Shown here: positions 1 through 64,000 of the stretch, one piece after another | Numbering within the stretch: position 1 is the first letter of the stretch | Layout of the letters: the number at the start of each line of letters is the position of its first letter | Source: Candidatus Omnitrophota bacterium | GTDB taxonomy: Bacteria > Omnitrophota > Gorgyraeia > B26-G9 | Direction of reading: 5' to 3' | Length of the DNA: 64,000 nt | Assembly (NCBI GenBank): GCA_018813905.1 | Contig: JAHJAO010000031.1 | Coordinates: 5,922 to 69,921, forward strand | Program-made: the position numbers and the translations under genes | Notes under the pieces: model-generated | Database searches by the model: none | What the model saw: only the letters and a program-made list of their open reading frames with translations | Told to the model about the DNA's origin: nothing

Positions 1-63
1 TAAAATTGTTTTTAGAAGAGGACACCAAGGCGCGTGTCCTGATTTTTTGTCAGGGGGTCGAAA

Positions 64-471
64 TTGGCTGTAGAAACACTTAAAAACGCAAAAAAAGTGC
101 TGATTGTAGATGATGAAAAAATGCTCGCTTTTCTTTTAGCGCGTATCCTGAAACTGAAAGGATATCAAACCGCGGTGGCCTATGACGCGTTTGAAGCGAT
201 AGCGTTAATCGAAAAGGGAAAATTCGACCTGGTTATTGCCGATATCCGCATGCCGGAAAAATCAGGGTTGGAATTGATTAAAGAGATTAATCAGCGCTAT
301 CCGCAGGATGGGCCGAACTTTTTAATCTTAACCGGATTTGATTTTGAACTTCCTGCGGACCAGATGCAGCAACTGCGTATTGCCGGTATTGTCCAAAAGC
401 CTTGCCCGCGCATTGAAGAGCTTTTCAAGCAGGTAGAAAACGCTATGCAAAACCCTGGATTAGCCGCCTGA
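64..471 (+). CDS. Stand-alone response regulator receiver (CheY-like REC) domain protein; apparent TTG start preceded by AGGGGG Shine-Dalgarno
   Basis: ORF translation shows the REC hallmarks: the acidic pair VDDE, the phospho-acceptor context LVIADIRMP, and the conserved K in QKP. An RBS-like AGGGGG lies 6-7 nt upstream of position 64. Confidence 0.8.
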   Translation: MAVETLKNAKKVLIVDDEKMLAFLLARILKLKGYQTAVAYDAFEAIALIEKGKFDLVIADIRMPEKSGLELIKEINQRYPQDGPNFLILTGFDFELPADQMQQLRIAGIVQKPCPRIEELFKQVENAMQNPGLAA

Positions 472-574
472 TTTAATCCTGTCTAAATTAAACACATAAC
501 ACAGTGCCTGAGTTGAATTTCTTTTAAATATAAGGTATACTTTTACACTATTTTTTAGGGCGAGGTATGTCTAA

Positions 575-1012
575 ATGAAAATATGGCGTTATTGCTATAA
601 GCTGATTATGGTTGCGGTGCTGGGACTATTCGTAAACGTTGGTTATTGTTCGGCGGCGAGTTCTGTTTTATCGTGTCTTAATGGAGCAGATAATCGCGGA
701 ATTTTGGCTCCCGCAATAAAAATCGGTTCCATGGATGAGGCTTGGACAAAGATATTTTTGATCGGGGCAGAAGCCGATTTACCATATCTCGATATCGTTG
801 ACGTAGCGCCGGAGCATGAATTTAAAAGGATCCATTCTATCCCCAGGACTTGGGATGTCGAGTTTAGAGATTCGTGGCACTACATTAAACGTTTGATTTT
901 AATCTTAAAAATTGAAATGCAAAGGGGAAATATTAAAGGTTATACACTCCCGTCTTTTGATGAAATATTACTGGTAGGGGGGGGGCGGGGCAGGAGATGG
1001 AATATACTTTAA
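575..1012 (+). CDS. Hypothetical secreted N-terminal domain protein (signal peptide); likely the 5' part of a gene disrupted or phase-varied at the G9 tract
   Basis: N-terminus MKIWRYCYKLIMVAVLGLFVNVGYCSAASS looks like a signal peptide. The ORF ends 27 nt after a G9 homopolymer and overlaps the next ORF. Confidence 0.4.
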   Translation: MKIWRYCYKLIMVAVLGLFVNVGYCSAASSVLSCLNGADNRGILAPAIKIGSMDEAWTKIFLIGAEADLPYLDIVDVAPEHEFKRIHSIPRTWDVEFRDSWHYIKRLILILKIEMQRGNIKGYTLPSFDEILLVGGGRGRRWNIL

Positions 1013-1578
1013 GGGTGTTAACAAGAGAGTTCAAGATACAGCCTTCCATAGTGCATGTCGTGAATCCCAACCCGAACGATTTAAAAATTTTTAAATTTTA
1101 TTTTAAATACGAGACCGAGAAATTAAAGCAGGAATTTCCCAACTTGCGTGCAGTTAGATTTTATCCGACATTTGGGGAATACATCAACAGATATTTCAAG
1201 CCGGGATCTGGCCGGGGTGGAATTTCTTTAGCTTTTGGCGGGTCGGTATTTCAATGCGATGTTATGAATGATGTTGAGCAGAAAGAAACGGTGCGTTCAG
1301 TATGGGATGTGCTTAGCCCTGGGGGTATATTTACCTATTTTGGGTACTCGAGCAGTGTTTTTAAACAGGATATTATGGCTCTTATCCCAAAGGAAGAATT
1401 CTTTTATAGAGACGACAAGTTTGATATTTATATTAAATCCTTAGACCATGACGCCGAAGCCGTCAAGATGAGTTCCGCTCCCCAAATTTTAGCTAATCCG
1501 GAAAGGGGAGCGCTTAAAATTGGGGCGATAAACCTTCCTGCAAATAGTATCCTACAGGCCATAGAAAAGTCAATATAA
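997..1578 (+). CDS. Class I SAM-dependent methyltransferase-like domain protein (3' part of the split gene)
   Basis: Motif I-like KPGSGRGGISLAFGG, acidic CDV, and post-I/II VWDVLSPGGIF (LKPGG-like). It lies in the frame reached from the upstream ORF by a +1 slip at the G9 tract. Confidence 0.5.
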   Translation: MEYTLRVLTREFKIQPSIVHVVNPNPNDLKIFKFYFKYETEKLKQEFPNLRAVRFYPTFGEYINRYFKPGSGRGGISLAFGGSVFQCDVMNDVEQKETVRSVWDVLSPGGIFTYFGYSSSVFKQDIMALIPKEEFFYRDDKFDIYIKSLDHDAEAVKMSSAPQILANPERGALKIGAINLPANSILQAIEKSI

Positions 1579-1808
1579 GTTGGTGAAGAAGGATAGTTCA
1601 AATCATACCGGCAAGTTATTGTTGAAACCAGTCCACAGCCTTAACGAGCCCCGGGAAAAACGCTGTTTTGCCGGTTTCTCCGTCAAATATATACTACTTC
1701 CTATAATCTTAGCCTGTTTTAAGCAAAACTTTCAACCACATTTCTGGACTGCGGGGGTGCGTTTTCAAAGGGATATCCTTTAATAAAATTAATAAAATTT
1801 TTTGTGTG

Positions 1809-1837
1809 TTGACAAGCTCAGATTCTTGTCATAGAAT
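1809..1837 (+). promoter_or_regulatory. Sigma70-type promoter (TTGACA - 17 nt - TAGAAT) upstream of the DUF134 gene
   Basis: Exact -35 TTGACA at 1809-1814, a 17-nt spacer, and -10 TAGAAT at 1832-1837. The downstream ORF starts at 1916. Confidence 0.55.
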
Positions 1838-1842
1838 AGATA

Positions 1843-1864
1843 ATTATGAGTAAGCACTCATAAT
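1843..1864 (+). promoter_or_regulatory. Perfect 9-bp inverted repeat (ATTATGAGT-aagc-ACTCATAAT) overlapping the predicted +1; candidate operator
   Basis: The palindrome is read directly from the sequence, immediately downstream of the -10 element. Confidence 0.45.
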
Positions 1865-1915
1865 AAATAGGGTGTTAAAAGTAGGTAAGTTTTAGTAAAT
1901 TAAGCTGAAGCTAAT

Positions 1916-2242
1916 ATGAAATCGCGCGGAAGGCCTAAAAAGTATAGAATAGTCAGAATTGACCCCATGATCAGCCAATTTAGTCCCAGAGGTAGGCCCG
2001 GAAGACCGGATGAAGTAGTTTTAGGGGTAGATGAGTTTGAGGCTATCAGACTAGCTGATTTTATGGGCACAAGCCAAAAAGAGGTAGCTAAATCCATGCA
2101 TGTATCCCAGCAAACCGTTAGCCGGATCCTGAAGAGGGCGCAAAAAACCGTGGCTGATGCTATAGTTAACGGCAAGATCATTAGAATCCAAGGCGGTTAC
2201 TATGCTATCAGCGCTCACGAACAAAATGAAAAAATTGGATAG
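1916..2242 (+). CDS. DUF134/UPF0251 family predicted DNA-binding protein (sigma-70 region-4-like HTH)
   Basis: The N-terminal RGRPKK...PRGRP motif and the HTH 'QKEVAKSMHVSQQTVSRILKRA' are typical of the DUF134 family. Confidence 0.7.
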   Translation: MKSRGRPKKYRIVRIDPMISQFSPRGRPGRPDEVVLGVDEFEAIRLADFMGTSQKEVAKSMHVSQQTVSRILKRAQKTVADAIVNGKIIRIQGGYYAISAHEQNEKIG

Positions 2243-3047
2243 TTTAACTAAAGATGAATTAATCAGTCTATATATAAATGATAGAAAGTCCTTGGATGAT
2301 ATCGCTAAGATTTATGATGTTTCTCGGGCTGCTGTTTACAAGAGACCGAGAAAATATAACATAAAACAGCGCTCTAAATCGGAGGCAAGAATTGAAGCAC
2401 AAAAACAAGGTAAATTACCACAGGGATTCTTTGATATAAACGAGAACTTCTTTAACAGCTGGTCCTCTGAAATGGCATATGTATTAGGTTTAATTATTAC
2501 GGATGGCTGTGTATCTAAAGCCGGAGTAATTTCTTTATGTATTAATGATAAAGAATTGCTTGAAAAGGTTAAGAAAACTATGAATTCTGAACATCAAATT
2601 AAGCCATCAAAACACCAAAAAAATCTATATTACTTTCATTTTGCCAGGGATAGGATAACCAAAGATTTAGAAAAATTAGGCGTTGTGCCCAGAAAAAGTC
2701 TTACGGTTAAATTTCCTGATATTCCGCAAGAATATCTGTCTGATTTCATAAGAGGCGTTTTTGATGGTGATGGCAGCGTTTTCTTTGATAAGCGTAGACC
2801 AAACTTTCCATTAAGGTCAAAATTCGTGAGCGGTTCAGAGGATTTTATAGAAGGTTTACATGTAAGTCTTAAGCTTTTAGGTATGCCTGAAAGGACGGTA
2901 TATAAGCAAAAAACCAAGAATGGCTGGAACTATATGTTTATATATGACCATAAAGACAGCATAAAATTATTCGGGATTTTATATAAAAATATCCAAAACG
3001 GATTATTTTTAGAACGTAAATATAAGCGTTTTTTAGAAGGTTTTTAA
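2226..3047 (+). CDS. Free-standing double-motif LAGLIDADG homing endonuclease with N-terminal HTH domain
   Basis: Two LAGLIDADG motifs: AYVLGLIITDGCV and IRGVFDGDGSV. An N-terminal HTH is present (DIAKIYDVSRAAVYKR). The start is chosen at the internal Met to minimise overlap with the upstream gene. Confidence 0.8.
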   Translation: MKKLDSLTKDELISLYINDRKSLDDIAKIYDVSRAAVYKRPRKYNIKQRSKSEARIEAQKQGKLPQGFFDINENFFNSWSSEMAYVLGLIITDGCVSKAGVISLCINDKELLEKVKKTMNSEHQIKPSKHQKNLYYFHFARDRITKDLEKLGVVPRKSLTVKFPDIPQEYLSDFIRGVFDGDGSVFFDKRRPNFPLRSKFVSGSEDFIEGLHVSLKLLGMPERTVYKQKTKNGWNYMFIYDHKDSIKLFGILYKNIQNGLFLERKYKRFLEGF

Positions 3048-3070
3048 GGGTTTTTTAGGGAGAAATATAA

Positions 3071-3277
3071 GTGGAAAAAGAACTGGAAGAATGGCGCAAA
3101 TTACACAGGTTTTATCTTTACACCAGCAGTTATGAGACTAAAGATCTGGCTAATTTTTTAGGTGTTAGCTCCCGGACAATGCAGAGGTGGCTGAAAGAAA
3201 AAACTAAGCCAAGTAAAGAACAATTAGCCCAAATCAAGATATATATAGCTAAAAACCAAGTCAAAACTTCCTTATAA
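3071..3277 (+). CDS. Small HTH-domain protein (68 aa)
   Basis: HTH-like segment LANFLGVSSRTMQRWLKEK. It follows the endonuclease gene by 23 nt. Confidence 0.45.
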   Translation: MEKELEEWRKLHRFYLYTSSYETKDLANFLGVSSRTMQRWLKEKTKPSKEQLAQIKIYIAKNQVKTSL

Positions 3278-3597
3278 GCAGGTCTTTTATTGTTTCTTCT
3301 TAATGTCGTACTATTGCCTATAATATATCTTATGTTAACTTGTGTATGGGGAGGATTCCCGCGGGCTATCCGTTGCTGAATATATCAGTTACGTCAATTT
3401 GGCTTTTGCGGGCTTGCGCTGATTGCGGCGGCTATTCCCCGTTTACAAATCCCTTCATTTCTGGTATTGGATTATAATCGTCTTGTGGTTGGTTTTTAAA
3501 GCAGCCACTATATGGCCGGGTCAAATTCCGGCTAATATTTCGCCGCTCCGGACAAGGTTTTCTGGCCTTGGCTTTGCTTCACAGCTCGCGTTGCAGC

Positions 3598-3748
3598 GGC
3601 TCGCAGGCTCAAATCCGAACTTTGGGTAGTACTTGGCATGGCCTAAAACGATTACGAAGCTGCAGCCCTGTTCTAGGAGCTTTTTAAAGCCCTCTTTTAC
3701 GAGCCGGCTGCTAATGCCCTGTTTTTGGCGTTCCGGCAGGACGGCCAT
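3598..3748 (-). pseudogene. Truncated GNAT (YhbS-like) acetyltransferase remnant, C-terminal part only
   Basis: AVLPERQKQGISSRLV...VIVLGHAKYYPKFGF matches GNAT motif A through the C-terminus. An in-frame stop lies immediately upstream of the first Met, no N-terminal half is present, and the reading frame runs on into non-GNAT sequence. Confidence 0.5.
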
Positions 3749-3889
3749 GGGCGCAAGGCTAAACCCATCAAATTTAGCGCTATTTCAGCCCTGATTTTGC
3801 CATTTTCAAGAATTTTTTTGCGGTTCGCTTGAGGAGCTTTTTTCTGATATAATACCAAGGGATATATATTGATTCAATAAAATAAACGT

Positions 3890-4999
3890 ATGGAAGTTAT
3901 GGCGAAAATCTTTTTTTGTATTTTAGTCAGTCTTTTGATTATTCTAAATGGGCAGGATGTATTTGCCGCTAGTTGCCCATATTGCGGGCAACAGTACGGC
4001 GATCCGATGCCCGGAGATGAAGCTAGAGTTTATGCTCTTCGCGCGCAGCATGAGTCTTCATGCCCAGCCCGTTCAACAACCCCAATGTTTGACATTGACA
4101 CAGACGATGGCCTTCGGCCCGGAGGAACCTCTTTTTTTGGCCTTGGCGGGGGCGATTCATCAAGAAATGTTGATTCTAAAAAATCTAAAGAACCGCTTTT
4201 TTCAAAAGGAAGTAAAACATCGGCTCCGGTAGACCTTAGATTTCTAAACATTGAAAGCGATCCGCAGGAAATGTTAAAGGAGCAAGCTGAATTTGATAAA
4301 ATGAATGCGGCCTGGCTAGAAAGACAGAAAAAAGCAATTAGAGAAGCTAGCATAAAGAATAAGTCTTGGACTAAATCAATTATAACTTCTATAAAAACCA
4401 CGCACGTCCCCTCCCCCCTCTATCAGCCCCACGACCTGGATGGTTTACAGCCCGGTGATATTCTGCTTATTGCTCCGGAAGCAGATGACTCCATAAGTAA
4501 TACCGTTGCCTTACTTGATCATATTTATACAAGGCGCATACTGACCTCTGGTGAGAAACAAAGCTCCGTCTCCCATGCCTTAACCGTTGTTAAAACGGTA
4601 AATGGAAAACTATTGTTCCTGGATCATACTTCCGTTGTGGGCAGCCATATATTCGGGGAAAAAGAATTTTTAAAAAATTACGGACACCGGGGTATATACG
4701 TTGCTAGGCCGCAATCAAAAGTAGATGGAGAAGTGCTATGGCAAACAGCCCAAGAGGCAGCAAAAAAAACAATAAAAGATGATAAGGTGGGCTGGGACTG
4801 GACTACTTATGGTCTATTTGGCAAAGATGCGGTTTGTTCAGAGCAAGCGGCTTTAGCCGTAGTCAAAGCTACAGGAAAGCCTCTTTTTAAGAAAAAACTG
4901 ATAGATAACTTAAAACCGATAGAGGTTACTCCGGCAGATTTATATGATCCGGAATATTTCAGCAATTACTTTGTCGTTACTCCCTTAGCCCAAAAATAG
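3890..4999 (+). CDS. Secreted hypothetical protein (signal peptide); C-terminal region possibly a permuted papain-like (NlpC/P60/YiiX-like) fold
   Basis: Signal peptide MEVMAKIFFCILVSLLIILNGQDVFA. The C-terminus has His-containing segments (LLDHIY, FLDHTS) ahead of a CSEQAALA cysteine. The fold assignment is speculative. Confidence 0.55.
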   Translation: MEVMAKIFFCILVSLLIILNGQDVFAASCPYCGQQYGDPMPGDEARVYALRAQHESSCPARSTTPMFDIDTDDGLRPGGTSFFGLGGGDSSRNVDSKKSKEPLFSKGSKTSAPVDLRFLNIESDPQEMLKEQAEFDKMNAAWLERQKKAIREASIKNKSWTKSIITSIKTTHVPSPLYQPHDLDGLQPGDILLIAPEADDSISNTVALLDHIYTRRILTSGEKQSSVSHALTVVKTVNGKLLFLDHTSVVGSHIFGEKEFLKNYGHRGIYVARPQSKVDGEVLWQTAQEAAKKTIKDDKVGWDWTTYGLFGKDAVCSEQAALAVVKATGKPLFKKKLIDNLKPIEVTPADLYDPEYFSNYFVVTPLAQK

Positions 5000-5054
5000 T
5001 TTGTAGTGATCGAGGATTTTAAATATTCAAATATTGTTTTTCTCTATTTTTCCA

Positions 5055-5675
5055 TCAATGCTTCCCCAGTGTATTCCAGATAGCGGTATTTAATTTTATT
5101 AACTCATCGTCGGTGTATTGCGTTCCCATTATATCTAGTTCAAGCACTACGGTATCTTTTGATGTGATTAACATTGTTTGAAGTTGCTCCATCCCGCCAT
5201 TTCTCACTTTTTTGCGGCTGATAAAAGCGCTTCCTCCTTCGGGCACTGGAATTGTCTTATAATCGGATGACAAAATCCTATCCTTGTATTCAGTATCTTT
5301 AAGCAACTGAATCTTCTTCTCCGCTTCCACAAAATCCGCGCTACTCTTTTTATCCGTTAAATGCAGAAATACAACAACTGTAGCCTGCCAAGCTGTTCCA
5401 TCCGCCAGCGTTATCCCTAAACAATCTTGGATGTTTTTTAGTATGCCTTCTATGCGTTTTGCGGGAAGCAATTTCAGCGCGTCGCGCAGCATCTCTTCTG
5501 TAACAAACAGCTCGTTTATGAAATTATTGAGAAATTCGGGAATAGTTTTCAATCGCTCACTGATTTCATCCTTATTAAAATATCCGCTGTCAAAAACCCT
5601 CGCCTTTTCTCCCTCTGCATATACCAAGCCATTTAAACTGAAAATAACAATAAACAAAAACATAAACATTTTTTT
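5055..5675 (-). CDS. Secreted hypothetical protein
   Basis: The internal start MKKMFMFLFIVIFSLNGLVYA is a signal peptide. The upstream extension of the ORF overlaps the neighbouring gene and is probably not translated. Confidence 0.5.
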   Translation of the reverse strand, partial: KKMFMFLFIVIFSLNGLVYAEGEKARVFDSGYFNKDEISERLKTIPEFLNNFINELFVTEEMLRDALKLLPAKRIEGILKNIQDCLGITLADGTAWQATVVVFLHLTDKKSSADFVEAEKKIQLLKDTEYKDRILSSDYKTIPVPEGGSAFISRKKVRNGGMEQLQTMLITSKDTVVLELDIMGTQYTDDELIKLNTAIWNTLGKH

Positions 5676-5748
5676 CATCTCTATAATCCTCATAATTAAT
5701 CCTATTCTTTGTCGTCTCTCTGGCAATACATAGTTATTCTCGACATTA

Positions 5749-6579
5749 TTATTTATAACAACTTGTTCCTTCTTCATCCATGATCGGTTGTTTAAACTGG
5801 TCAAAGGCAAGAATAGCTGTATGCTTGGCAGAACCGGCTTTAATGCACTTGCTAACCACTTTATAAGTTAGTTTTTCCCCGGGCTGGAGAATCGGAACCG
5901 GTTCAAAGCGAGTTAAACCTGATTTATGTTTAAAGCCTGTAGGGCCTTCGGCTGCGACAAATTCCATTTCCTTTGGAATTTTACTTTCTATTGCTACATT
6001 GGTGCATGGAGAAGTTCCTTCGTTCCGGGCTTCAATTACATAGATTGTCTGCTTGCCTACTTCTACCGGATCTTCTGTGTCATATGATGAAATATGTATG
6101 GCCGGGATACCTGTTATTTGAGTTTCTACAATAGCCATAAGCGGCTCTCCTTCTGAAAAGAAAAGCTTAGAATCTATGCGAGCGCGTCCTGTTGCCGCAG
6201 CTCTTAACTCTAGTTCTATTTCAACGTTATCACCAGGGGCAATTTCACCAAGGCGCCAAGCAACTGAAGCTAATGAATCTTCTTTAGCCGGAGTAAATAC
6301 TCCTTTGGGGGTGGAGCTGATGTATGCAAATTCTTTAGATAGCCTAGCCGTAACTTCTCCTTCTTTTTTGGGTTCTTTTTTAGTGTTAAGAACAGTAATC
6401 TTGTAATTAGCGCTCCGATTAAGAAATAATAGGCGTGGGCCGGCTAAAGAAAAGATTTCAGGAGAGGGCTGAGGTTTCGCACCAGTACAAGCGGCAAGAG
6501 AAATCATAATGACAAATATTAAACTACCTATAAGGATAGCGCTGCGTTTATTTAATTGTGTTTTTCTCCGCGTATTCAT
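5749..6579 (-). CDS. Lipoprotein, DUF11-like repeat domain protein
   Basis: Lipobox LAAC after the N-terminal hydrophobic segment. The sequence is beta-rich and repeat-like. Confidence 0.5.
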   Translation of the reverse strand: MNTRRKTQLNKRSAILIGSLIFVIMISLAACTGAKPQPSPEIFSLAGPRLLFLNRSANYKITVLNTKKEPKKEGEVTARLSKEFAYISSTPKGVFTPAKEDSLASVAWRLGEIAPGDNVEIELELRAAATGRARIDSKLFFSEGEPLMAIVETQITGIPAIHISSYDTEDPVEVGKQTIYVIEARNEGTSPCTNVAIESKIPKEMEFVAAEGPTGFKHKSGLTRFEPVPILQPGEKLTYKVVSKCIKAGSAKHTAILAFDQFKQPIMDEEGTSCYK

Positions 6580-6606
6580 ATTGTCCTCCTTTTCTTTGCG
6601 TTATAA

Positions 6607-7077
6607 TTATTTCTTTTTATTAAAAGGGCTCTTTTTGCCGATCGTTTCCTGAAGCAGGCCCATGGGGCAGATCATGCACCAGGCGCGGTGCTTTTTTATT
6701 GTGCCCAGGATAATGGAAATTATGGTGGTTACCAGGCACATGATGACAAAGACTGAACCAATGGCCAGCAAGTTTCCTCCGGTGCGGATTATCCGGATGA
6801 TAAGAAAGCTGATAAACAAAACAAATATCAGCCAGCGGAACCAAATTTTGCTGAAAATTTTCGGCAGGGGTTTTTTGGCGCTGACTTTGGATAGGATAAT
6901 ATCTAAAAAAGCGCCTCGCGGGCACAGGTTCCAGCACCAGTACCGGCCTTTAAAAAAAGACAGGCTTAATAAAACAATCATCATGGCCAATACCAGATAG
7001 CCAAGTATTGGATAAAATAAGCCGCCGATGACGATAACCGGCAGAAACCAGATCATTACAGCTTGAGTTTTCTTCAT
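6607..7077 (-). CDS. Membrane protein with 4Fe-4S-binding-domain-like CxxxCP motifs (NapH/CcoG-type polyferredoxin-like)
   Basis: YWCWNLCPRG and WCMICPMG motifs are embedded between predicted TM helices. Confidence 0.55.
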   Translation of the reverse strand: MKKTQAVMIWFLPVIVIGGLFYPILGYLVLAMMIVLLSLSFFKGRYWCWNLCPRGAFLDIILSKVSAKKPLPKIFSKIWFRWLIFVLFISFLIIRIIRTGGNLLAIGSVFVIMCLVTTIISIILGTIKKHRAWCMICPMGLLQETIGKKSPFNKKK

Positions 7078-7274
7078 TTAACCCCCTTTTAAAATATGCC
7101 TTAATTCTAACCCCTAACTTTAACCGTTGCAACAATTTTTTTTGCGGCCAGCCTCTCCCCTGCCACTCCCCTTCTGAAAATTAAACGTAACATTATTCTA
7201 TAATTATATGTAATAGAATAAGTTATGATTATTGAAATTTGAGATTTATTTGGTATTTGAGATTTGGGATCTGG

Positions 7275-7766
7275 TTATTGTCTTTTTTTCGTCCTTAGGC
7301 GGCGGGTGAATTTCAAAAGCTTTATCGGTCCCAACCCCATGCATGCGCGGCGCTTGAACCCGTTTTTCTGGCAGAGGCTGTTTGCGGCTTTCATCTTATC
7401 GGTTGTGCAAAAGTTTATAACACGGTAGCCGTTATTCTCGCAGAATTCTACCGCCTGAACAATCAGCTTATTACCCAGGCCAACGCCCCGGAACTCCGGC
7501 GAGACAAATATGCGGCGCAGGAGTGCGGTGTTGCGGTCGTCTTCTTTTATGGCGATTGTGCCGACGACCATATTCCCGTTGACCGCTACAAAGAAAATAT
7601 CGCGCTTGCCCGAGTAGGCCTTGCTCACATCGTTTATGTCCAGCTCAGAATAGGTCTGCCGGTCCAGCGGGAATTCCGTGTTCATAATCGAGCTTATAAG
7701 CTGGTACACTTGCAGCTGGTCCTGCGGCTTGAATTTTCTGATAGTAATATCTACGTTCATTTTCAT
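7275..7766 (-). CDS. GNAT family N-acetyltransferase
   Basis: Motif A RRIFVSPEFRGVGLGNKLI and a C-terminal NGF segment. Confidence 0.8.
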   Translation of the reverse strand: MKMNVDITIRKFKPQDQLQVYQLISSIMNTEFPLDRQTYSELDINDVSKAYSGKRDIFFVAVNGNMVVGTIAIKEDDRNTALLRRIFVSPEFRGVGLGNKLIVQAVEFCENNGYRVINFCTTDKMKAANSLCQKNGFKRRACMGLGPIKLLKFTRRLRTKKRQ

Positions 7767-7767
7767 A

Positions 7768-8865
7768 CTAACTCACCACCCGGTTTTTTATTACTGTTTT
7801 TATGAGGTTTAACGGTATATCTTCGGTTACAATCACATGGCCCAACCTTGTCGGCAGAACCATACGCACTTTGCCTCTTATAAATTTTTTATCCCGGTAA
7901 AATGCTTTTAGGACCGCCCGGAAATTACTGTTTTTCGTTTTTACCGGCAGGTCCATATGCTTTAGAAGCTGTTCTATACGTAGAAATGTTTCCTGCTTTA
8001 GGAGGCCCATTTGCCGGGCTATTTGTGCGGCAGCAGTCATGCCGATACTGACGGCTTCGCCGTGATTGAGCTTGTTGTATTTTGTCGCTGTTTCCAGAGC
8101 ATGGCCGATGGTGTGTCCGAAATTGAGGACCGCTCTTAAGCCCAGAGTTTCCCGTTCGTCTCTGGAGACAACGTCCGCTTTTATTCTGCTGGCTGAGGCA
8201 ACCAGATATAAGAGCGCATTTGGATCGAGCTTTAGAATCTTTTTGTAATTTTTCTCGATGTAACCAAACAGCTTCTTGTCGGATATAACGCCGTATTTTA
8301 CAATCTCGGCTATGCCGCTTCTAATTTGGCGTTTGGGCAGGCTTTGCAGGAGCGAAAGATTGGAATAAACCAGGCGCGGCTGGCAGAAAGCGCCGAGCAG
8401 GTTTTTGCCGCTGGCAAGGTCAATCGCGGTTTTTCCGCCGATCGCGGAATCCACCTGAGCCAACAGTGTGGTCGGAACCTGGATATAATTTATGCCGCGT
8501 TTGTAAGTGGCGGCGATAAAGCCGCATAGATCCCCTGCTACTCCCCCGCCGAAAGCGATGAGAAATAAGCGTTTTTTCGTATCGATTTTGGATATTTTAG
8601 TTACGGTATCAAAATAAACTTTCGCGGACTTGCTCTTTTCCGAATCTGCGATTCTTATAAAACTAGTGGCAATGCCGTTTCTGGTTAAGCTCAGAGCCAA
8701 CTCTTTTCCGTACAAAGCCTGGACGCGGCTGTTGGTAATAATACAAGCCGCGTTTCCCAGCTGCATTTTTTTCAGCAGACGCCCTAACTGTTGAAATCCG
8801 TTTTTTTGGATGATAATCGGATAGCTGCGTTCGAATAAGTTTACGGTTATCTTTTTCGCGCTCAT
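7768..8865 (-). CDS. aroB: 3-dehydroquinate synthase
   Basis: GGGVAGDLCGFIAATYKRGINYIQVPTTLLAQVDSAIGGKTAIDL and a C-terminal HGEAV..GMT segment. Confidence 0.9.
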   Translation of the reverse strand: MSAKKITVNLFERSYPIIIQKNGFQQLGRLLKKMQLGNAACIITNSRVQALYGKELALSLTRNGIATSFIRIADSEKSKSAKVYFDTVTKISKIDTKKRLFLIAFGGGVAGDLCGFIAATYKRGINYIQVPTTLLAQVDSAIGGKTAIDLASGKNLLGAFCQPRLVYSNLSLLQSLPKRQIRSGIAEIVKYGVISDKKLFGYIEKNYKKILKLDPNALLYLVASASRIKADVVSRDERETLGLRAVLNFGHTIGHALETATKYNKLNHGEAVSIGMTAAAQIARQMGLLKQETFLRIEQLLKHMDLPVKTKNSNFRAVLKAFYRDKKFIRGKVRMVLPTRLGHVIVTEDIPLNLIKTVIKNRVVS

Positions 8866-9449
8866 AATATAAATCTCCGGATTAGGAGCAGGAACATCAT
8901 CAAGATTATTATACCATAACGTTCAAGCCGGCTATAAGCAATTGATAACCGGTGCGGCAAAAGACCCATTAGGATGCGGGAACCGTCCAAAGGCGGTATG
9001 GGAATGAGATTAAACGCGCCCAGGAAGATATTGATAATCATCACGTTAACCAGAAAAGCGGAAAATACCGGAATCCCCGGAATTTTCAAGCTCAATAATA
9101 AAAATATGAGTATCGCGAGCGCAAAATTGGCTGCCGGCCCGGCCAATCCCACCCAGATCATATGTTTTTTCGGATTGCGCAGGTTTGAAAAATTCACAGG
9201 CACGGGTTTGGCCCAGCCAAAAACAAACGGTGCGCGCGTGAGAATTAAAAACAGCGGTAAAAAAACTGTGCCCATCGGGTCGATATGTGCGAGCGGATTG
9301 AACGTCAGCCGGCCCATTTGTTTGGCGGTATCGTCGCCGAGTTTATTGGCGATATATCCGTGCGCGTATTCGTGCACGACTAAAGCGATTAAAAACGCGG
9401 GCAGGCTCAACAAAAAATCTGAAAACTGCGGACTGCTCTGTTCCATCAT
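8862..9449 (-). CDS. Site-2 protease family (peptidase M50) membrane metalloprotease
   Basis: HEYAHG zinc motif (HExxH) in a multi-TM protein, plus a downstream LDGS motif. Confidence 0.8.
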   Translation of the reverse strand: MMEQSSPQFSDFLLSLPAFLIALVVHEYAHGYIANKLGDDTAKQMGRLTFNPLAHIDPMGTVFLPLFLILTRAPFVFGWAKPVPVNFSNLRNPKKHMIWVGLAGPAANFALAILIFLLLSLKIPGIPVFSAFLVNVMIINIFLGAFNLIPIPPLDGSRILMGLLPHRLSIAYSRLERYGIIILMMFLLLIRRFIL

Positions 9450-9479
9450 GCGTATCAGTTTTGATTTAATTAAATTTAA

Positions 9480-10454
9480 TTAATTCAGTTCGATCTGTTC
9501 GACTTCGATAGTAGAGATTTTTCCAGGCTTGATTATCTTGCCCCAGATTTGGACGCTTAAATCGAGAAAGTCGTTTAAGTTGACCGTATCGCTTTTTAAA
9601 AAATACACTGTTTTTCCGTTTTGAATCAGTTTGTGCGTGCCTTTATCTCTCCAGAACTTTCCCATCTTTATGATTTTGCCTTGGGCCAGCGGCAGGGCGG
9701 CGAGCGCGAGTTCTTTTTCTTGTTCTTCTTTTTCTTTTTCTTCAGCTTCCACTTGAAGTTTTAAAACGTCAATCCGGGCCAGGGCGATTTTTGCCTGCGG
9801 ACTCTCGGGTAAATCTTGCGCGATTATTTCGTATTTTTCCAGCGCGGATTTTATGTCTTCCAAATCCTCTTCAAAAATCCGGGCTTGATGCAGGAGATTG
9901 TAGGCTTTTTGGAATTTTTCATCCTGCTCCAGGTATAAATCTTTTCCGGATTTCTTTTTTACATATTTTTTGTTTACCCAGGCGCTGACGGTTTCGTTTG
10001 TGAGCGGGTAAATTTGATACCAATCTCCGTTGACGCTGATAAGTTCGACTACTTCTTTTTTGTTCAGCTGCCCCAGAATGTTGAAATTGGTCCCCTGCTC
10101 TGCCCGGATATTTACGGAATCGGCGGTAATTGTAGCATACAAGCCGTCTTTATCCATTTGTGCGAATTCTTTATGGACAAAGGCCTTGCTGTGACGGGGC
10201 AACCGGATTTTGTACCAGGGTGAGGTTTCTTTTTCTTCCAGAACCAGCACCAAATCGCCCTTATCCAATTGACAGAGGATTTCAAAAGTTACGCCCGGGC
10301 CGCTGCGGATATTCACGGAATCGGCCGCAATGATGCCGGTATAGGCGTTTAAGTATTGTGGTTTTGCCAAGCCCAGGCACTCCGGATAGTCATCGGCCCG
10401 GCAAAGCCCGAAACAGCAAAATAAAATACACGCACCAAGAATAAATTTTTTCAT
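9480..10454 (-). CDS. Secreted tandem bacterial SH3 (SH3b) domain protein with a coiled-coil segment
   Basis: Signal peptide present. Two repeats of the DSVNIR(S/A)GPG...L...G pattern. A KEKEEQEKE coiled-coil follows. Confidence 0.65.
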   Translation of the reverse strand: MKKFILGACILFCCFGLCRADDYPECLGLAKPQYLNAYTGIIAADSVNIRSGPGVTFEILCQLDKGDLVLVLEEKETSPWYKIRLPRHSKAFVHKEFAQMDKDGLYATITADSVNIRAEQGTNFNILGQLNKKEVVELISVNGDWYQIYPLTNETVSAWVNKKYVKKKSGKDLYLEQDEKFQKAYNLLHQARIFEEDLEDIKSALEKYEIIAQDLPESPQAKIALARIDVLKLQVEAEEKEKEEQEKELALAALPLAQGKIIKMGKFWRDKGTHKLIQNGKTVYFLKSDTVNLNDFLDLSVQIWGKIIKPGKISTIEVEQIELN

Positions 10455-10476
10455 TAGAGTTAGGTCCTGAAAATAT

Positions 10477-10755
10477 TTATTTAGAAGCAGGTTTTGTTTT
10501 TGTGGTTGCAGAAGTTGTTGCTGCTGGTGGTGTTGCTGCTGCTGCTTGTTGTTCTGTGCCTTCCGCGCCTTCTTTTGCCTCGGCTTTTTTCTTTTTCAAC
10601 TTCATCCGGACAATTTTTTCTTTCGGTAAGCGGAAACATGAACTGGCTTCTTCCCATTTACCGTCTTTTTTTAACTTCTGGATACGTTCGAAACGCTTGT
10701 GGACGCTTCTGTGTTTTTTCCCTTTGGTTGCGGTTAGGCTGGGATGTAACGACAT
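10477..10755 (-). CDS. Small basic protein with low-complexity Ala/Thr/Pro-rich C-terminal tail (hypothetical)
   Basis: The ORF has a Lys/Arg-rich N-terminal half. Its tail is encoded by GCT/GTT-rich low-complexity DNA. Confidence 0.4.
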   Translation of the reverse strand: MSLHPSLTATKGKKHRSVHKRFERIQKLKKDGKWEEASSCFRLPKEKIVRMKLKKKKAEAKEGAEGTEQQAAAATPPAATTSATTKTKPASK

Positions 10756-10787
10756 GCTATTTTCTCTCCTTTCACCCTGATAATAAA

Positions 10788-11405
10788 TTATGATTTATCA
10801 AACCGGCGGACAAAACAGTCTTTATAGCGGTTTTGAAGCGGTTTCAATTGTTTGTTCGCTTGCTGCTTGTCCGGATATACGCCGGAAAAAACTACGTAAT
10901 AATTTCCCTGCCGGACCGTGAATGAACGGAACCCCTGGGTCTTTAGTTTATCCATTTCCTTATCGGCATAGCTGTTGCTTGAGTAAGTAACCAGCTGAAT
11001 GGCATAACCGCGGGCCACATTGTCATAATCGATTTCCGCCGTAGTCTCTTCTTTTTGTTCTTCAACCGGCTGCTTTGTTTGCTGGATATCGGACTGCGGT
11101 TGTTCTGTGATCACGGATATTTTTTCTGCTTCGCGGCTTGTTTCTACGCGCATTTTGCTTTTTTGTTGCGTTGTTTCTTTGGCTAAGCCGGCGAGAGATT
11201 TACCGCGTTCAATGCCCAAGACGTAAAATGTCAAATTTGTCATCAGGACGGAAATGATCACCACTACTAGCGCGTCGTACGCGAGGTGGATGCCGTTCTT
11301 AAACTTATCTGCGAAAATTCCTTTTTGGAAGGAATTGTTTTGTTTTAATTTTTTTATCCCGGAAAAAAACTCGGGCTGAACTTCCTTGTTCTTGCAATGC
11401 ATCAA
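10788..11405 (-). CDS. SPOR domain-containing membrane protein
   Basis: N-terminal TM segment. The C-terminal SPOR-like segment reads ARGYAIQLVTYSSNSYADKEMDKLKTQGF...YYVVFSGVYPDKQQANKQ. Confidence 0.65.
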   Translation of the reverse strand: MMHCKNKEVQPEFFSGIKKLKQNNSFQKGIFADKFKNGIHLAYDALVVVIISVLMTNLTFYVLGIERGKSLAGLAKETTQQKSKMRVETSREAEKISVITEQPQSDIQQTKQPVEEQKEETTAEIDYDNVARGYAIQLVTYSSNSYADKEMDKLKTQGFRSFTVRQGNYYVVFSGVYPDKQQANKQLKPLQNRYKDCFVRRFDKS

Positions 11406-11488
11406 GATACCTCCTGTATCTCATCTTGGGACGATCAGCTCAACACAACGTTTGGTCAGGTTATATTATAACAAAAAGTTTAAAAAAT

Positions 11489-11782
11489 TCAAGAATTTTT
11501 AAAGCGGGAATTTTTTTGGGCGGTGTTTTGTTTAAACCAGCTTTTGATTTTCGCGACGATTCGTGTGTCATTGGTGAAAGAATATCCGGGCACGGACGAA
11601 TTCTTATGCTCGACTACGATATTGTGCCGGCAGAGATTTTTTAACGCTTTTTTTACTGCGTCCAGCTTTAGGCCGGTCCACACGGAAATATTTTTGTACG
11701 TATCCAGGCATTGCGGATTTTCGTAAAAGAAACGGATGACTCTAAAATTAGAATTTGAGCTTAAAATCTTTTCCAGATCCAT
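11489..11782 (-). CDS. Putative small winged-helix DNA-binding protein
   Basis: wHTH-like segment TGLKLDAVKKALKNLCRHNIV. The ORF overlaps the 3' end of the upstream gene by 22 nt. Confidence 0.35.
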   Translation of the reverse strand: MDLEKILSSNSNFRVIRFFYENPQCLDTYKNISVWTGLKLDAVKKALKNLCRHNIVVEHKNSSVPGYSFTNDTRIVAKIKSWFKQNTAQKNSRFKNS

Positions 11783-13266
11783 GAATTCTTTTCACCTTTG
11801 AAAATTCTATTTTTAAAACGTTTGATTGCCCGGACAAAAGCATCGACAACGACCGGGTCAAATTGCTCGCCGCTGTATTTTACTATTTCGGAGACCGCCT
11901 GGTGTAAAGACATCTTTCTGCGGTAAGGCCGGATAGACAACATCGCTTCGAACGCGTCGGCCACGGTGAGGATTTTCGCTCCCAGCGGAATGGCGTCGCC
12001 TTTTAAGCCGCTGGGATAGCCTTTGCCGTCATAGCGTTCGTGGTGATGGATGATAATCGGCAGCACCGATTTTAAGCGGCCGCCGATAGGCTGGATAATC
12101 TGTGCGCCTTTTAAATGCTGTTCTTTGATTATCTGGTAATCTTTCCCGGTAAGTTTCGTCGGTTTTTTTAAAATCTTTTCCGGCAGGCCCATTTGGCTTA
12201 TGTTATGCAGAATGGCGGCGTAATAAAGTACACGCATTTCGTCGGATGAGAGTTTTAATTCCATGCCGATAGACATGGCCAGGTTGATGAAGAGATTGGT
12301 GCGGCCGAAATTTTCCGCCGCGCCCGAGCTTAAAATCGAAGCTAAGGCTTTAATCGTGTTCAGGGTTAGCTTTTCCTGCTCGTCGTAAAGCTGGGCGTTT
12401 TTAATGGCGATTACCGCCTGTTCGGATAACGTGGTTAAAATCTCCCGGTCGAAAATATTAAACGGCTGCTCTTTTTCTGTTTTGGAAATAAAGATAACGC
12501 CGATAATGTTTTCTTCGGATACCAGCGGTACGCACATCAGCCGCAGCCGCGTGACAATTATGCCGCTTTTGACTACTTCGCCCATTATCCCCTGCCCGGG
12601 TTTTATCGGATGAGGTTTGATATGTTTCCCGGAGAGATTTACGCAGGCGTGAGGTATGAGTGTTTTTTTCTGTTTGTCCAGCAGCATAATTTGGCAGTGT
12701 TGGGCGCGCAGTACCTGCAGGGTAAGCCGGGCAATGCGCGGCAGAAGCTCGTCTATTTCCAAGGTAGAACTGATGATCCGGCTGATAGTATGTACGGTGG
12801 AAAGCGCGATTGTTTTTGGCCGGATGGTTTCGGATAATTTAAACAGCTCCAACTCTTTCTGGGTGGATTCTATTACCGTGCAGGTAAAGGAATTGAACAG
12901 TTCCAAAAGGGGTAGCGGGATTTCATTTTTTAAACGGCTTACGCAAGTGTAGCCGTAAATCTGATGCCCGCGGATTATGGGTATCAGATAGAGCCAGGTT
13001 TTGTCCGCGCATAAAAATTTTTGCGGCAGGCGGGTTTTGGCCACCCGGTATAAAATTTTATTTATAATATTTTCGTATAATCTCGCCGCATCCCGGTTTT
13101 TCGCGATGGCGTGCTTTTTGTAGTCGAAATAATTCTGTTCTGTATTGGGAAAAATAAACCAGCGGGTATCTTTTCCCAGTAATTTGGAAAAAGCGCGCAG
13201 TTCGCTTATCCAGCTTTCCTGTTCGCTGAGTTTTTGAAATAATTCTTTTTGATAGGCGTTTTTCAT
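11761..13266 (-). CDS. HD-GYP domain c-di-GMP phosphodiesterase with GAF domain
   Basis: An HD motif (AILHNISQ) is present, as is HHHERYDGKGYP (the HD-GYP signature). A GAF-like middle region precedes them. Confidence 0.85.
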   Translation of the reverse strand: MKNAYQKELFQKLSEQESWISELRAFSKLLGKDTRWFIFPNTEQNYFDYKKHAIAKNRDAARLYENIINKILYRVAKTRLPQKFLCADKTWLYLIPIIRGHQIYGYTCVSRLKNEIPLPLLELFNSFTCTVIESTQKELELFKLSETIRPKTIALSTVHTISRIISSTLEIDELLPRIARLTLQVLRAQHCQIMLLDKQKKTLIPHACVNLSGKHIKPHPIKPGQGIMGEVVKSGIIVTRLRLMCVPLVSEENIIGVIFISKTEKEQPFNIFDREILTTLSEQAVIAIKNAQLYDEQEKLTLNTIKALASILSSGAAENFGRTNLFINLAMSIGMELKLSSDEMRVLYYAAILHNISQMGLPEKILKKPTKLTGKDYQIIKEQHLKGAQIIQPIGGRLKSVLPIIIHHHERYDGKGYPSGLKGDAIPLGAKILTVADAFEAMLSIRPYRRKMSLHQAVSEIVKYSGEQFDPVVVDAFVRAIKRFKNRIFKGEKNSWIWKRF

Positions 13267-13286
13267 GGAGTATTTGGCCCCGGATT

Positions 13287-13664
13287 TTAAGTAGAATGCT
13301 GCTGGATCAGATCGTAGAGCGCTTTTTTATCCTCTTCCCTGTCCCACCAGGAAAATTTAACGCCTAAATCGTAATCATTTTCCTTGTTTTTCTTAATCCA
13401 GGCAACGCGGCCAAATGTTTTGATGGGGCCCTGTTCCGGGGTGATTCTTATATCTAAGCCCAACGGAGCTTTTATGGCTAAATCCTGGTCGCTGCGGAAA
13501 GAAATGCCGCCCATGCTGATGTTTTGGATGGATTCCAAAGTGCGGTCTAGGTAGTTTGACCAGGCGCGCAGGTCGTAAATTTTAAAACCTACTTTTAATC
13601 CGGGCACATTTACCCTTTTGAACTGTCTTTTGTCTTCCTGGGAACTCTGGTTATCCTTATTCAT
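13287..13664 (-). CDS. PilZ domain c-di-GMP-binding protein
   Basis: RxxxR motif (RQFKR) and (D/N)xSxxG motif (NISMGG). Confidence 0.7.
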   Translation of the reverse strand: MNKDNQSSQEDKRQFKRVNVPGLKVGFKIYDLRAWSNYLDRTLESIQNISMGGISFRSDQDLAIKAPLGLDIRITPEQGPIKTFGRVAWIKKNKENDYDLGVKFSWWDREEDKKALYDLIQQHST

Positions 13665-13833
13665 AAGCCCCTCCTTGGGTTTAAAAGTTTTTTTATAGTT
13701 TTGAAAAACATTATTTTATTTTTCAAAACTATTTTAAATTGAATTAAGTTGAATGTCAAGTGAAATCTGGGATTTTTTGTAAAATTATGAGTGAGACGGT
13801 GTTAAGCAGGGGCAGTTTTTGTTCGTAAATTAT

Positions 13834-15003
13834 CTATACGCGTTCCCAGGGGTGGAATAAACGTTTGTATTCATCTAGCGCGTAGCGGTCGGTCATCCCG
13901 GCAATATAATCACAGATGATTCTTTCCAGAGGGCCAGAATCGTAGTCCCTTCCCCGGCCGGTGAAATCCGGCAGCTGCTCCGGATTTTCCAGATAAACGT
14001 CAAAAATTTCCCGGATAAACCGCTGGGCCTTGCTGGACATGCGCACTACTTTAAAATGCCGGTAAAGATTTTTAAGCAGGAAATCGGATAATTCGTTAAG
14101 TTTTCTGCGCATCGTATTGTTAAAGCTTATGACCGAGACCTTCTGCTCTTTAGCGGCGCCAGGAGAATCGATCTTTAAATCCTGAATCATGGTTTTTGAT
14201 TGCTCGATAAGTTCCGATACCTGGATATTAATCAGGTATCGGATAATCTGTTTTTTTTCTACCGCCGACGCGAGTTTAGTATAGGATTTGTTTACTTCTT
14301 TTTTAGCGATTTGCCACAGCTCAATATTGTTGAGCAGATCTGCCTTTATCAGGCCGCTCGTAATGCCGTCGTCTAAATCATGGTTGTTATAAGCGATTTC
14401 ATCCGCGGCGTTTACTACCTGCGCCTCCAAGGTCGGCGGGCATGGATTGCTGAATTCGCCGGTCTGCGTTGGCTTGTCAAAAGAGGTGGCGTGTTTAATG
14501 ATTCCTTCTCGCACTTCCCAGGTCAAGTTCAGCCCCTTGAAATTAGGATATCTTTCTTCGAGCAGGTCTACGATTCTCAACCCCTGCTGGTTATGTTCGA
14601 AACCGGAACCGTCTTTGTCCTTCATGATTTCGTCCAGGGCTTCTTCCCCGGCATGGCCAAAAGGCGTGTGGCCTAAATCGTGTGCTAAGGCAATCGCTTC
14701 TACCAGCTCTTCGTTTAATCCCAGAGCCTTGGCAATGGTGCGGGCGATTTGCACTACTTCTAAAGTATGCGTGAGGCGAGTGCGGTAGTGGTCGCCTTCG
14801 TGATTTACAAACACCTGTGTTTTATACTGCAGCCGCCGAAAAGCGGAACTGTGAATGATGCGGTCGCGGTCGCGTTGATAGATGGAACGGTAAATATGCT
14901 CGGGTTCTTCTATCTTGCGGCCTTTTGAATGTTCAGGACGCGTGGCGTAAGGGGCAAGTAGTTCACTATATTGTTGAGGGATTTTTTTATCTTCCGCGCT
15001 CAT
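13834..15003 (-). CDS. dgt: dGTP triphosphohydrolase-like HD-domain protein
   Basis: RTRLTHTLEVVQIARTIA...ALAHDLGHTPFGHAGE. Confidence 0.85.
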   Translation of the reverse strand: MSAEDKKIPQQYSELLAPYATRPEHSKGRKIEEPEHIYRSIYQRDRDRIIHSSAFRRLQYKTQVFVNHEGDHYRTRLTHTLEVVQIARTIAKALGLNEELVEAIALAHDLGHTPFGHAGEEALDEIMKDKDGSGFEHNQQGLRIVDLLEERYPNFKGLNLTWEVREGIIKHATSFDKPTQTGEFSNPCPPTLEAQVVNAADEIAYNNHDLDDGITSGLIKADLLNNIELWQIAKKEVNKSYTKLASAVEKKQIIRYLINIQVSELIEQSKTMIQDLKIDSPGAAKEQKVSVISFNNTMRRKLNELSDFLLKNLYRHFKVVRMSSKAQRFIREIFDVYLENPEQLPDFTGRGRDYDSGPLERIICDYIAGMTDRYALDEYKRLFHPWERV

Positions 15004-15008
15004 TTTTT

Positions 15009-16271
15009 TTATTTTCGTAAGATCTTGTTTAACTCATCCGCTATTGTGTCCAATTTCAGCGGCTGTTGTGTTCCGTCCTGCATGTTTTTTAAGGTGATTA
15101 CTCCCTGGCTTAACTCGTCTTCGCCTAAAATAAGGACAAACTTATACGCCGCTTTATCGGCCTGACGCAGCAGTTTTTTAAGCGGTTTTTGTTCATGGTT
15201 GATAAATACGCAAAATCCGTCTTTTCGCAAGCTTTGCGCAAGGGCCAATATTTTAATCTGCGCCTTTTGCCCAAAGCTGAACATATATACAGCCTGCGCA
15301 GGTTCTTTTTCAAAAGCGATTTTTTCCGCAGCCGCGGCCAAAAGCAGCCGTTCGATGCCAAAGGAAAAACCGCACGCGCCCTGAGTTGCCCCGCCCAGGT
15401 CGCTGATTAAAGTATCGTAGCGGCCGCCGGCGCAAATGGCGTCCTGCGCGCCCAAACCCTTATGGTTTATTTCGAATACGGTTTTTGTGTAATAATCGAG
15501 CCCGCGCACAAGATGCGGCAGGACCGTGTATGGGATATCGAGCGCGTCTAAAGATGTCCTTACCTGCGTAAAATGTTCTGTACAGTCGGAGCAAAAGTGG
15601 CTGCTTATGTCCGGCGCTTTTTGCAAGATGGATTTGCAGCCGGGATTTTTGCAGTCGAGAATTCTAAGCAGGTTGCGTTCGTAGCGGTTTTGGCAGCTCG
15701 CGCACAATTTTTCCTTTTTATCTAGAAGATAATTTTTAAGTGTTTGAGAAAATTTATGTTTGTCGTTCGGGCAGCCGACGGAATTGATGTGCAGTTTGTA
15801 ATTTTTAAGGTTGAGGTCTTTTAAAAATTCAATCGCGATGTCGATTACTTCCGCGTCCTGGTAAGGGCTGTCGCTGCCCAGCACTTCTGCTCCGATTTGG
15901 TAAAATTGGCGGTTTCTGCCGGATTGCGGCTTTTCGCCGCGGAACATCGGGCCGATGTAAAAAAGCTTTGCAATCCCTTCTGAATCCAGCCCATGTTCCA
16001 AATAAGCCCGCACGACCGACGCCGTTGCTTCCGGCCGCAGGGCAATCTTGCGCTTGCCTTTATCGACAAAAGTGTACATTTCCTTTTCTACGATATCGGT
16101 TTGTTCGCCGATGCTTCTGGTGAAAAGCGCACTTTCTTCGATGATCGGCACGCGGATTTCCCGGAAAGCGTATTGCGAAAATAAACGGCGGGATAAATTT
16201 TCAAGATAAGTCCAGTTATTGACCTCACTGGGTAAAATATCGTTAACGCCTTTTAACGCTTTTATTTTCAT
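15009..16271 (-). CDS. hisS: Histidine--tRNA ligase
   Basis: Class II aaRS motifs, including ALRPEATASVVRAY and GGRYD. The start is set at MKIKALKGVNDILP, the conserved HisRS N-terminus. The ORF extends 14 codons further upstream, over the HU terminator hairpin. Confidence 0.9.
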   Translation of the reverse strand: MKIKALKGVNDILPSEVNNWTYLENLSRRLFSQYAFREIRVPIIEESALFTRSIGEQTDIVEKEMYTFVDKGKRKIALRPEATASVVRAYLEHGLDSEGIAKLFYIGPMFRGEKPQSGRNRQFYQIGAEVLGSDSPYQDAEVIDIAIEFLKDLNLKNYKLHINSVGCPNDKHKFSQTLKNYLLDKKEKLCASCQNRYERNLLRILDCKNPGCKSILQKAPDISSHFCSDCTEHFTQVRTSLDALDIPYTVLPHLVRGLDYYTKTVFEINHKGLGAQDAICAGGRYDTLISDLGGATQGACGFSFGIERLLLAAAAEKIAFEKEPAQAVYMFSFGQKAQIKILALAQSLRKDGFCVFINHEQKPLKKLLRQADKAAYKFVLILGEDELSQGVITLKNMQDGTQQPLKLDTIADELNKILRK

Positions 16272-16299
16272 GTTGTTAGAAGCAGATTTTTTAAAGTAT

Positions 16300-16328
16300 A
16301 AAACCCCAATCATTAAAATCGGGGTTTT
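16300..16328 (-). terminator. Putative intrinsic terminator after the HU gene (8-bp AAAACCCC/GGGGUUUU stem, 13-nt loop)
   Basis: The hairpin is read from the sequence between the HU stop (16368) and the hisS start. Confidence 0.35.
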
Positions 16329-16367
16329 ATGAGATTAGAAAATTTCTGTCTGAACCCAATTAATTTT

Positions 16368-16640
16368 TTATTTTACTTTCTTCTTCATTTCCAGGCCAGG
16401 CTTGAAAACAACCACTTTTTTAGGCGGAACGGGAACAACTTGGCCTGTTCTGGGATTGCGGCCGGTTCTCCCTCTTCTCGATTTCACTTTGAAAATTCCG
16501 AAGTTGCGAAGTTCCACGGTTTGGCCTTCGACCAGGCTGTCTATTATTGTGTCGAGAGTTTTTTGGACCACTTTTTTAATGTCCTGTTGTTTGAGTTTTG
16601 TGCCGGTAGCGATTTTCAGCACGATATCTTTTTTTGTCAT
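16368..16640 (-). CDS. hup: HU family DNA-binding protein
   Basis: Clear HU/IHF fold sequence GIFKVKSRRGRTGRNPRTGQVVPVPPKKVVVFKPG. AGGAGG SD lies 8 nt upstream. Confidence 0.9.
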   Translation of the reverse strand: MTKKDIVLKIATGTKLKQQDIKKVVQKTLDTIIDSLVEGQTVELRNFGIFKVKSRRGRTGRNPRTGQVVPVPPKKVVVFKPGLEMKKKVK

Positions 16641-16680
16641 ATGGGGTAATCCTCCTTTCGAAAAAATTACAAAGTTTTAT

Positions 16681-17163
16681 TTAGAAAAAATTCTTTACCA
16701 AATAGGAAAGAGCTGAAATCACGATAATAATTAACACAAGTACTACTATGGGGTTGGAAAAAAGTTTTTTAAAAAGCTGTCCGAACGCGCTAACTTTTCC
16801 CAGTTCAGTTCTTTGGTTTTCCAAAGAGCCGAGAACTTTGTTCAGGGCGATATAAGAATTGTGCCAATCGCTATTCAATTTATCAAACTGCAAAGGTGAA
16901 AACTTATTAATGCTTTGCAGGTTCATGACTTGCGAGATGACTTCAAACGTTCTGTCTTCAGCGGTAGTTTTAATCTTTAAAGCGTCCATAAGCGCCTGGT
17001 ATTTACGGGCCAAAATGCTTTTGAGCTCTAGAAAGTTTGTTTCTTCCTGTTCGGTAAAACTTTGCTGCTTGCTTGCCCGGTTATATAAGGCTTGAAAATC
17101 GCCCCAGAGCTTAATGAAATCGCTAAGCTGTTTAATTTTATTTTCTAAATTGCGGTTTATCAT
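16681..17163 (-). CDS. Hypothetical protein with C-terminal transmembrane anchor
   Basis: Helical N-terminal region with a C-terminal hydrophobic stretch VVLVLIIIVISALSYLV. Confidence 0.4.
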   Translation of the reverse strand: MINRNLENKIKQLSDFIKLWGDFQALYNRASKQQSFTEQEETNFLELKSILARKYQALMDALKIKTTAEDRTFEVISQVMNLQSINKFSPLQFDKLNSDWHNSYIALNKVLGSLENQRTELGKVSAFGQLFKKLFSNPIVVLVLIIIVISALSYLVKNFF

Positions 17164-17224
17164 TTTCGTATCTTTCTTTGCTGCAACAACTACGGAAAAA
17201 TTTTATCACAATCCATTTTTTATG

Positions 17225-18619
17225 TCAAGTTAAAATCTGATCAAGTTCCGGGCAATAATCTATCGCAGTTTGGCGGGAAATTAATTTACCGTAATATAAT
17301 CTTTTGAAACTTTCCGCGATTGTGTGCATTTTATACCGGGCACCGGTTTGAATGGCTGAAGGTATCTGGATGGTTTGTCCTTCCCGGATGTGATTGCGAA
17401 TCGCGTCGGTCATAATCATTACTTCAGTCGCGATGATTCTTGTCTCCCGATCCTGTTTTGGTACAAGAAGTTGGGTAACTATCCCCTGTAAGCTGTTGGC
17501 CAGCTGTACACAGGTCTGATGCCGTTGTTGCGGCGGAAAAATGCTTATTAACCGGTCAATGGCCTGGACCGTATCCGGAGCGTGCAAAGATGTGAGTACC
17601 AAATGCCCGGTTTCCGCGGCCGTGATAACCGTACGCACTGTTTCGGCGTCCAACAACTCTCCGACGAGGATCACGTCCGGGTCCTGTCGAAGTGCCCGCT
17701 TGAGAGCTACGGAAAAAGATAAGGTGTCTGTTCCGATTTCCCGTTGCTTGATAATTGAACTTATGTTTTTATGTATATATTCTATCGGGTCTTCCAGGCA
17801 GATAATTACCGCTTCCCGCTTTCTGTTTATTACATCGACCATCGCGGCCAGCGTTGTTGTCTTACCACATCCGGTAGGCCCGGCGATGACCACAATCCCC
17901 TTCTTTTTAAGGGCAAGTTCTTCGACCACGCTGGGCAGCCCCAGTTCATGAATTGTTTTTAAGTCCGGCATGATTACGCGAAAAGTCGCTTCCACATTAC
18001 CGCGTTGGACATGAATATTAGCGCGGAATCTTAAGTCCGGATTGGGTGAGAAAGCGAAATCCAGCTCCTTGAACTTTTCAAACCGGCTAATTTGCTCATC
18101 ACTCAAGATACTGTAGATCATATTTTTCAGTTCCCAAGTGCCTAAAACTTCCATCTCCAGCGGAACCAATCTTCCCTGGAGCCGCAGGACCGGCGGCCGA
18201 CCGTAGGTAAGATGCAAGTCTGAAGCTTTTCTTTGCGCGGTAATCTGCAAAAGCCGCAAGATATCCATAAGCTCAATACGCTTAATAATCGATTCTTTAT
18301 TAGCGCCTTTGATTTCCTCAAAGTTCATGCCGATGGCGTACATTTTATTTTTCAGCTCTTCCACTCTTACGACCCGGCTTATTACTTCGATGGGATCTTC
18401 GATTTTAGGCAGGCGGAACGTCAGCTTGATTTTTGTGTTTAAAGCGAAAGGTTTTTCATGTTCAATTTGCATGCCGGTAGTGCTGATGTCTTTGGCCACG
18501 GTTTCTATTGGGCTACCGCCTTTGCCTTCTTGGGAAATTTCTTCGAATTTTATTTTTAAACGCGACCGGATCCGGGTGCTTGAGCGCATATCCGCAAAGA
18601 TATCAAAATCTTCGTTCAT
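17225..18619 (-). CDS. PilT-family type IV pilus retraction ATPase with N-terminal PilZ domain (PilZ-PilT fusion)
   Basis: The N-terminus carries PilZ motifs RSSTR (RxxxR) and DISTTG (DxSxxG). The core has Walker A GPTGCGKTT, plus an Asp box and His box typical of PilT. Confidence 0.85.
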   Translation of the reverse strand: MNEDFDIFADMRSSTRIRSRLKIKFEEISQEGKGGSPIETVAKDISTTGMQIEHEKPFALNTKIKLTFRLPKIEDPIEVISRVVRVEELKNKMYAIGMNFEEIKGANKESIIKRIELMDILRLLQITAQRKASDLHLTYGRPPVLRLQGRLVPLEMEVLGTWELKNMIYSILSDEQISRFEKFKELDFAFSPNPDLRFRANIHVQRGNVEATFRVIMPDLKTIHELGLPSVVEELALKKKGIVVIAGPTGCGKTTTLAAMVDVINRKREAVIICLEDPIEYIHKNISSIIKQREIGTDTLSFSVALKRALRQDPDVILVGELLDAETVRTVITAAETGHLVLTSLHAPDTVQAIDRLISIFPPQQRHQTCVQLANSLQGIVTQLLVPKQDRETRIIATEVMIMTDAIRNHIREGQTIQIPSAIQTGARYKMHTIAESFKRLYYGKLISRQTAIDYCPELDQILT

Positions 18620-18641
18620 AATTAAAACTCCTTTGCCTTTT

Positions 18642-21600
18642 TTAGTTTTTTAGATTGATAAAAATGTCTTCTTTGTTTAATAAGCGTTCCAATTCCGAAA
18701 GCAGAAGTGAGTTAACTTCCACTTTGGCGTTTGCCTTTATTTTAACACTTTTTCCCTTTTTTGAATACATTTGAAGATGAACGGGTATTTTGCCCGGATG
18801 CGAAAGCAGGACTTCTTTTAATCGGTGAAATACTTTATCTTTTTCGTCTAATGTGCTTATATTCAAACGGATGCTGTCAACCAACTCTTGGTTTGCCGTT
18901 TCGATTGGAACGATGAGCGAACTTATTATTTTTGGATTTTCCTCCCGCATGTCCAGCCGCCCCTTAATAATTACTACCGCGTCGGCTTGGATGTTTATTG
19001 CCGACTGCTTGTAAACTTGCGGGAATACCAGGACCTCGATAGACGATTCGGTATCGGCAACCTTTAAAATCGCCATCTTCTCACCGGTTCTTTTGGTTAC
19101 AGTGATTTTGACTTTTTCCAGAATGCCGGCAATGATAATATCTTTTTGAGTTTTATTTTCGCCGTTTATGATCTGTGAAATGCTGGGTATGGAATATCTT
19201 TGGAGGATTTCCTGGTATTGCTGTAAAGGATGAGCCGTGATGTAAAAACCCAGCATCGCTTTTTCAAAAGAAAGCAGCTGTGGCAGGGGCCATTCCTCGA
19301 TTGCGGGCAGGTTGTTTTTCTGGGCGGTGTTTTGGATATCCTCAAAAAGCAGGAGTTGTCCGTTTTGCTTGTCTTTTTGCATGGAACCTGCCAGCCCCAG
19401 AATGCTTTCTAAATCGTTTGCCAGCTGGGCGCGGCGCTGAGAGAAACGGTCGAATGCGCCGCATTTTATCAGGCTTTCGATGACTTTTTTATTTACCGCC
19501 TTTGAATCCCCTCGTTCGCAGAAGTTAAATAAAGAAATAAACGGCCCGCCGGATTTGCGGCAGTTGATGATTGTTTCTACTGCGGCCCCGCCTACGTTCT
19601 TTACCGCGGTCAGGCCGAACCGGATAGTATCTTCTCCCACGACCGTAAACTGGGAATAGCTTTCGTTTATGTCCGGCGGCAGAATTTTTATTTTCATCCG
19701 GGCAGCTTCATTTATGTAGAGGGCGATTTTGTCCATATTGTCTTTTTCACTTGTAAGCAAGGCGGCCATAAACTCTACGGGATAATGGGCTTTTAGGAAT
19801 GCGGTTTGGTACGATATTAAGGCGTAGGCGGTGGAGTGGCTTTTGTTAAAGCCATACCCGGCAAAGAATTCGATCAGGCTGAATATTTTTTCCGCGATCT
19901 TGTGCTTTATATTATTTTTTGCCGCGCCTTCGATAAATGATTTCTTCATGTTTTCGATAACTTCCGGTGTTTTCTTGCTCATGGCTCGCCGGAGCAAATC
20001 GGCTTGAGAGAGTGAAAATCCGGCTAAAACGTTTGTGATGCGCATTACCTGCTCCTGGTACAGGATAATCCCGTGCGTATTTTTTAGTATCGGTTCAAGC
20101 AGCGGGTGGTCATAGTGGGTTTTTTCCCCTTCCCGTTTTCGTTTTATGAAGTCATCGACCATGCCGCTGCCTAACGGGCCGGGCCGGTATAAGGCAAGCA
20201 GCGCGATGATATCCTCAAATTTGTCGGGGCTTAAGCGTTTTAAGAGGTCGCGCATGCCTGAGCTTTCCAGCTGGAAGACGCCGAAGGTGTTCGCTTTTTT
20301 AAACAGCGTTAAGGTTTTTTTATCCGCCAGCTCAAGCTGGCTTATATCCAGCGTTAGTCCTTTTGTGCGTTTGATTATCTTTAAAGTTTCGTTGATTACG
20401 GTTAAAGTTTTAAGTCCTAAGAAGTCCATTTTAAGCAAGCCGATCTTTTCGATGGATTTCATCGTGTATCCAGTTGTAATCTGGTCATCGTTGGATTTAA
20501 AAAGCGGGATATAATCATGGAGCGGTTTGTCGCTGATTACTACGCCCGCGGCATGCGTGGACGCGTGACGGGTTAATCCCTCCAGTACATAGGCGATATC
20601 AATTAATTTTTTTATCGTATCGTTTGACTTATAAGCCAGCGCCAGGTCCGGTTCATCGGCTACTGCCTGGGCGAGGCTGATATTTAAGTCGTTCGGAATG
20701 AGTTTAGCGATTTTATCCACTTCTGCATAGGGTATATCCAGGACTCTTCCGACGTCGCGTACCACGCCTTTAGCGGCCATGGTGCCAAAAGTAATAATTT
20801 GCGCGACGTTGTCCTTGCCGTATTTTTCCGTAACATATTTTATTACCTCATCGCGGCGTTCATAGCAAAAGTCGATATCTATATCCGGGAAACTGATGCG
20901 TTTGGGATTTAAGAATCGTTCAAAAAGCAGATCGTATTTTAACGGGTCAATCTGGGTTATGCCTAACAGATAGCTTACGATGCTTCCGGCGGCCGAACCT
21001 CTACCCGGACCGACGGGAATTTTGTTTTCCTTGGCAAAACGGACAAAATCGGAAACGATTAGAAAGTAACTTGTGAACCCGAGGGTTTTTATTACTGATA
21101 ATTCGTGTATGAGCCGGTCTTTCGCTTCCTGCGAGTTGTTTTGGTAAAGCGCCGGGATTTTTTCCTGGCATAGTTTATCCAGAAATTCAATTTCGTTTAC
21201 GCCATCCGGAAGTTTGTAATGCGGAAAATGGATTTTATTGAAATCCAGTTCCAGGTTGCACATCTCCGTGATTTTTATCGTGTTGGAGATAGCTTTCGGC
21301 ACATCGTGGAATATTCTTTTAATCTCATCGGCGGACTTAAAGTAAAATTCGTTTGTCGAGAATTTCATTCTTTTATTATCCGACAATGTGGTCTGGGTTT
21401 GAATGCAAAGCAGGACTTCATGGGCTATGGCCATTTCTTTCTTTAAATAGTGTACGTCATTGGTCGCGATTAGCGGAATACCCAAATCCCGGCCCAATTT
21501 TATTAATGCTTTATTTACCTGCTGTTGCTCTTTTAAGCCGTGGTCCATTATTTCCAGATAGAAATTATCCGGTCCGAACAAGTCCCGGTAGTAAACAGCC

Positions 21601-22082
21601 ACATCAACCGCATTTTTTTCTTGATCGGCTAAAATCAGGGAGGCGATTTCGCCCTTCAGGCACCCGCTTAAAGCAATGAGCCCTTTGGAAAAGCTGGATA
21701 AAACCTCCTTATCTATCCGGGGCTTATAGTAAAATCCTTCAAGATAAGCGATGGACACAAGCCGCATTAAATTGTGGTAGCCCTCTTCGTCTTTTATCAA
21801 GAGAGTCAAGTGGTGATTAGGGCTTTTAATGCCTTTTTCCCCTTTTTCATGGCGGCTGTTTTTTGCAACGTATATTTCACAGCCGATAATGGGCTTGACC
21901 CCTTTTTTATTTGCTTCGATGTAGAACTCAATGGCACCGAAGATATTGCCGTGGTCGGTAATACCCAGCGCCGGCATGCGCAGGGCCTGCGCGGTGTCGA
22001 TGAGTTTGGAAATCTGGCATGCTCCGTCGAGCAAACTATATTGGCTGTGTACATGAAGATGGACAAAATCTGAATGAATCAT
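18642..22082 (-). CDS. dnaE: DNA polymerase III alpha subunit
   Basis: 1146 aa. N-terminal PHP domain (HLHVHSQYSLLDGA). The Pol IIIalpha core is recognisable throughout. A C-terminal OB region follows. Confidence 0.95.
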   Translation of the reverse strand: MIHSDFVHLHVHSQYSLLDGACQISKLIDTAQALRMPALGITDHGNIFGAIEFYIEANKKGVKPIIGCEIYVAKNSRHEKGEKGIKSPNHHLTLLIKDEEGYHNLMRLVSIAYLEGFYYKPRIDKEVLSSFSKGLIALSGCLKGEIASLILADQEKNAVDVAVYYRDLFGPDNFYLEIMDHGLKEQQQVNKALIKLGRDLGIPLIATNDVHYLKKEMAIAHEVLLCIQTQTTLSDNKRMKFSTNEFYFKSADEIKRIFHDVPKAISNTIKITEMCNLELDFNKIHFPHYKLPDGVNEIEFLDKLCQEKIPALYQNNSQEAKDRLIHELSVIKTLGFTSYFLIVSDFVRFAKENKIPVGPGRGSAAGSIVSYLLGITQIDPLKYDLLFERFLNPKRISFPDIDIDFCYERRDEVIKYVTEKYGKDNVAQIITFGTMAAKGVVRDVGRVLDIPYAEVDKIAKLIPNDLNISLAQAVADEPDLALAYKSNDTIKKLIDIAYVLEGLTRHASTHAAGVVISDKPLHDYIPLFKSNDDQITTGYTMKSIEKIGLLKMDFLGLKTLTVINETLKIIKRTKGLTLDISQLELADKKTLTLFKKANTFGVFQLESSGMRDLLKRLSPDKFEDIIALLALYRPGPLGSGMVDDFIKRKREGEKTHYDHPLLEPILKNTHGIILYQEQVMRITNVLAGFSLSQADLLRRAMSKKTPEVIENMKKSFIEGAAKNNIKHKIAEKIFSLIEFFAGYGFNKSHSTAYALISYQTAFLKAHYPVEFMAALLTSEKDNMDKIALYINEAARMKIKILPPDINESYSQFTVVGEDTIRFGLTAVKNVGGAAVETIINCRKSGGPFISLFNFCERGDSKAVNKKVIESLIKCGAFDRFSQRRAQLANDLESILGLAGSMQKDKQNGQLLLFEDIQNTAQKNNLPAIEEWPLPQLLSFEKAMLGFYITAHPLQQYQEILQRYSIPSISQIINGENKTQKDIIIAGILEKVKITVTKRTGEKMAILKVADTESSIEVLVFPQVYKQSAINIQADAVVIIKGRLDMREENPKIISSLIVPIETANQELVDSIRLNISTLDEKDKVFHRLKEVLLSHPGKIPVHLQMYSKKGKSVKIKANAKVEVNSLLLSELERLLNKEDIFINLKN

Positions 22083-22089
22083 AAGTTAT

Positions 22090-23628
22090 TTATTCCCATT
22101 CTATGGTTGCCGGCGGTTTAGAACTTATATCATAAACCACGCGGTTGACGCCTTTAACTTCGTTAATAATGCGGTTAGAAACTTTCCCCAGTAAATCCGG
22201 CGGCAATTTTGCCCAGTCTGCGGTCATGCCGTCGACACTGGTTACCGCGCGCAGCGCAACCGTATTCTCGTAGGTGCGTTCGTCCCCCATGACCCCGACG
22301 CTTTTAACCGGAAGTAGCACCGTAAATGCCTGCCAGATTTTGTTGTACAATCCTTGATTTCTTATTTCTTCAATTAAAAGCACGTCGGCACGGCGCAATA
22401 TTTCCAGGCGTTTTTTTGTTACCGCGCCGACTATTCTTACCGCCAGTCCGGGCCCGGGGAAAGGATGCCGTTGGATAAATTCGTTTGGCAGTTTGAGTTC
22501 TCGGCCCAAGATGCGGACTTCGTCCTTGAATAAATATTTTAAGGGCTCGATTAATTTTAAATGCATCTTTTTAGGCAGGCCGCCGACGTTGTGATGACTT
22601 TTTATTTTTGCGCTCGGGCCGCCGAAGACCGAACGGCTTTCAATAACGTCAGGATATAAGGTCCCTTGCGCTAAAAACTTTATGTTGCGTATTCTTTTAG
22701 CTTCCTGTTCAAAGACGCGGATAAATAACCTTCCGATTATTTTCCGTTTTTTTTCCGGGTCAATAACGCCTTTTAACTGTTTTAAAAACAGGTTTTGCGC
22801 GTTTATATAATGGAAATTCATGTGATAATGTTTTTGGAACGTGTCGCGGACATGTTGGGATTCTTTTATCCGCAGCAGGCCGTTATCGACAAAGATACAG
22901 TGTAATTTTTTTTTGAGCGCTTTATGCAGGAGTACGGCGCATACTGATGAATCCACGCCTCCGCTTAACCCCAGTACCAGCGAAGATTTTCCTACATTGT
23001 AGTGGAGTTGTTTTACCGCGTCTTTAATGAACGATTTCATTGTCCAGAGCCCATGGCAACCGCAGATGTTGTATAAAAAGTTTTTTATGATGTTTTTTCC
23101 CTCGGGCGTATGCACGACTTCGGGATGGAATTGAACGCCGTATATTTTTAGTTTGCGGTTTGCGAAACATGCGATACGGCAGTTGCGGCTGTATGCCAAA
23201 ACCTTAAAATCTTTCGGCAGTTTTATCACTTTATCTCCGTGGCTCATCCAGGTGATAATTTTAGTATCTAATTTTGCGAAAAGGTCTTTTTTGTCTTGGA
23301 TGTAGAGTTCGGTCTTGCCGTATTCGCGTGCCGTTGCTTTGCCGACACATCCGCCGAAATACTGCGCCGTAAGCTGCATGCCGTAGCAAATACCTAAAAT
23401 GGGAATTCGCAGTTTGAAAATATTTTTATCGCAACGGGGCGCGTTTTTCTGGGTTAAACTGGAAGGGCCGCCGGAAAAGATTATTCCGCTCGGGGAAAGC
23501 GCCCTGAGGCGGTCCGCATTGATTTGTGGTGGATAGATTTCGCAATACACATTGCATTCCCGGATACGCCGGGCGATAAGCTGGCTGTACTGTGAACCGA
23601 AATCGATAATGGCGATAAATTCCTTCAT
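22090..23628 (-). CDS. guaA: GMP synthase (glutamine-hydrolysing)
   Basis: GATase (ICYGMQ) and ATP-PPase SGGVDSSV motifs, plus the C-terminal dimerisation domain. Confidence 0.95.
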
Positions 23629-24092
23629 ATTTTTAATATCCGGTATAGTTCGTCCAGAGATTGGGAAATTATTTTTGTACCGGCCAGTACCGGCATGAAA
23701 TTTGTATCCGCCTCCCAGCGCGGAACGATGTGGATATGCAAATGCCGGTCAAATCCGGCCCCGCCGCATTTGCCGATGTTCATACCCACATTAAATCCTT
23801 GAGCTTTAAGCTTTGATTTTAATTTTCGCGTTGATTCTATGGTCAAGCTCAACATGTCGTTTAATTCTTTTTGGGTGAGTTTTTCAAGATCCGCTATGTG
23901 GCGGTAAGGGGCGACTAATATATGGCCGTTGTTGTAAGGGAAAATATTCAGCATGGAATAAGCGTATTTTTTGCGTCTGATGAGATAATTTTTGCGGTCT
24001 TTGTCCTCTTTTGGTTTTTGGCAGAAGATACAGCGCTTATTTTTCTTTGCGGTGATGTATTTAATCCTCCAAGGGGCCCATAGTTTGTTCAT
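23625..24092 (-). CDS. HIT family hydrolase
   Basis: Histidine triad HLHIHIVPR. Confidence 0.8.
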
Positions 24093-24913
24093 TTACCGGT
24101 TTCCTTTTCTTTTTTTAACCTTTCTTTTCCCTCTTCAAAAAAAGGATGGGCGAATTTTGTCGTCCATGTTTTTTGTTCGAATGTCCTGTTTTGTATTGTT
24201 TCGATAAAGCGCTTGAATTCCTCGAAGTATGAGCCGTAAATATGAAAACTATCGCTGATATCTACATACCGGCCGACACTTATGGGTTTGCCGATTTTTT
24301 GAGAAAGTTGCCCGGCGATTTTTACTTGCAGTTCAATTAAGGCGAACATATTCATAAATGACGCTTTAAAGGCGTCCCGGGAACGCCAGTGTGTGTTGAA
24401 ATTGAGATAAAACATCCCGTCGTCCGCTTGGCTGAGCCTGAACCACAGCCGTTGCAGGCATGGTGGGTCGTAAGTTTGAATGTCCAGGGCGGGATTCCAG
24501 GTTATTGCCTGTGCCCGCCGCGAATAAGGGGCATGTATAAGTTTTTCCATGCAGTAATTAATCTGGTCTATATGTTTTCCCTCAACTTCATAATTAAATA
24601 TGCGTTTATGGTACGTATAAGTCCATTTTCCTTCATCTGGGTTAATCCAATGGTCATGGACGCCGTCAACTACTTCCTGTTTATAAATTTCCAAATCCTC
24701 AAGGCTACCGGGAAAGGCCCGGTGGATGCGTGGTTCTTTAAGCGGAGATTTTATAACCATGATCATGGTGCAGTCGCGGCTGGGGTTATCCCCCTGTTTA
24801 TCATATTCTGTCGGGATAGAATGTCCGTCCTGCCAGGTTTTTAAGACCGCTTGTTCCCAGACTTCCGGCAGGGTTTCTGCCTCGATATGAAATACCGGTA
24901 TTTGTCCCTTCAT
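24089..24913 (-). CDS. Thymidylate synthase superfamily protein (divergent, archaeal/methanogen-like ThyA or dUMP/dCMP hydroxymethylase-like)
   Basis: RRAQAITWNPALD (compare ThyA WNP), a PPC nucleophile context, HWRSRD (compare QRSxD), and DSFHIY. The start is set at the internal Met, which gives an ATGA overlap with the upstream gene. Confidence 0.6.
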   Translation of the reverse strand: MKGQIPVFHIEAETLPEVWEQAVLKTWQDGHSIPTEYDKQGDNPSRDCTMIMVIKSPLKEPRIHRAFPGSLEDLEIYKQEVVDGVHDHWINPDEGKWTYTYHKRIFNYEVEGKHIDQINYCMEKLIHAPYSRRAQAITWNPALDIQTYDPPCLQRLWFRLSQADDGMFYLNFNTHWRSRDAFKASFMNMFALIELQVKIAGQLSQKIGKPISVGRYVDISDSFHIYGSYFEEFKRFIETIQNRTFEQKTWTTKFAHPFFEEGKERLKKEKETGK

Positions 24914-25401
24914 AACTTTATAATTTTTCCCCTTTTTACCGCGTTTAATTCCAGAATTCCGATTGTATTTTCGCATTTTGCCGATTTGTCCGAAGCGCTG
25001 CCTGGATTAAAATAAAGAATTCCCTCTTTTTCTTCGTTGTAGGGTTCGTGGGAATGGCCGAAAACGATTATATCCACGCTGTCTTTGGTGAACGCCTCAG
25101 TTACGTATTTTAGCAGGTTTTTCGGCGGTCCCCAACCGTGGATTAAGCCGATCGAATATTTGCCTACAGTTATAATTTTTTTCTTAGGCAGAATCGCCTC
25201 AACGTTCGGAAGGTCCATATTGCCGCAAACCGCCTCAACACGCTTGCTTAATTTTTTAAGCTCGTTTAAAGTGCCCAGGTCTACCAGGTCGCCGGCGTGC
25301 AGAATCAGTTCGACACCCTGAAAGTATTTCTCAATATTTTTAGGTAATGTTTTTGAAAAAAACGGAATATGCGTATCTGAAATAACTCCTACCTTAATCA
25401 T
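24910..25401 (-). CDS. YfcE-like metallophosphoesterase
   Basis: MIKVGVISDTHIP, HAGDLVD and IVFGHSHEP motifs. Confidence 0.8.
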   Translation of the reverse strand: MIKVGVISDTHIPFFSKTLPKNIEKYFQGVELILHAGDLVDLGTLNELKKLSKRVEAVCGNMDLPNVEAILPKKKIITVGKYSIGLIHGWGPPKNLLKYVTEAFTKDSVDIIVFGHSHEPYNEEKEGILYFNPGSASDKSAKCENTIGILELNAVKRGKIIKL

Positions 25402-27023
25402 TTTATAATCCGGGGTTTTTCAAAAATAGCCAACAATTCATTAAGCGTATCTTGGTTCCAAATCCAGGCACGGGCGTCCAGTGCTTTTAGTCGGGCGTTG
25501 ACGTCGATGCCGTCCAAAGCAATTAAGATCTTTTTAATGCACTTTTGCCCCTTGGACGCAGCTAAAAAATAGTTGATTTGCGCCTCATCCACAAAGCTGT
25601 TTTCTACGCAGCAAACCCACCATTTTTTTAACCGCTTTGCGCTCAGCACTGTCGTGCTGTTAATATCTTTTATATCTATTTGATCGAAGTGTGTCAACAT
25701 AAACTTTTTCTTGTCGAGCTCGATGATATCGTTTTCGAACATTTCAAACAATTCTTTCAGTCGTAGCCCCACGCTTTTACCAGATTCCTGAATAAATGAA
25801 TTCAACAATTTGCGGATTTTCTCCAAAAACATATTTTCCGCGTGCTTGTAATCTATATTGAACGAGCCGCGTTTTTTTTCAAAAACAAATTTTAACCAGC
25901 GGGAAAAAAGGGTGTCGTTTATATAAAGGAACGCGCCTTTACGGCTGATGATGTCCTTTTGGACGAGTTTATTCAAATGGCGATTGACTTCCTGCGGTTT
26001 TTTGTTCAAAATCGCGCAAATCCGGGATGCTTTTTTCTGTCCGTTAGAAATAGAAAGCAGTATCGAATTTAATAACTCTGAACCGTTATTTTTATGAATT
26101 TCGCCATGTTTATTATTAAAATACAAATTTAATATGCCGTGGTCGTTATGCAGGGTCTGCGAGATGGAGGCAAGTAAAATCTTTTCGTTCAAATCCTTGC
26201 TTTGCGTATCGATGCAACTGTTTTTTATCTGGTTGGTTATGACTTGCAGGTAAAACGGATACCCACCCGTAAAAAAAATCAGGAAATTCTTTAAGATTTC
26301 TGGGATATTGAAATTAGGTAACCTTTCTTCGATGAACCATTTGGCGGTTGCGTTGTCGAACGGCTGTAACTTTAAGGTCTCAAAGTTTCCGAACAAGAGG
26401 CTTAATTTGCGGCTTAAAATATCTTCCGCCGTGAAAGTTGCGGAGCTTGCCAGAATATACATCGTATTTTTTTGTAGCATTATTTTGTTGCTTAATTCTA
26501 TAAATGGCGCCTCAAAAACAAATGAATCGAGGTTGTGAAATTCGTCCAAGATTAATAATACGGGCTTTTTCGTTTCGTCGAAAAAAACCTGAGGCAGATC
26601 AAAGACGGAGGAATAAATTTCTTTATCCGGAGCCTTTTCCTTTATTAATTTTAAAATGGAAGCGATGACTTTTGCGGTTTTAGGAATTTTGTCCCGGCAG
26701 TTATTTAAAAGAACTTCCAGTCCCTCCTCCATTGCTTCGCCGGATTTGCTTAAAAACTGGTAAAGTAAAACACCGACAAAATTCTGCGCAAAATGCGCAA
26801 TCGAACCGGATTTTACTTCGATGTAAATGGGTAAGATTTCAAAATTCTTTATCCGGTTCAACAAATTGAATATTATTGTGGTTTTGCCCAGTCCTTCATA
26901 TCCTAAGATAGCAATATTTTGGCGGTATTGCTTGCGGAACGCGGTTACCCGCTTCAAAAGCAGATTTAAAATATCGTCCCGTTCAGTTGTTTTGTAACTT
27001 TGCTGAATAATTTTTGTATCCAT
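25398..27023 (-). CDS. ATP-binding protein, Arch_ATPase (PF01637-like) domain with DUF234-like C-terminal region
   Basis: Walker A GYEGLGKTT, Walker B LLILDEF, and a long helical C-terminus. Confidence 0.65.
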   Translation of the reverse strand: MDTKIIQQSYKTTERDDILNLLLKRVTAFRKQYRQNIAILGYEGLGKTTIIFNLLNRIKNFEILPIYIEVKSGSIAHFAQNFVGVLLYQFLSKSGEAMEEGLEVLLNNCRDKIPKTAKVIASILKLIKEKAPDKEIYSSVFDLPQVFFDETKKPVLLILDEFHNLDSFVFEAPFIELSNKIMLQKNTMYILASSATFTAEDILSRKLSLLFGNFETLKLQPFDNATAKWFIEERLPNFNIPEILKNFLIFFTGGYPFYLQVITNQIKNSCIDTQSKDLNEKILLASISQTLHNDHGILNLYFNNKHGEIHKNNGSELLNSILLSISNGQKKASRICAILNKKPQEVNRHLNKLVQKDIISRKGAFLYINDTLFSRWLKFVFEKKRGSFNIDYKHAENMFLEKIRKLLNSFIQESGKSVGLRLKELFEMFENDIIELDKKKFMLTHFDQIDIKDINSTTVLSAKRLKKWWVCCVENSFVDEAQINYFLAASKGQKCIKKILIALDGIDVNARLKALDARAWIWNQDTLNELLAIFEKPRIIK

Positions 27024-27052
27024 AGCTACTTGGCAAATTTTTGCGTATTTTT

Positions 27053-27742
27053 TTACGGCAAATAATATAGTGGATTTTTAGGCCGGTTGTTTTGTCTGAG
27101 TTCAAAATGCAACAGGCTCTGCGAAGTTCTTCCGGTTGAACCGGCCCGGGCGATAGTCTGCCCCTGCTTTACGTAGTCGCCGGCTTTAACCAGAATTTCC
27201 TCATTGTACGCGTAGACGGTCGTAAAATTATTTTGATGCTGAATGATTATGGTTTTCCCGTAACCGCGCATATTTTGCGAGGTAAAGATTACATTACCGG
27301 ACGCTGCGGCGTTTATGACCAGGCCCCTTTTTGCCGAAATATCAATCCCCGGATTTTTAACATTTAGCTTTTCCTGATTGAAGAAGTAAATTATTTGCCC
27401 CTTGCACGGCCAGACAAATTCAACGGATAAGCTTGAGTCGGAAAATGTTTTTTTCATTTTGCGCAAATTATCCGGGATGAAAACTTTTTGCCCTATTTCG
27501 ATTTTGCAGGCGTCATTTATTTTATTGACGGAGGCAAGTTTCGCCAAGTCCACGTCATAGTTTTGACTTATTTGCCATAATGTCTCTCCTTTTCTGACAG
27601 TATGGTATATGCCCGATTCCTCAAAGACCGCCGGAGGCATGCATGTGATTTCGCGGCTGGGAATGAAACGGCTTTTTCCCGCGCACCCGCATAAAAGGAG
27701 TAAAGATATTATTAAACAGGTGTTTTTTGTAAATTTATTCAT
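27053..27742 (-). CDS. LysM domain-containing M23 family peptidase (lipoprotein-like N-terminus)
   Basis: LysM: TVRKGETLWQISQNYDVDLAKLASVN. M23: GIDISA...HFELRQNNRPKNP. Confidence 0.85.
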   Translation of the reverse strand: MNKFTKNTCLIISLLLLCGCAGKSRFIPSREITCMPPAVFEESGIYHTVRKGETLWQISQNYDVDLAKLASVNKINDACKIEIGQKVFIPDNLRKMKKTFSDSSLSVEFVWPCKGQIIYFFNQEKLNVKNPGIDISAKRGLVINAAASGNVIFTSQNMRGYGKTIIIQHQNNFTTVYAYNEEILVKAGDYVKQGQTIARAGSTGRTSQSLLHFELRQNNRPKNPLYYLP

Positions 27743-27905
27743 TATTATTGTTCTTTATGCACTCACTTACGCCCCCGTGAAAATCAAAGATTTTCCGGGA
27801 CTAAGTCCTTGGAATTTCTTAGAAATTCCTAAGGGTCACAATCCTGCTTGCTCGCCCTCCCTTTTGGTCGGCGTGAGCTTGCTTCGATTCCCCATTTAAG
27901 TTATC

Positions 27906-27979
27906 TGGAGCGGGCGAAGGGAATCGAACCCTCATATTCAGCTTGGGAAGCTGATGTTCTGCCACTGAACTACGCCCGC
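27906..27979 (-). tRNA. tRNA-Gly (anticodon CCC)
   Basis: The reverse complement folds as a canonical cloverleaf: GCGGGCG acceptor, anticodon loop TTCCCAA, T-loop TTCGATT, encoded CCA. Confidence 0.85.
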
Positions 27980-28070
27980 AACGTAAATTGTAAATTATAG
28001 ATCCCTCAAAAAGTTACCCAAGGGGAAATTTTTGAGCTGGTGTCCCCGCGGGGACATGCCCGCAACGGGA

Positions 28071-29378
28071 TTACGCTTGTTTAAAACTTTTTTCGTTTAG
28101 TTTAATGGAACAAAACCGGCCGCACATTGTACAAACATCCTTAAGCTTAGGTAGCGATTTAGCTCGTTCTTTTAAAGCTTTTTCCGGATCTAAAGATAAA
28201 GAGCTTTGTTTTTTCCAGTCTCTTTTTAGCCGGGCATTGGTCATCATCGCGTCTTTTTTCCAGGCGCAATTATTCCCCCGGGCCAGATCCGCGCTGTGTG
28301 CGGCAATGCGGCTTGAAATGACACCTAATTTTATATCTTCTAAATCCGGCAGTTTCAAATGCTCGGCCGGCGTAACAAAACATAAAAAATCAGCGCCGTA
28401 AGCGGCGGCAACCGCTGAGCCGATCGCCGCTGCGATATGGTCGTATCCTAAAGCACTATCCGTAACCAGTGGCCCTAAAACATAAAAGGGCGCGTTATGA
28501 CAATATTTTTTTTCAAGTTCGATGTTGCGTTTGATTTCGTTTAACGGGATGTGCCCGGGCCCTTCGATCATCACCTGCACCCCGGATCTTTTTGCGTTTT
28601 GGGCGAGTTTGCCTAACAGTTTCAATTCGTTTAATTGCGGGGCATCCGTCGCGTCTAAAATCGACCCTGGCCTGAGTGCGTCGCCAAGGCTCAAGGTTAC
28701 ATCATAGCGTTTGGCGATTTTTAAGATTTCGTCAAAATGTGTATAAAAAATGTTGTCCGATTTGTTTTGCTTCATCCAAGCGGCGATAATCGCTCCCCCG
28801 CGGCTAACAATCCCTAATTTGCGCGGAGCCCGCTCCAACAATTGCATCGATTTTTTAGTAATGCCGCAGTGGATGGTGAAAAAATCCACACCGTTTTTTG
28901 CCTGCTGCTCTATCACCGACAGGATATCATCTTTTGTCATGCGCAGAAAAGTGCCGTATTTTTTTTCCGCACATATTGCGGTCTCGTATATCGGTACGGT
29001 TCCGATCGGGACCGTAGAGTGTTTTAGAATCAACTTCTGGATTGCTTGCAAGTCCCCTCCGGTGCTTAAATCCATTACCGTATCCGTGCCAAACCGCAGA
29101 GCGACTTTTAGCTTTTTTAATTCGTTTTTTATGTTTGATTGTTCGGGCGAAGTGCCGATATTGGCGTTAATTTTTACCCTTAAATTTTTTCCGATAACGC
29201 AGGGATTTTTTACCTTATGCCGGGGGTTGGCGGGAATAACGGCTTTTCCTTGCGCTATTAAGCGGACAAGTGTCCGGGGCGGTATTTTTTCCTGCCGGGC
29301 AAGTTTAGTTATAACGGAAGGGCATTTGCCTTTCCGGGTTAATTCTAATAGTGTTTTCATCGAATTCCCCGTTGACAA
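28071..29378 (-). CDS. thiC: Phosphomethylpyrimidine synthase
   Basis: Conserved ThiC core and the C-terminal CTMCGRFCS Fe-S motif. Confidence 0.9.
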   Translation of the reverse strand: MSTGNSMKTLLELTRKGKCPSVITKLARQEKIPPRTLVRLIAQGKAVIPANPRHKVKNPCVIGKNLRVKINANIGTSPEQSNIKNELKKLKVALRFGTDTVMDLSTGGDLQAIQKLILKHSTVPIGTVPIYETAICAEKKYGTFLRMTKDDILSVIEQQAKNGVDFFTIHCGITKKSMQLLERAPRKLGIVSRGGAIIAAWMKQNKSDNIFYTHFDEILKIAKRYDVTLSLGDALRPGSILDATDAPQLNELKLLGKLAQNAKRSGVQVMIEGPGHIPLNEIKRNIELEKKYCHNAPFYVLGPLVTDSALGYDHIAAAIGSAVAAAYGADFLCFVTPAEHLKLPDLEDIKLGVISSRIAAHSADLARGNNCAWKKDAMMTNARLKRDWKKQSSLSLDPEKALKERAKSLPKLKDVCTMCGRFCSIKLNEKSFKQA

Positions 29379-29382
29379 ATTT

Positions 29383-29820
29383 TTAATGTGAAATCTTTTT
29401 TGCCGCTGCTTTTTCTATGGTATACAGCTTGTATCTTAGTTTTTTTAAAAATTTTGCTGCTTTTATATCGTAAAGTTTAAAAAATTCTTCAAGGCATCTC
29501 GTCGATTCTTTGGCTCTTTGGAAATTTGCGAAAAAAATATCGCTGTAATCATTTCTTTTTACTTCGCTTATTATATCTGTCTTGCCGACGTCGGTTTTGA
29601 CGGACCGGGCGGCAATACTTGCGTTTTTTTTGTAAATCCCGCTGCTTTTCGCAGCTTCAGTTATCCCGTGCCGGATATCTTTTATGCGGTAGGTTAAGCT
29701 TTTATCGTCCAAAATGAAGCGAGCGATATCTTCAATAACCCTTAAAGCTTCCTTGGCCCGGTTAAGATTAGCGTCAAGTAGCCTTAGTATCTGTTTTTGC
29801 GCTACGATATTTTTTGACAA
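29383..29820 (-). CDS. Hypothetical protein co-transcribed with thiC
   Basis: Helical 145-aa ORF lying 4 nt upstream of thiC. No family was confidently recognised. Confidence 0.4.
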   Translation of the reverse strand: MSKNIVAQKQILRLLDANLNRAKEALRVIEDIARFILDDKSLTYRIKDIRHGITEAAKSSGIYKKNASIAARSVKTDVGKTDIISEVKRNDYSDIFFANFQRAKESTRCLEEFFKLYDIKAAKFLKKLRYKLYTIEKAAAKKISH

Positions 29821-30292
29821 TTGTCCCGATCAATTTTGTAGAGGAATAACGGCCTACTACTTTTATCCGGATAATTTTACCGCCGTACTGTTTTGCGATT
29901 TTTGCTCCGACGATATCTTTTACTTTCCAATCGGCACCTTTAGCCAAGACGTCCGGTTTTAATTGCTTAATAAGCGTCAGCGGCGTCGGCGTATCGAATA
30001 TTACGACGTAATCTACACTCTCAAGTGCGGCGATAATTGCCGCGCGGTCTTTTTGGCAGATTATCGGGCGCTTTAACCCCTTAATACCTTTGAGTGATTT
30101 GTCGCTGTTTATGCCCACAATCAGAATGTCGCCTTTATCTTTTGCCGCTTCCAGATATTTCACATGGCCGTAATGCAGGAGGTCAAAACAGCCGTTCGTG
30201 AATACGACTATTTTTTTATTTTTCTTAAAGCTTTTTCTTATGGTCGTAAGCTGGCGCAAATGTTTAATTTTGTCTTTTATCATATCAGGCAC
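29774..30292 (-). CDS. D-glycero-beta-D-manno-heptose 1-phosphate adenylyltransferase (RfaE domain II / cytidylyltransferase-like)
   Basis: VVFTNGCFDLLHYGHVKYLEAAK... with a C-terminal GGKIIRIKVVGRYSSTKLI segment. Confidence 0.8.
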   Translation of the reverse strand: MPDMIKDKIKHLRQLTTIRKSFKKNKKIVVFTNGCFDLLHYGHVKYLEAAKDKGDILIVGINSDKSLKGIKGLKRPIICQKDRAAIIAALESVDYVVIFDTPTPLTLIKQLKPDVLAKGADWKVKDIVGAKIAKQYGGKIIRIKVVGRYSSTKLIGTIVKKYRSAKTDTKAT

Positions 30293-30854
30293 TTAACGCT
30301 TCTTCTACAAGTTCGCAGATAATATGGGCAACCGTGATATGCGCTTCCTGAATGCGGGCTGTATCGGCTGATGGGACTATAACGCAAATATCGCAAAGGG
30401 GTTTTAGCTCTTTGCCTTTTTCCCCGGTAAACCCGACGCAGTAAAGACCGCGTTCACGCGACTTTTTTAAGGCGCGAATCACGTTTTTCGCGCTCCCGCT
30501 TGTGGAAATTCCTATCGCGATGTCCCCTTTCTTACCCCAGGCTTCAATCTGCCGTTCGAAAATTAGATCGTAACTATAGTCGTTTGCCAGAGCGCTAATG
30601 ATGGAAGTGTTTGTGGTAAGCGCCAGAGCCGGCAGTGCCGGACGTTCTTTTTTGAACCGGCCGACAAGCTCCGCGGCAATATGCTGGCTGTCCGCAGCAC
30701 TGCCGCCGTTACCGAAAATTAAAACTTTATTGCCCTGTTTATAGGCGGCAATAATCAGTTGCGCTGTTTTTTCTATGTCCTGCGCGCAATCACGAGCCAC
30801 GGACTTTATCAGCGCGGTATTTTGTTCCAAAAGCGTACGAATTTTTTCCTGCAT
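30285..30854 (-). CDS. gmhA: Phosphoheptose isomerase (SIS domain)
   Basis: FGNGGSAADSQHIAAEL and GISTSG motifs. Confidence 0.85.
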   Translation of the reverse strand: MQEKIRTLLEQNTALIKSVARDCAQDIEKTAQLIIAAYKQGNKVLIFGNGGSAADSQHIAAELVGRFKKERPALPALALTTNTSIISALANDYSYDLIFERQIEAWGKKGDIAIGISTSGSAKNVIRALKKSRERGLYCVGFTGEKGKELKPLCDICVIVPSADTARIQEAHITVAHIICELVEEALSA

Positions 30855-30882
30855 ATGGAAAGTAACCTTTCTGGACAGGCCC

Positions 30883-31458
30883 CTATCTCAAAAACGGTAT
30901 TTCATCTTTTTTGGATTTACCTGTTTCTTTTTGAGCGATTTTTACAACATGCACGTTTACCAATATTGGTTTTTCGATTCCCGACAGCAACTCTTGCACC
31001 TGGCCTTTGATAATGTTTTGGATTTTTTCCGTAATCTCCGGAATGCTCGAGGTCGCCCAGAGGACAACCCGGCTTTCGATTTCAATTCCTTTGCGGCTAA
31101 CAATGACTTCCGAACGCAATTCCTTTACATCGGGCAAATGTTGAGTTAGCCGCCGGATAAAATCCTCGATCGCGCCTAAAGATACAAGAACCTGGCCGGA
31201 GCCGGTGGCATAACCGATAGTTTTCTCGGCCTGAAATTTATTATAGGATATGCCGGCAAGCGAAAGGCTTACCAGAATCAAGAGTACCCCGCTTAAAAAC
31301 ACCACCCAATGCAGGTTCGAATAGCCGAGTACATGGTTGAAAATAAGCGATAAGTCATAAATTCCGGCCAGATGCAAAGCGATGAAAATAAGGCAAGCAC
31401 CAATCAACGAAAAAATAAGCGTGTAAAAAAATACTATGATTTTGTTAAAAATGCGCAT
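30883..31458 (-). CDS. Alkaline shock response membrane anchor protein AmaP-like
   Basis: Two N-terminal TM helices. The gene sits directly downstream of an Asp23 family gene, the conserved asp23-amaP arrangement. Confidence 0.55.
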   Translation of the reverse strand: MRIFNKIIVFFYTLIFSLIGACLIFIALHLAGIYDLSLIFNHVLGYSNLHWVVFLSGVLLILVSLSLAGISYNKFQAEKTIGYATGSGQVLVSLGAIEDFIRRLTQHLPDVKELRSEVIVSRKGIEIESRVVLWATSSIPEITEKIQNIIKGQVQELLSGIEKPILVNVHVVKIAQKETGKSKKDEIPFLR

Positions 31459-31473
31459 ATTCTCCCCCTTTGT

Positions 31474-31839
31474 TTAAAATTGATGGTTTTCTGATTGTAT
31501 ATCGGCTACATTAATATTAACTTCGGAAACGCTCAGACCCGTCATTTCTTCAATAGCAGTTCTGATTTTTTCCTGCACTAAATTTGCCGCGTCCGGTATC
31601 ATAACCCCGTATTTTACGATTATAGTAACGCCGACTTTGACTTCGTTTTCTGAAATATCCAGGGTTATGCCTTTGTGATGATAACCTTTTCTTAAAACAT
31701 CAAAGACCGCGCTTATCGGGCCGCTTTTTATGCCGACTACACCGTCGACCTGCAGCGCAGCATTTTTAGCAATGGAAGCAATTACCTCATTATTGATTTT
31801 AAGGATGCCAAGGTCATTCTTTTTTTCCTTATTTGTCAC
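31474..31839 (-). CDS. Asp23/Gls24 family envelope stress protein
   Basis: IASIAKNAALQVDGVVG is typical of the Asp23 family. Confidence 0.8.
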   Translation of the reverse strand: MTNKEKKNDLGILKINNEVIASIAKNAALQVDGVVGIKSGPISAVFDVLRKGYHHKGITLDISENEVKVGVTIIVKYGVMIPDAANLVQEKIRTAIEEMTGLSVSEVNINVADIQSENHQF

Positions 31840-31851
31840 CTTTCCCCCTTT

Positions 31852-33201
31852 TTAACTCTTTTTCTCTAAAATATTTTCTACAAAATCAGTAAAATAAATT
31901 CCCCGCGCGAATTCGTTGTTGTTTACTACCTTTTTGTGAAAAGGGATGGTTGTTTTTATCGGGCTGATGATAAATTCGTCGAGCGCTCTTTGCATGATTT
32001 TTATCGCCTCAATCCGGTCTTTGCCGTGTACAATTAATTTGGCGATCAAAGAATCGTAATATGGCGGTATGATATAGCCGCTGTAGACGTGAGAATCTAC
32101 GCGTACTCCGCGCCCGGCGGGAATGTGCAGATGCTCGATTTTGCCTGGGCAGGGCCGGAAGTCGTTTTCCGGATCTTCCGCGTTAATCCGGCATTCAATT
32201 GCCGCACCCTGCAGCTTTACTGCGTCCTGGGAATATTTTAGTTTTTTCCCGGCAGCGATGCGGATTTGTTCCTTTATCAGGTCAATTCCGGTGACCATCT
32301 CCGTGATTGTATGTTCGACCTGGATGCGCGTATTCATTTCCATAAAGTAAAATGATCCGTCGGTATCCACTAAGAATTCAATGGTGCCGGCGTTGACGTA
32401 ATTAGCTGCTTTGGCGGCCCGGATTGCGGTTTCCGCGAGCTTTTTCCTTAATTTTGGGTCTAAAGAGGGAGATGGTGTTTCTTCAATTAATTTCTGGTGC
32501 CTTCTTTGAATCGTGCAGTCCCGTTCTCCCAGCTGCAGGATGTGATTGTGTTTGTCCGCTAAAATTTGAACCTCAACATGCCTGGGTTTTTCAAAATACC
32601 TTTCCAGATACACGCTGGAACTGCCAAAATTGGCTTCCGCTTCCGCCTGCGCTGTAATTATTGAGCTTACTAATCGCACGTCGTTGTGTGCGATTCTCAT
32701 GCCCCGGCCGCCGCCGCCACTGGCTGCTTTCACAATAACCGGATAGCGGATTTTTTTCGCAATTTTTATTGCCTCATCCTTGTCCGTTACCACGTCTTTT
32801 GAGCCGGGAATTACCGGAATGCCGGCTTTGCGCATCGTGTCTTTAGCCACCATTTTGTCTCCCATAAGCCGGATATTCTCAGAGGTGGGGCCGATAAAAG
32901 TAATATGACAGGATTCGCAGATTTCCGCGAAGTGCGCGTTTTCCGCTAAGAAGCCGTATCCGGGATGAATGGCTTCGACGTCCGTGATTTCCGCCGCGCT
33001 CATTATGGAGGCGATATTAAGATAGCTTGTTGCGCTGGGGCCCGGTCCGATGCAGACGGCTTCGTCGGCAAACTGTACGTGAAGAGAATCGGCGTCGGCT
33101 TCGGAATACACCGCTACCGTGCGGATATCCATTTCTTTACAAGTCCGGATAATCCGCAACGCAATCTCTCCGCGATTGGCAATCAGAATTTTTGAAAACA
33201 T
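31852..33201 (-). CDS. accC: Acetyl-CoA carboxylase biotin carboxylase subunit
   Basis: ATP-grasp domain and biotin carboxylase motifs throughout. Confidence 0.95.
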
Positions 33202-33209
33202 AGGTTTTT

Positions 33210-33689
33210 TTAAACCGGCTCGATTTTGAATAACACCTGGCCGAATTCGACTGGATCGCCGTTATTAACCAGAATTTCTTTAACCGTTCCTTTTACTTCT
33301 GATTTTATTTCATTCATCAGCTTCATCGCCTCAATAATGCAAATTACCTGCCCGATTTCTATTTCCGTTGCGACTTCGACAAAAGATGATGCTTCCGGTG
33401 ATGGGGCGCGGTAAAAGGTACCGACCATAGGCGATTTTATTTCAACCAGATTCGACTTGCCGGCCGCAGCCGAAACTGATGTTGGTTCGTTAAACTGCTC
33501 AACTGGTGTGGCATATTCAAGACCGTTGGCTTGTGCTTTTAATCTTTCAATTACAATGTTAGGAGATTCTGAGCCAGGCAGCGTTCCCCGTTTAATCCGG
33601 ATTTTCAGGCCTTCACGCTCCAGCTCCAATTCCGTGAGATTATTTTCATTCATCAAATTAATCATCTCTTTAACCTCTTTTATGTTCAT
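33210..33689 (-). CDS. accB: Acetyl-CoA carboxylase biotin carboxyl carrier protein
   Basis: Biotinyl-lysine motif [10 protein letters not shown]. Confidence 0.9.
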
Positions 33690-33710
33690 GTGAAACTCCT
33701 TATGAAATTA

Positions 33711-34277
33711 TTAAGTTCTTGTCACCCTTTCCACATATTCTCCGGTCCGGGTATCAAGTTTTATTATATCATTTTCGGTTATGAATAAAGGAACCTGAAT
33801 TGCCGCTCCGGTTTCCAGTGTTGCCGGTTTATACGCGGACCGGGCCGTATCGCCGCGGATGCCTGGTTCGGTATGGGTTATTTTTAGCTCTAGAAATATG
33901 GGAAGAACTATTTCGATAAGTTCATTTTTATAGAAGATAACCGTTACTTCAATATTATCTTTCAGAAATTTACTTATATCGGATAATTTGTCTGCTTCGA
34001 TTATTAATTCTTCAAAAGTCTGCTGGTCAAGGAAATGGTACATATCGCCTGCACGGTAAAGGTACTGCACTTTTTTTTCTTCGATATACGCCTCTTGAAA
34101 GCGCTCTTCTACGCGGAAGGTTTTTTCGATGATGCGCTTTGTGCGCAGATTTTTCAGTTTTGTCCTTGTAAAAGCGCCGCCTTTACCGGGCTTGACTGGT
34201 TGGTAGTTGACAATGACGTATATCGCTCCCTCTAGTTCTAGAGTCAGCCCGATTTTAAACTCGTTCGCAGTGATCAT
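33711..34277 (-). CDS. efp: Elongation factor P
   Basis: KPGKGGAFTRTKLKNL near the N-terminus. Typical length of 188 aa. Confidence 0.9.
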   Translation of the reverse strand: MITANEFKIGLTLELEGAIYVIVNYQPVKPGKGGAFTRTKLKNLRTKRIIEKTFRVEERFQEAYIEEKKVQYLYRAGDMYHFLDQQTFEELIIEADKLSDISKFLKDNIEVTVIFYKNELIEIVLPIFLELKITHTEPGIRGDTARSAYKPATLETGAAIQVPLFITENDIIKLDTRTGEYVERVTRT

Positions 34278-35323
34278 TTTGAAAGAATTTTATAGCCTGT
34301 TTTTGTTACCAGCACCATATCCTCGATTCTCACTCCCCCGGAACCGGGGATATATATGCCGGGTTCAATCGTAACTACCATTGCCTGCATTAACTTCCGA
34401 TTATTTTTTTTAGATATAATTGGTGTTTCGTGAACTTCCAGGCCAACGCCGTGGCCTAAGGCATGACCAAAATATTGCTCAAGACCTTTAGCTTTTAAAA
34501 CCTGACGTGCCGTCCGCTCCAGTAATGCGATTGGCGCATGAGGCTTAATCTTTTTAATGGCGCTAAGTTGCGCGTATCTTAGGATGTTATAATATGTAAT
34601 GTATTGGGTAATTTTACCCGAAAAGAATGTTCTTGTCAAGTCGCATTTATAACCGGAATAATCAACTCCCGCGTCTATAATTACAGGTTCGTTGGGTTTT
34701 ATCGCGCGTTGCGTGGTTTTGGCGTGCGGCATCGCGGCGTTCGGTCCGGAAGCAACTATCGGATCAAAGGCAAGCCCATGCGCGCCGCCCGCTTTTAAAA
34801 ACATTTCCAGTTTGTTTTTTAAAAATAGTTCCGTAACTTTAGGCTTTACAAATGGTTTTAATAATTCGAATGCGCGTTTGGTAATGGCCAGCGCCTTTTG
34901 GATCAGGATTATCTCCTCCGGGCTTTTAATTTGTCTTTGTCTTTCCAGAACGTCTTTTATGCCGAGAAGCCGGATGTTTTTTCCTAATCTGTTTTTTATC
35001 CGGGAAAAGGCATACACGCTTACTTTGTCTGGTTCAAAACATATCGACTTTATCCTGTTTTTGACCGCCAGATTTAAAAGTGTTGCGTTTAAAGACTCTT
35101 TTATCCGGATAATTTCGAAATTCGAGTCTATCTCCCGCTTTGCCTGCAGCATAAACCGGAAATCGCCCAGGAAAAATTGACTTGACCGGGTAATTATGAG
35201 CCAAGAGTCCGTTCCGGTAAAGCCGCTTAAATATCGAATGTTCGCTCCCGGGCTTACCAGAAAGGCGTCGATGCCTTTCTGTCTTAAAAAATGCCTTACT
35301 TTGTTAACCTTTAGATTTTTCAT
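34274..35323 (-). CDS. pepP: Xaa-Pro aminopeptidase / M24 family peptidase
   Basis: HGLGHGVGLEVHE metal-binding motif. Confidence 0.85.
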   Translation of the reverse strand: MKNLKVNKVRHFLRQKGIDAFLVSPGANIRYLSGFTGTDSWLIITRSSQFFLGDFRFMLQAKREIDSNFEIIRIKESLNATLLNLAVKNRIKSICFEPDKVSVYAFSRIKNRLGKNIRLLGIKDVLERQRQIKSPEEIILIQKALAITKRAFELLKPFVKPKVTELFLKNKLEMFLKAGGAHGLAFDPIVASGPNAAMPHAKTTQRAIKPNEPVIIDAGVDYSGYKCDLTRTFFSGKITQYITYYNILRYAQLSAIKKIKPHAPIALLERTARQVLKAKGLEQYFGHALGHGVGLEVHETPIISKKNNRKLMQAMVVTIEPGIYIPGSGGVRIEDMVLVTKTGYKILSK

Positions 35324-35334
35324 TATTTAATCGC

Positions 35335-35769
35335 TTAATCGAGCAATTTTAACGCTGCTTCCAGAGCTAAAATGTAACTGTACTCGCCAAAACCGGAAAT
35401 TTGGCCCTTACTGACCGGAGCGATGAGAGAGGTATGGCGAAAGTCTTCACGGGAATAGATATTAGACAGGTGGACTTCAATAGTCGCAATTCCGGAAGCG
35501 CTGATCGCATCCCTTATGGCTACGCTTGTATGCGTATAGGCGGCGGGGTTTATAATGATCACGTTAAAATTATTGTGGGCTTTACCGATGATATCGACGA
35601 TTTCTCCTTCGTGATTGGATTGAATTATTTCCAGTTTAACATTTTTTGATTTTGCCCGGATTTTCATTTTTTTGTTTATGTTTTCCAAAGTCACTTTGCC
35701 GTAAACTGAGGGTTCCCGTTCACCTAAAAGATTAAGGTTTGGGCCGTGGATAACTAAGATTTTTTTCAT
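35335..35769 (-). CDS. aroQ: Type II 3-dehydroquinate dehydratase
   Basis: [20 protein letters not shown] and a conserved [10 protein letters not shown] segment. Confidence 0.9.
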
Positions 35770-35787
35770 GTTAACCTCCTCACCGGT

Positions 35788-37710
35788 TTACCTTGTTCCT
35801 TTTATATAAAATTTTTTAAGCTCTTCCGCAAGTTTCCATTCATTTTTTGCCGGAATATCTTTGCCCATTATATCATAAAGTATAGCTAATTGCTCATGGT
35901 AATAGGGGTTGGCCGGGTACAGCTGGGAGGCTTTTTTTATTTCTTCCAGCCCCATTTTATAATAATCGTTGCTTTTTTGTTGAAGCAGAAATACTCCCAG
36001 CCGAAAATGATAATAAGGTACAAATGGGTCAAGGCGGATTGCCTGTTTGTAGCGGGAAATAGCTTTTTGGCTGTTAAGAGGTTTATGGTCAGGATTGCCG
36101 GTTAAAGTCTGCTTTTCCGCTACGACCGCCTGTAAAAACCGGTAATGGGCGTTAAACGGATTGAACAGGACAGCTTTCTCCAATTTCTGATTTGCCCGGC
36201 CCAGATTACCCGCTAAAAAATCAGTTCTGGCCTTAAAGGACAAGTGATGGCTGATGACCGTAGCGCAATTATATAGGAAGATTGCCGAAATCAAAAAAGA
36301 TACTAAAACAGCGGCAACCTTTCTGGAAATATTACCTAAAATAAATTCTTTTCTTATCCGGCTGCCTTCCGGCTGATTGGCCAAAAATAAAGCGGCTAAA
36401 ATTGTAAAAGCGATCATAGCGTTCTGATTTATGTACAGGCTGAAATCAACAAGGTTATGGATAAAAAAACAGACCAGAGCGCAATAAAGACCGATATTGA
36501 CCATACGCTGCGGGTCGGCTTTATTTTTAACAAGCGTATTGCCGGTTTTAAATATGACAAATAAGATGCTGATAAAACTTAAAAAAGCAAATAACCCGCA
36601 TTCCGCCCAAATTTGGAGGAAGCTGTTGTGTGCCATCTTTGTTTCTTCCCCCGTCTTTGTCTTAAAATAAGGATAAACGCTGGCATAGGTGCCCGGGCCA
36701 AAACCAAAAAGCGGCCGCGACTTAATCATCCCCCATGTGGCCTTTGAATATTCGCCCCTTACGGAAAATGAAGCTTGAAAGCTGGCAAGATTAGGCATGT
36801 CCATGGTGCGGCTAAAAGAGATGATTTTAAAAAAGGCAAAGGCGGTCATTAGAATTAATAAAAAAATAAAAACCATCTTCCCCCTTTTTAGGCCTAAAAA
36901 CCCAAACAGTAAAAGCGAAATACTTATAGATACCCAGGCGCCTTTTGATTTGGTAAGCATAATCGCAAAAATAAAAGCAAGCAATGCAAAAATATAAATT
37001 GCGCATTTAAATTTATCCTGAGAAGCCGATTTCAGACTTGTTTTTAACGCGGCAAATCTGCCCAGAATGATTAAAAATAGCATGCCCAAATATCCCGCCA
37101 GCGCCGGCGGATAAAGAAAAGTGGAGAAAATCGTATTGGCATTCAAGCGCCGCAGGAAATCTCTGGAGTTTATAATGGTTTGGGGGTTTTCGTTTGCGAA
37201 CAGACGCATTTGATTAAAACCTATAAAATATTGGTATAGACCGTAAAGGAGCACGGCAACCGATGCGAACATTAACGTATTCAAAAGGAGTCTTCTAATC
37301 TCGGATGTGTTGGAATACAAATTCACGATTGTCCAGGACCAGAGGAAAAGGGATAAAAAGTAGATCAATGTCTCGATACTTACCTGCTTATTAACGGAAT
37401 ACAAAACGCCGGCCGCTAAAAATGTTAAAAACACAAAAAAACTTTTATCGAAATTCGTATAGATAATCGGTTCTTTGTCGCGGCCCAGCTTATGTATTAT
37501 AAGCAAGAAAGCGGTTAATAGGACGGCATTTTCAAAATAGATGTGCAAAAATGTCAGCGTAGCTTCACTGACAAGCGGCCGAAAAAAAAGCAGACAAAGC
37601 ATCGCCAAAGTAGTAACCTTCAAAAACGGCGCGGATATATTTAACCGCCGCCAGCTGAGCCAAACTGAAACTGCTGTGATGAGAAAAAACGCGATAGTTA
37701 ATCGTAACAT
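35788..37710 (-). CDS. O-antigen ligase (Wzy_C) family membrane protein with C-terminal TPR repeats; candidate pilin/protein O-oligosaccharyltransferase (PglL/TfpO-like)
   Basis: About 12 TM helices and a Wzy_C-like loop region. C-terminal TPR-like repeats (AISRYKQAIRLDP...). The gene is adjacent to the pilus genes. Confidence 0.6.
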   Translation of the reverse strand: MLRLTIAFFLITAVSVWLSWRRLNISAPFLKVTTLAMLCLLFFRPLVSEATLTFLHIYFENAVLLTAFLLIIHKLGRDKEPIIYTNFDKSFFVFLTFLAAGVLYSVNKQVSIETLIYFLSLFLWSWTIVNLYSNTSEIRRLLLNTLMFASVAVLLYGLYQYFIGFNQMRLFANENPQTIINSRDFLRRLNANTIFSTFLYPPALAGYLGMLFLIILGRFAALKTSLKSASQDKFKCAIYIFALLAFIFAIMLTKSKGAWVSISISLLLFGFLGLKRGKMVFIFLLILMTAFAFFKIISFSRTMDMPNLASFQASFSVRGEYSKATWGMIKSRPLFGFGPGTYASVYPYFKTKTGEETKMAHNSFLQIWAECGLFAFLSFISILFVIFKTGNTLVKNKADPQRMVNIGLYCALVCFFIHNLVDFSLYINQNAMIAFTILAALFLANQPEGSRIRKEFILGNISRKVAAVLVSFLISAIFLYNCATVISHHLSFKARTDFLAGNLGRANQKLEKAVLFNPFNAHYRFLQAVVAEKQTLTGNPDHKPLNSQKAISRYKQAIRLDPFVPYYHFRLGVFLLQQKSNDYYKMGLEEIKKASQLYPANPYYHEQLAILYDIMGKDIPAKNEWKLAEELKKFYIKGTR

Positions 37711-38780
37711 TTATTTGCCTTTTCTAAGAGCGCAATTAACAGGAGAATGCATACAGTTTCAAGCAGGACAATAAGGCATCCTGCTCCGTCAAGATTTAAG
37801 AGCAGGAGTGCGCCAAGCCCGATTGCGAAATTTAAAAGATAAATAAATAGTATAGAACTAGTGTTGCTCATGCCCATTTTAACCAACCGGTGCGAAAGGT
37901 GATTTTTATCCGCCTTGAATATGGAAACTTTCTTTTTTAGCCGCACATATATTACGCTGAATGTATCAAATATCGGGACTGCCATTATAACTAGCGGCAT
38001 GATTACGGGCCAGGGTGTCGGGTTTTTATTTGTGTAGTAGGTATTGACGATAGTAAGCAGGCTTAAAATAAAACCGATAAAGAGACTCCCGCCGTCCCCC
38101 ATGAAAATTTTGGCTGGCGGGAAATTATACTTTAAGAAACCAAGTAGAACTCCGCAAAAACAGGCCAAAATAGAAGCCACAAATAGCTGTCCGCTGCTTG
38201 CGGCGATGATAAAAAATATTAATGAAGAAATAAGGGCAACGCCGCAGCTTAAACCGTCCATGTTATCCAGCAGATTAAAGGCGTTGGTGATACCGATGAT
38301 CCAGCATACGGTTAGTACGGCGTTAACCAGTGGGTTTTGGATAAACAGGCTGACGCGTATCCCGGAGTAAAACATAAGCAGAGCCACCAGGATTTCAATA
38401 GAAAGTTTTAATCTCGCCGAAAGCTTTTTAAAATCATCGATAACGCCCATTATGAATATGGCCAGCGCCGCAAGAAAGATCATGGCAAGTTGAGGCAAGG
38501 CGGTTTTAAGTCCTTGGCTGTGGATTATAAAATCCCGCCCGAGAAATCCCGCCCGGATCGCCGAGAAATACAGGATAATGCCGATACCGATCGCAAGAAA
38601 GAAAGAAAGAAAGATTCCGGCCCCGCCTAAAAGCGGTGTTGATTTTACGTGAATTTTTCTCGCGTTATCCGGCTGGTCAAGAACTTTAAACCGTACAGCA
38701 TAATACAGCGCCAGACGCACGCAGACGAGCGATAGGAGAAAAGAAATGAGAAAAATAAACAAATAAGCTATATACCACAT
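37698..38780 (-). CDS. Glycosyltransferase family 4 polyprenyl-phosphate sugar-1-phosphate transferase (WecA/MraY-like)
   Basis: ITNAFNLLDNMDGL and VFMGDGGS motifs. Confidence 0.8.
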   Translation of the reverse strand: MWYIAYLFIFLISFLLSLVCVRLALYYAVRFKVLDQPDNARKIHVKSTPLLGGAGIFLSFFLAIGIGIILYFSAIRAGFLGRDFIIHSQGLKTALPQLAMIFLAALAIFIMGVIDDFKKLSARLKLSIEILVALLMFYSGIRVSLFIQNPLVNAVLTVCWIIGITNAFNLLDNMDGLSCGVALISSLIFFIIAASSGQLFVASILACFCGVLLGFLKYNFPPAKIFMGDGGSLFIGFILSLLTIVNTYYTNKNPTPWPVIMPLVIMAVPIFDTFSVIYVRLKKKVSIFKADKNHLSHRLVKMGMSNTSSILFIYLLNFAIGLGALLLLNLDGAGCLIVLLETVCILLLIALLEKANKCYD

Positions 38781-39955
38781 CGCGATATAAGGTTTTGATA
38801 CAGAGCGTTTATGTCATCCACCATTTTTTTTGCGCCAAAATTTTCTCGCGCCAGGCGTTGCCCATTACGGCCGAACTCTCTTGACTTGTTTTTGTCGGTT
38901 AAAAGCTCGATTATGCGATCCGCTAAATCCGCGCTGTCTTGTGGTTTTACCAGATAGCCGCTTGAGCCGTGTTTTACGATATCCCGCGCTCCGTCAATGT
39001 CAAAACAGACGCTGGGCACCCCTAAAAGCTGCGCCTGGACTACGGCGCGGGGTAAACCTTCATGCAGAGATGCGTGTGCGAGAACATCCATCACCTCTAG
39101 ATATCGGGGAACCAGATCCGGCGTTATTAATCCCGCAAAAATCACATTCTTACCTAAGTTAAGCCGAAAAACTTCCTTTTGCAGTTTTTCCTTTAAGATG
39201 CCGTCGCCGACAAAAAGAAATTTGACACCGGGAATTTTTTTTGCAACTCGCACTGCGGCATCAATAAGATACCTGTGCCCTTTCTGGTAAAACAAGCGCG
39301 CGATTGTGCCTACTACCGGCTGATTTTCCCCGATGCCAAGTTTTTTTTTAAACGCATCTTTTTCATGTCCATCCGCGGTGTACTTTTCCAGGTTGATTCC
39401 GCTGAAAATGCGGATAAACTTAGCTGTTGGCGCGATTTTTGCCGAAACCGCGTTATCGATGAGTGTGCCGCTTACGCAAATAATTTTATCGGTAAAGGCG
39501 GCCGCGAACCGTTCGAGCATTATATAGAGGTTATTTAAAACCGGATTTTGATGTTTAAAAAAAGGTAATCCGTGTATGGTATGAATAATCAAAGGCACCC
39601 CGGCTAATTTCGCGGCGCATCGGCCTAAAATTCCCGCTTTTGAACTGTGCGTATGGACAATGTGATAGCCTCCCTTTTTGATAAATAAATAAATGCGTAC
39701 CAGGGCAATCAGATCAATCACCGGATTTATATTCCGGACAAGTTGCGGGAGAACCTTAAAATCTGTAATGTTACGGGCCTCATCCTCAAGACTCCCTTCC
39801 GGGCCGAGGGTTTGTCCGCAAAGCAACCCCGTTTCATAGCTGCCCGTACTGTTTAAACCTCTTAGGGTAATTAAAGTATTTTCCTGCGCCCCTCCAATTA
39901 TCAACCTGGTTATTATATGCAAAACTTTGCATTTATGTGTCGGTTGTGTTTTCAT
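38768..39955 (-). CDS. Glycosyltransferase family 4 (GT1 fold) protein
   Basis: The N-terminal domain carries GGAQ (Rossmann-like GT-B), and EGLP lies in the C-terminal half. Confidence 0.8.
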   Translation of the reverse strand: MKTQPTHKCKVLHIITRLIIGGAQENTLITLRGLNSTGSYETGLLCGQTLGPEGSLEDEARNITDFKVLPQLVRNINPVIDLIALVRIYLFIKKGGYHIVHTHSSKAGILGRCAAKLAGVPLIIHTIHGLPFFKHQNPVLNNLYIMLERFAAAFTDKIICVSGTLIDNAVSAKIAPTAKFIRIFSGINLEKYTADGHEKDAFKKKLGIGENQPVVGTIARLFYQKGHRYLIDAAVRVAKKIPGVKFLFVGDGILKEKLQKEVFRLNLGKNVIFAGLITPDLVPRYLEVMDVLAHASLHEGLPRAVVQAQLLGVPSVCFDIDGARDIVKHGSSGYLVKPQDSADLADRIIELLTDKNKSREFGRNGQRLARENFGAKKMVDDINALYQNLISRCGI

Positions 39956-39964
39956 TAATCCAAA

Positions 39965-40480
39965 TTACTTTTTTCTCAATTCCAAAACATATAGATCACC
40001 GTCTTCCATTAAGATTACGGCCTCTTTCTCGATATCTACTACGGTTTTGCCGGAGATCACATCCCCGATTTTAACAATACGCGAGTTGATTATTGCCGAA
40101 GGCACGTCTTTGTCCATCAGGATGCCGCTTATTTTAAGATTTAATTCCGGCTTTGCCTTAATCTTATCGGTGAGGGCAAGTTCGGTATTTTTTGAAGGCA
40201 AGAAGGGATCACGTATTTTGGCTGATTCCGGTAAAGAGAGAGTTTTTGAAGCTGAAACGGTTACTGCTGTTTTTAGTGCTGCGTCTTCAAGCGGCGGAAC
40301 TATTAAGTTGGTAACCGGATACTGCTTTTTTTGTGAGACGGACCATTTGGTTAAAAAGAAGTTCAAGGCGAAAATGACAATAATCGCCAAAAAGGACAAA
40401 ACAATTTTTTCCGGGGTGGAAAAACGTTTTTTGCCGACCAAAATGTAAATTTTTTTTAAGATTTCTTTTGTCTTTTTCAT
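39965..40480 (-). CDS. PilP-like type IV pilus assembly protein (N-terminal TM anchor, C-terminal beta domain)
   Basis: TM anchor, then a C-terminal segment AIINSRIVKIGDVISGKTVVDIEKEAVIL resembling the PilP beta-sandwich. Its position, after pilO, also fits. Confidence 0.5.
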   Translation of the reverse strand: MKKTKEILKKIYILVGKKRFSTPEKIVLSFLAIIVIFALNFFLTKWSVSQKKQYPVTNLIVPPLEDAALKTAVTVSASKTLSLPESAKIRDPFLPSKNTELALTDKIKAKPELNLKISGILMDKDVPSAIINSRIVKIGDVISGKTVVDIEKEAVILMEDGDLYVLELRKK

Positions 40481-40508
40481 CGCTTAGTGTTTAAGAGTTT
40501 CTTCGGGC

Positions 40509-41075
40509 TCATTTAAATAAAATAGCCAAATTTAAACGCACTGATATATTCGGCCGCTTATTTACGGCAATGCTGAGCAGCTCGGGCATTACCGGCAGTT
40601 CTTTTATCTTTTCAAAAAAAAGGTAAAGGTTTTCAAAGCGCGTGTTGATATCGATTTCTAAAACCATGGTGCCATAAGCTTCTTTGATTTTAAATTCTTT
40701 AGGGCCTAAAGATTTTATTTCGAAATCGGCTTCGTTTGCCAGATGCGTGATTTTCTCCAGCATAAACGAAAAGTTCTCTTTGCTGGGTAGTTTAGCTTCC
40801 GCTTCGGTGATTTTGGCTAAATAGGAGTTTTTTTTGTATTCAATTTTTCTTAAGATCTCACCGATGTTCCTGTCGCCGGGGTATTCGATGGTCTGGATGA
40901 TTTCGATTTTACTGTTTAAATCTTTTAGCTCCTCAAGAAGCGCTTCAGCTTTTTGGGCATGAGATTTGTAAATATAATCGTAATAAAAATTAAAAAACAG
41001 CGCGATAATTCCGACTACGCCTAAAAGCTTATATTTTTTATCAATAGGCGGAAGTTTTATTTTAGGCAGTTCCAT
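40509..41075 (-). CDS. PilO-like type IV pilus biogenesis protein
   Basis: Single N-terminal TM helix plus a coiled-coil. The gene lies directly downstream of pilMN. Confidence 0.55.
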   Translation of the reverse strand: MELPKIKLPPIDKKYKLLGVVGIIALFFNFYYDYIYKSHAQKAEALLEELKDLNSKIEIIQTIEYPGDRNIGEILRKIEYKKNSYLAKITEAEAKLPSKENFSFMLEKITHLANEADFEIKSLGPKEFKIKEAYGTMVLEIDINTRFENLYLFFEKIKELPVMPELLSIAVNKRPNISVRLNLAILFK

Positions 41076-41080
41076 ATAGT

Positions 41081-42679
41081 TTACCTTTTAGAAATTGTAA
41101 TTTTAAAATAGATATTCGCTTCTCCGGCGTCTATTTTTTCTTCCGCGGTTCCGAGAGTGACATTTTTAAAATGCGGGAGCGTTTCCAGTTTTCGCACGAA
41201 TTCTATAGCCAGGATATTAGTTTTAGCCGCGCCGTTTAAGATCAGCGTTTTGTCGTTTTCGTTCAAACTAAAGTTATTCAACCAGACCCCCTCCGGGATG
41301 CTTTCGGTTATGCCTTTTAAAATTTTCAGCCATGATTCCTTGGTATCCTGGATGCTTTTTAAGAAATCCAGTTTTTTGAAGAGTTGCTGTTCGCTTTCCC
41401 AAAGTGTAATCAATTCCTGCTTTTCGCGTTTTTCTTTTGTCAGTTTTTTTTCTAAGTTTATTACCCGCGTGTACAGGAGGAACAGTGTCGCGATAAGCAA
41501 AACCGGGATAATTTTAATAAGCAGAATTTTAAATTGGCGTTTGGTGTCTTTTTTAAATTCGGCCGGCAGAAGATTCGGGCGCTTTGCGTCGCCGCTGGTT
41601 AATGCCGCGCCGATTGCCGCCGCGAAAAAAGCCATAAATTCTTCAAAATTAACAAAAGCAGTCTGGTCAAATAATAATCCGTTGAACGGATTGGCGGTTT
41701 CGGTAAAAATTCCCAATTCCTCGCTGACGAATTTTTCTAAATTTATGAGCCGGGAACCGCCGCCGTAAAACACCATCCGGTCGATTCTATCAATATGGAA
41801 TTGACCTTTATAATAACCGATAGACCGGCTTATCTCCGAGGTCATTTGTTTTAAACTCGCGGCAATCGTTGCGTAATATACCGCGTTATCGCTTAAGCCG
41901 TATTTGATTTTTGCCTGTTCCGCTTCCTCAAAACTAATCCCCGATTCTTTGGCTATTATTTCGGTAATTGTGTCCCCGCCAAAGAATATCTCGCGGGTAA
42001 AACGCAGTACGTTATTGTTGAATATATTTATTTTGGTCGTTTTGGCGCCGATATCAATCAGGGCAATAGTATCTTCTTCTTTCCAGAGATTGGATTTCTG
42101 AAAAACATTCCAGAGGCAGAACGGTTCCATGGTTATTTCTTTTATGTTTAACCGGTTGCGGGCGTAAAAATGCATGGATTCCTTTATTTCTTCGGTCTTA
42201 GCGCTGATCACCTCCAGCTCCACATTTTTAGCGCCGGCGCGGATTATTTCGCCGCAAACCAGAAAATCAATAGTGGCTTCTTCTATCGGATAACTGATAT
42301 TTTGCTCCATCTCCCACTTCACCGATTCTTTAAGTTCGTTGTCCGGCATTAACGGCAGAGACAGGTTTTTAATGTTTAATGAAGGAGTCTTAATTATCGC
42401 GCACACGTTGTTTGATGCGCTTGTTTTTAATTGAGTATAGGCGTTTTTTAATGCGGCATTAATATTTTTTTGCAAGGTGCCGGCTGCTTCATCTCCCTCT
42501 TGTTTTTGGACCTCGGCGATACCGATACTTAAAAGCCGAGTGCCGATCGGCGCCTCTTTTAAAACGACCACCTTGATAAATCTGGTACCGACATCAATGC
42601 CCACAAGCTTTGCTCCGGGCTCAAAGATGTTGATTTCTTTATCTAATTTGCTGGTGATCTGTTTTATTTTAATATTCAT
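41081..42679 (-). CDS. PilM-PilN fusion protein (actin-like ATPase domain fused to PilN membrane domain)
   Basis: PilM-type N-terminus LVGIDVGTRFIKVVVL, the internal TM segment ILLIKIIPVLLIATLFLLY, and a PilN-like C-terminus. Confidence 0.8.
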   Translation of the reverse strand: MNIKIKQITSKLDKEINIFEPGAKLVGIDVGTRFIKVVVLKEAPIGTRLLSIGIAEVQKQEGDEAAGTLQKNINAALKNAYTQLKTSASNNVCAIIKTPSLNIKNLSLPLMPDNELKESVKWEMEQNISYPIEEATIDFLVCGEIIRAGAKNVELEVISAKTEEIKESMHFYARNRLNIKEITMEPFCLWNVFQKSNLWKEEDTIALIDIGAKTTKINIFNNNVLRFTREIFFGGDTITEIIAKESGISFEEAEQAKIKYGLSDNAVYYATIAASLKQMTSEISRSIGYYKGQFHIDRIDRMVFYGGGSRLINLEKFVSEELGIFTETANPFNGLLFDQTAFVNFEEFMAFFAAAIGAALTSGDAKRPNLLPAEFKKDTKRQFKILLIKIIPVLLIATLFLLYTRVINLEKKLTKEKREKQELITLWESEQQLFKKLDFLKSIQDTKESWLKILKGITESIPEGVWLNNFSLNENDKTLILNGAAKTNILAIEFVRKLETLPHFKNVTLGTAEEKIDAGEANIYFKITISKR

Positions 42680-42699
42680 TTTTTATAATTGGCCAACCT

Positions 42700-43137
42700 T
42701 TAAGAGCTGCTGATTTTAGATAAGCCCGTAGTTGAGAAAACGTTTATCGTTAATGAATCGGAAGAGCTATTGCTGCGAATAGTAATCACGGACGATACAT
42801 CGGTGTCTCCTCGCGGTGAAAAAGAGGTATCCGTTGCTCCCGTTATATTATTATCCAGGCTTACCGTGGTAATCGTCCCGATAAGCGAGCCTGTGGCCGG
42901 GTCTCTTTTTTCTATGGTGTAAGTATCCGCGTTTACATCAAAATCGAATTTATAGTTAAAATGTTCGACTACAGCCAGTTCGCGGTAGGAGCGCAGGTTC
43001 GAAAGCAGTATCCAGCCGTCCTTTTTTAAAGAAGAATAATCAATATACGAACGAAATACAGGCAGGCCCAAAAACGCGAAAACCGCAATCACCGAGAGAA
43101 CAATAAGTAATTCTATCAGGCTAAATCCGCTTAGCAT
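42700..43137 (-). CDS. Type IV pilin (prepilin-type N-terminal cleavage/methylation domain), likely major pilin
   Basis: The class III signal MLSG|FSLIELLIVLSVIAVFA has Glu at +5. The start is chosen at the internal Met; the ORF extension upstream is probably untranslated. Confidence 0.75.
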   Translation of the reverse strand: MLSGFSLIELLIVLSVIAVFAFLGLPVFRSYIDYSSLKKDGWILLSNLRSYRELAVVEHFNYKFDFDVNADTYTIEKRDPATGSLIGTITTVSLDNNITGATDTSFSPRGDTDVSSVITIRSNSSSDSLTINVFSTTGLSKISSS

Positions 43138-43328
43138 CTTCCCCCGATACCGGCGCGCAGGTCCTTTTAAAAAATGATTTAACATATTTATGCAAAAGGA
43201 GTTTCGACTCTTTTTTGTTAATTTTAACATTATCAAAAATTATAGTCAAGGAAAGTTTTAGTTTGTTATGAGCTTGACACGCCGGTAAAGCAATGATAAA
43301 ATTAAATCGTATTTTATTTTTATAACTT

Positions 43329-43832
43329 ATGCAGAATAAGGGATTTACATATTTAGAAGTTTTGCTGGGCGTGATGCTGTTGGGGTTAATTTTAATTCCG
43401 CTGTTGTCTCAGTTCTATATCGGGTTCCAGGGCAATAAAAATGCGACACTGGTAACCCAGTCCGTGGATTTAGCAAGTGACCTGATGGAAGAAATCAAGT
43501 CCCGCCGTTTTGATGAAAACGAGTTTCCGGATGATCCGGTTCCGGCTGTAAGCCTCGGTACAGATGCGGGAGAAAATGCAACCGATCGGACTACTTTTGA
43601 CGATATTGATGATTATAACGGCTGGCAGTCTTGCCCACCAAAGACAATTGATGGCAATGCCCTCACCGACTTCTCTGATTTTACCAGGAAAGTAACCGTA
43701 ACTTATGTAATACTAAGCGGCTCGAATTGGGTCGCCTCCGGCACGGCTACTCATTATAAAGAAATTAATGTAACTGTCACGCATCCAGATGTTAACGATA
43801 GGGTTTTAGAAACTATCGTTTCCCATTATTAA
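43329..43832 (+). CDS. Prepilin-type pseudopilin / minor pilin
   Basis: MQNKG|FTYLEVLLGVMLLGLIL with Glu at +5. Confidence 0.7.
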   Translation: MQNKGFTYLEVLLGVMLLGLILIPLLSQFYIGFQGNKNATLVTQSVDLASDLMEEIKSRRFDENEFPDDPVPAVSLGTDAGENATDRTTFDDIDDYNGWQSCPPKTIDGNALTDFSDFTRKVTVTYVILSGSNWVASGTATHYKEINVTVTHPDVNDRVLETIVSHY

Positions 43833-43837
43833 ACTTT

Positions 43838-44398
43838 ATGCTAAAAAAGATATCCGCCCGCAGCGCTCATAAAGAGTCCGGATTAAGCCTGGTTGAGGTT
43901 CTGATCACTATTGCGATCCTGGCCGTAGTCCTGTTTCCTATTTATGAATTTTTAAGGCAAGGGGCGTTGTCCTGGCAGATTGGTGAAAATAAAACCGAAG
44001 TTACGCAGAATGCGCGTATTGGCCTGGATAAGATGTGTAACGAGATAAAACATGCCCGTGCATTTTACACGCTAGGCTCTTCCCAAGTCCGATTCTGGTG
44101 GAAAGATTTAAACGATGATGAACTCGCCGATGCGAACGAAATCATTACCTATAACTGGAGCGGGACTTCCGGTGACGATTTAACCCGGAAGTTTGATGCG
44201 GAAGCCGAAGCTACTCCCCTGGCCAATTATGTGGATAGCTTCGAATTTAAATACTATGATATTCTGAGCGCCGAAACAGCCGCTCTTGACGCTGTGCATT
44301 TTATAACCGCGACGTTGCGGATTAAAAAAACCGCGCAGGAGTTTGATTATACGGCGATAATGCGTAAAGCCGTATACCCGAGAAATATGAATATTTGA
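43838..44398 (+). CDS. Prepilin-type pseudopilin / minor pilin
   Basis: ...ESG|LSLVEVLITIAILAVVL with Glu at +5. Confidence 0.7.
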   Translation: MLKKISARSAHKESGLSLVEVLITIAILAVVLFPIYEFLRQGALSWQIGENKTEVTQNARIGLDKMCNEIKHARAFYTLGSSQVRFWWKDLNDDELADANEIITYNWSGTSGDDLTRKFDAEAEATPLANYVDSFEFKYYDILSAETAALDAVHFITATLRIKKTAQEFDYTAIMRKAVYPRNMNI

Positions 44399-44401
44399 AC
44401 T

Positions 44402-46243
44402 ATGAATACAAGACAAAAAAATAAAGGAATCGTTTTACTGCTTGTCTTAATCGTAATAATGGTTTTATCGCTTTTGGGAACGGCTTATTTGGGTTCGATC
44501 CTTTCAGAGAGCGGTATTGCGCGCAACCAGGAAAACAGCGAAAAGGCGTTTTTTATCGCGGAAGCTGGCATTAACCGCGGTTTAAAACATATAATGGATT
44601 ATCCGGATATCTCGCTTTTACCTTGGATGGTTACCGAAAACATGACCGCCGGCCATTATATCGTAACCGCAGCCGAAGCCCCGGATATCGGGGAAGGTTA
44701 TGTGCGCATTACCTCTGTGGGTTACGTGGATAATGTCAGCCGAATATCGGAGATCGTTGTTTTTATGAATGCCTGGACACATGCTTTGATGTCCAATACG
44801 GATATTACTTATTCCGAGACGTCCAGCGGTTATGTCAATGGCGATGTGCATGCGAACGGTTCTGTAGCCGGGATTGCCGCAACATCCGGACTGGATTATG
44901 TGGCCGGTTCGCGCGACGCGCGGGGTGATGATGCCCGGTTTGAAATAAAAAACAATACGGGATTTGATGTTACACTTACGGCCCTGACCGCGACCTGGAC
45001 ATCCCCCACGGCTTATTATGAGACAATCAATCTGGACGTGAATCCGGGGACTAATTACGGTAATGTTTGGAGATATCAGCAGGCCGGAAATGTTCGTGCG
45101 GGAAGCGGAGATAAATCCGTATTTAACCAGGGAAAAACCGTAATTGTCCCGGCAAACAGTATTGTTATTGTGGATATCCTGAATTTCCGTACGAATCAAA
45201 CCGGAGGCGGCGGCGCTCAGCAAAACATGGATAATACCCGTTTTACCATCACGACCTGGGCGGGAAGTATTTTTCATACCGCAAGTGTTCCTTTAGAAGG
45301 AGAAGGCGCAGAAGTGGTGATTACAGGTAAAATCACCCAGGGAGCATTAGGCGATCCGCTGATTAAAATGCCTTTGGTTGTGCCGGAAAGGTATTATGCG
45401 GACCGGACTTTTTATTATGACGGAGATTATGTGTTTAACGGCATTGAAGGGCAAGCTAGTTCTTATCGGGACGAAGGGTTTTATGTTACCGGAAAAGTTA
45501 TTTTAGATAACAGCTTTACTAATATGACCTTTAATTATTGCAGCATTTTTGCCGAAGACGGAATTGAAATCGGGCCGCAGCGCAATGGCACTTTTGATTA
45601 TGTACTCGATTCTACCGTGGGCCGGCAAAAAGATATCGCGTTCCAAATGAAAAATGAATCCGGGCAGTCGCTCAGCGTCTCTTCGGTTTCTTTTACCTGG
45701 GACGGAGACAATAATAACCGCTATCAGTCCATTGATGCCGCGGTTAGCGGCGGAACTGATTATGGCACGGTCTGGAACGGAAATGCTTCTAAGAATACAA
45801 TAGTAAACTTTTCTTCCGCGATAGTTGTTCCGGTTGCAGCCACTGTGAACTTTACCGTGCATTTCAGCAGGAATACCGCTTATTCTTTCCTAAGCCGGTT
45901 TTTTGCGAGTAGTATTGAATACGCTTCTGCAATCGTGGAAGAAGGCAGGCTTCCTAACCTTGTGTTCCAAGGCCGGCGTGAATATGCCGCGCTCTCTACT
46001 CAGGAAGGGGATATTTTGGAGTACGGGACAAAAGACAAAGGCGATATGCAGATGCAGGGTATAATCTATTCTCAGGAAGGGACGGTGGAGTTTAATAACA
46101 TTACTTTAGACGGCGCGATTGTCGCCAACCGCATCAATCTGATTAAGGATTTTGATATCGAATACAAAAGCCGCTATGTCCCCAATCCCCCGCCCGAATA
46201 CATCGCGGGGCTTTCAATCCTTGACTGGCAGGAAAATTATTAA
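44402..46243 (+). CDS. PilX-N-terminal-domain-like large minor pilin / pilus tip protein with an internally duplicated domain
   Basis: The N-terminal hydrophobic helix (KGIVLLLVLIVIMVLSLLG, no Glu at +5) is PilX-like. Two internal repeats of about 90 aa are present (..TW..Y..I..DV..GT.YG.VW...). Confidence 0.6.
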   Translation: MNTRQKNKGIVLLLVLIVIMVLSLLGTAYLGSILSESGIARNQENSEKAFFIAEAGINRGLKHIMDYPDISLLPWMVTENMTAGHYIVTAAEAPDIGEGYVRITSVGYVDNVSRISEIVVFMNAWTHALMSNTDITYSETSSGYVNGDVHANGSVAGIAATSGLDYVAGSRDARGDDARFEIKNNTGFDVTLTALTATWTSPTAYYETINLDVNPGTNYGNVWRYQQAGNVRAGSGDKSVFNQGKTVIVPANSIVIVDILNFRTNQTGGGGAQQNMDNTRFTITTWAGSIFHTASVPLEGEGAEVVITGKITQGALGDPLIKMPLVVPERYYADRTFYYDGDYVFNGIEGQASSYRDEGFYVTGKVILDNSFTNMTFNYCSIFAEDGIEIGPQRNGTFDYVLDSTVGRQKDIAFQMKNESGQSLSVSSVSFTWDGDNNNRYQSIDAAVSGGTDYGTVWNGNASKNTIVNFSSAIVVPVAATVNFTVHFSRNTAYSFLSRFFASSIEYASAIVEEGRLPNLVFQGRREYAALSTQEGDILEYGTKDKGDMQMQGIIYSQEGTVEFNNITLDGAIVANRINLIKDFDIEYKSRYVPNPPPEYIAGLSILDWQENY

Positions 46244-46246
46244 CTT

Positions 46247-47851
46247 ATGGAATTCGCACAGCTTATTACCCGAATGTTTAAACTTCGCGCCTCCACCGTG
46301 CATATTGCCGCGGGCATATCTCCCCTGTTTAATATCCACGGGCGCCTGGTGAAAAGCGATATCGCCCCTTTCGATAGCGGAACAATAAAACAGCTCTCTT
46401 CGGCTTTGATGAATAAAGAGCTTCTGGACAGATTTAAAAAAAATAACGCCGTAAATTTTATCTGCCAATATGAAAATATCGGCAGATTCCGGGTGAGTTT
46501 TTTTCGGCAACGGGGAGATATTTCCGGCGTTATAAAAAGTATGCCGGAATCTATTCCTTCGTTTGAAGAATTGAACCTGCCGCAGATTATAAAAGATAAA
46601 GTTCTTCGGCTGCGCAGCGGCTTAGTCGTCATTACCGGCCCTTCCGGATGCGGCAAGTCCACGACCCTTGCGGTTATCCTCAATCTTATCAACACGCAGC
46701 GGCCCTGCCACATTGTAACCCTGGAAGACCCGATCGAGTATTTCTTTGAGCACAAAATGGCTTTAATATCCCAGCGTGAAATCGGGTTGGATACGCATAG
46801 TTACCCAAAGGCGATTCGCGAAGCTACGCGCCAGGATGCGGATATTATCATGATCGGCGAGATGAGGGATATGGAAACCATTGATGTGGCAATGAGTGCG
46901 GCGGAATCCGGCTGCCTGGTTTTGGCGACGATGCCGACCGCGGATAGTGTGCAGACAATCTATCGCATTGTTACTTCTTTCCCCTCGGAAAAACAGCAGC
47001 AGGTCTATGTGCAAATGGCGGAAACTTTACAAATGGTAATATCGCAACAGCTGGTTATGCATAGTGACGGCAAATCCCGCGTGCCGGCGGTGGAAGTAAT
47101 GGTAGTTAGCGAAGCGGTAAGAAACCTGATTCGGAACCGCAACATACACCAGATACCTTCCGCGATAGAAAGCGGCAATACTTCCGGCATGCAGTCGCTT
47201 GATCAGGCCTTGCACGCGCTTTATGAAAAACATATGATTTCTGAACTCGAAGTCATAACCAAGTCCGTTACGCCCGTACAAGCCACAAGACACATAAGCC
47301 GGGTGTCTATCCCCCCACCCGAAAATATTTCCGGACCAGGGTTTTTGGATGTGGGCGAAGAGATAATGCCTATTGATAAAAAGATGATAAAATATAAAGC
47401 TAACTTAACCACGGGCCAGGAGGGGTATTGGACGTCATCTTTGCCGGTGGTGTTTAATAATGAAGGTATGGTTTTGTCGGTTGCTCCGGGATTACATGTC
47501 GAACGCATCTATGTTTCCGATTTTAATATTGTCGGAAAAAAAACGGTTTCGTTTGAACTGGCCAGAAAACTGCTTTTAAGATTCAAGCTGGAATTGGACG
47601 AAAGCGATGCGCTAAAAAATGTGGACGAGCTTTGTTGTCTAGAGGTAAAGATATTTACCCAGCCGGAGACAGCTCAAGCGGCGAGTTATAATAAAATAAA
47701 TCTTAAATTCCCCTTACAATTAAATGAAAAATGGCATACTTGGGTTATTAATATTCCCCAACAAGCTCAGGGCAAAATGTTGAAAATCAGCATGTTCGAG
47801 TTCCCGAACTTCTTGACAAGGGTTTTGATAAGCGATATCATATTTTTCTAA
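46247..47851 (+). CDS. PilT/PilU-family ATPase with ~190-aa C-terminal extension of unknown function
   Basis: Walker A GPSGCGKSTT plus an Asp box and His box in the first ~345 aa. The remaining C-terminus has no recognised motifs. Confidence 0.8.
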   Translation: MEFAQLITRMFKLRASTVHIAAGISPLFNIHGRLVKSDIAPFDSGTIKQLSSALMNKELLDRFKKNNAVNFICQYENIGRFRVSFFRQRGDISGVIKSMPESIPSFEELNLPQIIKDKVLRLRSGLVVITGPSGCGKSTTLAVILNLINTQRPCHIVTLEDPIEYFFEHKMALISQREIGLDTHSYPKAIREATRQDADIIMIGEMRDMETIDVAMSAAESGCLVLATMPTADSVQTIYRIVTSFPSEKQQQVYVQMAETLQMVISQQLVMHSDGKSRVPAVEVMVVSEAVRNLIRNRNIHQIPSAIESGNTSGMQSLDQALHALYEKHMISELEVITKSVTPVQATRHISRVSIPPPENISGPGFLDVGEEIMPIDKKMIKYKANLTTGQEGYWTSSLPVVFNNEGMVLSVAPGLHVERIYVSDFNIVGKKTVSFELARKLLLRFKLELDESDALKNVDELCCLEVKIFTQPETAQAASYNKINLKFPLQLNEKWHTWVINIPQQAQGKMLKISMFEFPNFLTRVLISDIIFF

Positions 47852-47861
47852 GAGGACGCTT

Positions 47862-48935
47862 ATGAATATTTTTGAGTTTATCGATCAAATAATCGAACAG
47901 AAAGCCTCGGATTTGCATATCGTTGCCGGAGCACCGCCGGCGATACGCGTTAACGGTCAGCTTGTTTTTTTCGAGCAAAGTAAGCTGACGCCCGATGAGG
48001 CAAAAACTCTCTGCTACGAACTGTTGAGCGATGAACGTAAAGTAAAGTTTGAAAAAGATAAAGAGCTCGATTTCTCCTATTCTTATAACAGCAAGAGTAA
48101 GAATTTATTCTGCCGGTTTCGCGTGAACCTCTATTGGCAGCGCGGCAGCGCGGCGATGGCGCTGCGGTTTATTGCCAATGAGATATTGGCCTTTACCAGT
48201 CTGAACCTGCCTCCTATACTCAAAGATATTTCCCGCCTGCGCCGGGGATTGGTTTTGGTTACGGGCGCAACCGGTAGCGGCAAATCTACGACTTTAGCTT
48301 CCATGGTCGATTTGATAAATAAAGAACGCAGCTGTCACGTTATTACCCTGGAAGACCCGATAGAATATTTTCATACGCACCAGAAATCACTTGTTTCACA
48401 GCGGGAAATCGGAGAAGATACCGCATCCTTTTCCTTGGCTTTGAGAGAAGCGGTAAGGCAGGATCCGGATGTTATCCTCGTTGGCGAAATGCGGGATTTG
48501 GAAACGATAAGTATCGCGATTACGGCCGCGGAAACCGGGCATCTGGTTCTGGCTACGCTCCATACCACCGATGCGGTACAAACCATAGACCGCATTATCG
48601 ATGTTTTTCCTCCCCACCAGCAGCAGCAGGTGCGTACGCAGATTTCCATAACCCTGCAGGCGGTAGTCGCCCAGCAGCTGGTGATGTGCGGTGACGGGAA
48701 GACGCGGGTGCCGGTTGTGGAAATAATGGTGGTTAATCCGGCGATAAGAAACCTTATCCGCGAGGGAAAAACTTACCAGATATATTCGGTTATTGAAACC
48801 GGACGCGACCAGGGCATGCAGACGCTGGATCAGGCCTTACAGGATTTGATTTCCAGAAAACTTATTACTTATAATGAGGCGTTTGGCGTGACGCGTGACC
48901 CGGAAAATTTGAGAAAGAAACTCGAAAACAGCTGA
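47862..48935 (+). CDS. pilT: Type IV pilus twitching motility ATPase PilT
   Basis: Canonical PilT of 357 aa with Walker A GATGSGKSTT and AIRNLIREGK. Confidence 0.9.
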   Translation: MNIFEFIDQIIEQKASDLHIVAGAPPAIRVNGQLVFFEQSKLTPDEAKTLCYELLSDERKVKFEKDKELDFSYSYNSKSKNLFCRFRVNLYWQRGSAAMALRFIANEILAFTSLNLPPILKDISRLRRGLVLVTGATGSGKSTTLASMVDLINKERSCHVITLEDPIEYFHTHQKSLVSQREIGEDTASFSLALREAVRQDPDVILVGEMRDLETISIAITAAETGHLVLATLHTTDAVQTIDRIIDVFPPHQQQQVRTQISITLQAVVAQQLVMCGDGKTRVPVVEIMVVNPAIRNLIREGKTYQIYSVIETGRDQGMQTLDQALQDLISRKLITYNEAFGVTRDPENLRKKLENS

Positions 48936-48948
48936 TAACCGGTTCCGA

Positions 48949-50451
48949 TTACTCCTCGCCAAACACTTCCGCGGAAAAAATATAAATTTGGGCGTTTTTC
49001 ATCCAGGCATCCGGCGGCAACCCGGCCTTTAAACAAGTATGCTTCAAGAACTCTTCTTTGCTCCAGCCGTATTCGGTCGCGACCTGCGGCAGAAGGAGTC
49101 CGGAGCCAAAATTTTTTCTGATTAACAGGCCGTGTTTTCCTACCTCAATTTCATCAATATCAAATATTTGTTTTAACGGTGATAATACGGAAATTTCTAA
49201 AACGATGCTTTCAAGCTCGTCTTCCCTTACCGGCTCAAACCGTGGATCCCGAGTTGCGGCCTCAATCGCCATCTCCTGTACAACCCGGACAAGCTGGGTG
49301 TCGCCGACTATCCTGCCGATACAGCCCCGCAGATTCCCTTTCTTTTTGAGGGTTACGAAAGCGCCTCTTTTTTCAAGAAAGGCCGGGTCAATATCGTTTA
49401 TCTGCGGCGTGGTCTGTTCTTTTATATATTCGCTTATCGTCATTTTGGCAATTTCCAACAAACTCTTTTTTTGTTCCTCGGTCAACATCTCTCCCCCTTT
49501 TTTATTTGCGGTGTTATCTGGTTGCGGTTTATAGAAAATTATGCTTGCGTAGCCGACAACTTTATTGTTATTTGTCCGCGTTGTGTTAAATGATGTAGCG
49601 TATTTCAAGAGTTTCGTGTTGGTAATACCCAATTTCTTCATGGTAAGTATTAAGGTGACCACTGCTGCGCTGCCGCAAAGCTCGCTTTTTTTTAGCTGGC
49701 AATCGCGAAAAAGCCCTTCGGCATCAAGGCGGGATATGGTTGCAAGCGTAGCTTGGTCTATTTTCTGGGCTGCGGCTTGAGAATGGTAATGGGACATATC
49801 CGTGCTGGCGATAATTAAGGTGTTATCTTTATCTTGGCTTAATATTCCGGCAAGACCGGCTGCGAGCTCCTCGCATAATTTATAGGAAGGGTTACTTAGC
49901 ATTATCGGCACAATTTTAAAATCTTTTAAGCTTTCCTGCAGAAATGGAATTTGTACCTCCAGCGCGTGTTCCTGCTCAAACGCCAAAGGTAAATTTACGA
50001 TGTTTTTATTCCCGTTTATTAGCGCTTGTGTTGTTTTCGCATCAATGGCTACATCCCCCAATGGCGTGCGGAAATAGCCTTTTTCGAAAACCGCAATCTT
50101 ATCCAGCCACTGATAATGGCTGGGGCCGATGAGAATAACCCGGGTATACTTTTTGTCTTGCAGGGCACGATAGGCATGCGCGGCTACGGGCCCGGAATAA
50201 ATATATCCGGCATGGGGGCTGATAATGCCGAAAATATGTTCGTCTTGTGCGCTTGCGGTATTTGCGTTTTGCATAAATGTTGCTATGGTATTTTTAAGTT
50301 GTTTTTTGTCCGCCGGGTAAAAAACGCCGCTGACATTGGGATATTTTATCGTCTCTTGCGCCAGGATTTGAGACGGAGAGGCGTAAAAGGCAAGCAGTAG
50401 CAACGCGGCAGTCATAAAGTATAGATATGTTTTTTTAGTCTTTATGTCCAT
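48949..50451 (-). CDS. AmmeMemoRadiSam system protein B (Memo-like) fused to protein A (AMMECR1 domain), with N-terminal Sec-type signal peptide
   Basis: Memo: GIISPHAGYIYSGPVAAHAY. AMMECR1: RGAFVTLKKKGNLRGCIGRIVG. The N-terminus MDIKTKKTYLYFMTAALLLLAFYASPSQILAQE is a signal peptide. Confidence 0.8.
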   Translation of the reverse strand: MDIKTKKTYLYFMTAALLLLAFYASPSQILAQETIKYPNVSGVFYPADKKQLKNTIATFMQNANTASAQDEHIFGIISPHAGYIYSGPVAAHAYRALQDKKYTRVILIGPSHYQWLDKIAVFEKGYFRTPLGDVAIDAKTTQALINGNKNIVNLPLAFEQEHALEVQIPFLQESLKDFKIVPIMLSNPSYKLCEELAAGLAGILSQDKDNTLIIASTDMSHYHSQAAAQKIDQATLATISRLDAEGLFRDCQLKKSELCGSAAVVTLILTMKKLGITNTKLLKYATSFNTTRTNNNKVVGYASIIFYKPQPDNTANKKGGEMLTEEQKKSLLEIAKMTISEYIKEQTTPQINDIDPAFLEKRGAFVTLKKKGNLRGCIGRIVGDTQLVRVVQEMAIEAATRDPRFEPVREDELESIVLEISVLSPLKQIFDIDEIEVGKHGLLIRKNFGSGLLLPQVATEYGWSKEEFLKHTCLKAGLPPDAWMKNAQIYIFSAEVFGEE

Positions 50452-51602
50452 ATGCCCGGGATCTTCTGCTGGCAAAACTTGCATGTGCCAGACGTTATAG
50501 AATTATCAAGTATTGTATATCCGGTCCTGCGGATAAGCGCTTTCTTGCAATTGGGGCAGTAGGTGTTTTCCGCTTTATGGCCGGGGATATTTCCGATATA
50601 GGCGAATTTGATTCCGGCCGCGTCGGCGATTTTTTTAAAATTTTCCAGCGTGCTCAAGGGCGTGGGTGGCAGGCCGGCTAATTTATACATAGGATGAAAA
50701 CGGGAAAAATGTATCGGTGTGTCTTCCCCTAAGTTATCGCTGATCCAAGCACACATCTTCCGCGCCTCATTCGCGTCGTCGTTTAAAGTAGGTATAACCA
50801 GGTTGGTAAGCTCTAGCCACACCCCCATTTCTTTTTTTATCAAAACCAGGTTATCCAGCACGGTTTCAAGATACCCGGAACAGATATCCCGATAGTAATG
50901 TTCGGAGAAACTTTTAAGGTCCACGTTTATCGCGTCCATATATCGGCATAAGTTGCGCATGGGTTCTGGATTAATCGAGCCGTTCGAGTGCATGACGTTT
51001 TTTATCCCCTGATGACGCGCGATTTTGGCAATAGCCAAAGTGTATTCATAAAAAATCGTAGGTTCGGTATAGGTATAAGCAATACTCGGACAGCCGGCGG
51101 CTTTGGCGCGATAAACTATCTCCCGGGGCGAAATTTTAACGCTGTTGATTTGTTCGGGCCCGGCCTGAGATATTTGCCAGTTCTGGCAGAACTTGCAGCG
51201 CAGGTTGCATCCCACCGTAGCCAGGGAAAAAGATATCGTCGCGGGCAGCACATGAAAAAACGGCTTTTTTTCGATGGGGTCGATATGAACCGCGCAGGGC
51301 CGGCCGTAGGCTAAATTGTAAAATGTTCCGTTTTTATTTTCCTTAATCCGGCAGAAACCCCGCTTGTTTTTTTCTACTACACACGCGTGCGGGCAATGCC
51401 GGCAGCGCACCCGGCCGTCAGGCATTTTTTCATAGTAAAGCGCTTCATGCAATTCGGTATCGGATGCGAAAACTTCGCAAGTTCTTCCTGCGGCCAGATA
51501 AGAGCAAAAGCCAAATGCGGTTTTTAAAAATACTCGTCTATTTAATAACATAATTATGGCTGGTTTATTTAAAAGTGTAGCACATTTTGAAATTGATATC
51601 AA
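50442..51602 (-). CDS. AmmeMemoRadiSam system radical SAM enzyme with N-terminal twin-arginine (Tat) signal-like extension
   Basis: CNLRCKFCQNW (CxxxCxxC) lies downstream of YYEKMPDGRVRCRHCPHAC. The N-terminal extension carries NRRVFLK + TAFGFCSYLAAG + VFA|SD, i.e. the RRxFLK consensus. Confidence 0.8.
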   Translation of the reverse strand: MISISKCATLLNKPAIIMLLNRRVFLKTAFGFCSYLAAGRTCEVFASDTELHEALYYEKMPDGRVRCRHCPHACVVEKNKRGFCRIKENKNGTFYNLAYGRPCAVHIDPIEKKPFFHVLPATISFSLATVGCNLRCKFCQNWQISQAGPEQINSVKISPREIVYRAKAAGCPSIAYTYTEPTIFYEYTLAIAKIARHQGIKNVMHSNGSINPEPMRNLCRYMDAINVDLKSFSEHYYRDICSGYLETVLDNLVLIKKEMGVWLELTNLVIPTLNDDANEARKMCAWISDNLGEDTPIHFSRFHPMYKLAGLPPTPLSTLENFKKIADAAGIKFAYIGNIPGHKAENTYCPNCKKALIRRTGYTILDNSITSGTCKFCQQKIPGIWT

Positions 51603-51624
51603 TCACCGGATTAGTTAGGGTCGC

Positions 51625-52110
51625 TTATTCGATGATTTCAATCTGGGAGGGCGTGTTTATGATGATTTCGGGCTTGCCCCGGTATTCTTTTATTGTTCCT
51701 TTGACGCGGACTTTTTTATTTTTATAATAGACATCCGGAGAAGAAGCAAATTTAGAAAAACTGGAAGCGAAAATTACCGCCGTAAAATACCTTTTATAAT
51801 CGGGATGAAAATTCAAAAAACATGCCTTATTGGTTTTGTAAGTGCCGACAACAACGCCTTCGACAACCGCGAATTTGCCGTAATACTTAGGGGCTAATTT
51901 GTAATCAATTACCGGCGGTGCGGGTTGCGGGGATTTATTGAGAGCACTTTTCTCAGGCATTCTAAATTTAAAGGCCGTGTTATAGGTAAAGATAATAACA
52001 AAAATTGCGGCAAGAGTTACCAGAATACGCAGCAATATCAGGTTGAGATCAAGTTTTGGCGGATTTTTATTCATTATCGGGTTTGTTTTGTGCCGGGTAT
52101 TGCCGGCCAA
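51625..52110 (-). CDS. Membrane-anchored OB-fold (BOF/YgiW-like) protein
   Basis: N-terminal TM helix. The C-terminal segment VVEGVVVGTYKTNKACFLNF...VRVKGTIKEYRGKPEI is typical of bacterial OB-fold domains. Confidence 0.5.
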   Translation of the reverse strand: MAGNTRHKTNPIMNKNPPKLDLNLILLRILVTLAAIFVIIFTYNTAFKFRMPEKSALNKSPQPAPPVIDYKLAPKYYGKFAVVEGVVVGTYKTNKACFLNFHPDYKRYFTAVIFASSFSKFASSPDVYYKNKKVRVKGTIKEYRGKPEIIINTPSQIEIIE

Positions 52111-52747
52111 GCTCTTCCATTACCTCATCCAGCTTTTCCTTGCCGGCAATGCTTAAAGATTCATATTTTTTTATAAGATTTGTGATCCTTCCGTCTCTGA
52201 GCGAAAAATTCCAAAGCCCGTACTGATGATGGCGCGCGGACTGCTCAAGATAAATAAATTCATCCATTCGCTTAAAAGGAAATCTTGTATATGCCCAGGC
52301 ATAACCGCGTTCGATCAGTTTTGCGTTTATGAGCACATTATTGCTAAACACGTAAGCTAAGAGCCTCCCGTATTTATCGCGCATATTTTCGGGTTCATAT
52401 TCTAAAACACAGGGTAAACCTTGAAAATTTTTAATCATAAAGTCTTTTGCTTCCTGTCCGAAGCGCTGTACTGGCAACTCCGGATGGTTGGTCTCCGGCG
52501 CGTCAATACCAATCAGCCGGACCGTTTCCCCGCTGCTTAAAACAATTGTATCCGCATCGATTACCCGTTTTATATAGGATAGTTCCGGGCCGGGTTTTTC
52601 TTTTGTGTGTGGAGTTGAATCCGGTTTGTCGGGCCGGACAGGCTTTTCTTTTAACGTAAGGGTGAATCTTGCGCCCCAGATCAACAAAAGAACAATAAAC
52701 GCGCTTAAGATTACCGTTGTTATGTATTTATCTTTAAATATATTCAA
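52067..52747 (-). CDS. Thermonuclease (staphylococcal nuclease-like), membrane-anchored
   Basis: The SNase core VIDADTIVLSSGETVRLIGIDAPE lies behind an N-terminal TM helix. Confidence 0.8.
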   Translation of the reverse strand: MNIFKDKYITTVILSAFIVLLLIWGARFTLTLKEKPVRPDKPDSTPHTKEKPGPELSYIKRVIDADTIVLSSGETVRLIGIDAPETNHPELPVQRFGQEAKDFMIKNFQGLPCVLEYEPENMRDKYGRLLAYVFSNNVLINAKLIERGYAWAYTRFPFKRMDEFIYLEQSARHHQYGLWNFSLRDGRITNLIKKYESLSIAGKEKLDEVMEELGRQYPAQNKPDNE

Positions 52748-52779
52748 AATTTTTATCTTTTCTTATTCTTTTGTATTTT

Positions 52780-54480
52780 TTATACGTCGGCTTCGAGCGA
52801 ATCCGCGTGCCGTTGTAACTCCATAATTTTAGTCGTTATAAATTTATTAAGCATGCGGCGTTCAATAAAACCAACGACAAGCTTATCTTTATCCACTACG
52901 GGCATAAATTCCAGATTGTATTTGTTTAATGTTTCTTTCAGCGCGGATACCATGGTCTCCGGTGAAACACTAGCTACAGCCGCGTCCATGACATCAACGG
53001 CCAGAAGCAGCTCGTTTAGGCCGCTTTCCAAAAATATATTTCTGATATTGTCAAAAGAGATGACGCCTAAAAGTTTTTTGTTCTCATCGACAACCGGAAA
53101 ATAAAGATTGTTGTTATTGCTCAAAATCTCCAAAATGGTCGTTAACCCCATATTTCGATAAATCAACGGCGGGGTTTTGTCCATGAGCTCGTTTGCCTGC
53201 ATTTTGTAAATCAAGTCTTCTTCGGTGATATTCAGTCCGACTTCTTTTGCCCGCATCAGGGCAATTCTTACCATGGCCGGCCCGATTATCTCCAGAATGA
53301 ATGCAGTCGCGGTAATAATCAGGACGATATAATTTCCGATTTCACCGGGAAAATAGTGGCTGGCAAGAATGGATAAGCCAATAGCTACTCCCGCCTGGCT
53401 CAATAAGCAAAGCGGTAAATATTTCTGCACGGATTTAGGGGCGCGGGAAATGCGGGCGCCAAGATATGCTCCCAGGGCTTTACCGCCGGTTCGGGCTAAA
53501 AGATAGGTTATGCCGATAATGACTACTGTGGACGTGAGGTGCTTAAGATTTAGTTTTGCGCCGACCAGTACAAAGAAAAGCACATAAATCGGCGGCGTAA
53601 AGCCCTCAACCACTTTAAAGACATCTTTGCTTTTACGCGGGGTAAAATTAACCACAATCGCGCCCAAGGTCATCGCCGCCAGCAGCATATCTATATGAAT
53701 AAACAAGGATAAACCGGCGGTTATTAGCAGAGTTCCAATGGAAAAAGCCAGCAACCTCGATTCTTCTACGTATTTTCTAAGCATCCGGGTGAGTACAAAT
53801 CCGGCTACTCCTCCGATGATAAACGCGCCCAGGATTTCATATAGGGGATTAATAAAAGCCCTTAATAATGAGTTGGTTTGGGTGCCGCCGACAAGTACTC
53901 CGGCTAAACTCGCGGCTACGGCAAAAAGGAATAAGGCCAGCCCGTCGTCCAAAGCCACGATGCCGAGTACCGTGCGGGTAAGCGGGCCGCGGGTTTTATA
54001 TTCGCGCAGAACCTCGCTTGTGGCCGCCGGGGCCGTGGCGGAGGAGATTGCACCTAAAAGAAGTCCCAATGCGCAGGAAAATGCCCAGTTTTTAAAAATT
54101 AAACCGCCGATTATGGTTACCGATAAGGTTACTAATAGGAAAGCGGTTATGCCTTCAAACAATAAAATATACAGAAATTGCTTTCCGTATTTCTGCAGGA
54201 CATCCCTTTTTAACTCGCCGCCGATCATAAAGCCGATTAATACCAGTGCGAAATAATTGAACGGCTGCAGCGCCAGGATGGTTTCGTGATCGACGATATT
54301 AAAGCCCGATTCGCCGATCACAATACCGATAGCGATATAGCCGACTACCTGCGGGATATGAATTTTTTGAAATAGCCGGCCCCCGACTGTACCGCTGAAC
54401 AAAGCCAGCCCTAAAAGCAGCAGGACGTTCAGGTGCGTGAGCGTGATGCGGGTAAATAGATTGTTTAGGATTTCCAACAT
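52780..54480 (-). CDS. Cation:proton antiporter (CPA family) with C-terminal tandem CBS domains
   Basis: About 12 TM helices. The C-terminus has a CBS pair (GVISFDNIRNIF..., FMPVVDKDKLVVGFIERRML). Confidence 0.8.
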   Translation of the reverse strand: MLEILNNLFTRITLTHLNVLLLLGLALFSGTVGGRLFQKIHIPQVVGYIAIGIVIGESGFNIVDHETILALQPFNYFALVLIGFMIGGELKRDVLQKYGKQFLYILLFEGITAFLLVTLSVTIIGGLIFKNWAFSCALGLLLGAISSATAPAATSEVLREYKTRGPLTRTVLGIVALDDGLALFLFAVAASLAGVLVGGTQTNSLLRAFINPLYEILGAFIIGGVAGFVLTRMLRKYVEESRLLAFSIGTLLITAGLSLFIHIDMLLAAMTLGAIVVNFTPRKSKDVFKVVEGFTPPIYVLFFVLVGAKLNLKHLTSTVVIIGITYLLARTGGKALGAYLGARISRAPKSVQKYLPLCLLSQAGVAIGLSILASHYFPGEIGNYIVLIITATAFILEIIGPAMVRIALMRAKEVGLNITEEDLIYKMQANELMDKTPPLIYRNMGLTTILEILSNNNNLYFPVVDENKKLLGVISFDNIRNIFLESGLNELLLAVDVMDAAVASVSPETMVSALKETLNKYNLEFMPVVDKDKLVVGFIERRMLNKFITTKIMELQRHADSLEADV

Positions 54481-54854
54481 ATTTTTATTAATACCAAATT
54501 ACCTGCCGGCAATATCTAAAACCTTAGTTTTTTTCTTTAGAATCAAAAGCGTAAGATATATCGCCATGCTTACAAAAAAGAAAATCAGCCAGGAGTTGCG
54601 CATAAAAAAGTGTTTCTAAGCAAAATGCCATAAGAACTAAAGGAATCAGCAGTAACGGAATGTTGCTTCTCCATTTAAAAAGCCAAGCTCCCTGTTTTTC
54701 CAAGTGTTTTCTTAATGCCATATTATTTTTAATTACTTTTTTTCTGGGGCAGCGCTTTCGTCGCAGATCTTGGCGAGACTCCGCCATAGACAACATCTTC
54801 GTGAATGCATTCGGCGCTTACTCCGTTTCGAATCCCTATTCGAAAAGATTTAAA

Positions 54855-54886
54855 TGGAGCCAAGGGGGAGGCTCGAACCCCCGGCC
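54855..54886 (-). other. tRNA 3'-end-like fragment (T-arm + acceptor), near-duplicate of the tRNA-Ala 3' end; possible att-site remnant
   Basis: The reverse complement GGCCGGGGGTTCGAGCC matches the tRNA-Ala T-arm exactly. No 5' half or anticodon arm was found upstream. Confidence 0.4.
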
Positions 54887-55036
54887 AGTCGCTCATAACA
54901 CTCGCTCCTTAAGGGAACACCTTGATGGTTTTCCCTTAAGTGTCTCTTTCCTTCCGCCAAGATGCTCAGGTGCGCCGATAGGCGGAAACAATCTTTCCTC
55001 CTAAAATCTCCTTTTGAGGCCGGAGGATTCTATCTT

Positions 55037-55112
55037 TGGTGGAGCCAGGGGGGCTCGAACCCCCGGCCTCCTCGTTGCGAACGAGGCGCTCTCCCAGCTG
55101 AGCTATGACCCC
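55037..55112 (-). tRNA. tRNA-Ala (anticodon CGC)
   Basis: The reverse complement GGGGTCATAGCTCAGCTGGGAGAGCG...TTCGCAA...GGTTCGAGCC...TGGCTCCACCA carries the G3:U70 Ala identity pair and an encoded CCA. Confidence 0.85.
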
Positions 55113-55171
55113 TCAATTTTACTTTTTAAAATTGACCCCGCGGTTAATTTTATAACCGTGGGGGGGCTTGA

Positions 55172-55396
55172 TTATAACTCAAACCCTTTTATCTTTGGCT
55201 TCCTTTTTGCAAAAGACTCCTTGACGCCATCAAGTGTTTGCTGAAGTGCGGTGAATATTTTCTCCGTATCTTCTTCCGAGTATTCATATCCCGGCGAGGA
55301 AAGATTACCGATGAGTTCTATTTTCTTAATTGCGTTTTGAACCCTTTTGCCCGCTAACCTTTTAAACCGGTCATGCTTGCTTTCTTGCCCTTCCAT
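55172..55396 (-). CDS. Hypothetical small protein (74 aa)
   Basis: The ORF alone supports this call. Its position is consistent with being last in the signalling operon. Confidence 0.35.
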   Translation of the reverse strand: MEGQESKHDRFKRLAGKRVQNAIKKIELIGNLSSPGYEYSEEDTEKIFTALQQTLDGVKESFAKRKPKIKGFEL

Positions 55397-55475
55397 TTTT
55401 TACCCTCCTTTTTTGAAATTTTTAACCAATAAAGATAGAGACAGTTTAGGGGTTTTTGGCAGGATTGTCAACCCT

Positions 55476-55640
55476 TTAGCTGCGCCGATGGGAAACGATT
55501 ATCGCGCCGATTATGGCGCCCAAAAGAGTGCTGATTACCGGATTGCTCGTTAACGGGCACAGGCCGGATGCGCATTTGCCGAAATAACCGATCGCAAATC
55601 CAACCGCTCCGCCGATTAATACGCCTAAGATTGTGTTCAT
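55476..55640 (-). CDS. Unlisted small (54 aa) membrane protein with CxxxC motif (MNTILGVLIGGAVGFAIGYFGKCASGLCPLTSNPVISTLLGAIIGAIIVSHRRS)
   Basis: Hand-translated from the minus strand. The protein has two Gly-zipper TM helices flanking CASGLCP. It is missed by the 60-aa ORF cutoff. The overlapping 95-aa ORF is in another frame and is RK-rich, so it is likely spurious. No strong SD. Confidence 0.45.
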   Translation of the reverse strand: MNTILGVLIGGAVGFAIGYFGKCASGLCPLTSNPVISTLLGAIIGAIIVSHRRS

Positions 55641-55655
55641 TTTTATATCGCGTGT

Positions 55656-55973
55656 CTATTTTGAAGCGGATTCGTCTTTTAACTTCTTTAGCAATAAGGG
55701 AGTGAGAATAAAGCAGTCTTTTTCTGCGTCTTTTACCAGGCGGTAAAAATCGCAATTATTTAAGCAATTCTTGAATTTTTTGGCAAATTCGCCCTGTGTT
55801 TTTCCCGCACATAAGGTGCTGGCAATAACCCAGCAGGCCCGGCCGGCGTTTGTCCCGCCATGCGTGTCATGAAGGCGTTTTTCCGTAGCCGCCGGACAAA
55901 CTCCAAATTGCTTTTCCTGTGCCCCTCCCGGCTGCCGGCCACAGTTTTTATGTTCCCAACAATTCTTTTTCAT
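55656..55973 (-). CDS. Small Cys-rich protein with two Cys-Trp motifs (two-CW-domain-like), paralog 1
   Basis: NCWEHKNCG...VCPA...RACWVI, plus 4 more Cys. Its 5' 150 nt are near-identical to the adjacent paralog. Confidence 0.65.
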   Translation of the reverse strand: MKKNCWEHKNCGRQPGGAQEKQFGVCPAATEKRLHDTHGGTNAGRACWVIASTLCAGKTQGEFAKKFKNCLNNCDFYRLVKDAEKDCFILTPLLLKKLKDESASK

Positions 55974-55988
55974 AAGTATGAGTTCTGC

Positions 55989-56312
55989 TTATTTTTTAGA
56001 TGCATCTTCTCGTATCTTTCTAAGTAATACCTGGCTTAAAATAAAATGGTTTGGTTCTTCAGTTTTTACGAGATGATAAAAATCGCACTCCAAGCATTTT
56101 TTGAACTTTTTAGCGAAGTTCTCTTGTACGCTGCCATTGCACATGGTTCCGGTTATAACCCAGCAGGCCCGGCCGGCGTTTGTCCCGCCATGCGTGTTAT
56201 GAAGGCGTTTTTCCGTAGCCGCCGGACAAACTCCAAATTGCTTTTCCTGTGCCCCTCCCGGCTGCCGGCCACAGTTTTTATGTTCCCAACAATTCTTTTT
56301 CATAATATCCAC
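55989..56312 (-). CDS. Small Cys-rich protein with two Cys-Trp motifs (two-CW-domain-like), paralog 2
   Basis: Same N-terminal 50 aa as paralog 1, with one D/N difference. The C-terminal half has diverged. Confidence 0.65.
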   Translation of the reverse strand: MDIMKKNCWEHKNCGRQPGGAQEKQFGVCPAATEKRLHNTHGGTNAGRACWVITGTMCNGSVQENFAKKFKKCLECDFYHLVKTEEPNHFILSQVLLRKIREDASKK

Positions 56313-56357
56313 TCCTTTTTTAAAAATTAACTATCCATTATCTGTAGTACTGGACGC

Positions 56358-56993
56358 TTATTTTGCGCTTTTTATATACCCTTGTACTTCCTGAAAACTG
56401 GCTGTAGGAGAACCGACCATGTTGCCCCGCCGGTCAAAGACGCGGATATTAGGGACGCTGCGGATATTGTACTGCTGGACGAGCGGAGTTTTCCAGTTAA
56501 CAATATCTATCTTTCGCAAGAATACATCCGTGTCGGAATTTGCCAACTGTTCAAGATAGGGGCTTATTCTGCGGCAGGGGCCGCACCAGTCCGCGTAGAA
56601 ATCAACAATGGTTATTTTGCCCAGGATAATTACATCCGATAAATCGATATGTCTGCCGCCCTCTTTGTAAATCTTGATGGCTTGGGTTTCGGATTTTTCT
56701 TTCTCTGTTTTAATCTTGTCCATTTTTTTTATTCTGTTGCGGCCGGACTCCAAGCGCTGTTCGAAATCTTTATCGATATCGGTTACCACGTTATCCCTTA
56801 AAATTATCATGCCGCCCGGATAGCTTAAAATTTGTTCATCACCGCTACTTACTTCTCCCGAGGGCTGGCCAAATTTCGCGACGACTTCCTCTCTGGTAGT
56901 TCCCACGCCGACTTCGGACTGTGCGCTTGCCGTTGTTAAAGCGTAAAAGAATACTGCGGTTAGTGCAAACATGGTTATCCGGAAAAAATTCAT
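56358..56993 (-). CDS. Secreted thioredoxin-domain protein
   Basis: Signal peptide MNFFRITMFALTAVFFYALTTASAQSE. Thioredoxin motif FYADWCGPCRR. Confidence 0.8.
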   Translation of the reverse strand: MNFFRITMFALTAVFFYALTTASAQSEVGVGTTREEVVAKFGQPSGEVSSGDEQILSYPGGMIILRDNVVTDIDKDFEQRLESGRNRIKKMDKIKTEKEKSETQAIKIYKEGGRHIDLSDVIILGKITIVDFYADWCGPCRRISPYLEQLANSDTDVFLRKIDIVNWKTPLVQQYNIRSVPNIRVFDRRGNMVGSPTASFQEVQGYIKSAK

Positions 56994-57060
56994 CTTGATC
57001 CTCCTTTCTGCCCCCATCTGACCGGATACCGTTTGTTTGTTTGCCTGAAAGACTAACGCA

Positions 57061-57996
57061 TCAGGTATTCCGCCGGCTGTCACGGACAAAATTACTACCC
57101 GTAACTGATTTGGCTAATTTTTTAAGTTCCGCGCCGATTTCACCGATTTCGGCCGCGTGAGAAATCGTGCGGTATTCGTTAGTGACAATACCAATAGATA
57201 CGGAAATTAGAAATATTTGGGCGATATTGCCCTGCCGGTCTTTGGCCGCAATGAAGCCACGTTCCCGGTCTTCTTTGTTATAAAATGATGGGGCTATTTT
57301 ATCAAAGTCGGAGATAATGTGTTTGCAAATCGTTTCTGACTTTTCCGGGGTAGTCAGACAAACAAAATCATCACCGCCGATATGTCCGACAAAATCGTCC
57401 TTATTACCCTTTTCCATCACCGTGCTCAGGATAATTCGCGCTGATTCGCGGATAACCTCGTCTCCGTGCTCAAAGCCGTAAGTATCGTTGTAGGACTTGA
57501 ATTTATCCAGGTCAATATAGCAAATTGCAAAGGGTTTTCCGCTTTTTATCGCGGCTTCGAATTCGCTCATTATTGTTACATTGCCGGGCAGACGGCTTAA
57601 AGGATTCGCGTCCAAATCGCGGGTGCTTCTGCGAACAATCATATTGATACGGGCGACCAATTCCTGAGGGTCAAACGGTTTGACCACATAATCGTCAGCT
57701 CCGGCGTTTATACCCATGACTTTATCCTGGGTTTCGCCTTTGCCGGTGAGCATGATAACCGGCATGTGCCGAAGCAGGATGTCTTTTTTTAGTATTTGGC
57801 ATACCTCCAACCCGTTCATGCGAGGCATTTTGTAATCTAAAATCACAATATCGGGCGAGGTTTTATGCACTTTTTCCAAGCCGTCTACGCCATCTGTGGC
57901 TTCATAGACTTCAAAACCTTCGCCTTCTAAAGTTATTTTCAAAACATCACGGATATCGGGTTCATCATCGATTATTAGAATTTTTAGTTTTCTCAT
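57061..57996 (-). CDS. Response regulator receiver domain fused to GGDEF-type domain (motif GGDDF)
   Basis: REC: ILIIDDEPDIR...VILDYKMP...VIMLTGKG. GGDEF domain: YIDLDKFKSYNDTYGFEHGDEVI...GHIGGDDFVCL. Confidence 0.8.
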   Translation of the reverse strand: MRKLKILIIDDEPDIRDVLKITLEGEGFEVYEATDGVDGLEKVHKTSPDIVILDYKMPRMNGLEVCQILKKDILLRHMPVIMLTGKGETQDKVMGINAGADDYVVKPFDPQELVARINMIVRRSTRDLDANPLSRLPGNVTIMSEFEAAIKSGKPFAICYIDLDKFKSYNDTYGFEHGDEVIRESARIILSTVMEKGNKDDFVGHIGGDDFVCLTTPEKSETICKHIISDFDKIAPSFYNKEDRERGFIAAKDRQGNIAQIFLISVSIGIVTNEYRTISHAAEIGEIGAELKKLAKSVTGSNFVRDSRRNT

Positions 57997-58025
57997 AAAA
58001 AAATAATTGCTCCTTATCAGTGCCT

Positions 58026-59606
58026 TTAAGCTACGGTGACGTTGGAATCTTCGATCTGCTGCGTAGACAAAGTGAAATGAAAAGCGGTGCCTTTGCCTAC
58101 TTCGCTGGTGACCCAGATTCGACCTTTATGGGCCTCGACAATTTTTTTGACCAAAGACAGGCCAAGACCGGTTCCTTTCTTTTCCACATTAATAACATTG
58201 TCGACCCGGAAGAATTCGTCAAAGATCCGGTTCACGTCTTCCGGGGTTATGCCAATACCTGTATCCGCGACTTCGATATTTATAAAATCACTGCCCGGAA
58301 TTACCTTGATGGTTATTTTGCCTTTTTCCGGAGTGAATTTTAGCGCGTTACCGATTAAATTGATGAAGACGCGTGAAATCTGGCTTGAGTCCATCCAGAC
58401 CATGACCGGTTCTTTTGGGGTATCCAGTTCCAGCTTGATTTTTCTTTCGTCCGTTTGCGGGAAAAACAAATCGGCAATACTTTCGACAATTTCCGTAAGA
58501 GATGAATGCTTAATCTTCATACCGATTTTTCCCGATTCTATGCGCGCGATATCCAACAGGTCATTGACCAATTTTATGAGTTCGTCACTGTGCACGTTAA
58601 TTTTTGTTAATTTTTCTTTTTGTACATTGGTGACATCGCCAAGTCTCCCCGCGCTCAAAATCGAAGCATACCCTTTTATTGAAGTCAGCGGTGTCCTTAA
58701 CTCGTGGGAAACGGCGGATACGAAATCGGATTTCATCTTATTGAGTTTAACCAGCTGAATATTAGCTTCCGCCAGTTCTTTAGTGCGTTCTTTAACCCGG
58801 ACTTCCAGGATATCGTGAGAGTGCTTGAGTTCTTCGTAGAGCCTGGCGTTTTCAATGGCAACGCCTAACTGATTGGAAAGGACGAATAAAGAATCAATAT
58901 CTCCCTCAGATATTGTGTTATAAGGATTGCTGTTGCCGACAAAAATATACCCCTCGACCTTTTCTTTGATGACCATGGGCACAACGACGAAGGAATTTAC
59001 GTGAAAAAGATTAAGCCATTCAACCTGTTCTTGAGTAGCGCTTTCAAAATTTTTTACCCAGATGGAACTGCCCATGTGAAAAACGGTTTTTAAAAATTCG
59101 CCGGATATTTTTTTGTTCCGGATATTTTCCAGCTCATCCGGCTTGAAACCTATCGCGGCTTTAGCGGCGGTAACGTCTTTATCCCGATCCGTTAAAACAA
59201 TCATCGCTTTTTCAAATCCGAGTTTCAAAATTAAAGGTTCGGTGATTTGGGCAAAGAGTTTCTCCGCATCCAATGTGGAGTTGATTAGCTTGCCTAATTC
59301 GTGCAAGGTATATAAACCGTTAACCTTTTTGTCCAGCTCTTCCTGCGTGCGGTTAAGTTCTAAGTCTGTCCGGATAATAATCTTGGCCTGATCGTCAAGT
59401 TCGTTATAAGCATTTCTTAATTTATCCAACGCCCGCTGCATCTTCCCAATTTGTTCGCTTTTTTCTCTTGTTAATTCGGCAAGATACGCTAGCAGTACAA
59501 GCAGGATAAAACCGCCCATTAACTTGGCGACCATATTGTCGACAATGACCACCACGCTTAAGACCACGGCTCCGATTATTAATATTAACCAGATATTGAT
59601 TTTCAT
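58026..59606 (-). CDS. Sensor histidine kinase with GAF domain (2 N-terminal TM helices, coiled-coil, GAF, HisKA, HATPase_c)
   Basis: H-box SHELRTPLTSIKGY. N box IGNALKFT. G boxes DTGIGI and GTGLGLS. Confidence 0.85.
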   Translation of the reverse strand: MKINIWLILIIGAVVLSVVVIVDNMVAKLMGGFILLVLLAYLAELTREKSEQIGKMQRALDKLRNAYNELDDQAKIIIRTDLELNRTQEELDKKVNGLYTLHELGKLINSTLDAEKLFAQITEPLILKLGFEKAMIVLTDRDKDVTAAKAAIGFKPDELENIRNKKISGEFLKTVFHMGSSIWVKNFESATQEQVEWLNLFHVNSFVVVPMVIKEKVEGYIFVGNSNPYNTISEGDIDSLFVLSNQLGVAIENARLYEELKHSHDILEVRVKERTKELAEANIQLVKLNKMKSDFVSAVSHELRTPLTSIKGYASILSAGRLGDVTNVQKEKLTKINVHSDELIKLVNDLLDIARIESGKIGMKIKHSSLTEIVESIADLFFPQTDERKIKLELDTPKEPVMVWMDSSQISRVFINLIGNALKFTPEKGKITIKVIPGSDFINIEVADTGIGITPEDVNRIFDEFFRVDNVINVEKKGTGLGLSLVKKIVEAHKGRIWVTSEVGKGTAFHFTLSTQQIEDSNVTVA

Positions 59607-60797
59607 CTATTCTCCCAAGGCGCAAACGACAATGGTTTCGTTATGGAAAAAAGTCTGTCCTAAATGCACCGCTGCGCCCAGTGGCGCCTGTTCGCCGTAT
59701 GTGTAAAACCCGATAATCGGCGTGTTTTCGCCAAAGATACTTTTAACGATTTCTATTTCCCGGTATGCGGCCCGGCCAAATAATCTTTGCCTGGCTACGG
59801 AGTCAAAAATAAAAACGAGTTTTGGCTTAGCTCGGTAAAGCCCTTCCCGCGCCATTTCGGCCGCTTTCTTTGCGGCTTTCAGAGCGGTCTCTTTAGAGCC
59901 CATCATCACATGAATTTCAGAACCCTTTGGAATTTCTCCGGCGCAGATCAAGGCTCCTTCATTATCCACGCGCAATGCGTTTCTAATGATACATTCTTCC
60001 TCTTCGGGGATAGACATGCCCAAAGGATACATGATCGACATCCGGGCCATTGGTTCATGCTGTAAATCGCTTACCCGTTTGCCGAAATAGTCTTCGTAGA
60101 TGCGTACTGCCGGTTTACCGTCAAGCTTTTTTAAGATGTTGTGCTCAACGTCGGTAACGATCCGCGGTTTGCCTAAAGGGTACCAGCCGTGCCGGGCACC
60201 GATGCCTACGCTTATATCGCCTGAGATTAAAATCCCGGGTACAGTATCCTCGTAAATTTCATTATTAAAGAACTGATAAGTTTTTTGAAAAAGAAAATCA
60301 TCTGCTGCTGAGCCGCCGACGATGGGAAAGCTTGTCCCCAAAATCTCCTGAATCCCGCGGATTATTTCTACCACGTTGCCTTTTAAGCCGTCGGGAAACA
60401 TCATGAAGGCGTGCCGGATAGACGACGATCTGGTTTTGGCAACTGTGTCTTTAGCGATAAACTGTCCCGCTTGCCGCGGCAACGCGCTAATGTTTTTGCC
60501 TAGAGATAACCCGATCTGCAAAGAATTGGATTTTAAAACTAAAATCGTAACCGATTTTTTATCCGGCCCCGCGCTTGTGATCTCTCCAGCTGTTGTGCAG
60601 CCGACTATTGGGGCGGTCGGGACGGTGCTTTTTATGCCGCGGATAAGTTCTTTATGGTCAAACCGCGCCGATGCAAAACAAAAAACTATATCCGGGTCTT
60701 GTTTGCCCATCTTTTCCAGCGCCGCATGTGCCGCCAAAGCCCCGGCGCCGAATGAATCAATTTCCTTACTTGTTCCTACCCCGACAAAGAGTGCCAT
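59607..60797 (-). CDS. FIST domain sensory protein
   Basis: FIST_N/FIST_C-like architecture: ...DIVFCFASARFD...IVGCTTAGEI... with C-terminal GFYTYGEQAP. The gene abuts the kinase gene. Confidence 0.7.
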   Translation of the reverse strand: MALFVGVGTSKEIDSFGAGALAAHAALEKMGKQDPDIVFCFASARFDHKELIRGIKSTVPTAPIVGCTTAGEITSAGPDKKSVTILVLKSNSLQIGLSLGKNISALPRQAGQFIAKDTVAKTRSSSIRHAFMMFPDGLKGNVVEIIRGIQEILGTSFPIVGGSAADDFLFQKTYQFFNNEIYEDTVPGILISGDISVGIGARHGWYPLGKPRIVTDVEHNILKKLDGKPAVRIYEDYFGKRVSDLQHEPMARMSIMYPLGMSIPEEEECIIRNALRVDNEGALICAGEIPKGSEIHVMMGSKETALKAAKKAAEMAREGLYRAKPKLVFIFDSVARQRLFGRAAYREIEIVKSIFGENTPIIGFYTYGEQAPLGAAVHLGQTFFHNETIVVCALGE

Positions 60798-60973
60798 AAT
60801 TATATTTTAGTTTATAACTTGTTGCAAAAAATGTCAACCCTTCGAGCGTGCGATGATAAAGACCAGCGTTTCCTCGTTAAATTTTTCTGTTAGGGTTGCC
60901 ATTGAGAAATAAACTTTTTCCCCTTTGGAATTGTTGCCGGCCGGCAATATTTACGCCCGGCACAGGATGCGGT

Positions 60974-61771
60974 TTATTTTGCACAACTTTTACTTAGCCC
61001 GGAAATAAAACGCTTTAATCTTTTTGTAAAGTGAGACCTGTTTGAATTGGCTAGGATAAATTTTATCAGCGCGCTGCCTACAATAACTCCATCGGCTACC
61101 AGGTTTATTTTTTTTATTTGCCCTGCGCTTGAGATCCCAAACCCGACGTAAACGGGAACGCGGCAGTATCTTTTTAAAACGCGGACATTTTTGTGTAGCT
61201 GGGGATGTAAGGTTTTACGTATTCCGGTAACGCCGGTAAGCGATACATAATAGATAAAACCGGTGGATATTTTTGCGATCATGTGCATGCGTTTTTTTGT
61301 CGTTGTGGGTGCGACAAGATATATAAGATGGATGCCGTATTTTTTTAAGTTCTGGGCCAGTTCCTTTGCTTCCTCGGGGAGCAAATCCGGCACGATAACT
61401 CCGTCTAATCCGCAAAGACAGGCAGTACGGGCAAAATTTTTAATCCCGAATTTAAACAGCGGGTTGTAATAAGTCATCATGATCAGCGGCAGTTGTGTGG
61501 TTTTTCTTATTTTGCGAATTAAAGCCAAATATTTCGGCAAGTTCATTCCTTTGGCGATAGCGGTTTGGGAGGATAATTGTATCGTCGGGCCGTCAGCGAT
61601 TGGATCGGAAAACGGCATGCCCAGTTCTATAAAATCGGCACCACTATCAATCAATGCTTGAATTATCTTTCGGCATGTTTTAATATCGGGGAACCCCGCC
61701 GTAATATAGGGTATAAACGCCTTTTTTCCGCTTTTTTCAAGTTCTTGAATTTTTAAATTTATTCTGTTCAT
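60974..61771 (-). CDS. trpA: Tryptophan synthase alpha chain
   Basis: [10 protein letters not shown]...[17 protein letters not shown]. Confidence 0.9.
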
Positions 61772-62958
61772 TTGATTATATTTTGTTCCCGGACGATGTC
61801 CATATCTTTATCGCCTCGTCCGGATAAGCAAATTATTATCAGGCTGTTTTTCTTTATTTTTTTTGAAAGTTTAACTGTATAAGCAATAGCGTGTGCAGAT
61901 TCAAGCGCGGGAATTATGCCTTCGATCCGGGAAAGCAAAACGAATGCGTCAAGAGCGTCTTTATCCGTAACACTGACATATTTTGCGCGGCCGGACATTT
62001 TTAAAAAAGAATGTTCCGGCCCGACGCCGGGATAATCGAGTCCGGCTGATATGGAATGAGCTATGTTTATCTGCCCGTATCGGTCCTGAAGCAGATAACT
62101 TTTGCTGCCGTGCAGTACGCCAACAGACCCTTTACATAAAGTAGCTGCGTGTTTGGCGGAAGTTAACCCTAGTCCTCCCGCTTCCACGCCGATAAGTTTT
62201 ACTTTCTTGTCATTAACAAACGGATAGAATAAACCCATGGCGTTGCTGCCGCCGCCGACACAGGCGATCAGATAGTCCGGCAGACGGGAGACGCGCTTTA
62301 ACAGCTGCCTTTTTGTTTCTGTACCGATGACGGATTGAAAATCGCGCACGATTTGCGGATAAGGATGCGGGCCGACCACCGAGCCGATGATATAATGAGT
62401 TTTTTCTACAGTGCTTACCCAGTTGCGCAAGGCCTCATTGGTCGCGTCTTTTAAGGTTTTGCTGCCGCTCAGCACTTTGGTAATTTTAGCTCCCAAAAGC
62501 TGCATCCGGTACACGTTCAAAGCCTGGCGGTGCATATCTTCTTCGCCCATGAATATTTCACATTCAAGGTTTAAACGGGCGGCTGCAACGGCCGTGGCCA
62601 CACCGTGCTGTCCGGCTCCGGTTTCCGCAATTACTCTGGTCTTCCCCATTTTTTTTGCAAGTAATGCTTGCGCCAGTGTATTGTTAATTTTATGAGCGCC
62701 GGTATGCAGGAGGTCTTCGCGTTTTAAATATATTTTTAACCCGGTATATTCACTTAAGCGCTCGGCGAAATATAGCGGTGTCGGCCGTCCGGCAAATTCT
62801 TTTAGGTATCCGTTCAATTCCCGCTTAAATTTTGCATCGGATTTTGCCTGAAAATAAGCCCGTTCCAGTTCCGCCAAGGCGCGGGTTAATGTTTCCGGTA
62901 TAAACTTGCCGCCAAAGATCCCGTAATATCCGTATCTATTCGGCACTTTTTTGCTCAT
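61768..62958 (-). CDS. trpB: Tryptophan synthase beta chain
   Basis: [12 protein letters not shown]-lysine motif and a GGGSNA segment. Confidence 0.9.
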
Positions 62959-62961
62959 TAT

Positions 62962-63732
62962 TTATTTTTTCTCCTTGATAAACGCATCGCCGATTCCGGT
63001 TTTACGCTTAAATTCCTCCCGGAAATTCTTGGCTTCCTCCACTGTCTTGAAAATCCCCACATCGATTTTAAAATAGGGCTTATCCGTATCATTATTGCGG
63101 TAAGTGGTGTTTACGACCACCAGGTAACCTTGATTTTCCAGTGTTTGCACAAACTGCTGTGCTGCCGCGGCATTTGCATATTCGGCGGCCTGAATGGTGT
63201 AGAGAACACCTTCTTGTTGTTCGTTTTCCGCCGCAACGTTTATATCTTGTGAAACGGGAACAGTCATTTTTTTTCGTTCTTTTTTGACGATATTTTCCGT
63301 TTTCGTTTCTTCGGCCTGCGGAAGTTTAAAGGGTTTTTTTGCATTAAACATCGCGAAGAAAAGAATGATAATAATCAATATCGGTAAAAGTATTATTATC
63401 TTTTCCGGAAATCTGCCGGCCAGCGCGTCAAAGAATTTATTGCTCAAATTACTTATGACCCTTTTCTGCAAAAGCTTACGCATAAGCCGCTCTTTTTGCT
63501 TTTCCGTATTTTCCAGCTTTTCTTCCAAACGGGAGATGGTTTTTTTAAGCTTGGAAAATTCTTCTCTAATCGCCGCCTCTTCAGTGGCCAGCTGTTCGCT
63601 TAATAGCTGTTCATCTATAATGGAATTCTTCTCCTGCTGGTTTACCGGGTCTTCTCCGTAAAGTTTTTTCTGGATAAGGTCTTCGTTGAATTTGATCTTT
63701 TTACGTCTGTTCTTTTCCCGTTCATAAGACAT
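62962..63732 (-). CDS. Coiled-coil membrane protein with C-terminal SPOR domain (FtsN/DedD-like)
   Basis: Coiled-coil N-terminus, TM helix IIILLPILIIIILFF, and the SPOR-like segment VLYTIQAAEYANAAAAQQF...YFKIDVGIFKTVEEA. Confidence 0.6.
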   Translation of the reverse strand: MSYEREKNRRKKIKFNEDLIQKKLYGEDPVNQQEKNSIIDEQLLSEQLATEEAAIREEFSKLKKTISRLEEKLENTEKQKERLMRKLLQKRVISNLSNKFFDALAGRFPEKIIILLPILIIIILFFAMFNAKKPFKLPQAEETKTENIVKKERKKMTVPVSQDINVAAENEQQEGVLYTIQAAEYANAAAAQQFVQTLENQGYLVVVNTTYRNNDTDKPYFKIDVGIFKTVEEAKNFREEFKRKTGIGDAFIKEKK

Positions 63733-63738
63733 GCTTTC

Positions 63739-64000
63739 ACCCCTTTGTTAGTACTGTATTGCCTTTACCCGGTTTATGAATTTAAATATAAGCTGCGCGT
63801 CCTTTTTTCTTTTATTTTTCTCCACACCGCTCGCAACATCCACAGCATAAGGCGTTAGTATCTTTAGAGCGGTGTTGATGTTTTTAAAGCTGAACCCTCC
63901 GGCGATAATTACCGGTTTTTTAAATTTTACACCCTTTAGTATCTTTAAGTCAAAGCTTTTCCCCGTGCCCCCATATTGCCGGTCATGATATGCGTCAAAA
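63739..64000 (-). CDS. trpF: Phosphoribosylanthranilate isomerase, C-terminal part (gene continues beyond window end)
   Basis: The hand translation ...QYGGTGKSFD...PVIIAGG...YAVDVASGVE matches the TrpF C-terminus. The stop lies at 63739-63741. Confidence 0.7.

Follow-up and report, generated by a model that had tools for sequence, protein, structure and literature searches.

The window, by which we mean the whole 64-kb stretch of Omnitrophota DNA analysed here, carries on its forward strand two overlapping open reading frames (ORFs) associated with a poly-G tract. The upstream ORF (575-1012, frame 2) encodes 145 amino acids and the downstream ORF (997-1578, frame 1) encodes 193, with an overlap of 16 nt between them, and the tract itself is a run of nine G at 977-985 that is followed by C986 and then by GGGG at 987-990. 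Frame 1 is free of stop codons back to position 964, two TGA codons being located just before it at 958-963. The tract, the two ORFs in their different frames and the open extent of the downstream frame agree exactly with what a preliminary description of this DNA had reported. The features to which we refer throughout are the following.

513-541, plus strand: promoter-like site 5' of the gene, TTGAAT-17-TATACT, with 9/12 matches (a consensus match only).
562-566, plus strand: Shine-Dalgarno-like element, GAGGT, read from the sequence.
575-1578, plus strand: the whole gene as a frameshifted (OFF) allele; its conceptual G7 fusion is the 333-aa protein P0004, with a match in contig L013.
575-655, plus strand: signal-peptide-like N-terminus, MKIWRYCYK / LIMVAVLGLFVNVGY / CSA/AS, proposed from charge, hydrophobic core and the -3/-1 residues, with a helix at residues 4-19 of the structural model.
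575-1012, plus strand: the upstream one of the two half-ORFs that G9 produces (145 aa); the best coding frame 5' of the tract, its product being annotated as hypothetical in two NCBI MAGs.
962-996, plus strand: junction, reading E-I-L-L-V-G-G-(G)-A-G-Q-E in the intact allele; a candidate strand and glycine-rich loop ('motif I'-like), from translations, a low-confidence AlphaFold model and a motif reading made by eye and from general knowledge.
977-985, plus strand: G9 homopolymer, a length-polymorphic and putative slippage tract; G9 in L001, L002 and L003, G7 in L013, the 145-aa product being listed under two NCBI MAG accessions.
997-1578, plus strand: the downstream one of these half-ORFs (193 aa), devoid of the strand and the loop of the junction; the best coding frame 3' of the tract, equal to P0001.
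1081-1443, plus strand: region kept in the sole relative (the fragment P0002) at about 65% amino acid identity, including VLSPGGIFTY at 1309-1338; from the alignment, dN and identity by codon position.
1204-1221, plus strand: GSGRGG, proposed earlier as a SAM motif and not conserved, being aligned to YSWKNK in P0002.

Coding potential, calculated with a codon model derived from the long ORFs of the window, was highest in frame 2 before the tract and in frame 1 after it, and the switch between the frames occurred at the tract. Both halves nevertheless had low coding scores (0.08 and 0.16 bits per codon, against 0.28 ± 0.06 in typical genes of the window), and they were lower in GC content as well (40% against 43.5%). 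Runs of G9 or C9 appeared in dinucleotide-preserving shuffles with a mean of 0.40 per window, at least one such run being present in 27 of the 100 shuffles; given the composition, the G9 run by itself is statistically unremarkable. The codon choice at the tract is, on the other hand, atypical for this genome: the upstream frame reads GGG GGG GGG, the pair GGG-GGG is used in none of the 70 Gly-Gly pairs across the other 63 ORFs of the window, and GGG accounts for 17.7% of the glycine codons. Among the listed ORFs of the window the run at 977-985 is also the sole G/C run of at least seven bases, the other tracts found within about 66 kb being intergenic: a G8 located 7 nt 5' of a start codon (L001:1463-1470) and a G7 at 55160-55166. 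Conceptual translation indicated that the number of G residues determines the state of the product, with the addition of one G (G10) fusing the two ORFs into a protein of 334 aa and the removal of two (G7) into one of 333 aa, so that G7 and G10 give an intact product and G8 and G9 a truncated one.

An intact allele in a near-identical population

An exact-sequence look-up of protein clusters showed that the 90% cluster has three members, namely the two halves of 145 aa and 193 aa, which have two NCBI MAG accessions apiece, and a protein of 333 aa (P0004) from the Logan assembly of SRR26275510, which is identical to the conceptual G7 fusion (...EILLVGGAGQEMEY...). The contig that carries this protein (L013, 3,012 bp) aligns to positions 333-3346 of the window with three differences in total: the tract is shorter by two G (G7 against G9), and there is a C/T polymorphism at 1945, which is synonymous and lies within a DUF134 gene. 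All other homopolymers of at least 5 bases (30 of 30) are identical between contig and window. Because an in-frame 333-aa G7 allele exists on a near-identical background, the ORFs 575-1012 and 997-1578 are therefore the halves of a single gene that is split at the poly-G tract, and the allele in the window is frameshifted. Apart from the frameshift, no disabling mutation is found in the 1,004 nt of the G9 (OFF) allele. Exact look-ups of the flanking genes identified six public contigs with the locus, five of them split and one intact, and the protein collection searched contained no product of a G8 or a G10 allele.

These results bear out the suspicion of the preliminary description that the two ORFs may be one frameshifted gene, for which it had proposed asking whether the fusion has homologs in the form of single polypeptides; the near-identical strain has precisely such a polypeptide. 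The same description had joined the ORFs by inserting one G, and G10 does fuse them, but the intact allele actually observed is G7. The hypothetical proteins annotated as KKB82_03905 and KKB82_03910 in public MAG records are better read as one frameshifted gene.

The tract thus differs in length between DNA datasets, and we regard the ON/OFF polymorphism as probably genuine at the DNA level. Three contigs, from the NCBI MAG, from the ENA assembly (MEGAHIT) and from the Logan assembly of ERR2191545, have the G9 state, and two NCBI MAGs have records of the exact 145-aa product, for which G9 is needed. ERR2191545 is an Illumina dataset, its Logan contig terminating in a TruSeq adapter, and SRR26275510 is a DNA dataset obtained by Illumina NovaSeq sequencing of groundwater from borehole SA2074A of the Äspö Hard Rock Laboratory (PMC11484514, Table 1). 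An origin of the G7 state at the RNA level was also considered, the source study having metatranscriptomes as well, and was rejected, since SRR26275510 is DNA.

The tract could, in principle, have a single true length (G7 or G10), in which case the gene would be intact and either G9 or G7 would have been miscounted during sequencing or assembly. Homopolymers are a classic site of indel errors and the two-colour chemistry of NovaSeq is prone to G-specific artefacts; moreover, several of the G9 assemblies may derive from a single set of reads (ERR2191545), and a frameshift that looks suspicious is found in a conserved transporter gene of the ENA assembly. Both datasets with an established platform are Illumina, however, and the G9 state was produced by three assemblers and is present in two NCBI MAG protein sets, while the gap between G7 and G9 is of two bases and not of one and 30 other homopolymers of at least 5 bases in 3 kb agree exactly. 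A two-base consensus error at one homopolymer with all of the others being correct is unlikely on Illumina, and we therefore rate a miscounted tract as improbable. The plain homopolymer sequencing or assembly error that had been entertained in the preliminary description is hence not the explanation that we adopt, given the presence of G9 in several assemblies and the Illumina origin of both datasets of known platform.

It is also conceivable that the G9 arrangement is functional as it stands, either because the ribosome slips by -1 at G GGG GGG or the RNA polymerase slips along the G run, yielding some 334-aa protein from the G9 allele, or because there are two separate, translationally coupled genes. 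If the frame were shifted by -1 at the GGG codons, translation would give precisely V-G-G-G-A-G-Q; there is a tRNA-Gly(CCC) gene in the window, and a G-rich stretch located 6 nt 5' of the ATG at 997 might act as a ribosome-binding site. Against recoding stands the in-frame G7 allele, owing to which the shifted arrangement is not conserved, and the 100 nt downstream of the tract, scanned for a frameshift stimulator, fold no better than shuffled sequences (z = -0.16), with no sign of a stimulatory RNA structure. Coupled genes, for their part, usually overlap by 1 or 4 nt, the 16 nt seen here being atypical, and a low-confidence structural model puts the junction within a predicted strand-loop-helix unit and not at a domain boundary. 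The in-frame G7 allele and the lack of a downstream structure speak against a gene with programmed ribosomal frameshifting or transcriptional slippage, and we consider recoding and coupled genes, taken together, very improbable when compared with a single gene carrying a frameshift.

The encoded protein and its relatives

The N-terminus of the protein encoded by this single gene consists of an n-region with a charge of +3, a hydrophobic core of 15 residues and small residues at -3 and -1 (CSA/AS), as determined by simple calculation, and no other hydrophobic segment is present in the protein. Judging from charge and hydrophobicity, a Sec-type signal peptide is plausible, and an uncleaved membrane anchor would also be possible.

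Relatives of the protein are extremely few. A word-indexed search with the conceptual fusion returned only the query's own cluster, with the 193-aa ORF as annotated in a Candidatus Omnitrophica MAG, and a phmmer search run exhaustively over 1.84 billion representatives contributed a single further relative (P0002), found in cold-seep metagenomes of the South China Sea and with 65% identity over residues 185-291 of the fusion; tblastn-type scans of genome contigs and metagenome contigs gave no relative. With only two members in about 15 billion proteins, one of the two being truncated, this is an orphan family. Comparison of P0002 with the gene yielded a dN of 0.28 and a pS of 0.76 (saturated), with identities of 0.69/0.81/0.49 at the three codon positions. 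The dN/dS ratio is far below 1 in this comparison, and purifying selection thus acts on the C-terminal region, which is genuine coding sequence. P0002 was rejected as a means of deciding between one gene and two: it is a C-terminal fragment preceded by in-frame stops, and the nine contigs that carry it break off about 40 nt before the position of the tract.

The preliminary description had assigned a SAM-methyltransferase domain to this locus, and searches of family and structure databases did not uphold the assignment. Neither of the halves nor the fusion had a Pfam or NCBIfam family at E <= 1, scans with PADLOC and PHROGs gave no match for the halves, the fusion or P0004, no PDB sequence matched at E <= 10, and a profile search of the PDB returned chance hits only. 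The sole Rfam hit was below threshold and attributable to chance, and no SAM riboswitch was detected. No bona fide methyltransferase, sought as a seed for profile-profile comparison, was found among the 20 window ORFs scanned. The two motifs that had been put forward for the domain fared differently: VLSPGGIF is present (1309-1338) and kept in the relative, where the longer string VLSPGGIFTY resembles what we take to be the usual 'LxPGG' element of class I methyltransferases, whereas GSGRGG, although present at 1204-1221, is replaced by YSWKNK in the relative.

Structural models drawn up with AlphaFold without a useful alignment had low confidence (pLDDT of 37.7 and 34.5). The better one places, at this low confidence, a strand at residues 130-134, a helix at 140-153, an alternation of strands and helices from residue 130 onwards and a terminal hairpin. 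When the model with a pLDDT of 37.7 was compared with the PDB using Foldseek, the top hits were mostly class I SAM-dependent methyltransferases, including EgtD, Coq5, histamine and glycine N-methyltransferases, Dot1 and ArsM, the best E-value being 6.5e-4 at a TM of only about 0.18. The predicted strand 130-134 leads into LLVGGAGQ in the G7 protein or LLVGGGAGQ in a G10 protein, and strand 2 ends in Asn (VVNPNP) and not in Asp/Glu. By eye, the junction LLV-GG(G)AG-Q presumably resembles the first strand and the glycine-rich loop of the class I methyltransferase fold, and if the protein is methyltransferase-like, then that loop would be encoded by the G tract itself. For the domain as a whole we infer a divergent Rossmann or class I methyltransferase-like fold, a class I methyltransferase fold being plausible but unproven at the level of these models. 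The case for its membership in a methyltransferase family is weak, failing the profile match, which is the sole rigorous test that was run.

Further doubt falls on a catalytic role. SAM is cytoplasmic, which makes an exported SAM-dependent enzyme unusual, and the oddity of such an enzyme counts against enzymatic methyl transfer by this protein. A DNA methyltransferase of the phasevarion type was rejected on account of the absence of any DNA-methyltransferase match in Pfam or PADLOC, of the corresponding motifs and of a restriction partner nearby; the neighbouring genes encode a response regulator, a DUF134 protein, a LAGLIDADG_3 protein and an HTH protein.

Tract-length change and known systems

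Putting these results together, the explanation that we consider best, and quite likely as a whole, is that of one gene in an uncultivated Omnitrophota bacterium of deep groundwater, encoding an orphan protein that is exported and has about 333 aa, the poly-G tract of the gene having changed in length by slippage. The tract would code for consecutive glycines of a glycine-rich loop, and replication slippage, the presumed mechanism, would alter the number of its bases. In the G9 state the frame would be shifted past residue 137, leading to a 145-aa N-terminal product with an out-of-frame tail of 7 residues (RGRRWNIL) and, at best, to a 193-aa C-terminal fragment devoid of the junction strand and loop. 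G9 would accordingly be the OFF allele, its products being presumably non-functional, and G7, in frame in a near-identical population, would be the ON allele. If the reading of the fold is right, the frameshift runs through the cofactor-binding loop, and thus neither of the G9 products could be active. On this explanation the G7 and G9 alleles coexist in nature.

Whether such alleles are the product of occasional slippage or of a switch maintained by selection is a different matter. According to the latter alternative, the locus would be a contingency locus in which selection keeps the poly-G tract as a fast reversible switch, with G7 ON, G8 and G9 OFF and G10 ON, the product being an exported modification enzyme or a surface-interaction protein and single populations being mixed in tract length. 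The locus shows several traits by which contingency loci are recognized: a coding simple-sequence repeat of at least seven G/C, a repeat number that toggles the product between intact and truncated, and lengths that differ on near-identical genomes (two alleles). Its tract is within the length range of known phase-variable G tracts, which is G7-13 in Campylobacter (PMC6321876). The occurrence of ON and OFF alleles both on near-identical backgrounds, two slippage steps apart while the 3 kb around them differ by one SNP, the otherwise undamaged state of the OFF allele and the use of GGG-GGG codons that are atypical for the genome all favor a selected switch, as do the predicted signal peptide of the product, the nearby genes for orphan secreted and DUF11 surface-type proteins, and the presence, about 1.5 kb away, of the G8 run with an adjacent variable AG repeat 7 nt 5' of the start of another gene. 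Yet each assembly has a single tract length, the Logan contig of ERR2191545 crossing the tract unbroken, the six contigs contain two tract lengths only, and the products of G8 and G10 are absent from the collection. There is no second coding G/C tract of at least seven bases in the 64 kb, and none of the papers searched connects Omnitrophota with phase variation.

Indels of two nucleotides are also part of the background of this population, the NCBI and ENA assemblies of which have two others: one (T2/T4) splits the conserved nucleoside-transporter gene within which it lies, and the other, (AG)2/(AG)3, is intergenic and next to the G8 run. Some of these 2-nt differences between assemblies could themselves be artefacts of assembly. 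Given that such indels exist, the G tract cannot be shown to mutate more readily than its background, which argues against a dedicated switch. A contingency locus in the full sense described above is accordingly a possibility to which we give the smaller part of our confidence, and the tuned, reversible switch, as a subset of the cases in which the DNA-level polymorphism is real, appears to us somewhat unlikely. Occasional slippage that has generated a recent OFF allele is more likely than a tuned and rapidly reversible switch, though the data do not separate the two. The preliminary description had called the gene a candidate for phase variation, which holds inasmuch as the tract does differ in length (G9 against G7), while the reversible, high-frequency switching implied by the term has behind it two alleles from two datasets only.

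Polymorphisms of this on/off type in homopolymers are textbook knowledge in pathogens but scarcely on record for uncultivated environmental phyla. The two states, ON and OFF, of a gene for a putatively exported orphan protein are found here in near-identical deep-groundwater populations, in public datasets the reads of which can be examined. If mixtures of tract lengths were to be found at the read level, the locus would become a cheap and testable case of contingency behavior in the deep biosphere, and if not, an ordinary recent pseudogene. In its most specific form, the idea is that of a selected switch in ultra-small, possibly host-dependent Omnitrophota of the deep subsurface, in which a tract in a cofactor-binding-like loop toggles an exported, lineage-specific protein of methyltransferase fold; we hold this form to be doubtful. 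Should a selected switch be true, the biology of contingency loci would reach beyond host-adapted pathogens to slow-growing bacteria of the deep biosphere.

Placing the single frameshifted gene among known systems requires considering its product and its tract separately. With class I (Rossmann-fold) methyltransferases the product would share, according to the low-confidence model, the order of strands and helices from residue 130, a glycine-rich loop after the first strand and the 'L-x-P-G-G-hydrophobic' element at the usual distance; unlike them, it has no profile match at E <= 1, an Asn in place of the acidic residue of strand 2 and a predicted signal peptide. In phasevarions, based on the mod genes of type III restriction-modification systems of Haemophilus, Neisseria and Helicobacter, a simple-sequence repeat in a methyltransferase gene toggles expression (cited in PMC6321876). 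The locus may be likened to these mod genes in having a simple-sequence repeat inside a putative methyltransferase-type gene, but differs from them in that there is no DNA-methyltransferase profile, (D/N/S)PP(Y/F) motif, target-recognition domain or nearby restriction gene, and in that its product is apparently exported. Ordinary homopolymer frameshift pseudogenes offer a simpler parallel, an indel in a mononucleotide run splitting the ORF while a sister strain remains intact, and the sole hints of something more than this are the atypical GGG-GGG codons and the two-step difference in length.

In its sequence logic the locus is closest to the poly-G contingency genes of Campylobacter. Switching in Campylobacter has been demonstrated by experiment and involves dozens of loci that constitute a phasome, whereas here we have two alleles from metagenomes and one coding tract in 64 kb; the protein has no detectable sequence relationship with the Campylobacter proteins, carries a predicted signal peptide and belongs to an uncultivated inhabitant of deep groundwater instead of a host-adapted pathogen. 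Many SAM-dependent methyltransferases of Campylobacter carry G(7-13) tracts (PMC6321876), and the coding sequence pairs Cj0170/Cj0171 and Cj1325/Cj1326, SAM-dependent or putative methyltransferases (putative in the case of Cj1325/Cj1326), were at first annotated apart and later merged as 'phase-variable, fusion/separation' (PMC1899501). As in those genes of C. jejuni and C. coli, an intragenic poly-G tract is present whose length sets the reading frame, and one gene has come to be annotated as two coding sequences.

Repeat lengths and haplotypes around the G-tract gene

Two sites of repeat or indel variation lie upstream of the window, outside the gene at window 575-1578 (+) that is frameshifted by the G9 run:

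L001:1459-1477, G8 run with an adjoining AG repeat, on the same contig (the NCBI MAG contig), about 545 nt before the window begins
L016:20 / L017:16-19, 2-nt indel in a gene for a nucleoside transporter, about 2.5 kb before the window begins

The G8 run is a second poly-G tract, at most 1.5 kb from G9, and occupies the ribosome-binding-site position of a gene for a SixA-like His_Phos_1 protein, whose ATG lies 7 nt downstream of the run. The repeat immediately 5' of it varies in length: the NCBI MAG has (AG)2, the ENA assembly (AG)3. At the transporter, the NCBI MAG has T2 and the ENA MEGAHIT contig T4. In the ENA assembly this 2-nt indel breaks the conserved 438-aa protein into pieces of 258 and 200 aa, a split due either to an assembly error or to pseudogenisation at the strain level. 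The indels that we found in the population (n = 3; TT, AG and GG) are each exactly 2 nt.

The G9-bearing contig from the Logan assembly of ERR2191545 (L003) begins exactly at window position 105, where the NCBI and ENA assemblies differ by a T/C SNP, and at its other end reads into Illumina adapter. Because the contig break coincides with the SNP, we have a hint that two haplotypes coexist in this single sample.

Homopolymers and the promoter-like site

Examination of G/C runs of at least 7 nt in the window identified only one besides G9, which is intergenic:

55160-55166, G7 run about 50 nt from tRNA-Ala(CGC) at 55037-55112

Across the whole window the A/T homopolymers are strongly strand-asymmetric, with 54 T7, 21 T8 and two T9 runs against 17 A7 and six A8. 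This asymmetry is consistent with most genes at 5-43 kb being on the minus strand, since T runs there are A runs, that is Lys codons, on the coding strand.

A sub-threshold Rfam match to the BtsR1 sRNA at window 509-559 (+) overlaps the promoter-like site of the G-tract gene (513-541, +); at 23 bits (gathering score, 66; E = 0.11), it is most likely due to chance.

Neighbouring genes and the cold-seep relative

Downstream of the G-tract gene, the following ORFs were found:

2202-3047 (+), 281 aa, LAGLIDADG_3 domain and N-terminal HTH, GC 0.33-0.34
3071-3277, small HTH_17 ORF after the LAGLIDADG_3 ORF
3521-3748 (-), 75 aa, GNAT acetyltransferase profile match
3890-4999 (+), 369 aa, signal-peptide-like N-terminus containing ILNGQDVFAASCPYC

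The DUF134 gene overlaps at its end with the LAGLIDADG_3 ORF, a possible free-standing homing-endonuclease-like gene that lies in the stretch of lowest GC within the first 9 kb. The 75-aa ORF covers only the C-terminal third of GNAT profiles (positions 34-84 of 84 in Acetyltransf_7) and looks like a truncated gene remnant, fitting our impression of window 500-5000 as an accessory, decaying region. The 369-aa ORF, with no Pfam match, is a second putative orphan exported protein near the G-tract gene, beyond which the minus strand encodes DUF11 surface-type and 4Fe-4S proteins.

The sole relative of the G-tract gene, carried by nine South China Sea cold-seep contigs (L004-L012; 668-840 bp), is a C-terminal remnant. 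These nine contigs share one 5' boundary, opening with TAGAGGGGATAATTTAAT, and past GGGCCCAGGT the 3' side diverges into two alternative continuations; this pattern is suggestive of a junction with a repeat or mobile element and of a gene copy in decay.

Follow-up and report, generated by a model that had tools for sequence, protein, structure and literature searches.

A free-standing HTH-LAGLIDADG endonuclease homolog and its small HTH partner adjoin dif in Omnitrophota and anammox Planctomycetes: a candidate dif-targeted selfish cassette

In the 64-kb stretch of DNA analysed here (hereafter the window), a gene encoding an HTH-LAGLIDADG endonuclease homolog and the adjoining gene for a small HTH protein flank the chromosome dimer-resolution site dif on its XerC side, and related loci have the same arrangement. 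We propose, with a probability of roughly 0.4, that these genes belong to a selfish endonuclease cassette that derives from phages, targets dif, and has long been resident, and that the host may have co-opted in part. Homing endonucleases target conserved coding or rRNA sequences via introns and inteins, and dif is exploited by Xer-dependent elements (IMEXs) as well as by IS1202-type insertion sequences; a LAGLIDADG family parked on the XerC side of dif in two phyla would join the homing-endonuclease and dif-element fields. A literature search for a link between LAGLIDADG proteins and dif, or for a function of DUF134, found nothing. Two of the observations reported below go beyond the preliminary description of this DNA, namely that the cassette abuts dif and that its compositionally foreign unit is the LAGLIDADG and small-HTH pair only, with DUF134 excluded.

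The LAGLIDADG gene (2226-3047; coordinates are those of the window, and features lie on the + strand unless marked otherwise) is central in a predicted operon with the order DUF134-LAGLIDADG-small-HTH. Translation from ATG 2226 (MKKL), the start used in orthologs, gives a protein of 273 aa, one residue fewer than the 274 aa previously given, and starting instead at ATG 2202 would lengthen it to 281 aa. Pfam, PHROG, AlphaFold2 (AF2), Foldseek and residue conservation show that the product is a structurally complete two-domain LAGLIDADG protein that belongs to the free-standing "HTH-LAGLIDADG endonuclease" family of phages. Pfam identified LAGLIDADG_3 in two stretches (E=2.4e-13), and the profile phrog_4645 ("endonuclease") matched residues 8-269, i.e., the full length, with E=1.3e-48. 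Motif 1, LGLIITDGC, is encoded by nt 2484-2510 and motif 2, RGVFDGDGS, by nt 2751-2777; the N-terminal HTH is YlxM-like. In the AF2 model (pLDDT 88.5), helix 81-93 terminates at D93 and helix 168-182 at D182. The best Foldseek matches of this model were I-Tsp061I (E=4.5e-10), intein endonucleases and I-DmoI, with a probability of 1.00 for I-Tsp061I, I-DmoI, PI-PfuI and I-OnuI; WhiA structures were also among the matches. I-Tsp061I (2dch) is the nearest solved structure by Foldseek and also by profile comparison (E=2.2e-6), with I-DmoI at ~5e-6. Pfam, AF2 and Foldseek therefore agree with the earlier reading of a monomeric, double-motif LAGLIDADG protein with an N-terminal HTH, and profile and fold searches remove the doubt that had been raised as to whether the second motif represents a true LAGLIDADG half.

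At five positions (D93, K157, S158, D180, and D182, the last being E in one sequence), the residue is the same throughout 40 orthologs and throughout 19 sequences spanning 38-73% identity. K157 is presumably the "Block D" lysine of intein endonucleases, and the protein retains a metal-binding acidic residue closing each motif along with an active-site lysine. Purifying selection is evident along the entire length of the protein. No extein surrounds the ORF and Rfam found no intron, which supports the previous statement that the gene is free-standing and outside any intein or intron. By contrast, the view that such genes are uncommon was too strong, as Bacillota, CPR bacteria, DPANN archaea, and phages contain many free-standing relatives at 26-39% identity.

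The phage HTH-LAGLIDADG endonucleases (PHROG 4645; e.g., the genes with the annotation "endonuclease" of Brevibacillus phage Jenst and of Staphylococcus Kayvirus-type phages) are free-standing and have the same full-length architecture, with 28-36% identity over 95-97% of the protein in tblastn comparisons; while these genes are phage-borne and scattered, the gene in the window's clade is chromosomal, single-copy, part of an operon with HTH partners, and located beside dif. Searches of IMG/VR, INPHARED phages, and PLSDB plasmids yielded no phage, viral-contig or plasmid relative above ~45% identity, and there is thus no evident vector. I-Tsp061I and I-DmoI, which are archaeal, intron-encoded and monomeric, share the two-domain pseudo-dimer and the acidic residues that end both LAGLIDADG helices, but reside in rRNA introns and carry no extra HTH, whereas the window's protein has no intron, an N-terminal HTH, and a separate HTH partner. 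A further parallel is the HO endonuclease of yeast, a LAGLIDADG enzyme of selfish origin that has kept its catalytic activity and serves at a single chromosomal site (PMC3384342); the likeness is that of a LAGLIDADG enzyme associated with one chromosomal site, whereas HO is eukaryotic, intein-derived, and involved in host-beneficial gene conversion.

With regard to expression, a sigma-70-type promoter, TTGACA-17-TAGAAT (1809-1837), precedes the operon and matches 11/12 consensus positions, so that its earlier designation as strong is justified; TTGACA and -10 pairs are found at the equivalent relative place in five other loci (L009, L010, L018, L027, and L083). At or just 3' of the -10 lies a perfect palindrome, ATTATGAGT-AAGC-ACTCATAAT (1843-1864), which, judging from its conservation and uniqueness, is presumably an operator for autoregulation. 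Of the ~19 loci with DUF134, most have kept the palindrome (~17 of them clearly so); it is missing where DUF134 is missing, and occurs once in the 64-kb window, compared to 0.05 copies expected by chance. It is followed by a leader (1865-1915) that shows nucleotide conservation across loci (AAATAGGGyGTTAAAAGTAGGTAAGTTTwAGTAAA before the DUF134 start) and that holds two AGGTAA/AAGTAA repeats ~11 bp apart. The reverse complement of the leader resembles TTACYT repeats to the right of dif in relatives; such inverted leader-like repeats beyond dif are present in relatives but absent in the window.

The first gene of the operon (1916-2242) encodes a 108-aa DUF134 (UPF0251) HTH protein (Pfam PF02001, E=7.5e-26), and its stop overlaps the LAGLIDADG start. 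DUF134 is found 5' of the LAGLIDADG gene in ~19 loci, is replaced in some lineages by a receiver or PilZ protein, and is kept next to dif in L086 and L087, both of which are without a LAGLIDADG gene. The third gene (3071-3277) encodes the small HTH protein (68 aa), for which Pfam gave weak matches (HTH_17, 8e-5) and which is characterized by its adjacency to the LAGLIDADG gene in ~24 loci (with divergent versions in L019 and L024), by natural LAGLIDADG and small-HTH fusions (P0072, E=8e-15, and P0206), and by pairwise identities that co-vary with those of its LAGLIDADG partner (rho 0.76). This pair, which is predicted to be co-transcribed and is fused in some lineages, is the conserved core of the cassette. 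The positions of all three ORFs and the identity of the two flanking genes as a DUF134 and a small HTH gene are as originally described. Downstream of the operon, a motif abutting the XerC arm of dif, ATGTCGTACT (ATGTCGYACT; 3303-3312), occurs as a single copy in the window and is a candidate binding site for the small HTH protein. This assignment is suggested by presence and absence across loci: ATGTCGCACT is present in loci with a canonical small HTH, is absent or degenerate in L003, L015, L016, L023, and L086-L088, all without a canonical small HTH, and takes degenerate forms in L019 and L021, where the small HTH is divergent.

dif itself (3313-3340) starts 35 nt from the end of the operon and reads ATTGCCTATAA-TATATC-TTATGTTAACT (XerC arm, 6-bp centre, and XerD arm, respectively); it has the 28-bp 11-6-11 layout with the conserved XerD arm TTATGTTAA and inner ATAA/TTAT. 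Using dif reference sequences as quoted in PMC3025954, 23/28 positions are identical to Bacillus subtilis dif, and 26/28 for the dif of L086. With a dif PWM, the window site scores 45 bits and is the sole site above 8 bits in 64 kb, compared to a background maximum of 7.0 bits in 75 unrelated loci; each locus has one site. GC skew is greater to the left than to the right of dif in 25/26 loci (p=6e-8), which places the site at the skew switch of the replication terminus, and the weak signal in the window alone reflects that only 3.3 kb lies to the left of dif. A crude motif scan of the window for tyrosine recombinase (Xer) genes found none.

The linkage between the cassette and dif is maintained over considerable distances. 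The distance from the LAGLIDADG stop to dif is 218-362 bp in 29/29 Omnitrophota loci measured, where the gene lies to the side of the XerC arm and shares the strand of the site; ~30 Omnitrophota species have this placement and orientation in common with anammox Planctomycetes. Relatives from Tritonobacter and anammox Planctomycetes (42-48% identity) also adjoin dif, with linkage across phyla represented by L024, L026, L247, L025/L249, and L053; relatives L245 and L246 (45-49% identity) are not near dif. In the window's clade the gene is single-copy and chromosomal, and rpoN and dinB are found again as outer neighbours in 9-11 loci. The pair surpasses the surrounding host genes in conservation; for the LAGLIDADG protein, identity exceeds that of DinB and RpoN in 100% of genome pairs. 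Its pairwise identities correlate with those of DinB (rho 0.77) and not with those of RpoN (rho 0.02); L002 is mildly discordant. The correlation with DinB fits vertical descent with no clear transfer event. Base composition points the other way: in genomes with measured host GC3, the LAGLIDADG gene falls short of host ORFs in GC3 by 0.15 and the small HTH gene by 0.12, compared to +0.03 for the upstream partner, and in L017 the receiver gene has a GC3 of 0.77 and the LAGLIDADG gene of 0.34 against 0.67 for the host. Foreign GC3 in all measured loci argues for horizontal flux.

The cassette also shows presence/absence polymorphism at a fixed site as well as decay. Four loci have decayed LAGLIDADG copies, three of them with internal deletions (L022, L027, and L035) and one with frameshifts (L028), and these decayed genes keep their neighbours, including an intact small HTH gene. 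A dinB-anchored metagenome scan for empty sites (at least five close loci) identified, among the matches listed, three contigs of the lineage from which the LAGLIDADG gene is missing (L086-L088), all from one metagenome and possibly representing few independent events. Overall, the cassette is decayed or lost in roughly one lineage of five. L003 and L086, which are close relatives, differ by a 1.2-kb indel that ends inside the XerC arm, and no clean empty-site scar was seen in the cassette-less alleles. The XerC arm reads exactly ACTTCCTATAA in 3/3 cassette-less loci, compared to 0/29 loci in which the gene is present, be it intact or decayed; in L008 and L019, intact LAGLIDADG genes stand beside near-canonical XerC arms. 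The preliminary description had considered that the block might be universally conserved in the lineage as a housekeeping regulator; its fixed position in ~30 Omnitrophota species is in keeping with this, but because four loci are decayed and three dinB-anchored contigs among the matches listed are without the gene, the block is not a housekeeping one.

Under our preferred reading of a dif-targeted selfish cassette, the enzyme and its HTH modules would recognise the cassette-free XerC-side junction of dif, a putative target that is ultra-conserved, single-copy, and non-coding. The enzyme would cut this junction in cassette-less chromosomes or in incoming DNA, and repair from a cassette-bearing copy would install the cassette, i.e., homing, with homology provided by the conserved dif region on one side and by the partner gene on the other. 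Cassette-bearing chromosomes could be protected in two ways, as their XerC arm departs from canonical ACTTCC in its outer six bases and as the small HTH protein may occupy the adjoining ATGTCGYACT. Expression would be low and autoregulated via the palindromic operator, and partial co-option by the host may have occurred, as suggested by long residence and by the receiver or PilZ partners of some lineages. We count in favor of the selfish cassette the family, fold, active site, high conservation, and fusions of the protein; the identity of dif, the fixed geometry, the cross-phylum linkage, and the compositional island; and the decayed copies, the absence from L086-L088, the indel between L003 and L086, and the canonical arm found only in cassette-less loci. 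Against it we count the vertical signal in the comparison with DinB, the near-canonical arms beside intact genes in L008 and L019, the scar-free cassette-less alleles of single-metagenome origin, and the want of an evident vector among phages, viral contigs, and plasmids, as well as purifying selection, an operon with a presumed operator, and the receiver or PilZ proteins that take the place of DUF134, which have the look of host integration. A precedent for mobile DNA that targets the XerC side of dif is the IS1202 family, for which PMC10132070 describes one-orientation insertion a few bp from the XerC-binding side of dif/pdif (ISAjo2 group). This geometry is the same as that of the cassette, but a transposase and terminal inverted repeats are features of these insertion sequences, whereas the cassette has no transposase and, by a repeat search, no terminal repeats.

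The strongest rival to the selfish cassette, which we regard as possible though rather unlikely, is a domesticated terminus factor, i.e., a former homing endonuclease that has been kept by the host and that, together with the small HTH protein, binds beside the XerC arm. Such a factor could be an Xer accessory protein or regulator, like the cer/psi accessory proteins or XafT, or a Tus/RTP-like fork or terminus protein, with input from its DUF134, receiver or PilZ partners. It would account for a single-copy gene at one conserved locus with recurring rpoN and dinB, for co-divergence with DinB at a rate slower than that of DinB or RpoN, and for a linkage to dif that persists among PVC-related phyla at identities as low as 42%. 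The operon with its conserved, presumed operator, the receiver and PilZ partners, and the ATGTCGYACT motif adjoining the XerC arm also speak for this explanation, as does the fact that the tus and rtp genes, too, lie beside their own sites near dif and are autoregulated via these sites. The likeness to the Tus/Ter and RTP/Ter fork traps consists of a DNA-binding gene beside dif and, in relatives, of leader-like repeats inverted beyond dif; however, Tus and RTP have no sequence or fold relationship to the cassette proteins. The fusions also give a parallel with WhiA/DUF199, a transcription factor of Gram-positive bacteria that shares the double LAGLIDADG with an HTH, chromosomal conservation, and autoregulation (presumed here), and whose domain order, LAGLIDADG twice and then HTH, is that of the P0072 small-HTH fusion. 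WhiA, however, is domesticated and has lost the catalytic residues (PMC3384342), whereas the window's family keeps them invariant, has no WhiA Pfam domains, is dispensable, and is compositionally foreign. The invariance of the catalytic residues and the dispensability of the gene (four decayed copies and three absences) argue against a terminus factor; lasting non-host GC3 is hard to square with ancient vertical residence, and L245 and L246 lie away from dif.

A second alternative, which we consider improbable, is that the cassette represents cargo of a small IMEX or "dif module" inserted at dif by XerCD, such that its proteins would aid or regulate the Xer reaction and nuclease-driven homing would play no part. 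IMEXs (CTXphi, TLCphi with XafT, and the gonococcal island) and Acinetobacter dif modules are foreign DNA that resides at dif with no integrase of its own, and the small DNA-binding proteins of the cassette could act on Xer as XafT does in TLCphi (PMC6744903, PMC9226527). The cassette likewise sits exactly at dif with no integrase of its own, its composition is foreign, loci with the cassette have a non-canonical XerC arm in their functional dif, and the outer flanks of the window differ from the rpoN/dinB context of its relatives. In addition, a repeat search and arm match identified a dif-like half-site, ACTTCCTATAA-TCTTAG-CCTGTTTTAAG (1696-1723), which combines a perfect "canonical" XerC-type arm with a degenerate XerD side; it is located 5' of the promoter and 1.6 kb 5' of dif, in direct orientation relative to dif, so that the two sites bracket the promoter and the three genes in the manner of attL and attR. 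The half-site shows 0 mismatches to the XerC arm of the LAGLIDADG-less loci L086-L088, but its full-site PWM score is -21.8, and a counterpart was found only in L014, with 1 mismatch, the other loci having nothing above chance; it could be a left junction or a chance occurrence. IMEXs are bounded by a pair of recognisable Xer sites and also exist as phages, plasmids or conjugative elements, whereas the cassette has a candidate second site only in the window, carries no replicative or phage functions, and has no close extrachromosomal relatives in the three databases searched. Moreover, DUF134, which would lie inside the putative element, is host-like in composition, and the overlap of its stop with the LAGLIDADG start leaves no room for an inter-module junction. 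The DUF134 leader was also considered as a degenerate dif; we did not accept it as an Xer site, because its PWM scores (-15 to +4 bits, compared to 26-48 bits for real sites) are only marginally above background. The literature search found no LAGLIDADG nuclease within a described IMEX.

Less probable still is an ordinary transcription-factor operon, in which a WhiA-like regulator would control distant genes and the position at dif would be inherited synteny without function. Three HTH-bearing proteins and an autoregulatory-looking operator are what such an operon would contain, WhiA structures are among the fold matches, and JGI labels a few relatives "WhiA"; however, Pfam found no match to WhiA_N, LAGLIDADG_WhiA or HTH_WhiA in the window's LAGLIDADG protein, the catalytic residues are kept, and adjacency to dif persists where all other synteny has gone, as in the window itself and across phyla. 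A regulon search within the 64-kb window found no second copy of either the palindrome or ATGTCGYACT. Finally, a toxin-immunity (addiction) cassette, with the nuclease as toxin and the small HTH protein as antidote, would explain the tight linkage, and at times fusion, of a nuclease with a small DNA-binding protein, but we consider it highly unlikely, as a toxin-antidote fusion would be atypical, lineages survive with decayed nuclease genes beside an intact partner, and PADLOC, Pfam, and NCBIfam gave no significant TA-family match, the few antitoxin-type HTH matches being weak and far below family cutoffs. Among the three options put forward in the preliminary description, a mobile selfish module and a domesticated nuclease-regulator pair are thus both alive, and the toxin/immunity-like cassette is without support.

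Taken across the selfish-cassette and terminus-factor readings, the HTH-LAGLIDADG and small-HTH pair may, we tentatively suggest, constitute an unrecognised dif-acting class that extends from Omnitrophota to anammox Planctomycetes, either as the first homing endonuclease to have dif as its target and safe harbour or as a nuclease-derived Xer/terminus accessory factor with c-di-GMP (PilZ) or phosphorelay (receiver) input. The former would represent a new selfish-DNA strategy, in which an essential, non-coding, single-copy site serves as both target and harbour, and would provide a natural long-target nuclease of interest for genome engineering, with a target that is probably found in most bacteria; the latter might add a new regulator of chromosome dimer resolution, in uncultured PVC-related lineages about which little is known. 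The dif PWM together with the cassette provides a practical marker of replication termini in Omnitrophota MAGs.

Several further observations concern the surroundings of the cassette. The window's own flanks are common to no other locus, with the exception of one gene in L019, and first hinted at mobility; yet in relatives the cassette is repeatedly surrounded by rpoN and dinB. The tblastn matches of two antisense ORFs, 1900-2181(-) and 2636-2917(-), are explained by these ORFs being shadows of the coding strand. ATGTCGCAC-N-TGCC was considered as a sigma-54 promoter but rejected, as by eye it does not have the GG/GC spacing. The conserved element downstream of the operon was also considered as a non-coding RNA gene, with no Rfam match at gathering thresholds and no consensus structure by RNAalifold across 27 aligned loci, and this reading was rejected when the element was recognised as dif. 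An oriC-like origin in the downstream region, suggested by the DnaA-box TGTGGATAA, was not adopted, given a single box; this box is absent from the window and, in relatives, lies at a fixed +68 nt from dif.

The preliminary description had proposed a free-standing, double-motif LAGLIDADG homing endonuclease gene between two helix-turn-helix (HTH) genes, and this cassette was borne out, as three co-oriented ORFs follow a strong promoter and the central product has both a LAGLIDADG_3 Pfam match and a homing-endonuclease fold. The three ORFs, all on the plus strand, encode a DUF134 protein (1916-2242; 108 aa; Pfam DUF134, E=7.5e-26), the LAGLIDADG protein (2226-3047; 273 aa; Pfam LAGLIDADG_3, E=2.4e-13, in two stretches), and, at 3071-3277, a small HTH protein of 68 aa. 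The DUF134 stop and the LAGLIDADG start overlap, and 23 nt separate the LAGLIDADG gene from the small HTH gene; an alternative upstream LAGLIDADG start (ATG at 2202) has no ortholog support, and both HTH regions gave weak Pfam matches only. The promoter, TTGACA-17-TAGAAT (1809-1837, plus strand), matches 11 of 12 consensus positions. In the compared loci, the palindrome ATTATGAGT-N4-ACTCATAAT precedes DUF134 wherever this gene is present, with few exceptions, and is located at or just 3' of the -10 element, with a conserved leader next; it is found in a single copy within the 64-kb window, and we infer that it represents a putative autoregulatory operator.

An AlphaFold2 model of the LAGLIDADG protein built from 40 orthologs (pLDDT 88.5, pTM 0.76) places D93 and D182 at the ends of interface helices 81-93 and 168-182, and Foldseek matched this model to I-Tsp061I (E=4.5e-10), intein endonucleases, I-DmoI, and I-OnuI, with WhiA lower in the ranking. 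A PDB profile search returned I-Tsp061I (2.2e-6) and assigned the N-terminal HTH to YlxM/UPF0122. Eight residues (D93, G94, K157, S158, D180, G181, D182, and G183) are invariant across the 40 orthologs and, with the exception of one D182E, in a 19-sequence alignment down to 38% identity; while WhiA has lost its active-site acidic and basic residues, making DNA cutting impossible (PMC3384342), the Omnitrophota LAGLIDADG clade has retained them. A role as housekeeping regulator, membership in WhiA, and an intron or intein context are ruled out by the data. With regard to ancestry, phrog_4645 ("endonuclease") covers the whole protein architecture (E=1.3e-48, residues 8-269), genes of Brevibacillus, Staphylococcus, and Flavobacterium phages show 28-36% identity over 95-97% of the protein length, and plasmid and IMG/VR relatives are as distant as the phage ones; these matches thus point to descent from free-standing phage homing endonucleases.

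A database protein, P0001, shows 100% identity to the window protein and assigns the window to a Candidatus Omnitrophica MAG. All relatives compared are MAG or metagenome contigs. The best 120 of 556 database matches to the LAGLIDADG protein showed 62-81% identity, were ~276 aa long, and were nearly all single-copy; selection of one genome per species yielded ~30 Omnitrophota loci (52-74% identity to the window protein). Relatives outside Omnitrophota include Tritonobacter (48%), a Lentisphaerae contig (45%), and Brocadiaceae and Scalindua (42%), and the remaining homologs (Bacillota, CPR, DPANN) reach at most ~39% identity. The constant core across loci is the pair of LAGLIDADG and small HTH genes; locus L019 and Tritonobacter still carry divergent versions of the small HTH, and LAGLIDADG-small HTH fusions occur in several lineages, including the relative proteins P0072, in which residues 288-342 match the small HTH (47% identity, E=8e-15), and P0206. 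DUF134 is the upstream partner in ~19 loci; L013, L017, and L028 have a CheY-like receiver in that position (PF00072, 7.7e-30), L015 and L016 have a PilZ protein (5e-11), and L002, L004, and L008 have no upstream partner. Stand-alone CheY-like receiver genes recur upstream of the cassette, at most a few kb away (window 64-471, L002, L008, L009, L013, L017, and L028), and in three loci a receiver gene occupies DUF134's own place. An unrelated small DNA-binding protein substitutes for the small HTH in L003 (4050-4391, a 113-aa HTH-like protein), L015 and L016 (~6794-7040), and L023 (1204-1368, a ribbon-helix-helix protein), and the ATGTCGCACT motif beside dif is missing in exactly these four loci. 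LAGLIDADG proteins of anammox Planctomycetes (L025, L026, L247, L249) have a second N-terminal HTH repeat, which brings their length to ~350-400 aa; L248 encodes the extra HTH as a separate upstream gene.

A 27-nt non-coding sequence 3' of the small HTH gene is nearly invariant in every locus and, judged by its sequence, is a dif site, i.e., a chromosome dimer-resolution site composed of a XerC arm, a 6-bp centre, and a XerD arm. In the window this site reads ATTGCCTATAA-TATATC-TTATGTTAACT (3313-3340, plus strand) and follows the operon's last stop codon by 35 nt; the B. subtilis and E. coli dif sites are ACTTCCTAGAATATATATTATGTAAACT and GGTGCGCATAATGTATATTATGTTAAAT, respectively (PMC3025954), and the dif of L086, a cassette-less relative, is identical to that of B. 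subtilis at 26 of 28 positions. With a matrix built from ~30 loci, real dif sites scored 26-48 bits (one per locus and one in the 64-kb window), and the best score among 75 unrelated loci was 7.0 bits. GC skew was higher left than right of dif in 25 of 26 loci (Wilcoxon p=6e-8; weak in the window alone), a drop expected at a replication terminus. In all 29 Omnitrophota loci, the LAGLIDADG gene is on the XerC-arm side and on the same strand as dif, which its stop codon precedes by 218-362 bp (median 263). The linkage reaches outside Omnitrophota, with dif nearby in Tritonobacter (L024, 22.9 bits), 43 bp past the stop in Scalindua (L026), 65 bp past the stop in an anammox-type contig (L247, 25.7 bits), overlapping the stop in a contig labelled Bacteroidales (L053), and ~1.5 kb off in the Brocadiaceae type (L025, L249), where dif-queE-queC is inverted. 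No dif was found inside 4 kb of the LAGLIDADG gene in L245 and L246 (45-49% identity) or in Bacillota, CPR, and archaeal homologs, and none of the papers searched joins LAGLIDADG to dif or XerD. Among anammox Planctomycetes (L025 versus L026, L247, and L249), the dif-queE-queC segment is flipped relative to LAGLIDADG, with dif at the boundary.

Only loci with the canonical small HTH have the motif ATGTCGYACT abutting the XerC arm. The XerD side carries TGTGGATAA, which is a perfect DnaA-box sequence and, when up to one mismatch is allowed, is located 67-69 nt right of dif in ~20 of 32 loci (background, 0.034 per 220 nt); TTACYT-N5-TTAC repeats follow at +89 (88-90 nt). Together, these elements form an extended dif region of fixed geometry (L001-L028 and L081-L088, e.g., ~7180-7215 in L004), which is present with or without the LAGLIDADG gene and is absent from window 3341-3500, where GC-rich DNA is found instead. 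In cassette-less L087 (reverse complement, ~1030-1060), the XerC arm has TTAC repeats (AACTTACTTACTTTTACC) immediately to its left; the same repeats are found elsewhere right of dif and, as reverse complement, in the DUF134 leader.

Several signals indicate stable vertical residence: the cassette occurs once per genome, is preceded by divergent rpoN in 9 loci and followed by convergent dinB in 11, and shows pairwise LAGLIDADG identities that correlate with those of DUF134 (rho 0.81), DinB (0.77), and the small HTH (0.76) and not with those of RpoN (0.02), the pairs being non-independent in each case. In every genome pair, LAGLIDADG identity exceeds DinB and RpoN identities. Other signals, namely low GC3, decay, and absences, are those of an element that is foreign or selfish. 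In 24 of 24 loci measured, the LAGLIDADG gene had a lower GC3 than host ORFs (mean gap 14-15 points; most extreme in L017, with 0.77 for the receiver gene, 0.34 for LAGLIDADG, and 0.67 for the host) and the small HTH gene was ~12 points below, while the upstream partner was host-like (+3 points); the compositional island thus comprises the LAGLIDADG-small HTH pair, with DUF134 outside. The LAGLIDADG gene has lost motif 1 through an in-frame deletion in L022, has large internal deletions in L027 and L035, and is frameshifted in L028, with intact surrounding genes in all four. Three dinB-anchored metagenome contigs (L086-L088), all from one sample, lack the pair; the gene order is DUF134-dif-dinB in L086 (with rpoN ahead) and L087, and L088 includes the DUF134 3' end only. 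L086 is closest to the LAGLIDADG carrier L003 (87% identity for DUF134, 78% for the DinB C-terminus), from which it differs by a 1.2-kb indel with its right edge inside the XerC arm. The canonical XerC arm ACTTCCTATAA is present in all three cassette-less contigs and, as an exact match, in 0 of 29 loci with a LAGLIDADG gene (L008 and L019 are one base off).

The best fit to these comparisons, with a probability of about 0.4, is an endonuclease cassette of phage origin that targets dif and has long been resident. Gene conversion of the homing type among related genomes would maintain such a cassette, dif would serve as both a universally conserved target and a harmless harbour, and altered XerC-arm bases together with the small HTH may confer self-protection. 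This model alone jointly explains why geometry at dif is fixed across phyla, why the active site is intact and the composition persistently foreign, why conservation exceeds that of host genes, and why decay and loss recur; by contrast, the DinB correlation and the receiver and PilZ partners look like host integration, and no vector was found among phage, plasmid, and IMG/VR relatives. The main rival, which we consider somewhat unlikely, is a domesticated accessory factor of Xer or the terminus; it would account for operon logic and co-divergence and leaves composition and dispensability unaccounted for. Insertion at dif by an integrative mobile element that exploits Xer (IMEX) is a weaker and improbable reading, for which the main support is one half-site in the window, ACTTCCTATAA-TCTTAG-CCTGTTTTAAG (1696-1723), in direct orientation with dif and upstream of the operon promoter by 113 bp; its XerC arm is identical to that of the cassette-less relatives and nearly that of B. 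subtilis, and the half-site may represent either a left junction from Xer-mediated insertion or a chance occurrence. An ordinary transcription-factor operon with a dif position due to inherited synteny is decidedly improbable, and a toxin-immunity (addiction) cassette even more so.

Directly right of dif, a GNAT acetyltransferase remnant occupies window 3400-3860 (minus strand), a local GC maximum (0.51); ORF 3521-3748 (minus) matches the C-terminal part only of GNAT domains, with the upstream part in another frame, and the remnant looks like a pseudogene from rearrangement at the terminus. Several relatives carry TA/Abi-type genes (AbiEii, a Fic fragment with HTH, and a PIN/AbrB-like pair) near the cassette and dif (L083/L084, ~4290-5137; L081, 2556-3062; L008, 7259-7909), which fits a role of the terminus as a sink for accessory DNA. 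Farther along, the window encodes a DUF11-repeat surface protein (5749-6579, minus) and a small 4Fe-4S (Fer4_5) membrane protein (6607-7077, minus), the latter being the only window flank gene with a counterpart beside the cassette of another species (66% identity in L019). tRNA-Gly(CCC) (27906-27979, minus) and tRNA-Ala(CGC) (55037-55112, minus) are the sole Rfam or ARAGORN matches in the window.

Follow-up and report, generated by a model that had tools for sequence, protein, structure and literature searches.

A PilZ-PilT fusion protein from Candidatus Omnitrophota, a candidate c-di-GMP-responsive pilus retraction ATPase

Can c-di-GMP act directly on the retraction motor of type IV pili (T4P)? 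The question is raised by a gene in a 64,000-nucleotide stretch of a Candidatus Omnitrophota contig (JAHJAO010000031.1, positions 5,922 to 69,921; hereafter the window), whose product was initially annotated as a PilT retraction ATPase carrying an N-terminal PilZ domain. Direct c-di-GMP input to T4P is so far known for extension ATPases, through the MshEN domain, and indirect input to pilus motors is known to pass through the adaptors FimX, PilZ and XC_2249. The accepted view of retraction ATPases is that they do not bind the second messenger; in a review from 2023, V. cholerae PilT is entered as 'no binding' (PMC10333796).

The gene occupies positions 17225..18619 on the minus strand (all features of the gene given below are on this strand); the initial annotation had not named the strand. 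It is a single unbroken open reading frame that encodes 464 amino acids. Its ATG at 18619 is the earliest start codon past the in-frame upstream stop and is separated by 22 nt from the stop codon of dnaE. A Shine-Dalgarno sequence, AAGGAG, was read directly from the DNA 8 nt 5' of this ATG (18628..18633). The possibility that translation starts downstream of the PilZ domain was checked, and the ATG at 18619 is well supported, both by the strong Shine-Dalgarno sequence and by the residues preceding the RxxxR motif, which are kept among orthologues; Met118 has a weak GAG alone in front of it. The identical gene is present in NCBI assembly GCA_018824825.1 and in the independent Logan assembly SRR2544004. 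Moreover, selection on the N-terminal region is purifying, omega being about 0.17 for the PilZ region when compared to the closest orthologue, a near-saturated LWL85 estimate; in Nei-Gojobori dN/dS calculations dS was saturated in all orthologue pairs, and the usable value is that obtained by LWL85 for the closest pair only.

The profile search proposed for the N-terminus identified a PilZ domain at residues 12-113 (18281..18586; Pfam PF07238, E=1.4e-10), covering profile positions 3-98 of 102 with 41.8 bits and thus exceeding the curated gathering score of 22.5. Both signature motifs predicted for this region were located: the RxxxR c-di-GMP-binding motif, R12-S-S-T-R16, in the PilZ N-terminal loop (18572..18586), and D44-I-S-T-T-G49 (18473..18490), which corresponds, with Ile as the hydrophobic residue, to [D/N]hSxxG, the refined definition of the second motif for c-di-GMP binding (bioRxiv 10.1101/814665). 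Since this pair of motifs is not rare when searched as a regular expression, and also matched a spurious ORF, it is the profile statistics that carry weight. In the AlphaFold2 (AF2) model, the domain is predicted as a six-stranded barrel (strands 17-28, 38-45, 49-54, 63-68, 77-88 and 94-104; pLDDT about 80-94, and 80 for the domain model) followed by a C-terminal helix (108-128). Foldseek matched this model to solved c-di-GMP-bound PilZ structures with E values of 2e-5 to 1e-3, the top matches being MotI (5vx6, the best), Alg44 (4rt0), MrkH, BcsA, PlzA and YcgR. Motifs and predicted fold together support the assignment of the N-terminus to PilZ domains of the canonical c-di-GMP-binding type.

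The remainder of the protein, residues 120-457 (17249..18262), is a PilT core composed of an N-terminal domain and an ATPase domain. Pfam assigned a T2SSE domain to the protein in addition to PilZ. It scored 405.2 bits against TIGR01420 (pilT_fam; cut-off 319.1) over profile positions 2-339 of 343, and fell far under the cut-offs of the DotB, TraJ and GspE models. The best solved relatives are the Geobacter PilTs (5zfq, 6ojx), and the core scored 312 bits against solved PilT versus 231 bits against PilU. Residues 1-110 are covered by none of the solved PilTs, and a canonical 357-residue PilT is encoded elsewhere in the window, in agreement with the initial view that this architecture is not that of the canonical protein.

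That the PilT core is complete was also confirmed, all catalytic motifs being intact: Walker A, GPTGCGKTT (residues 247-255, 17855..17881); the Asp box, LEDPIEY (residues 275-281, 17777..17797); an atypical Walker B followed by the catalytic Glu, DPDVILVGE (residues 313-321, 17657..17683); and the His box, GHLVLTSLHA (residues 338-347, 17579..17608). E276, E280 and E321 are invariant in 24 homologues. The PilT-type C-terminal motif, AIRNHIRE (residues 406-413, 17381..17404; family consensus A(V/I)RNxIRE), differs by one substitution from AIRNLIRE, the form carried by the canonical paralog. AIRNLIRE is reportedly a PilT-specific motif that separates PilT from PilU, as recognised by Aukema and colleagues in 2005. 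R199 and R214 are taken to be the two arginine fingers, and the catalytic set matches the list of universally conserved PilT residues (PMC5424180). E321 is followed by LLD, whereas the canonical paralogs have MRD and (M/L/I)RD is usual; an inactive enzyme was not deduced from GELLD versus GEMRD, since the Arg is absent from the universal list of PMC5424180, and it is retained in some members of the fusion family.

At the junction (residues 108-129, 18233..18298), the C-terminal helix of PilZ is predicted by AF2 to run into helix 1 of PilT. The domain model has a single helix spanning 108-128, and the full-length model has two, 108-117 and 120-129; the latter model has a pTM of 0.56 and its inter-domain geometry is uncertain. 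Within this region, the residue that pairs with Met1 of the unfused PilT paralogs in the alignment is M118.

The fusion is not a peculiarity of one contig. At 50% identity, the family falls into at least about 55 clusters, and genomes were scanned using as query an alignment that spans the PilZ/PilT junction. All members come from uncultured lineages; the MAGs concerned carry the labels Omnitrophota, Zixibacteria, Deltaproteobacteria and others. Across 24 homologues, sharing as little as 51% identity, no substitution occurs at R12, R16 or G49, conservation of I45 and S46 reaches at least 90%, and either D or N occupies position 44. In a more divergent set, made up of 37 representatives of 50%-identity clusters and the window protein, 34 of the 38 sequences retain RxxxR and 30 retain [D/N]x[S/T]xxG. 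Seven family members have degenerate ATPase motifs; six of these keep both PilZ motifs, indicating that the conserved activity can be non-catalytic. In a quick neighbour-joining tree of PilT cores, which does not discriminate between one and several origins of the fusion, unfused PilTs nested among fusion clades, and one of them, P0248, fell with the Zixibacteria fusions. The database names seen for the fusion proteins all read "PilT/PilU" only, with no mention of the sensor domain, which constitutes an annotation gap. We did not find a description of the PilZ-PilT fusion in the literature, and it is apparently a conserved design that has gone undescribed.

The gene is located in a housekeeping block, guaA-dnaE-X-HU-hisS, where X is the fusion, and at the loci examined it never lies within a pilus operon. 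A neighbouring gene, also conserved, encodes a membrane-anchored protein of 160 residues. In the window, T4aP genes and two further PilTs are found 22-30 kb away, which bears out the count of three PilT paralogs in the initial annotation. The alignment genes include a PilM-PilN fusion (41081..42679, minus strand) and PilO (40509..41075, minus strand). The canonical PilT of 357 residues (47862..48935, plus strand) scored 476 bits against TIGR01420 and is 47% identical to the core of the fusion; the third paralog, of 534 residues (46247..47851, plus strand), is extended by about 190 residues at its C-terminus, and its His box is degenerate. In other lineages (loci L007 and L009), MshEN-PilB and a canonical PilT are encoded within about 6 kb of the fusion.

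Genes with a possible link to c-di-GMP are also present in the window. A stand-alone PilZ protein of 125 residues (13287..13664, minus strand; Pfam PilZ E=3e-10) carries both motifs, which are kept in seven orthologues, and a GAF + HD-GYP-type protein (HD_5; 11761..13266, minus strand) carries HN instead of the HD dyad; both genes are syntenic with the fusion. A REC-GGDEF protein identified by Pfam (57061..57996, minus strand) is a candidate diguanylate cyclase with the active-site variant GGDDF. In view of the GGDDF variant and of HN replacing HD, the window does not prove that c-di-GMP is turned over in the organism. An Rfam scan of the window returned two tRNAs; neither a c-di-GMP riboswitch nor any other family was found.

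Taken together, we consider that the fusion is probably an accessory T4aP retraction ATPase whose PilZ domain couples retraction to c-di-GMP, with inhibition as the preferred effect; the direct second-messenger control suggested in the initial annotation is what we, too, infer from the sequence. There is precedent for PilZ proteins acting on PilT, in the form of Xanthomonas XC_2249 (PMC3749722). With PilZ joined to PilT via a continuous helix, a hexamer would carry six sensors. The ligand would be bound by the RxxxR tail and the barrel, and binding could, through a rigid helical junction, alter the activity of the motor or the way it engages the pilus platform, such that retraction would be coupled directly to the level of c-di-GMP. 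At high levels, the fusion would brake retraction or compete with canonical PilT, and pili would stay extended for attachment. An inhibitory effect is weakly suggested by the family members that keep both PilZ motifs despite degenerate ATPase motifs, and by analogy with YcgR and MotI, PilZ proteins that act as motor brakes. Nevertheless, the RxxxR motif is at the free N-terminus and not in an inter-domain linker, and the domain-closure mechanism of the YcgR type is thus not simply transferable. More speculatively, and with considerable doubt on our part, PilZ-PilT proteins could be a widespread, unrecognised class of brake subunits gated by c-di-GMP: in the ligand-bound state they would take up the PilT site at the base of the pilus or poison it, and in some lineages they would have turned into pseudo-ATPases with a receptor role alone. 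Paired with MshEN-PilB, they would make a two-sided second-messenger switch for the extension and retraction motors alike.

Among the alternatives, an effect of opposite sign fares best, and we regard it as conceivable, if clearly less probable than inhibition. Here c-di-GMP would activate the motor or recruit it to the pilus base, so that retraction would take place at high c-di-GMP, for example by pulling the cell onto a surface or host once it is attached. The window protein keeps every catalytic residue, as would be expected if it were built for ATP hydrolysis, and one of the fold matches of its PilZ model is BcsA, in which PilZ-bound c-di-GMP relieves autoinhibition. A role of T4aP in host attachment, as proposed for Omnitrophota (PMC10066038), would also be compatible with activation. 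A blocking role, however, is more easily reconciled with the ATPase-degenerate members that keep their PilZ motifs.

It is unlikely that the PilZ domain works as an adaptor between proteins, independent of any ligand, and tethers the motor to partners in the manner of the PilZ of Pseudomonas and Xanthomonas that gave the domain its name. Certain PilZ proteins do not bind c-di-GMP, and XC_2249 regulates motility and binds PilT/PilU without a need for c-di-GMP binding (PMC3749722); synteny of the fusion with the genes for the GAF/HD-GYP-type and PilZ proteins would also fit this reading. Yet non-binding PilZ domains characteristically are without RxxxR and/or [D/N]hSxxG (10.1101/814665), while the fusion family keeps both.

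Equally improbable, in our judgement, is a PilZ-controlled, PilT-like ATPase that works outside T4aP retraction, whether as part of a different machine, for secretion or uptake, or as a ring with a regulatory function alone. The absence of the gene from pilus operons at the loci examined, the degenerate ATPase motifs of some family members and the replacement of the Arg next to the catalytic Glu would all fit such a role. Against this, the PilT/PilU family cut-off is exceeded where those of DotB, TraJ and GspE are far from reached, AIRNxIRE is kept, the best solved relatives are bona fide PilTs, and pilB-pilT lies near the fusion at two loci. Genes for PilT are, in any case, often unlinked from pil operons. 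Lastly, an artefact, whether a mis-assembly joining two genes or a true start at Met118 that would yield a normal PilT, is very improbable and was rejected despite the near invariance of Met118 and its exact alignment with Met1 of unfused PilTs, given the two independent assemblies, the recurrence of the fusion in all those clusters, the contrast between the Shine-Dalgarno sequences at Met1 and Met118, and an upstream region with a significant Pfam match, a confident predicted fold and purifying selection.

The conserved covalent fusion offers Rosetta-stone evidence that signalling from PilZ to PilT is real and ancient, and it would provide a simple one-polypeptide system in which to study the effect of a second messenger on the conformational cycle of the PilT hexamer. 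In Omnitrophota, given the proposal of host attachment by T4aP (PMC10066038), the fusion could belong to an attach-and-pull decision.

Several known systems share features with the fusion. Its residues 118-457 match full-length canonical PilT (P. aeruginosa, A. aeolicus, Geobacter; 3jvv, 2ewv, 5zfq, 6ojx), with which it shares the catalytic motifs and AIRNxIRE; it differs in its 117 extra N-terminal residues, which hold the PilZ domain, in having LLD for (M/L/I)RD, and in co-existing with a canonical PilT. In the FimX-PilZ-PilB system of Xanthomonas and Pseudomonas, c-di-GMP information likewise reaches a pilus ATPase via a PilZ-family protein (PMC8389850, PMC5595344), but there the PilZ is degenerate and non-binding, it is PilB, an extension ATPase, that is acted on, and each component is a protein of its own. 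XC_2249 of Xanthomonas campestris, a PilZ protein of an HD-GYP::GGDEF::PilZ complex, physically targets PilT/PilU (PMC3749722), and genes for HD-GYP-type, GGDEF and stand-alone PilZ proteins are also found in the window; XC_2249, however, acts in trans and reportedly independently of c-di-GMP binding, whereas in the fusion the link is covalent and the binding motifs are kept. The flagellar brake or clutch proteins YcgR/MotI (DgrA) exemplify a canonical c-di-GMP-binding PilZ that acts directly on a motility motor. Each of these is a protein in its own right with two domains (PilZN or PilZ-like plus PilZ), binds parts of the flagellar stator or rotor and carries RxxxR in the inter-domain linker; the fusion, with its single PilZ, RxxxR at a free N-terminus and PilT core downstream, is not a member of this group.

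The extension ATPases MshE/PilB (V. cholerae MshE, PDB 5HTL) are likewise PilT-like T4P ATPases, and their c-di-GMP receptor, MshEN (T2SSE_N), is N-terminal to the N-domain of the motor, as is PilZ in the fusion (PMC5013675, PMC4624772). No MshEN (PF05157) was found in the fusion at E values up to 1, among the best 25 of 36 families, nor was the RLGxxL motif found in the protein. Judged by its sequence, the fusion is thus analogous to the MshEN-type ATPases MshE/PilB/GspE but stands outside that class: its receptor is predicted to be a PilZ beta-barrel instead of the helical MshEN, and its motor, of the PilT type, would serve retraction, where those of MshE/PilB drive extension.

A single unbroken ORF of 464 codons, on the minus strand at 17225-18619, covalently unites a motif-complete PilZ domain with a motif-complete PilT motor, and this union is conserved and under selection. 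The fusion had been observed in the initial annotation, and it is confirmed here by the ORF itself, by profile matches and by recurrence in an independent assembly. All of the motifs previously listed were found in the protein, namely RSSTR (residues 12-16), DISTTG (44-49), GPTGCGKTT (247-255), the Asp box LEDPIEY (275-281) and the His box GHLVLTSLHA (338-347), together with Walker B and the catalytic Glu, DPDVILVGE (313-321). The proposed N-terminal PilZ domain was recovered by Pfam PF07238, nearly the full profile aligning to residues 12-113 (E=1.4e-10, 41.8 bits, gathering score 22.5). We give weight to these profile statistics and not to the RxxxR and DxSxxG motif pair, which is undiagnostic alone, since the same regular expression also matched a spurious ORF.

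In an alignment of 24 full-length homologues (51-83% identity), no variation is seen at R12, R16 and G49, I45 and S46 reach at least 90% conservation, and D or N occupies position 44, a pattern that fits the refined definition of c-di-GMP-binding PilZ domains, RxxxR plus [D/N]hSxxG (bioRxiv 10.1101/814665). An AlphaFold2 model of residues 1-129 (mean pLDDT 80, pTM 0.70) displays six strands and then one long helix, with RxxxR on a disordered N-terminal tail. Such a tail is typical of apo PilZ domains. The top Foldseek matches of this model in the PDB were MotI/DgrA, Alg44, PA4608, MrkH, BcsA, PlzA, YcgR and PP4397, all of them PilZ c-di-GMP receptors of known structure, several in crystals containing the ligand. 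By its motifs and predicted fold, the PilZ domain thus looks ligand-competent. When compared to the closest orthologue with available DNA (83% identity), dN/dS was approximately 0.17 for the PilZ part and 0.05 for the motor part (LWL85, with dS near saturation); the sensor evolves faster than the motor, yet clearly under purifying selection.

Residues 120-457 match the PilT/PilU family model (NCBIfam TIGR01420) with 405 bits (cut-off 319), while the DotB, TraJ, GspE and PilB models each scored far under their own cut-offs. The closest sequence relatives in the PDB are true PilTs, from Geobacter (5zfq, 6ojx), P. aeruginosa (3jvu) and Aquifex (2ewv), which outscore PilU; among these relatives, no solved PilT-type chain covers residues 1-110. 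Walker A, the two Asp-box Glu, catalytic Glu321 and the two His-box His are present, as are R199 and R214, our assignment for the pair of arginine fingers in the N-domain; this same set is given as universal among PilT-like ATPases in PMC5424180. The C-terminal AIRNHIRE differs from the PilT-type AIRNLIRE motif by one substitution, and the catalytic Glu is followed by LLD, versus MRD in both other PilT paralogs. On sequence grounds, the motor appears to be PilT-like and capable of catalysis.

Met118 aligns exactly to Met1 of unfused PilTs. In the domain model, one predicted helix starts at residue 108 as the C-terminal helix of PilZ and continues into PilT helix 1, and the full AlphaFold2 model shows two junction helices with a break at 118-119. 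Since the predicted structures contain no long flexible linker, they suggest that PilZ and PilT are mechanically coupled, with uncertain inter-domain geometry (full-model pTM 0.56).

This fusion is a family and not a one-off. Close homologues in a set of 5.8 billion proteins all bear PilZ plus T2SSE, under the names 'PilT/PilU family type 4a pilus ATPase' or 'twitching motility protein PilT' only. In GTDB contigs (one genome per species), it occurs in MAGs labelled Omnitrophota, Zixibacteria, Deltaproteobacteria, Pseudomonadota and Gammaproteobacteria, in unclassified bacteria and in one MAG labelled Methanosarcinales; a separately found cluster member is labelled Patescibacteria, and labels of this kind are not necessarily precise. 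These contigs and cluster members included none from a cultured organism. When a junction-spanning profile was compared to 1.84 billion 50%-identity representatives, approximately 55-60 clusters among the best 150 matches had alignments that begin at the PilZ start and extend across the PilT N-domain. When 37 divergent full-length representatives were compared together with the window protein, 34 of the 38 sequences retained RxxxR and 30 retained [D/N]x[S/T]xxG. In seven of the divergent members (P0144, P0147, P0154, P0160, P0188, P0211 and P0165), one or more of Walker A, the catalytic Glu and the His box are gone; both PilZ motifs persist in six of these seven. These members may be pseudo-ATPase receptors. 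Separately, many proteins of 690-800 aa (P0035, P0036, P0052-P0120) look like tandem PilT-PilT fusions by length and scores; their MAG labels are Myxococcota, Deltaproteobacteria and Bradymonadia, and one is from Chondromyces apiculatus.

The interpretation offered initially, that pilus retraction would be under direct second-messenger control, is supported by sequence, fold and conservation, from which we infer function. c-di-GMP would bind the N-terminal tail and barrel of PilZ and, through the helical junction, would change how active the hexamer is or how it engages the platform. Motor brakes are found among PilZ proteins, for example YcgR and MotI. Because of this, because c-di-GMP generally favours pilus extension via MshE and PilB (PMC5013675, PMC4624772), and because members that have lost catalysis and kept their PilZ motifs can act only non-catalytically, we lean, weakly, toward a fusion that, at high c-di-GMP, would inhibit retraction or compete with canonical PilT. 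That c-di-GMP instead activates or recruits the fusion motor is a serious rival reading. A ligand-independent adaptor role for PilZ is less likely, being disfavoured by conservation of the PilZ motifs.

It is very unlikely that the fusion reflects an internal start or mis-assembly. The ATG at 18619 is the earliest start codon past the in-frame upstream stop and lies 8 nt 3' of a Shine-Dalgarno AAGGAG. An identical gene is found in contig JAHJFN010000064.1 (Candidatus Omnitrophica MAG GCA_018824825.1), and an independent assembly of run SRR2544004 has the identical gene among the same neighbours, so that the fusion is no assembly artefact. The stop of dnaE (DNA polymerase III alpha, 1146 aa) precedes the ATG by 22 nt (18620-18641; orthologous loci range from 14 to 467 nt); given this spacer, in which no terminator-like site was found, the fusion gene may be co-transcribed with guaA-dnaE.

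In Omnitrophota the conserved block comprises guaA, dnaE, PilZ-PilT, a 160-aa membrane-anchored protein, HU, hisS, dGTPase (absent from some loci), a stand-alone PilZ and a GAF/HD-GYP-type protein; elsewhere the neighbours are other housekeeping genes. The 160-aa protein (16681-17163, minus strand), with a C-terminal transmembrane segment and without family match, is encoded directly 3' of the fusion throughout the Omnitrophota loci examined (46-64% identity) and is a possible membrane partner; a sigma-70-like near-consensus site (11/12 matches) lies at 17228-17200. In two unclassified MAGs (L009 702-3616 and L007 185-1960), a PilB containing MshEN, another c-di-GMP-binding domain, lies within approximately 6 kb of the fusion, as does a canonical PilT in L009. 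One locus may thus encode extension and retraction ATPases both carrying c-di-GMP receptor domains.

The host genome carries pili, canonical PilT and c-di-GMP-type genes alongside the fusion. Three PilT paralogs had been counted in the window, and two indeed accompany the fusion: the canonical 357-aa PilT (47862-48935, plus strand) and, immediately 5' of it, a 534-aa paralog (46247-47851, plus strand) above the PilT/PilU family cut-off, with a degenerate His box (GCLVLATMPT, both His lost) and a C-terminal extension of approximately 190 aa without Pfam or NCBIfam match. Both adjoin minor-pilin genes, a single 532-aa PilM-PilN fusion (41081-42679, minus strand) and the PilO that follows it (40509-41075, minus strand); the window yielded no PilB homologue. 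The motif-complete stand-alone PilZ (13287-13664, minus strand) always adjoins the GAF/HD-GYP-type gene (11761-13266, minus strand; orthologues in loci L001-L006 and L021), syntenic with PilZ-PilT. In the GAF/HD-GYP-type protein HHExxDGxGYP is intact, but six of seven orthologues have HN at the HD dyad and the seventh, in L006, has HH; by sequence, this is a conserved and probably catalytically altered HD-GYP. An operon at 57061-60797 (minus strand) encodes a FIST-domain protein, a GAF histidine kinase and a REC-GGDEF regulator, a candidate diguanylate cyclase with GGDDF versus GG(D/E)EF and without an RxxD I-site. With PilZ, HD-GYP-type and GGDEF-type genes, a c-di-GMP toolkit is present, the catalytic competence of its enzymes being uncertain; no c-di-GMP riboswitch was found in the window. 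An ORF at 2202-3047 (plus strand) carries two LAGLIDADG_3 domains and is homing-endonuclease-like, with no rRNA or intron nearby in Rfam.

A search of 8 million full texts found no paper describing a PilZ-PilT fusion. A survey of PilZ architectures does not mention ATPase or PilT fusions (10.1101/814665), V. cholerae PilT is entered as a non-binder of c-di-GMP in a 2023 review (PMC10333796), and the main Omnitrophota genomics paper covers type IVa pili without discussing PilT, PilZ or c-di-GMP (PMC10066038). Precomputed Pfam annotations already show the architecture, which is not hidden from databases, merely unremarked. There are two closest precedents. MshEN-bearing extension ATPases follow the same logic, with a different receptor fold and the opposite motor. 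In Xanthomonas, an HD-GYP::GGDEF::PilZ complex includes the PilZ protein XC_2249, which binds PilT and PilU in trans (PMC3749722); the arrangement of HD-GYP-type, stand-alone PilZ and PilZ-PilT genes recalls that complex.
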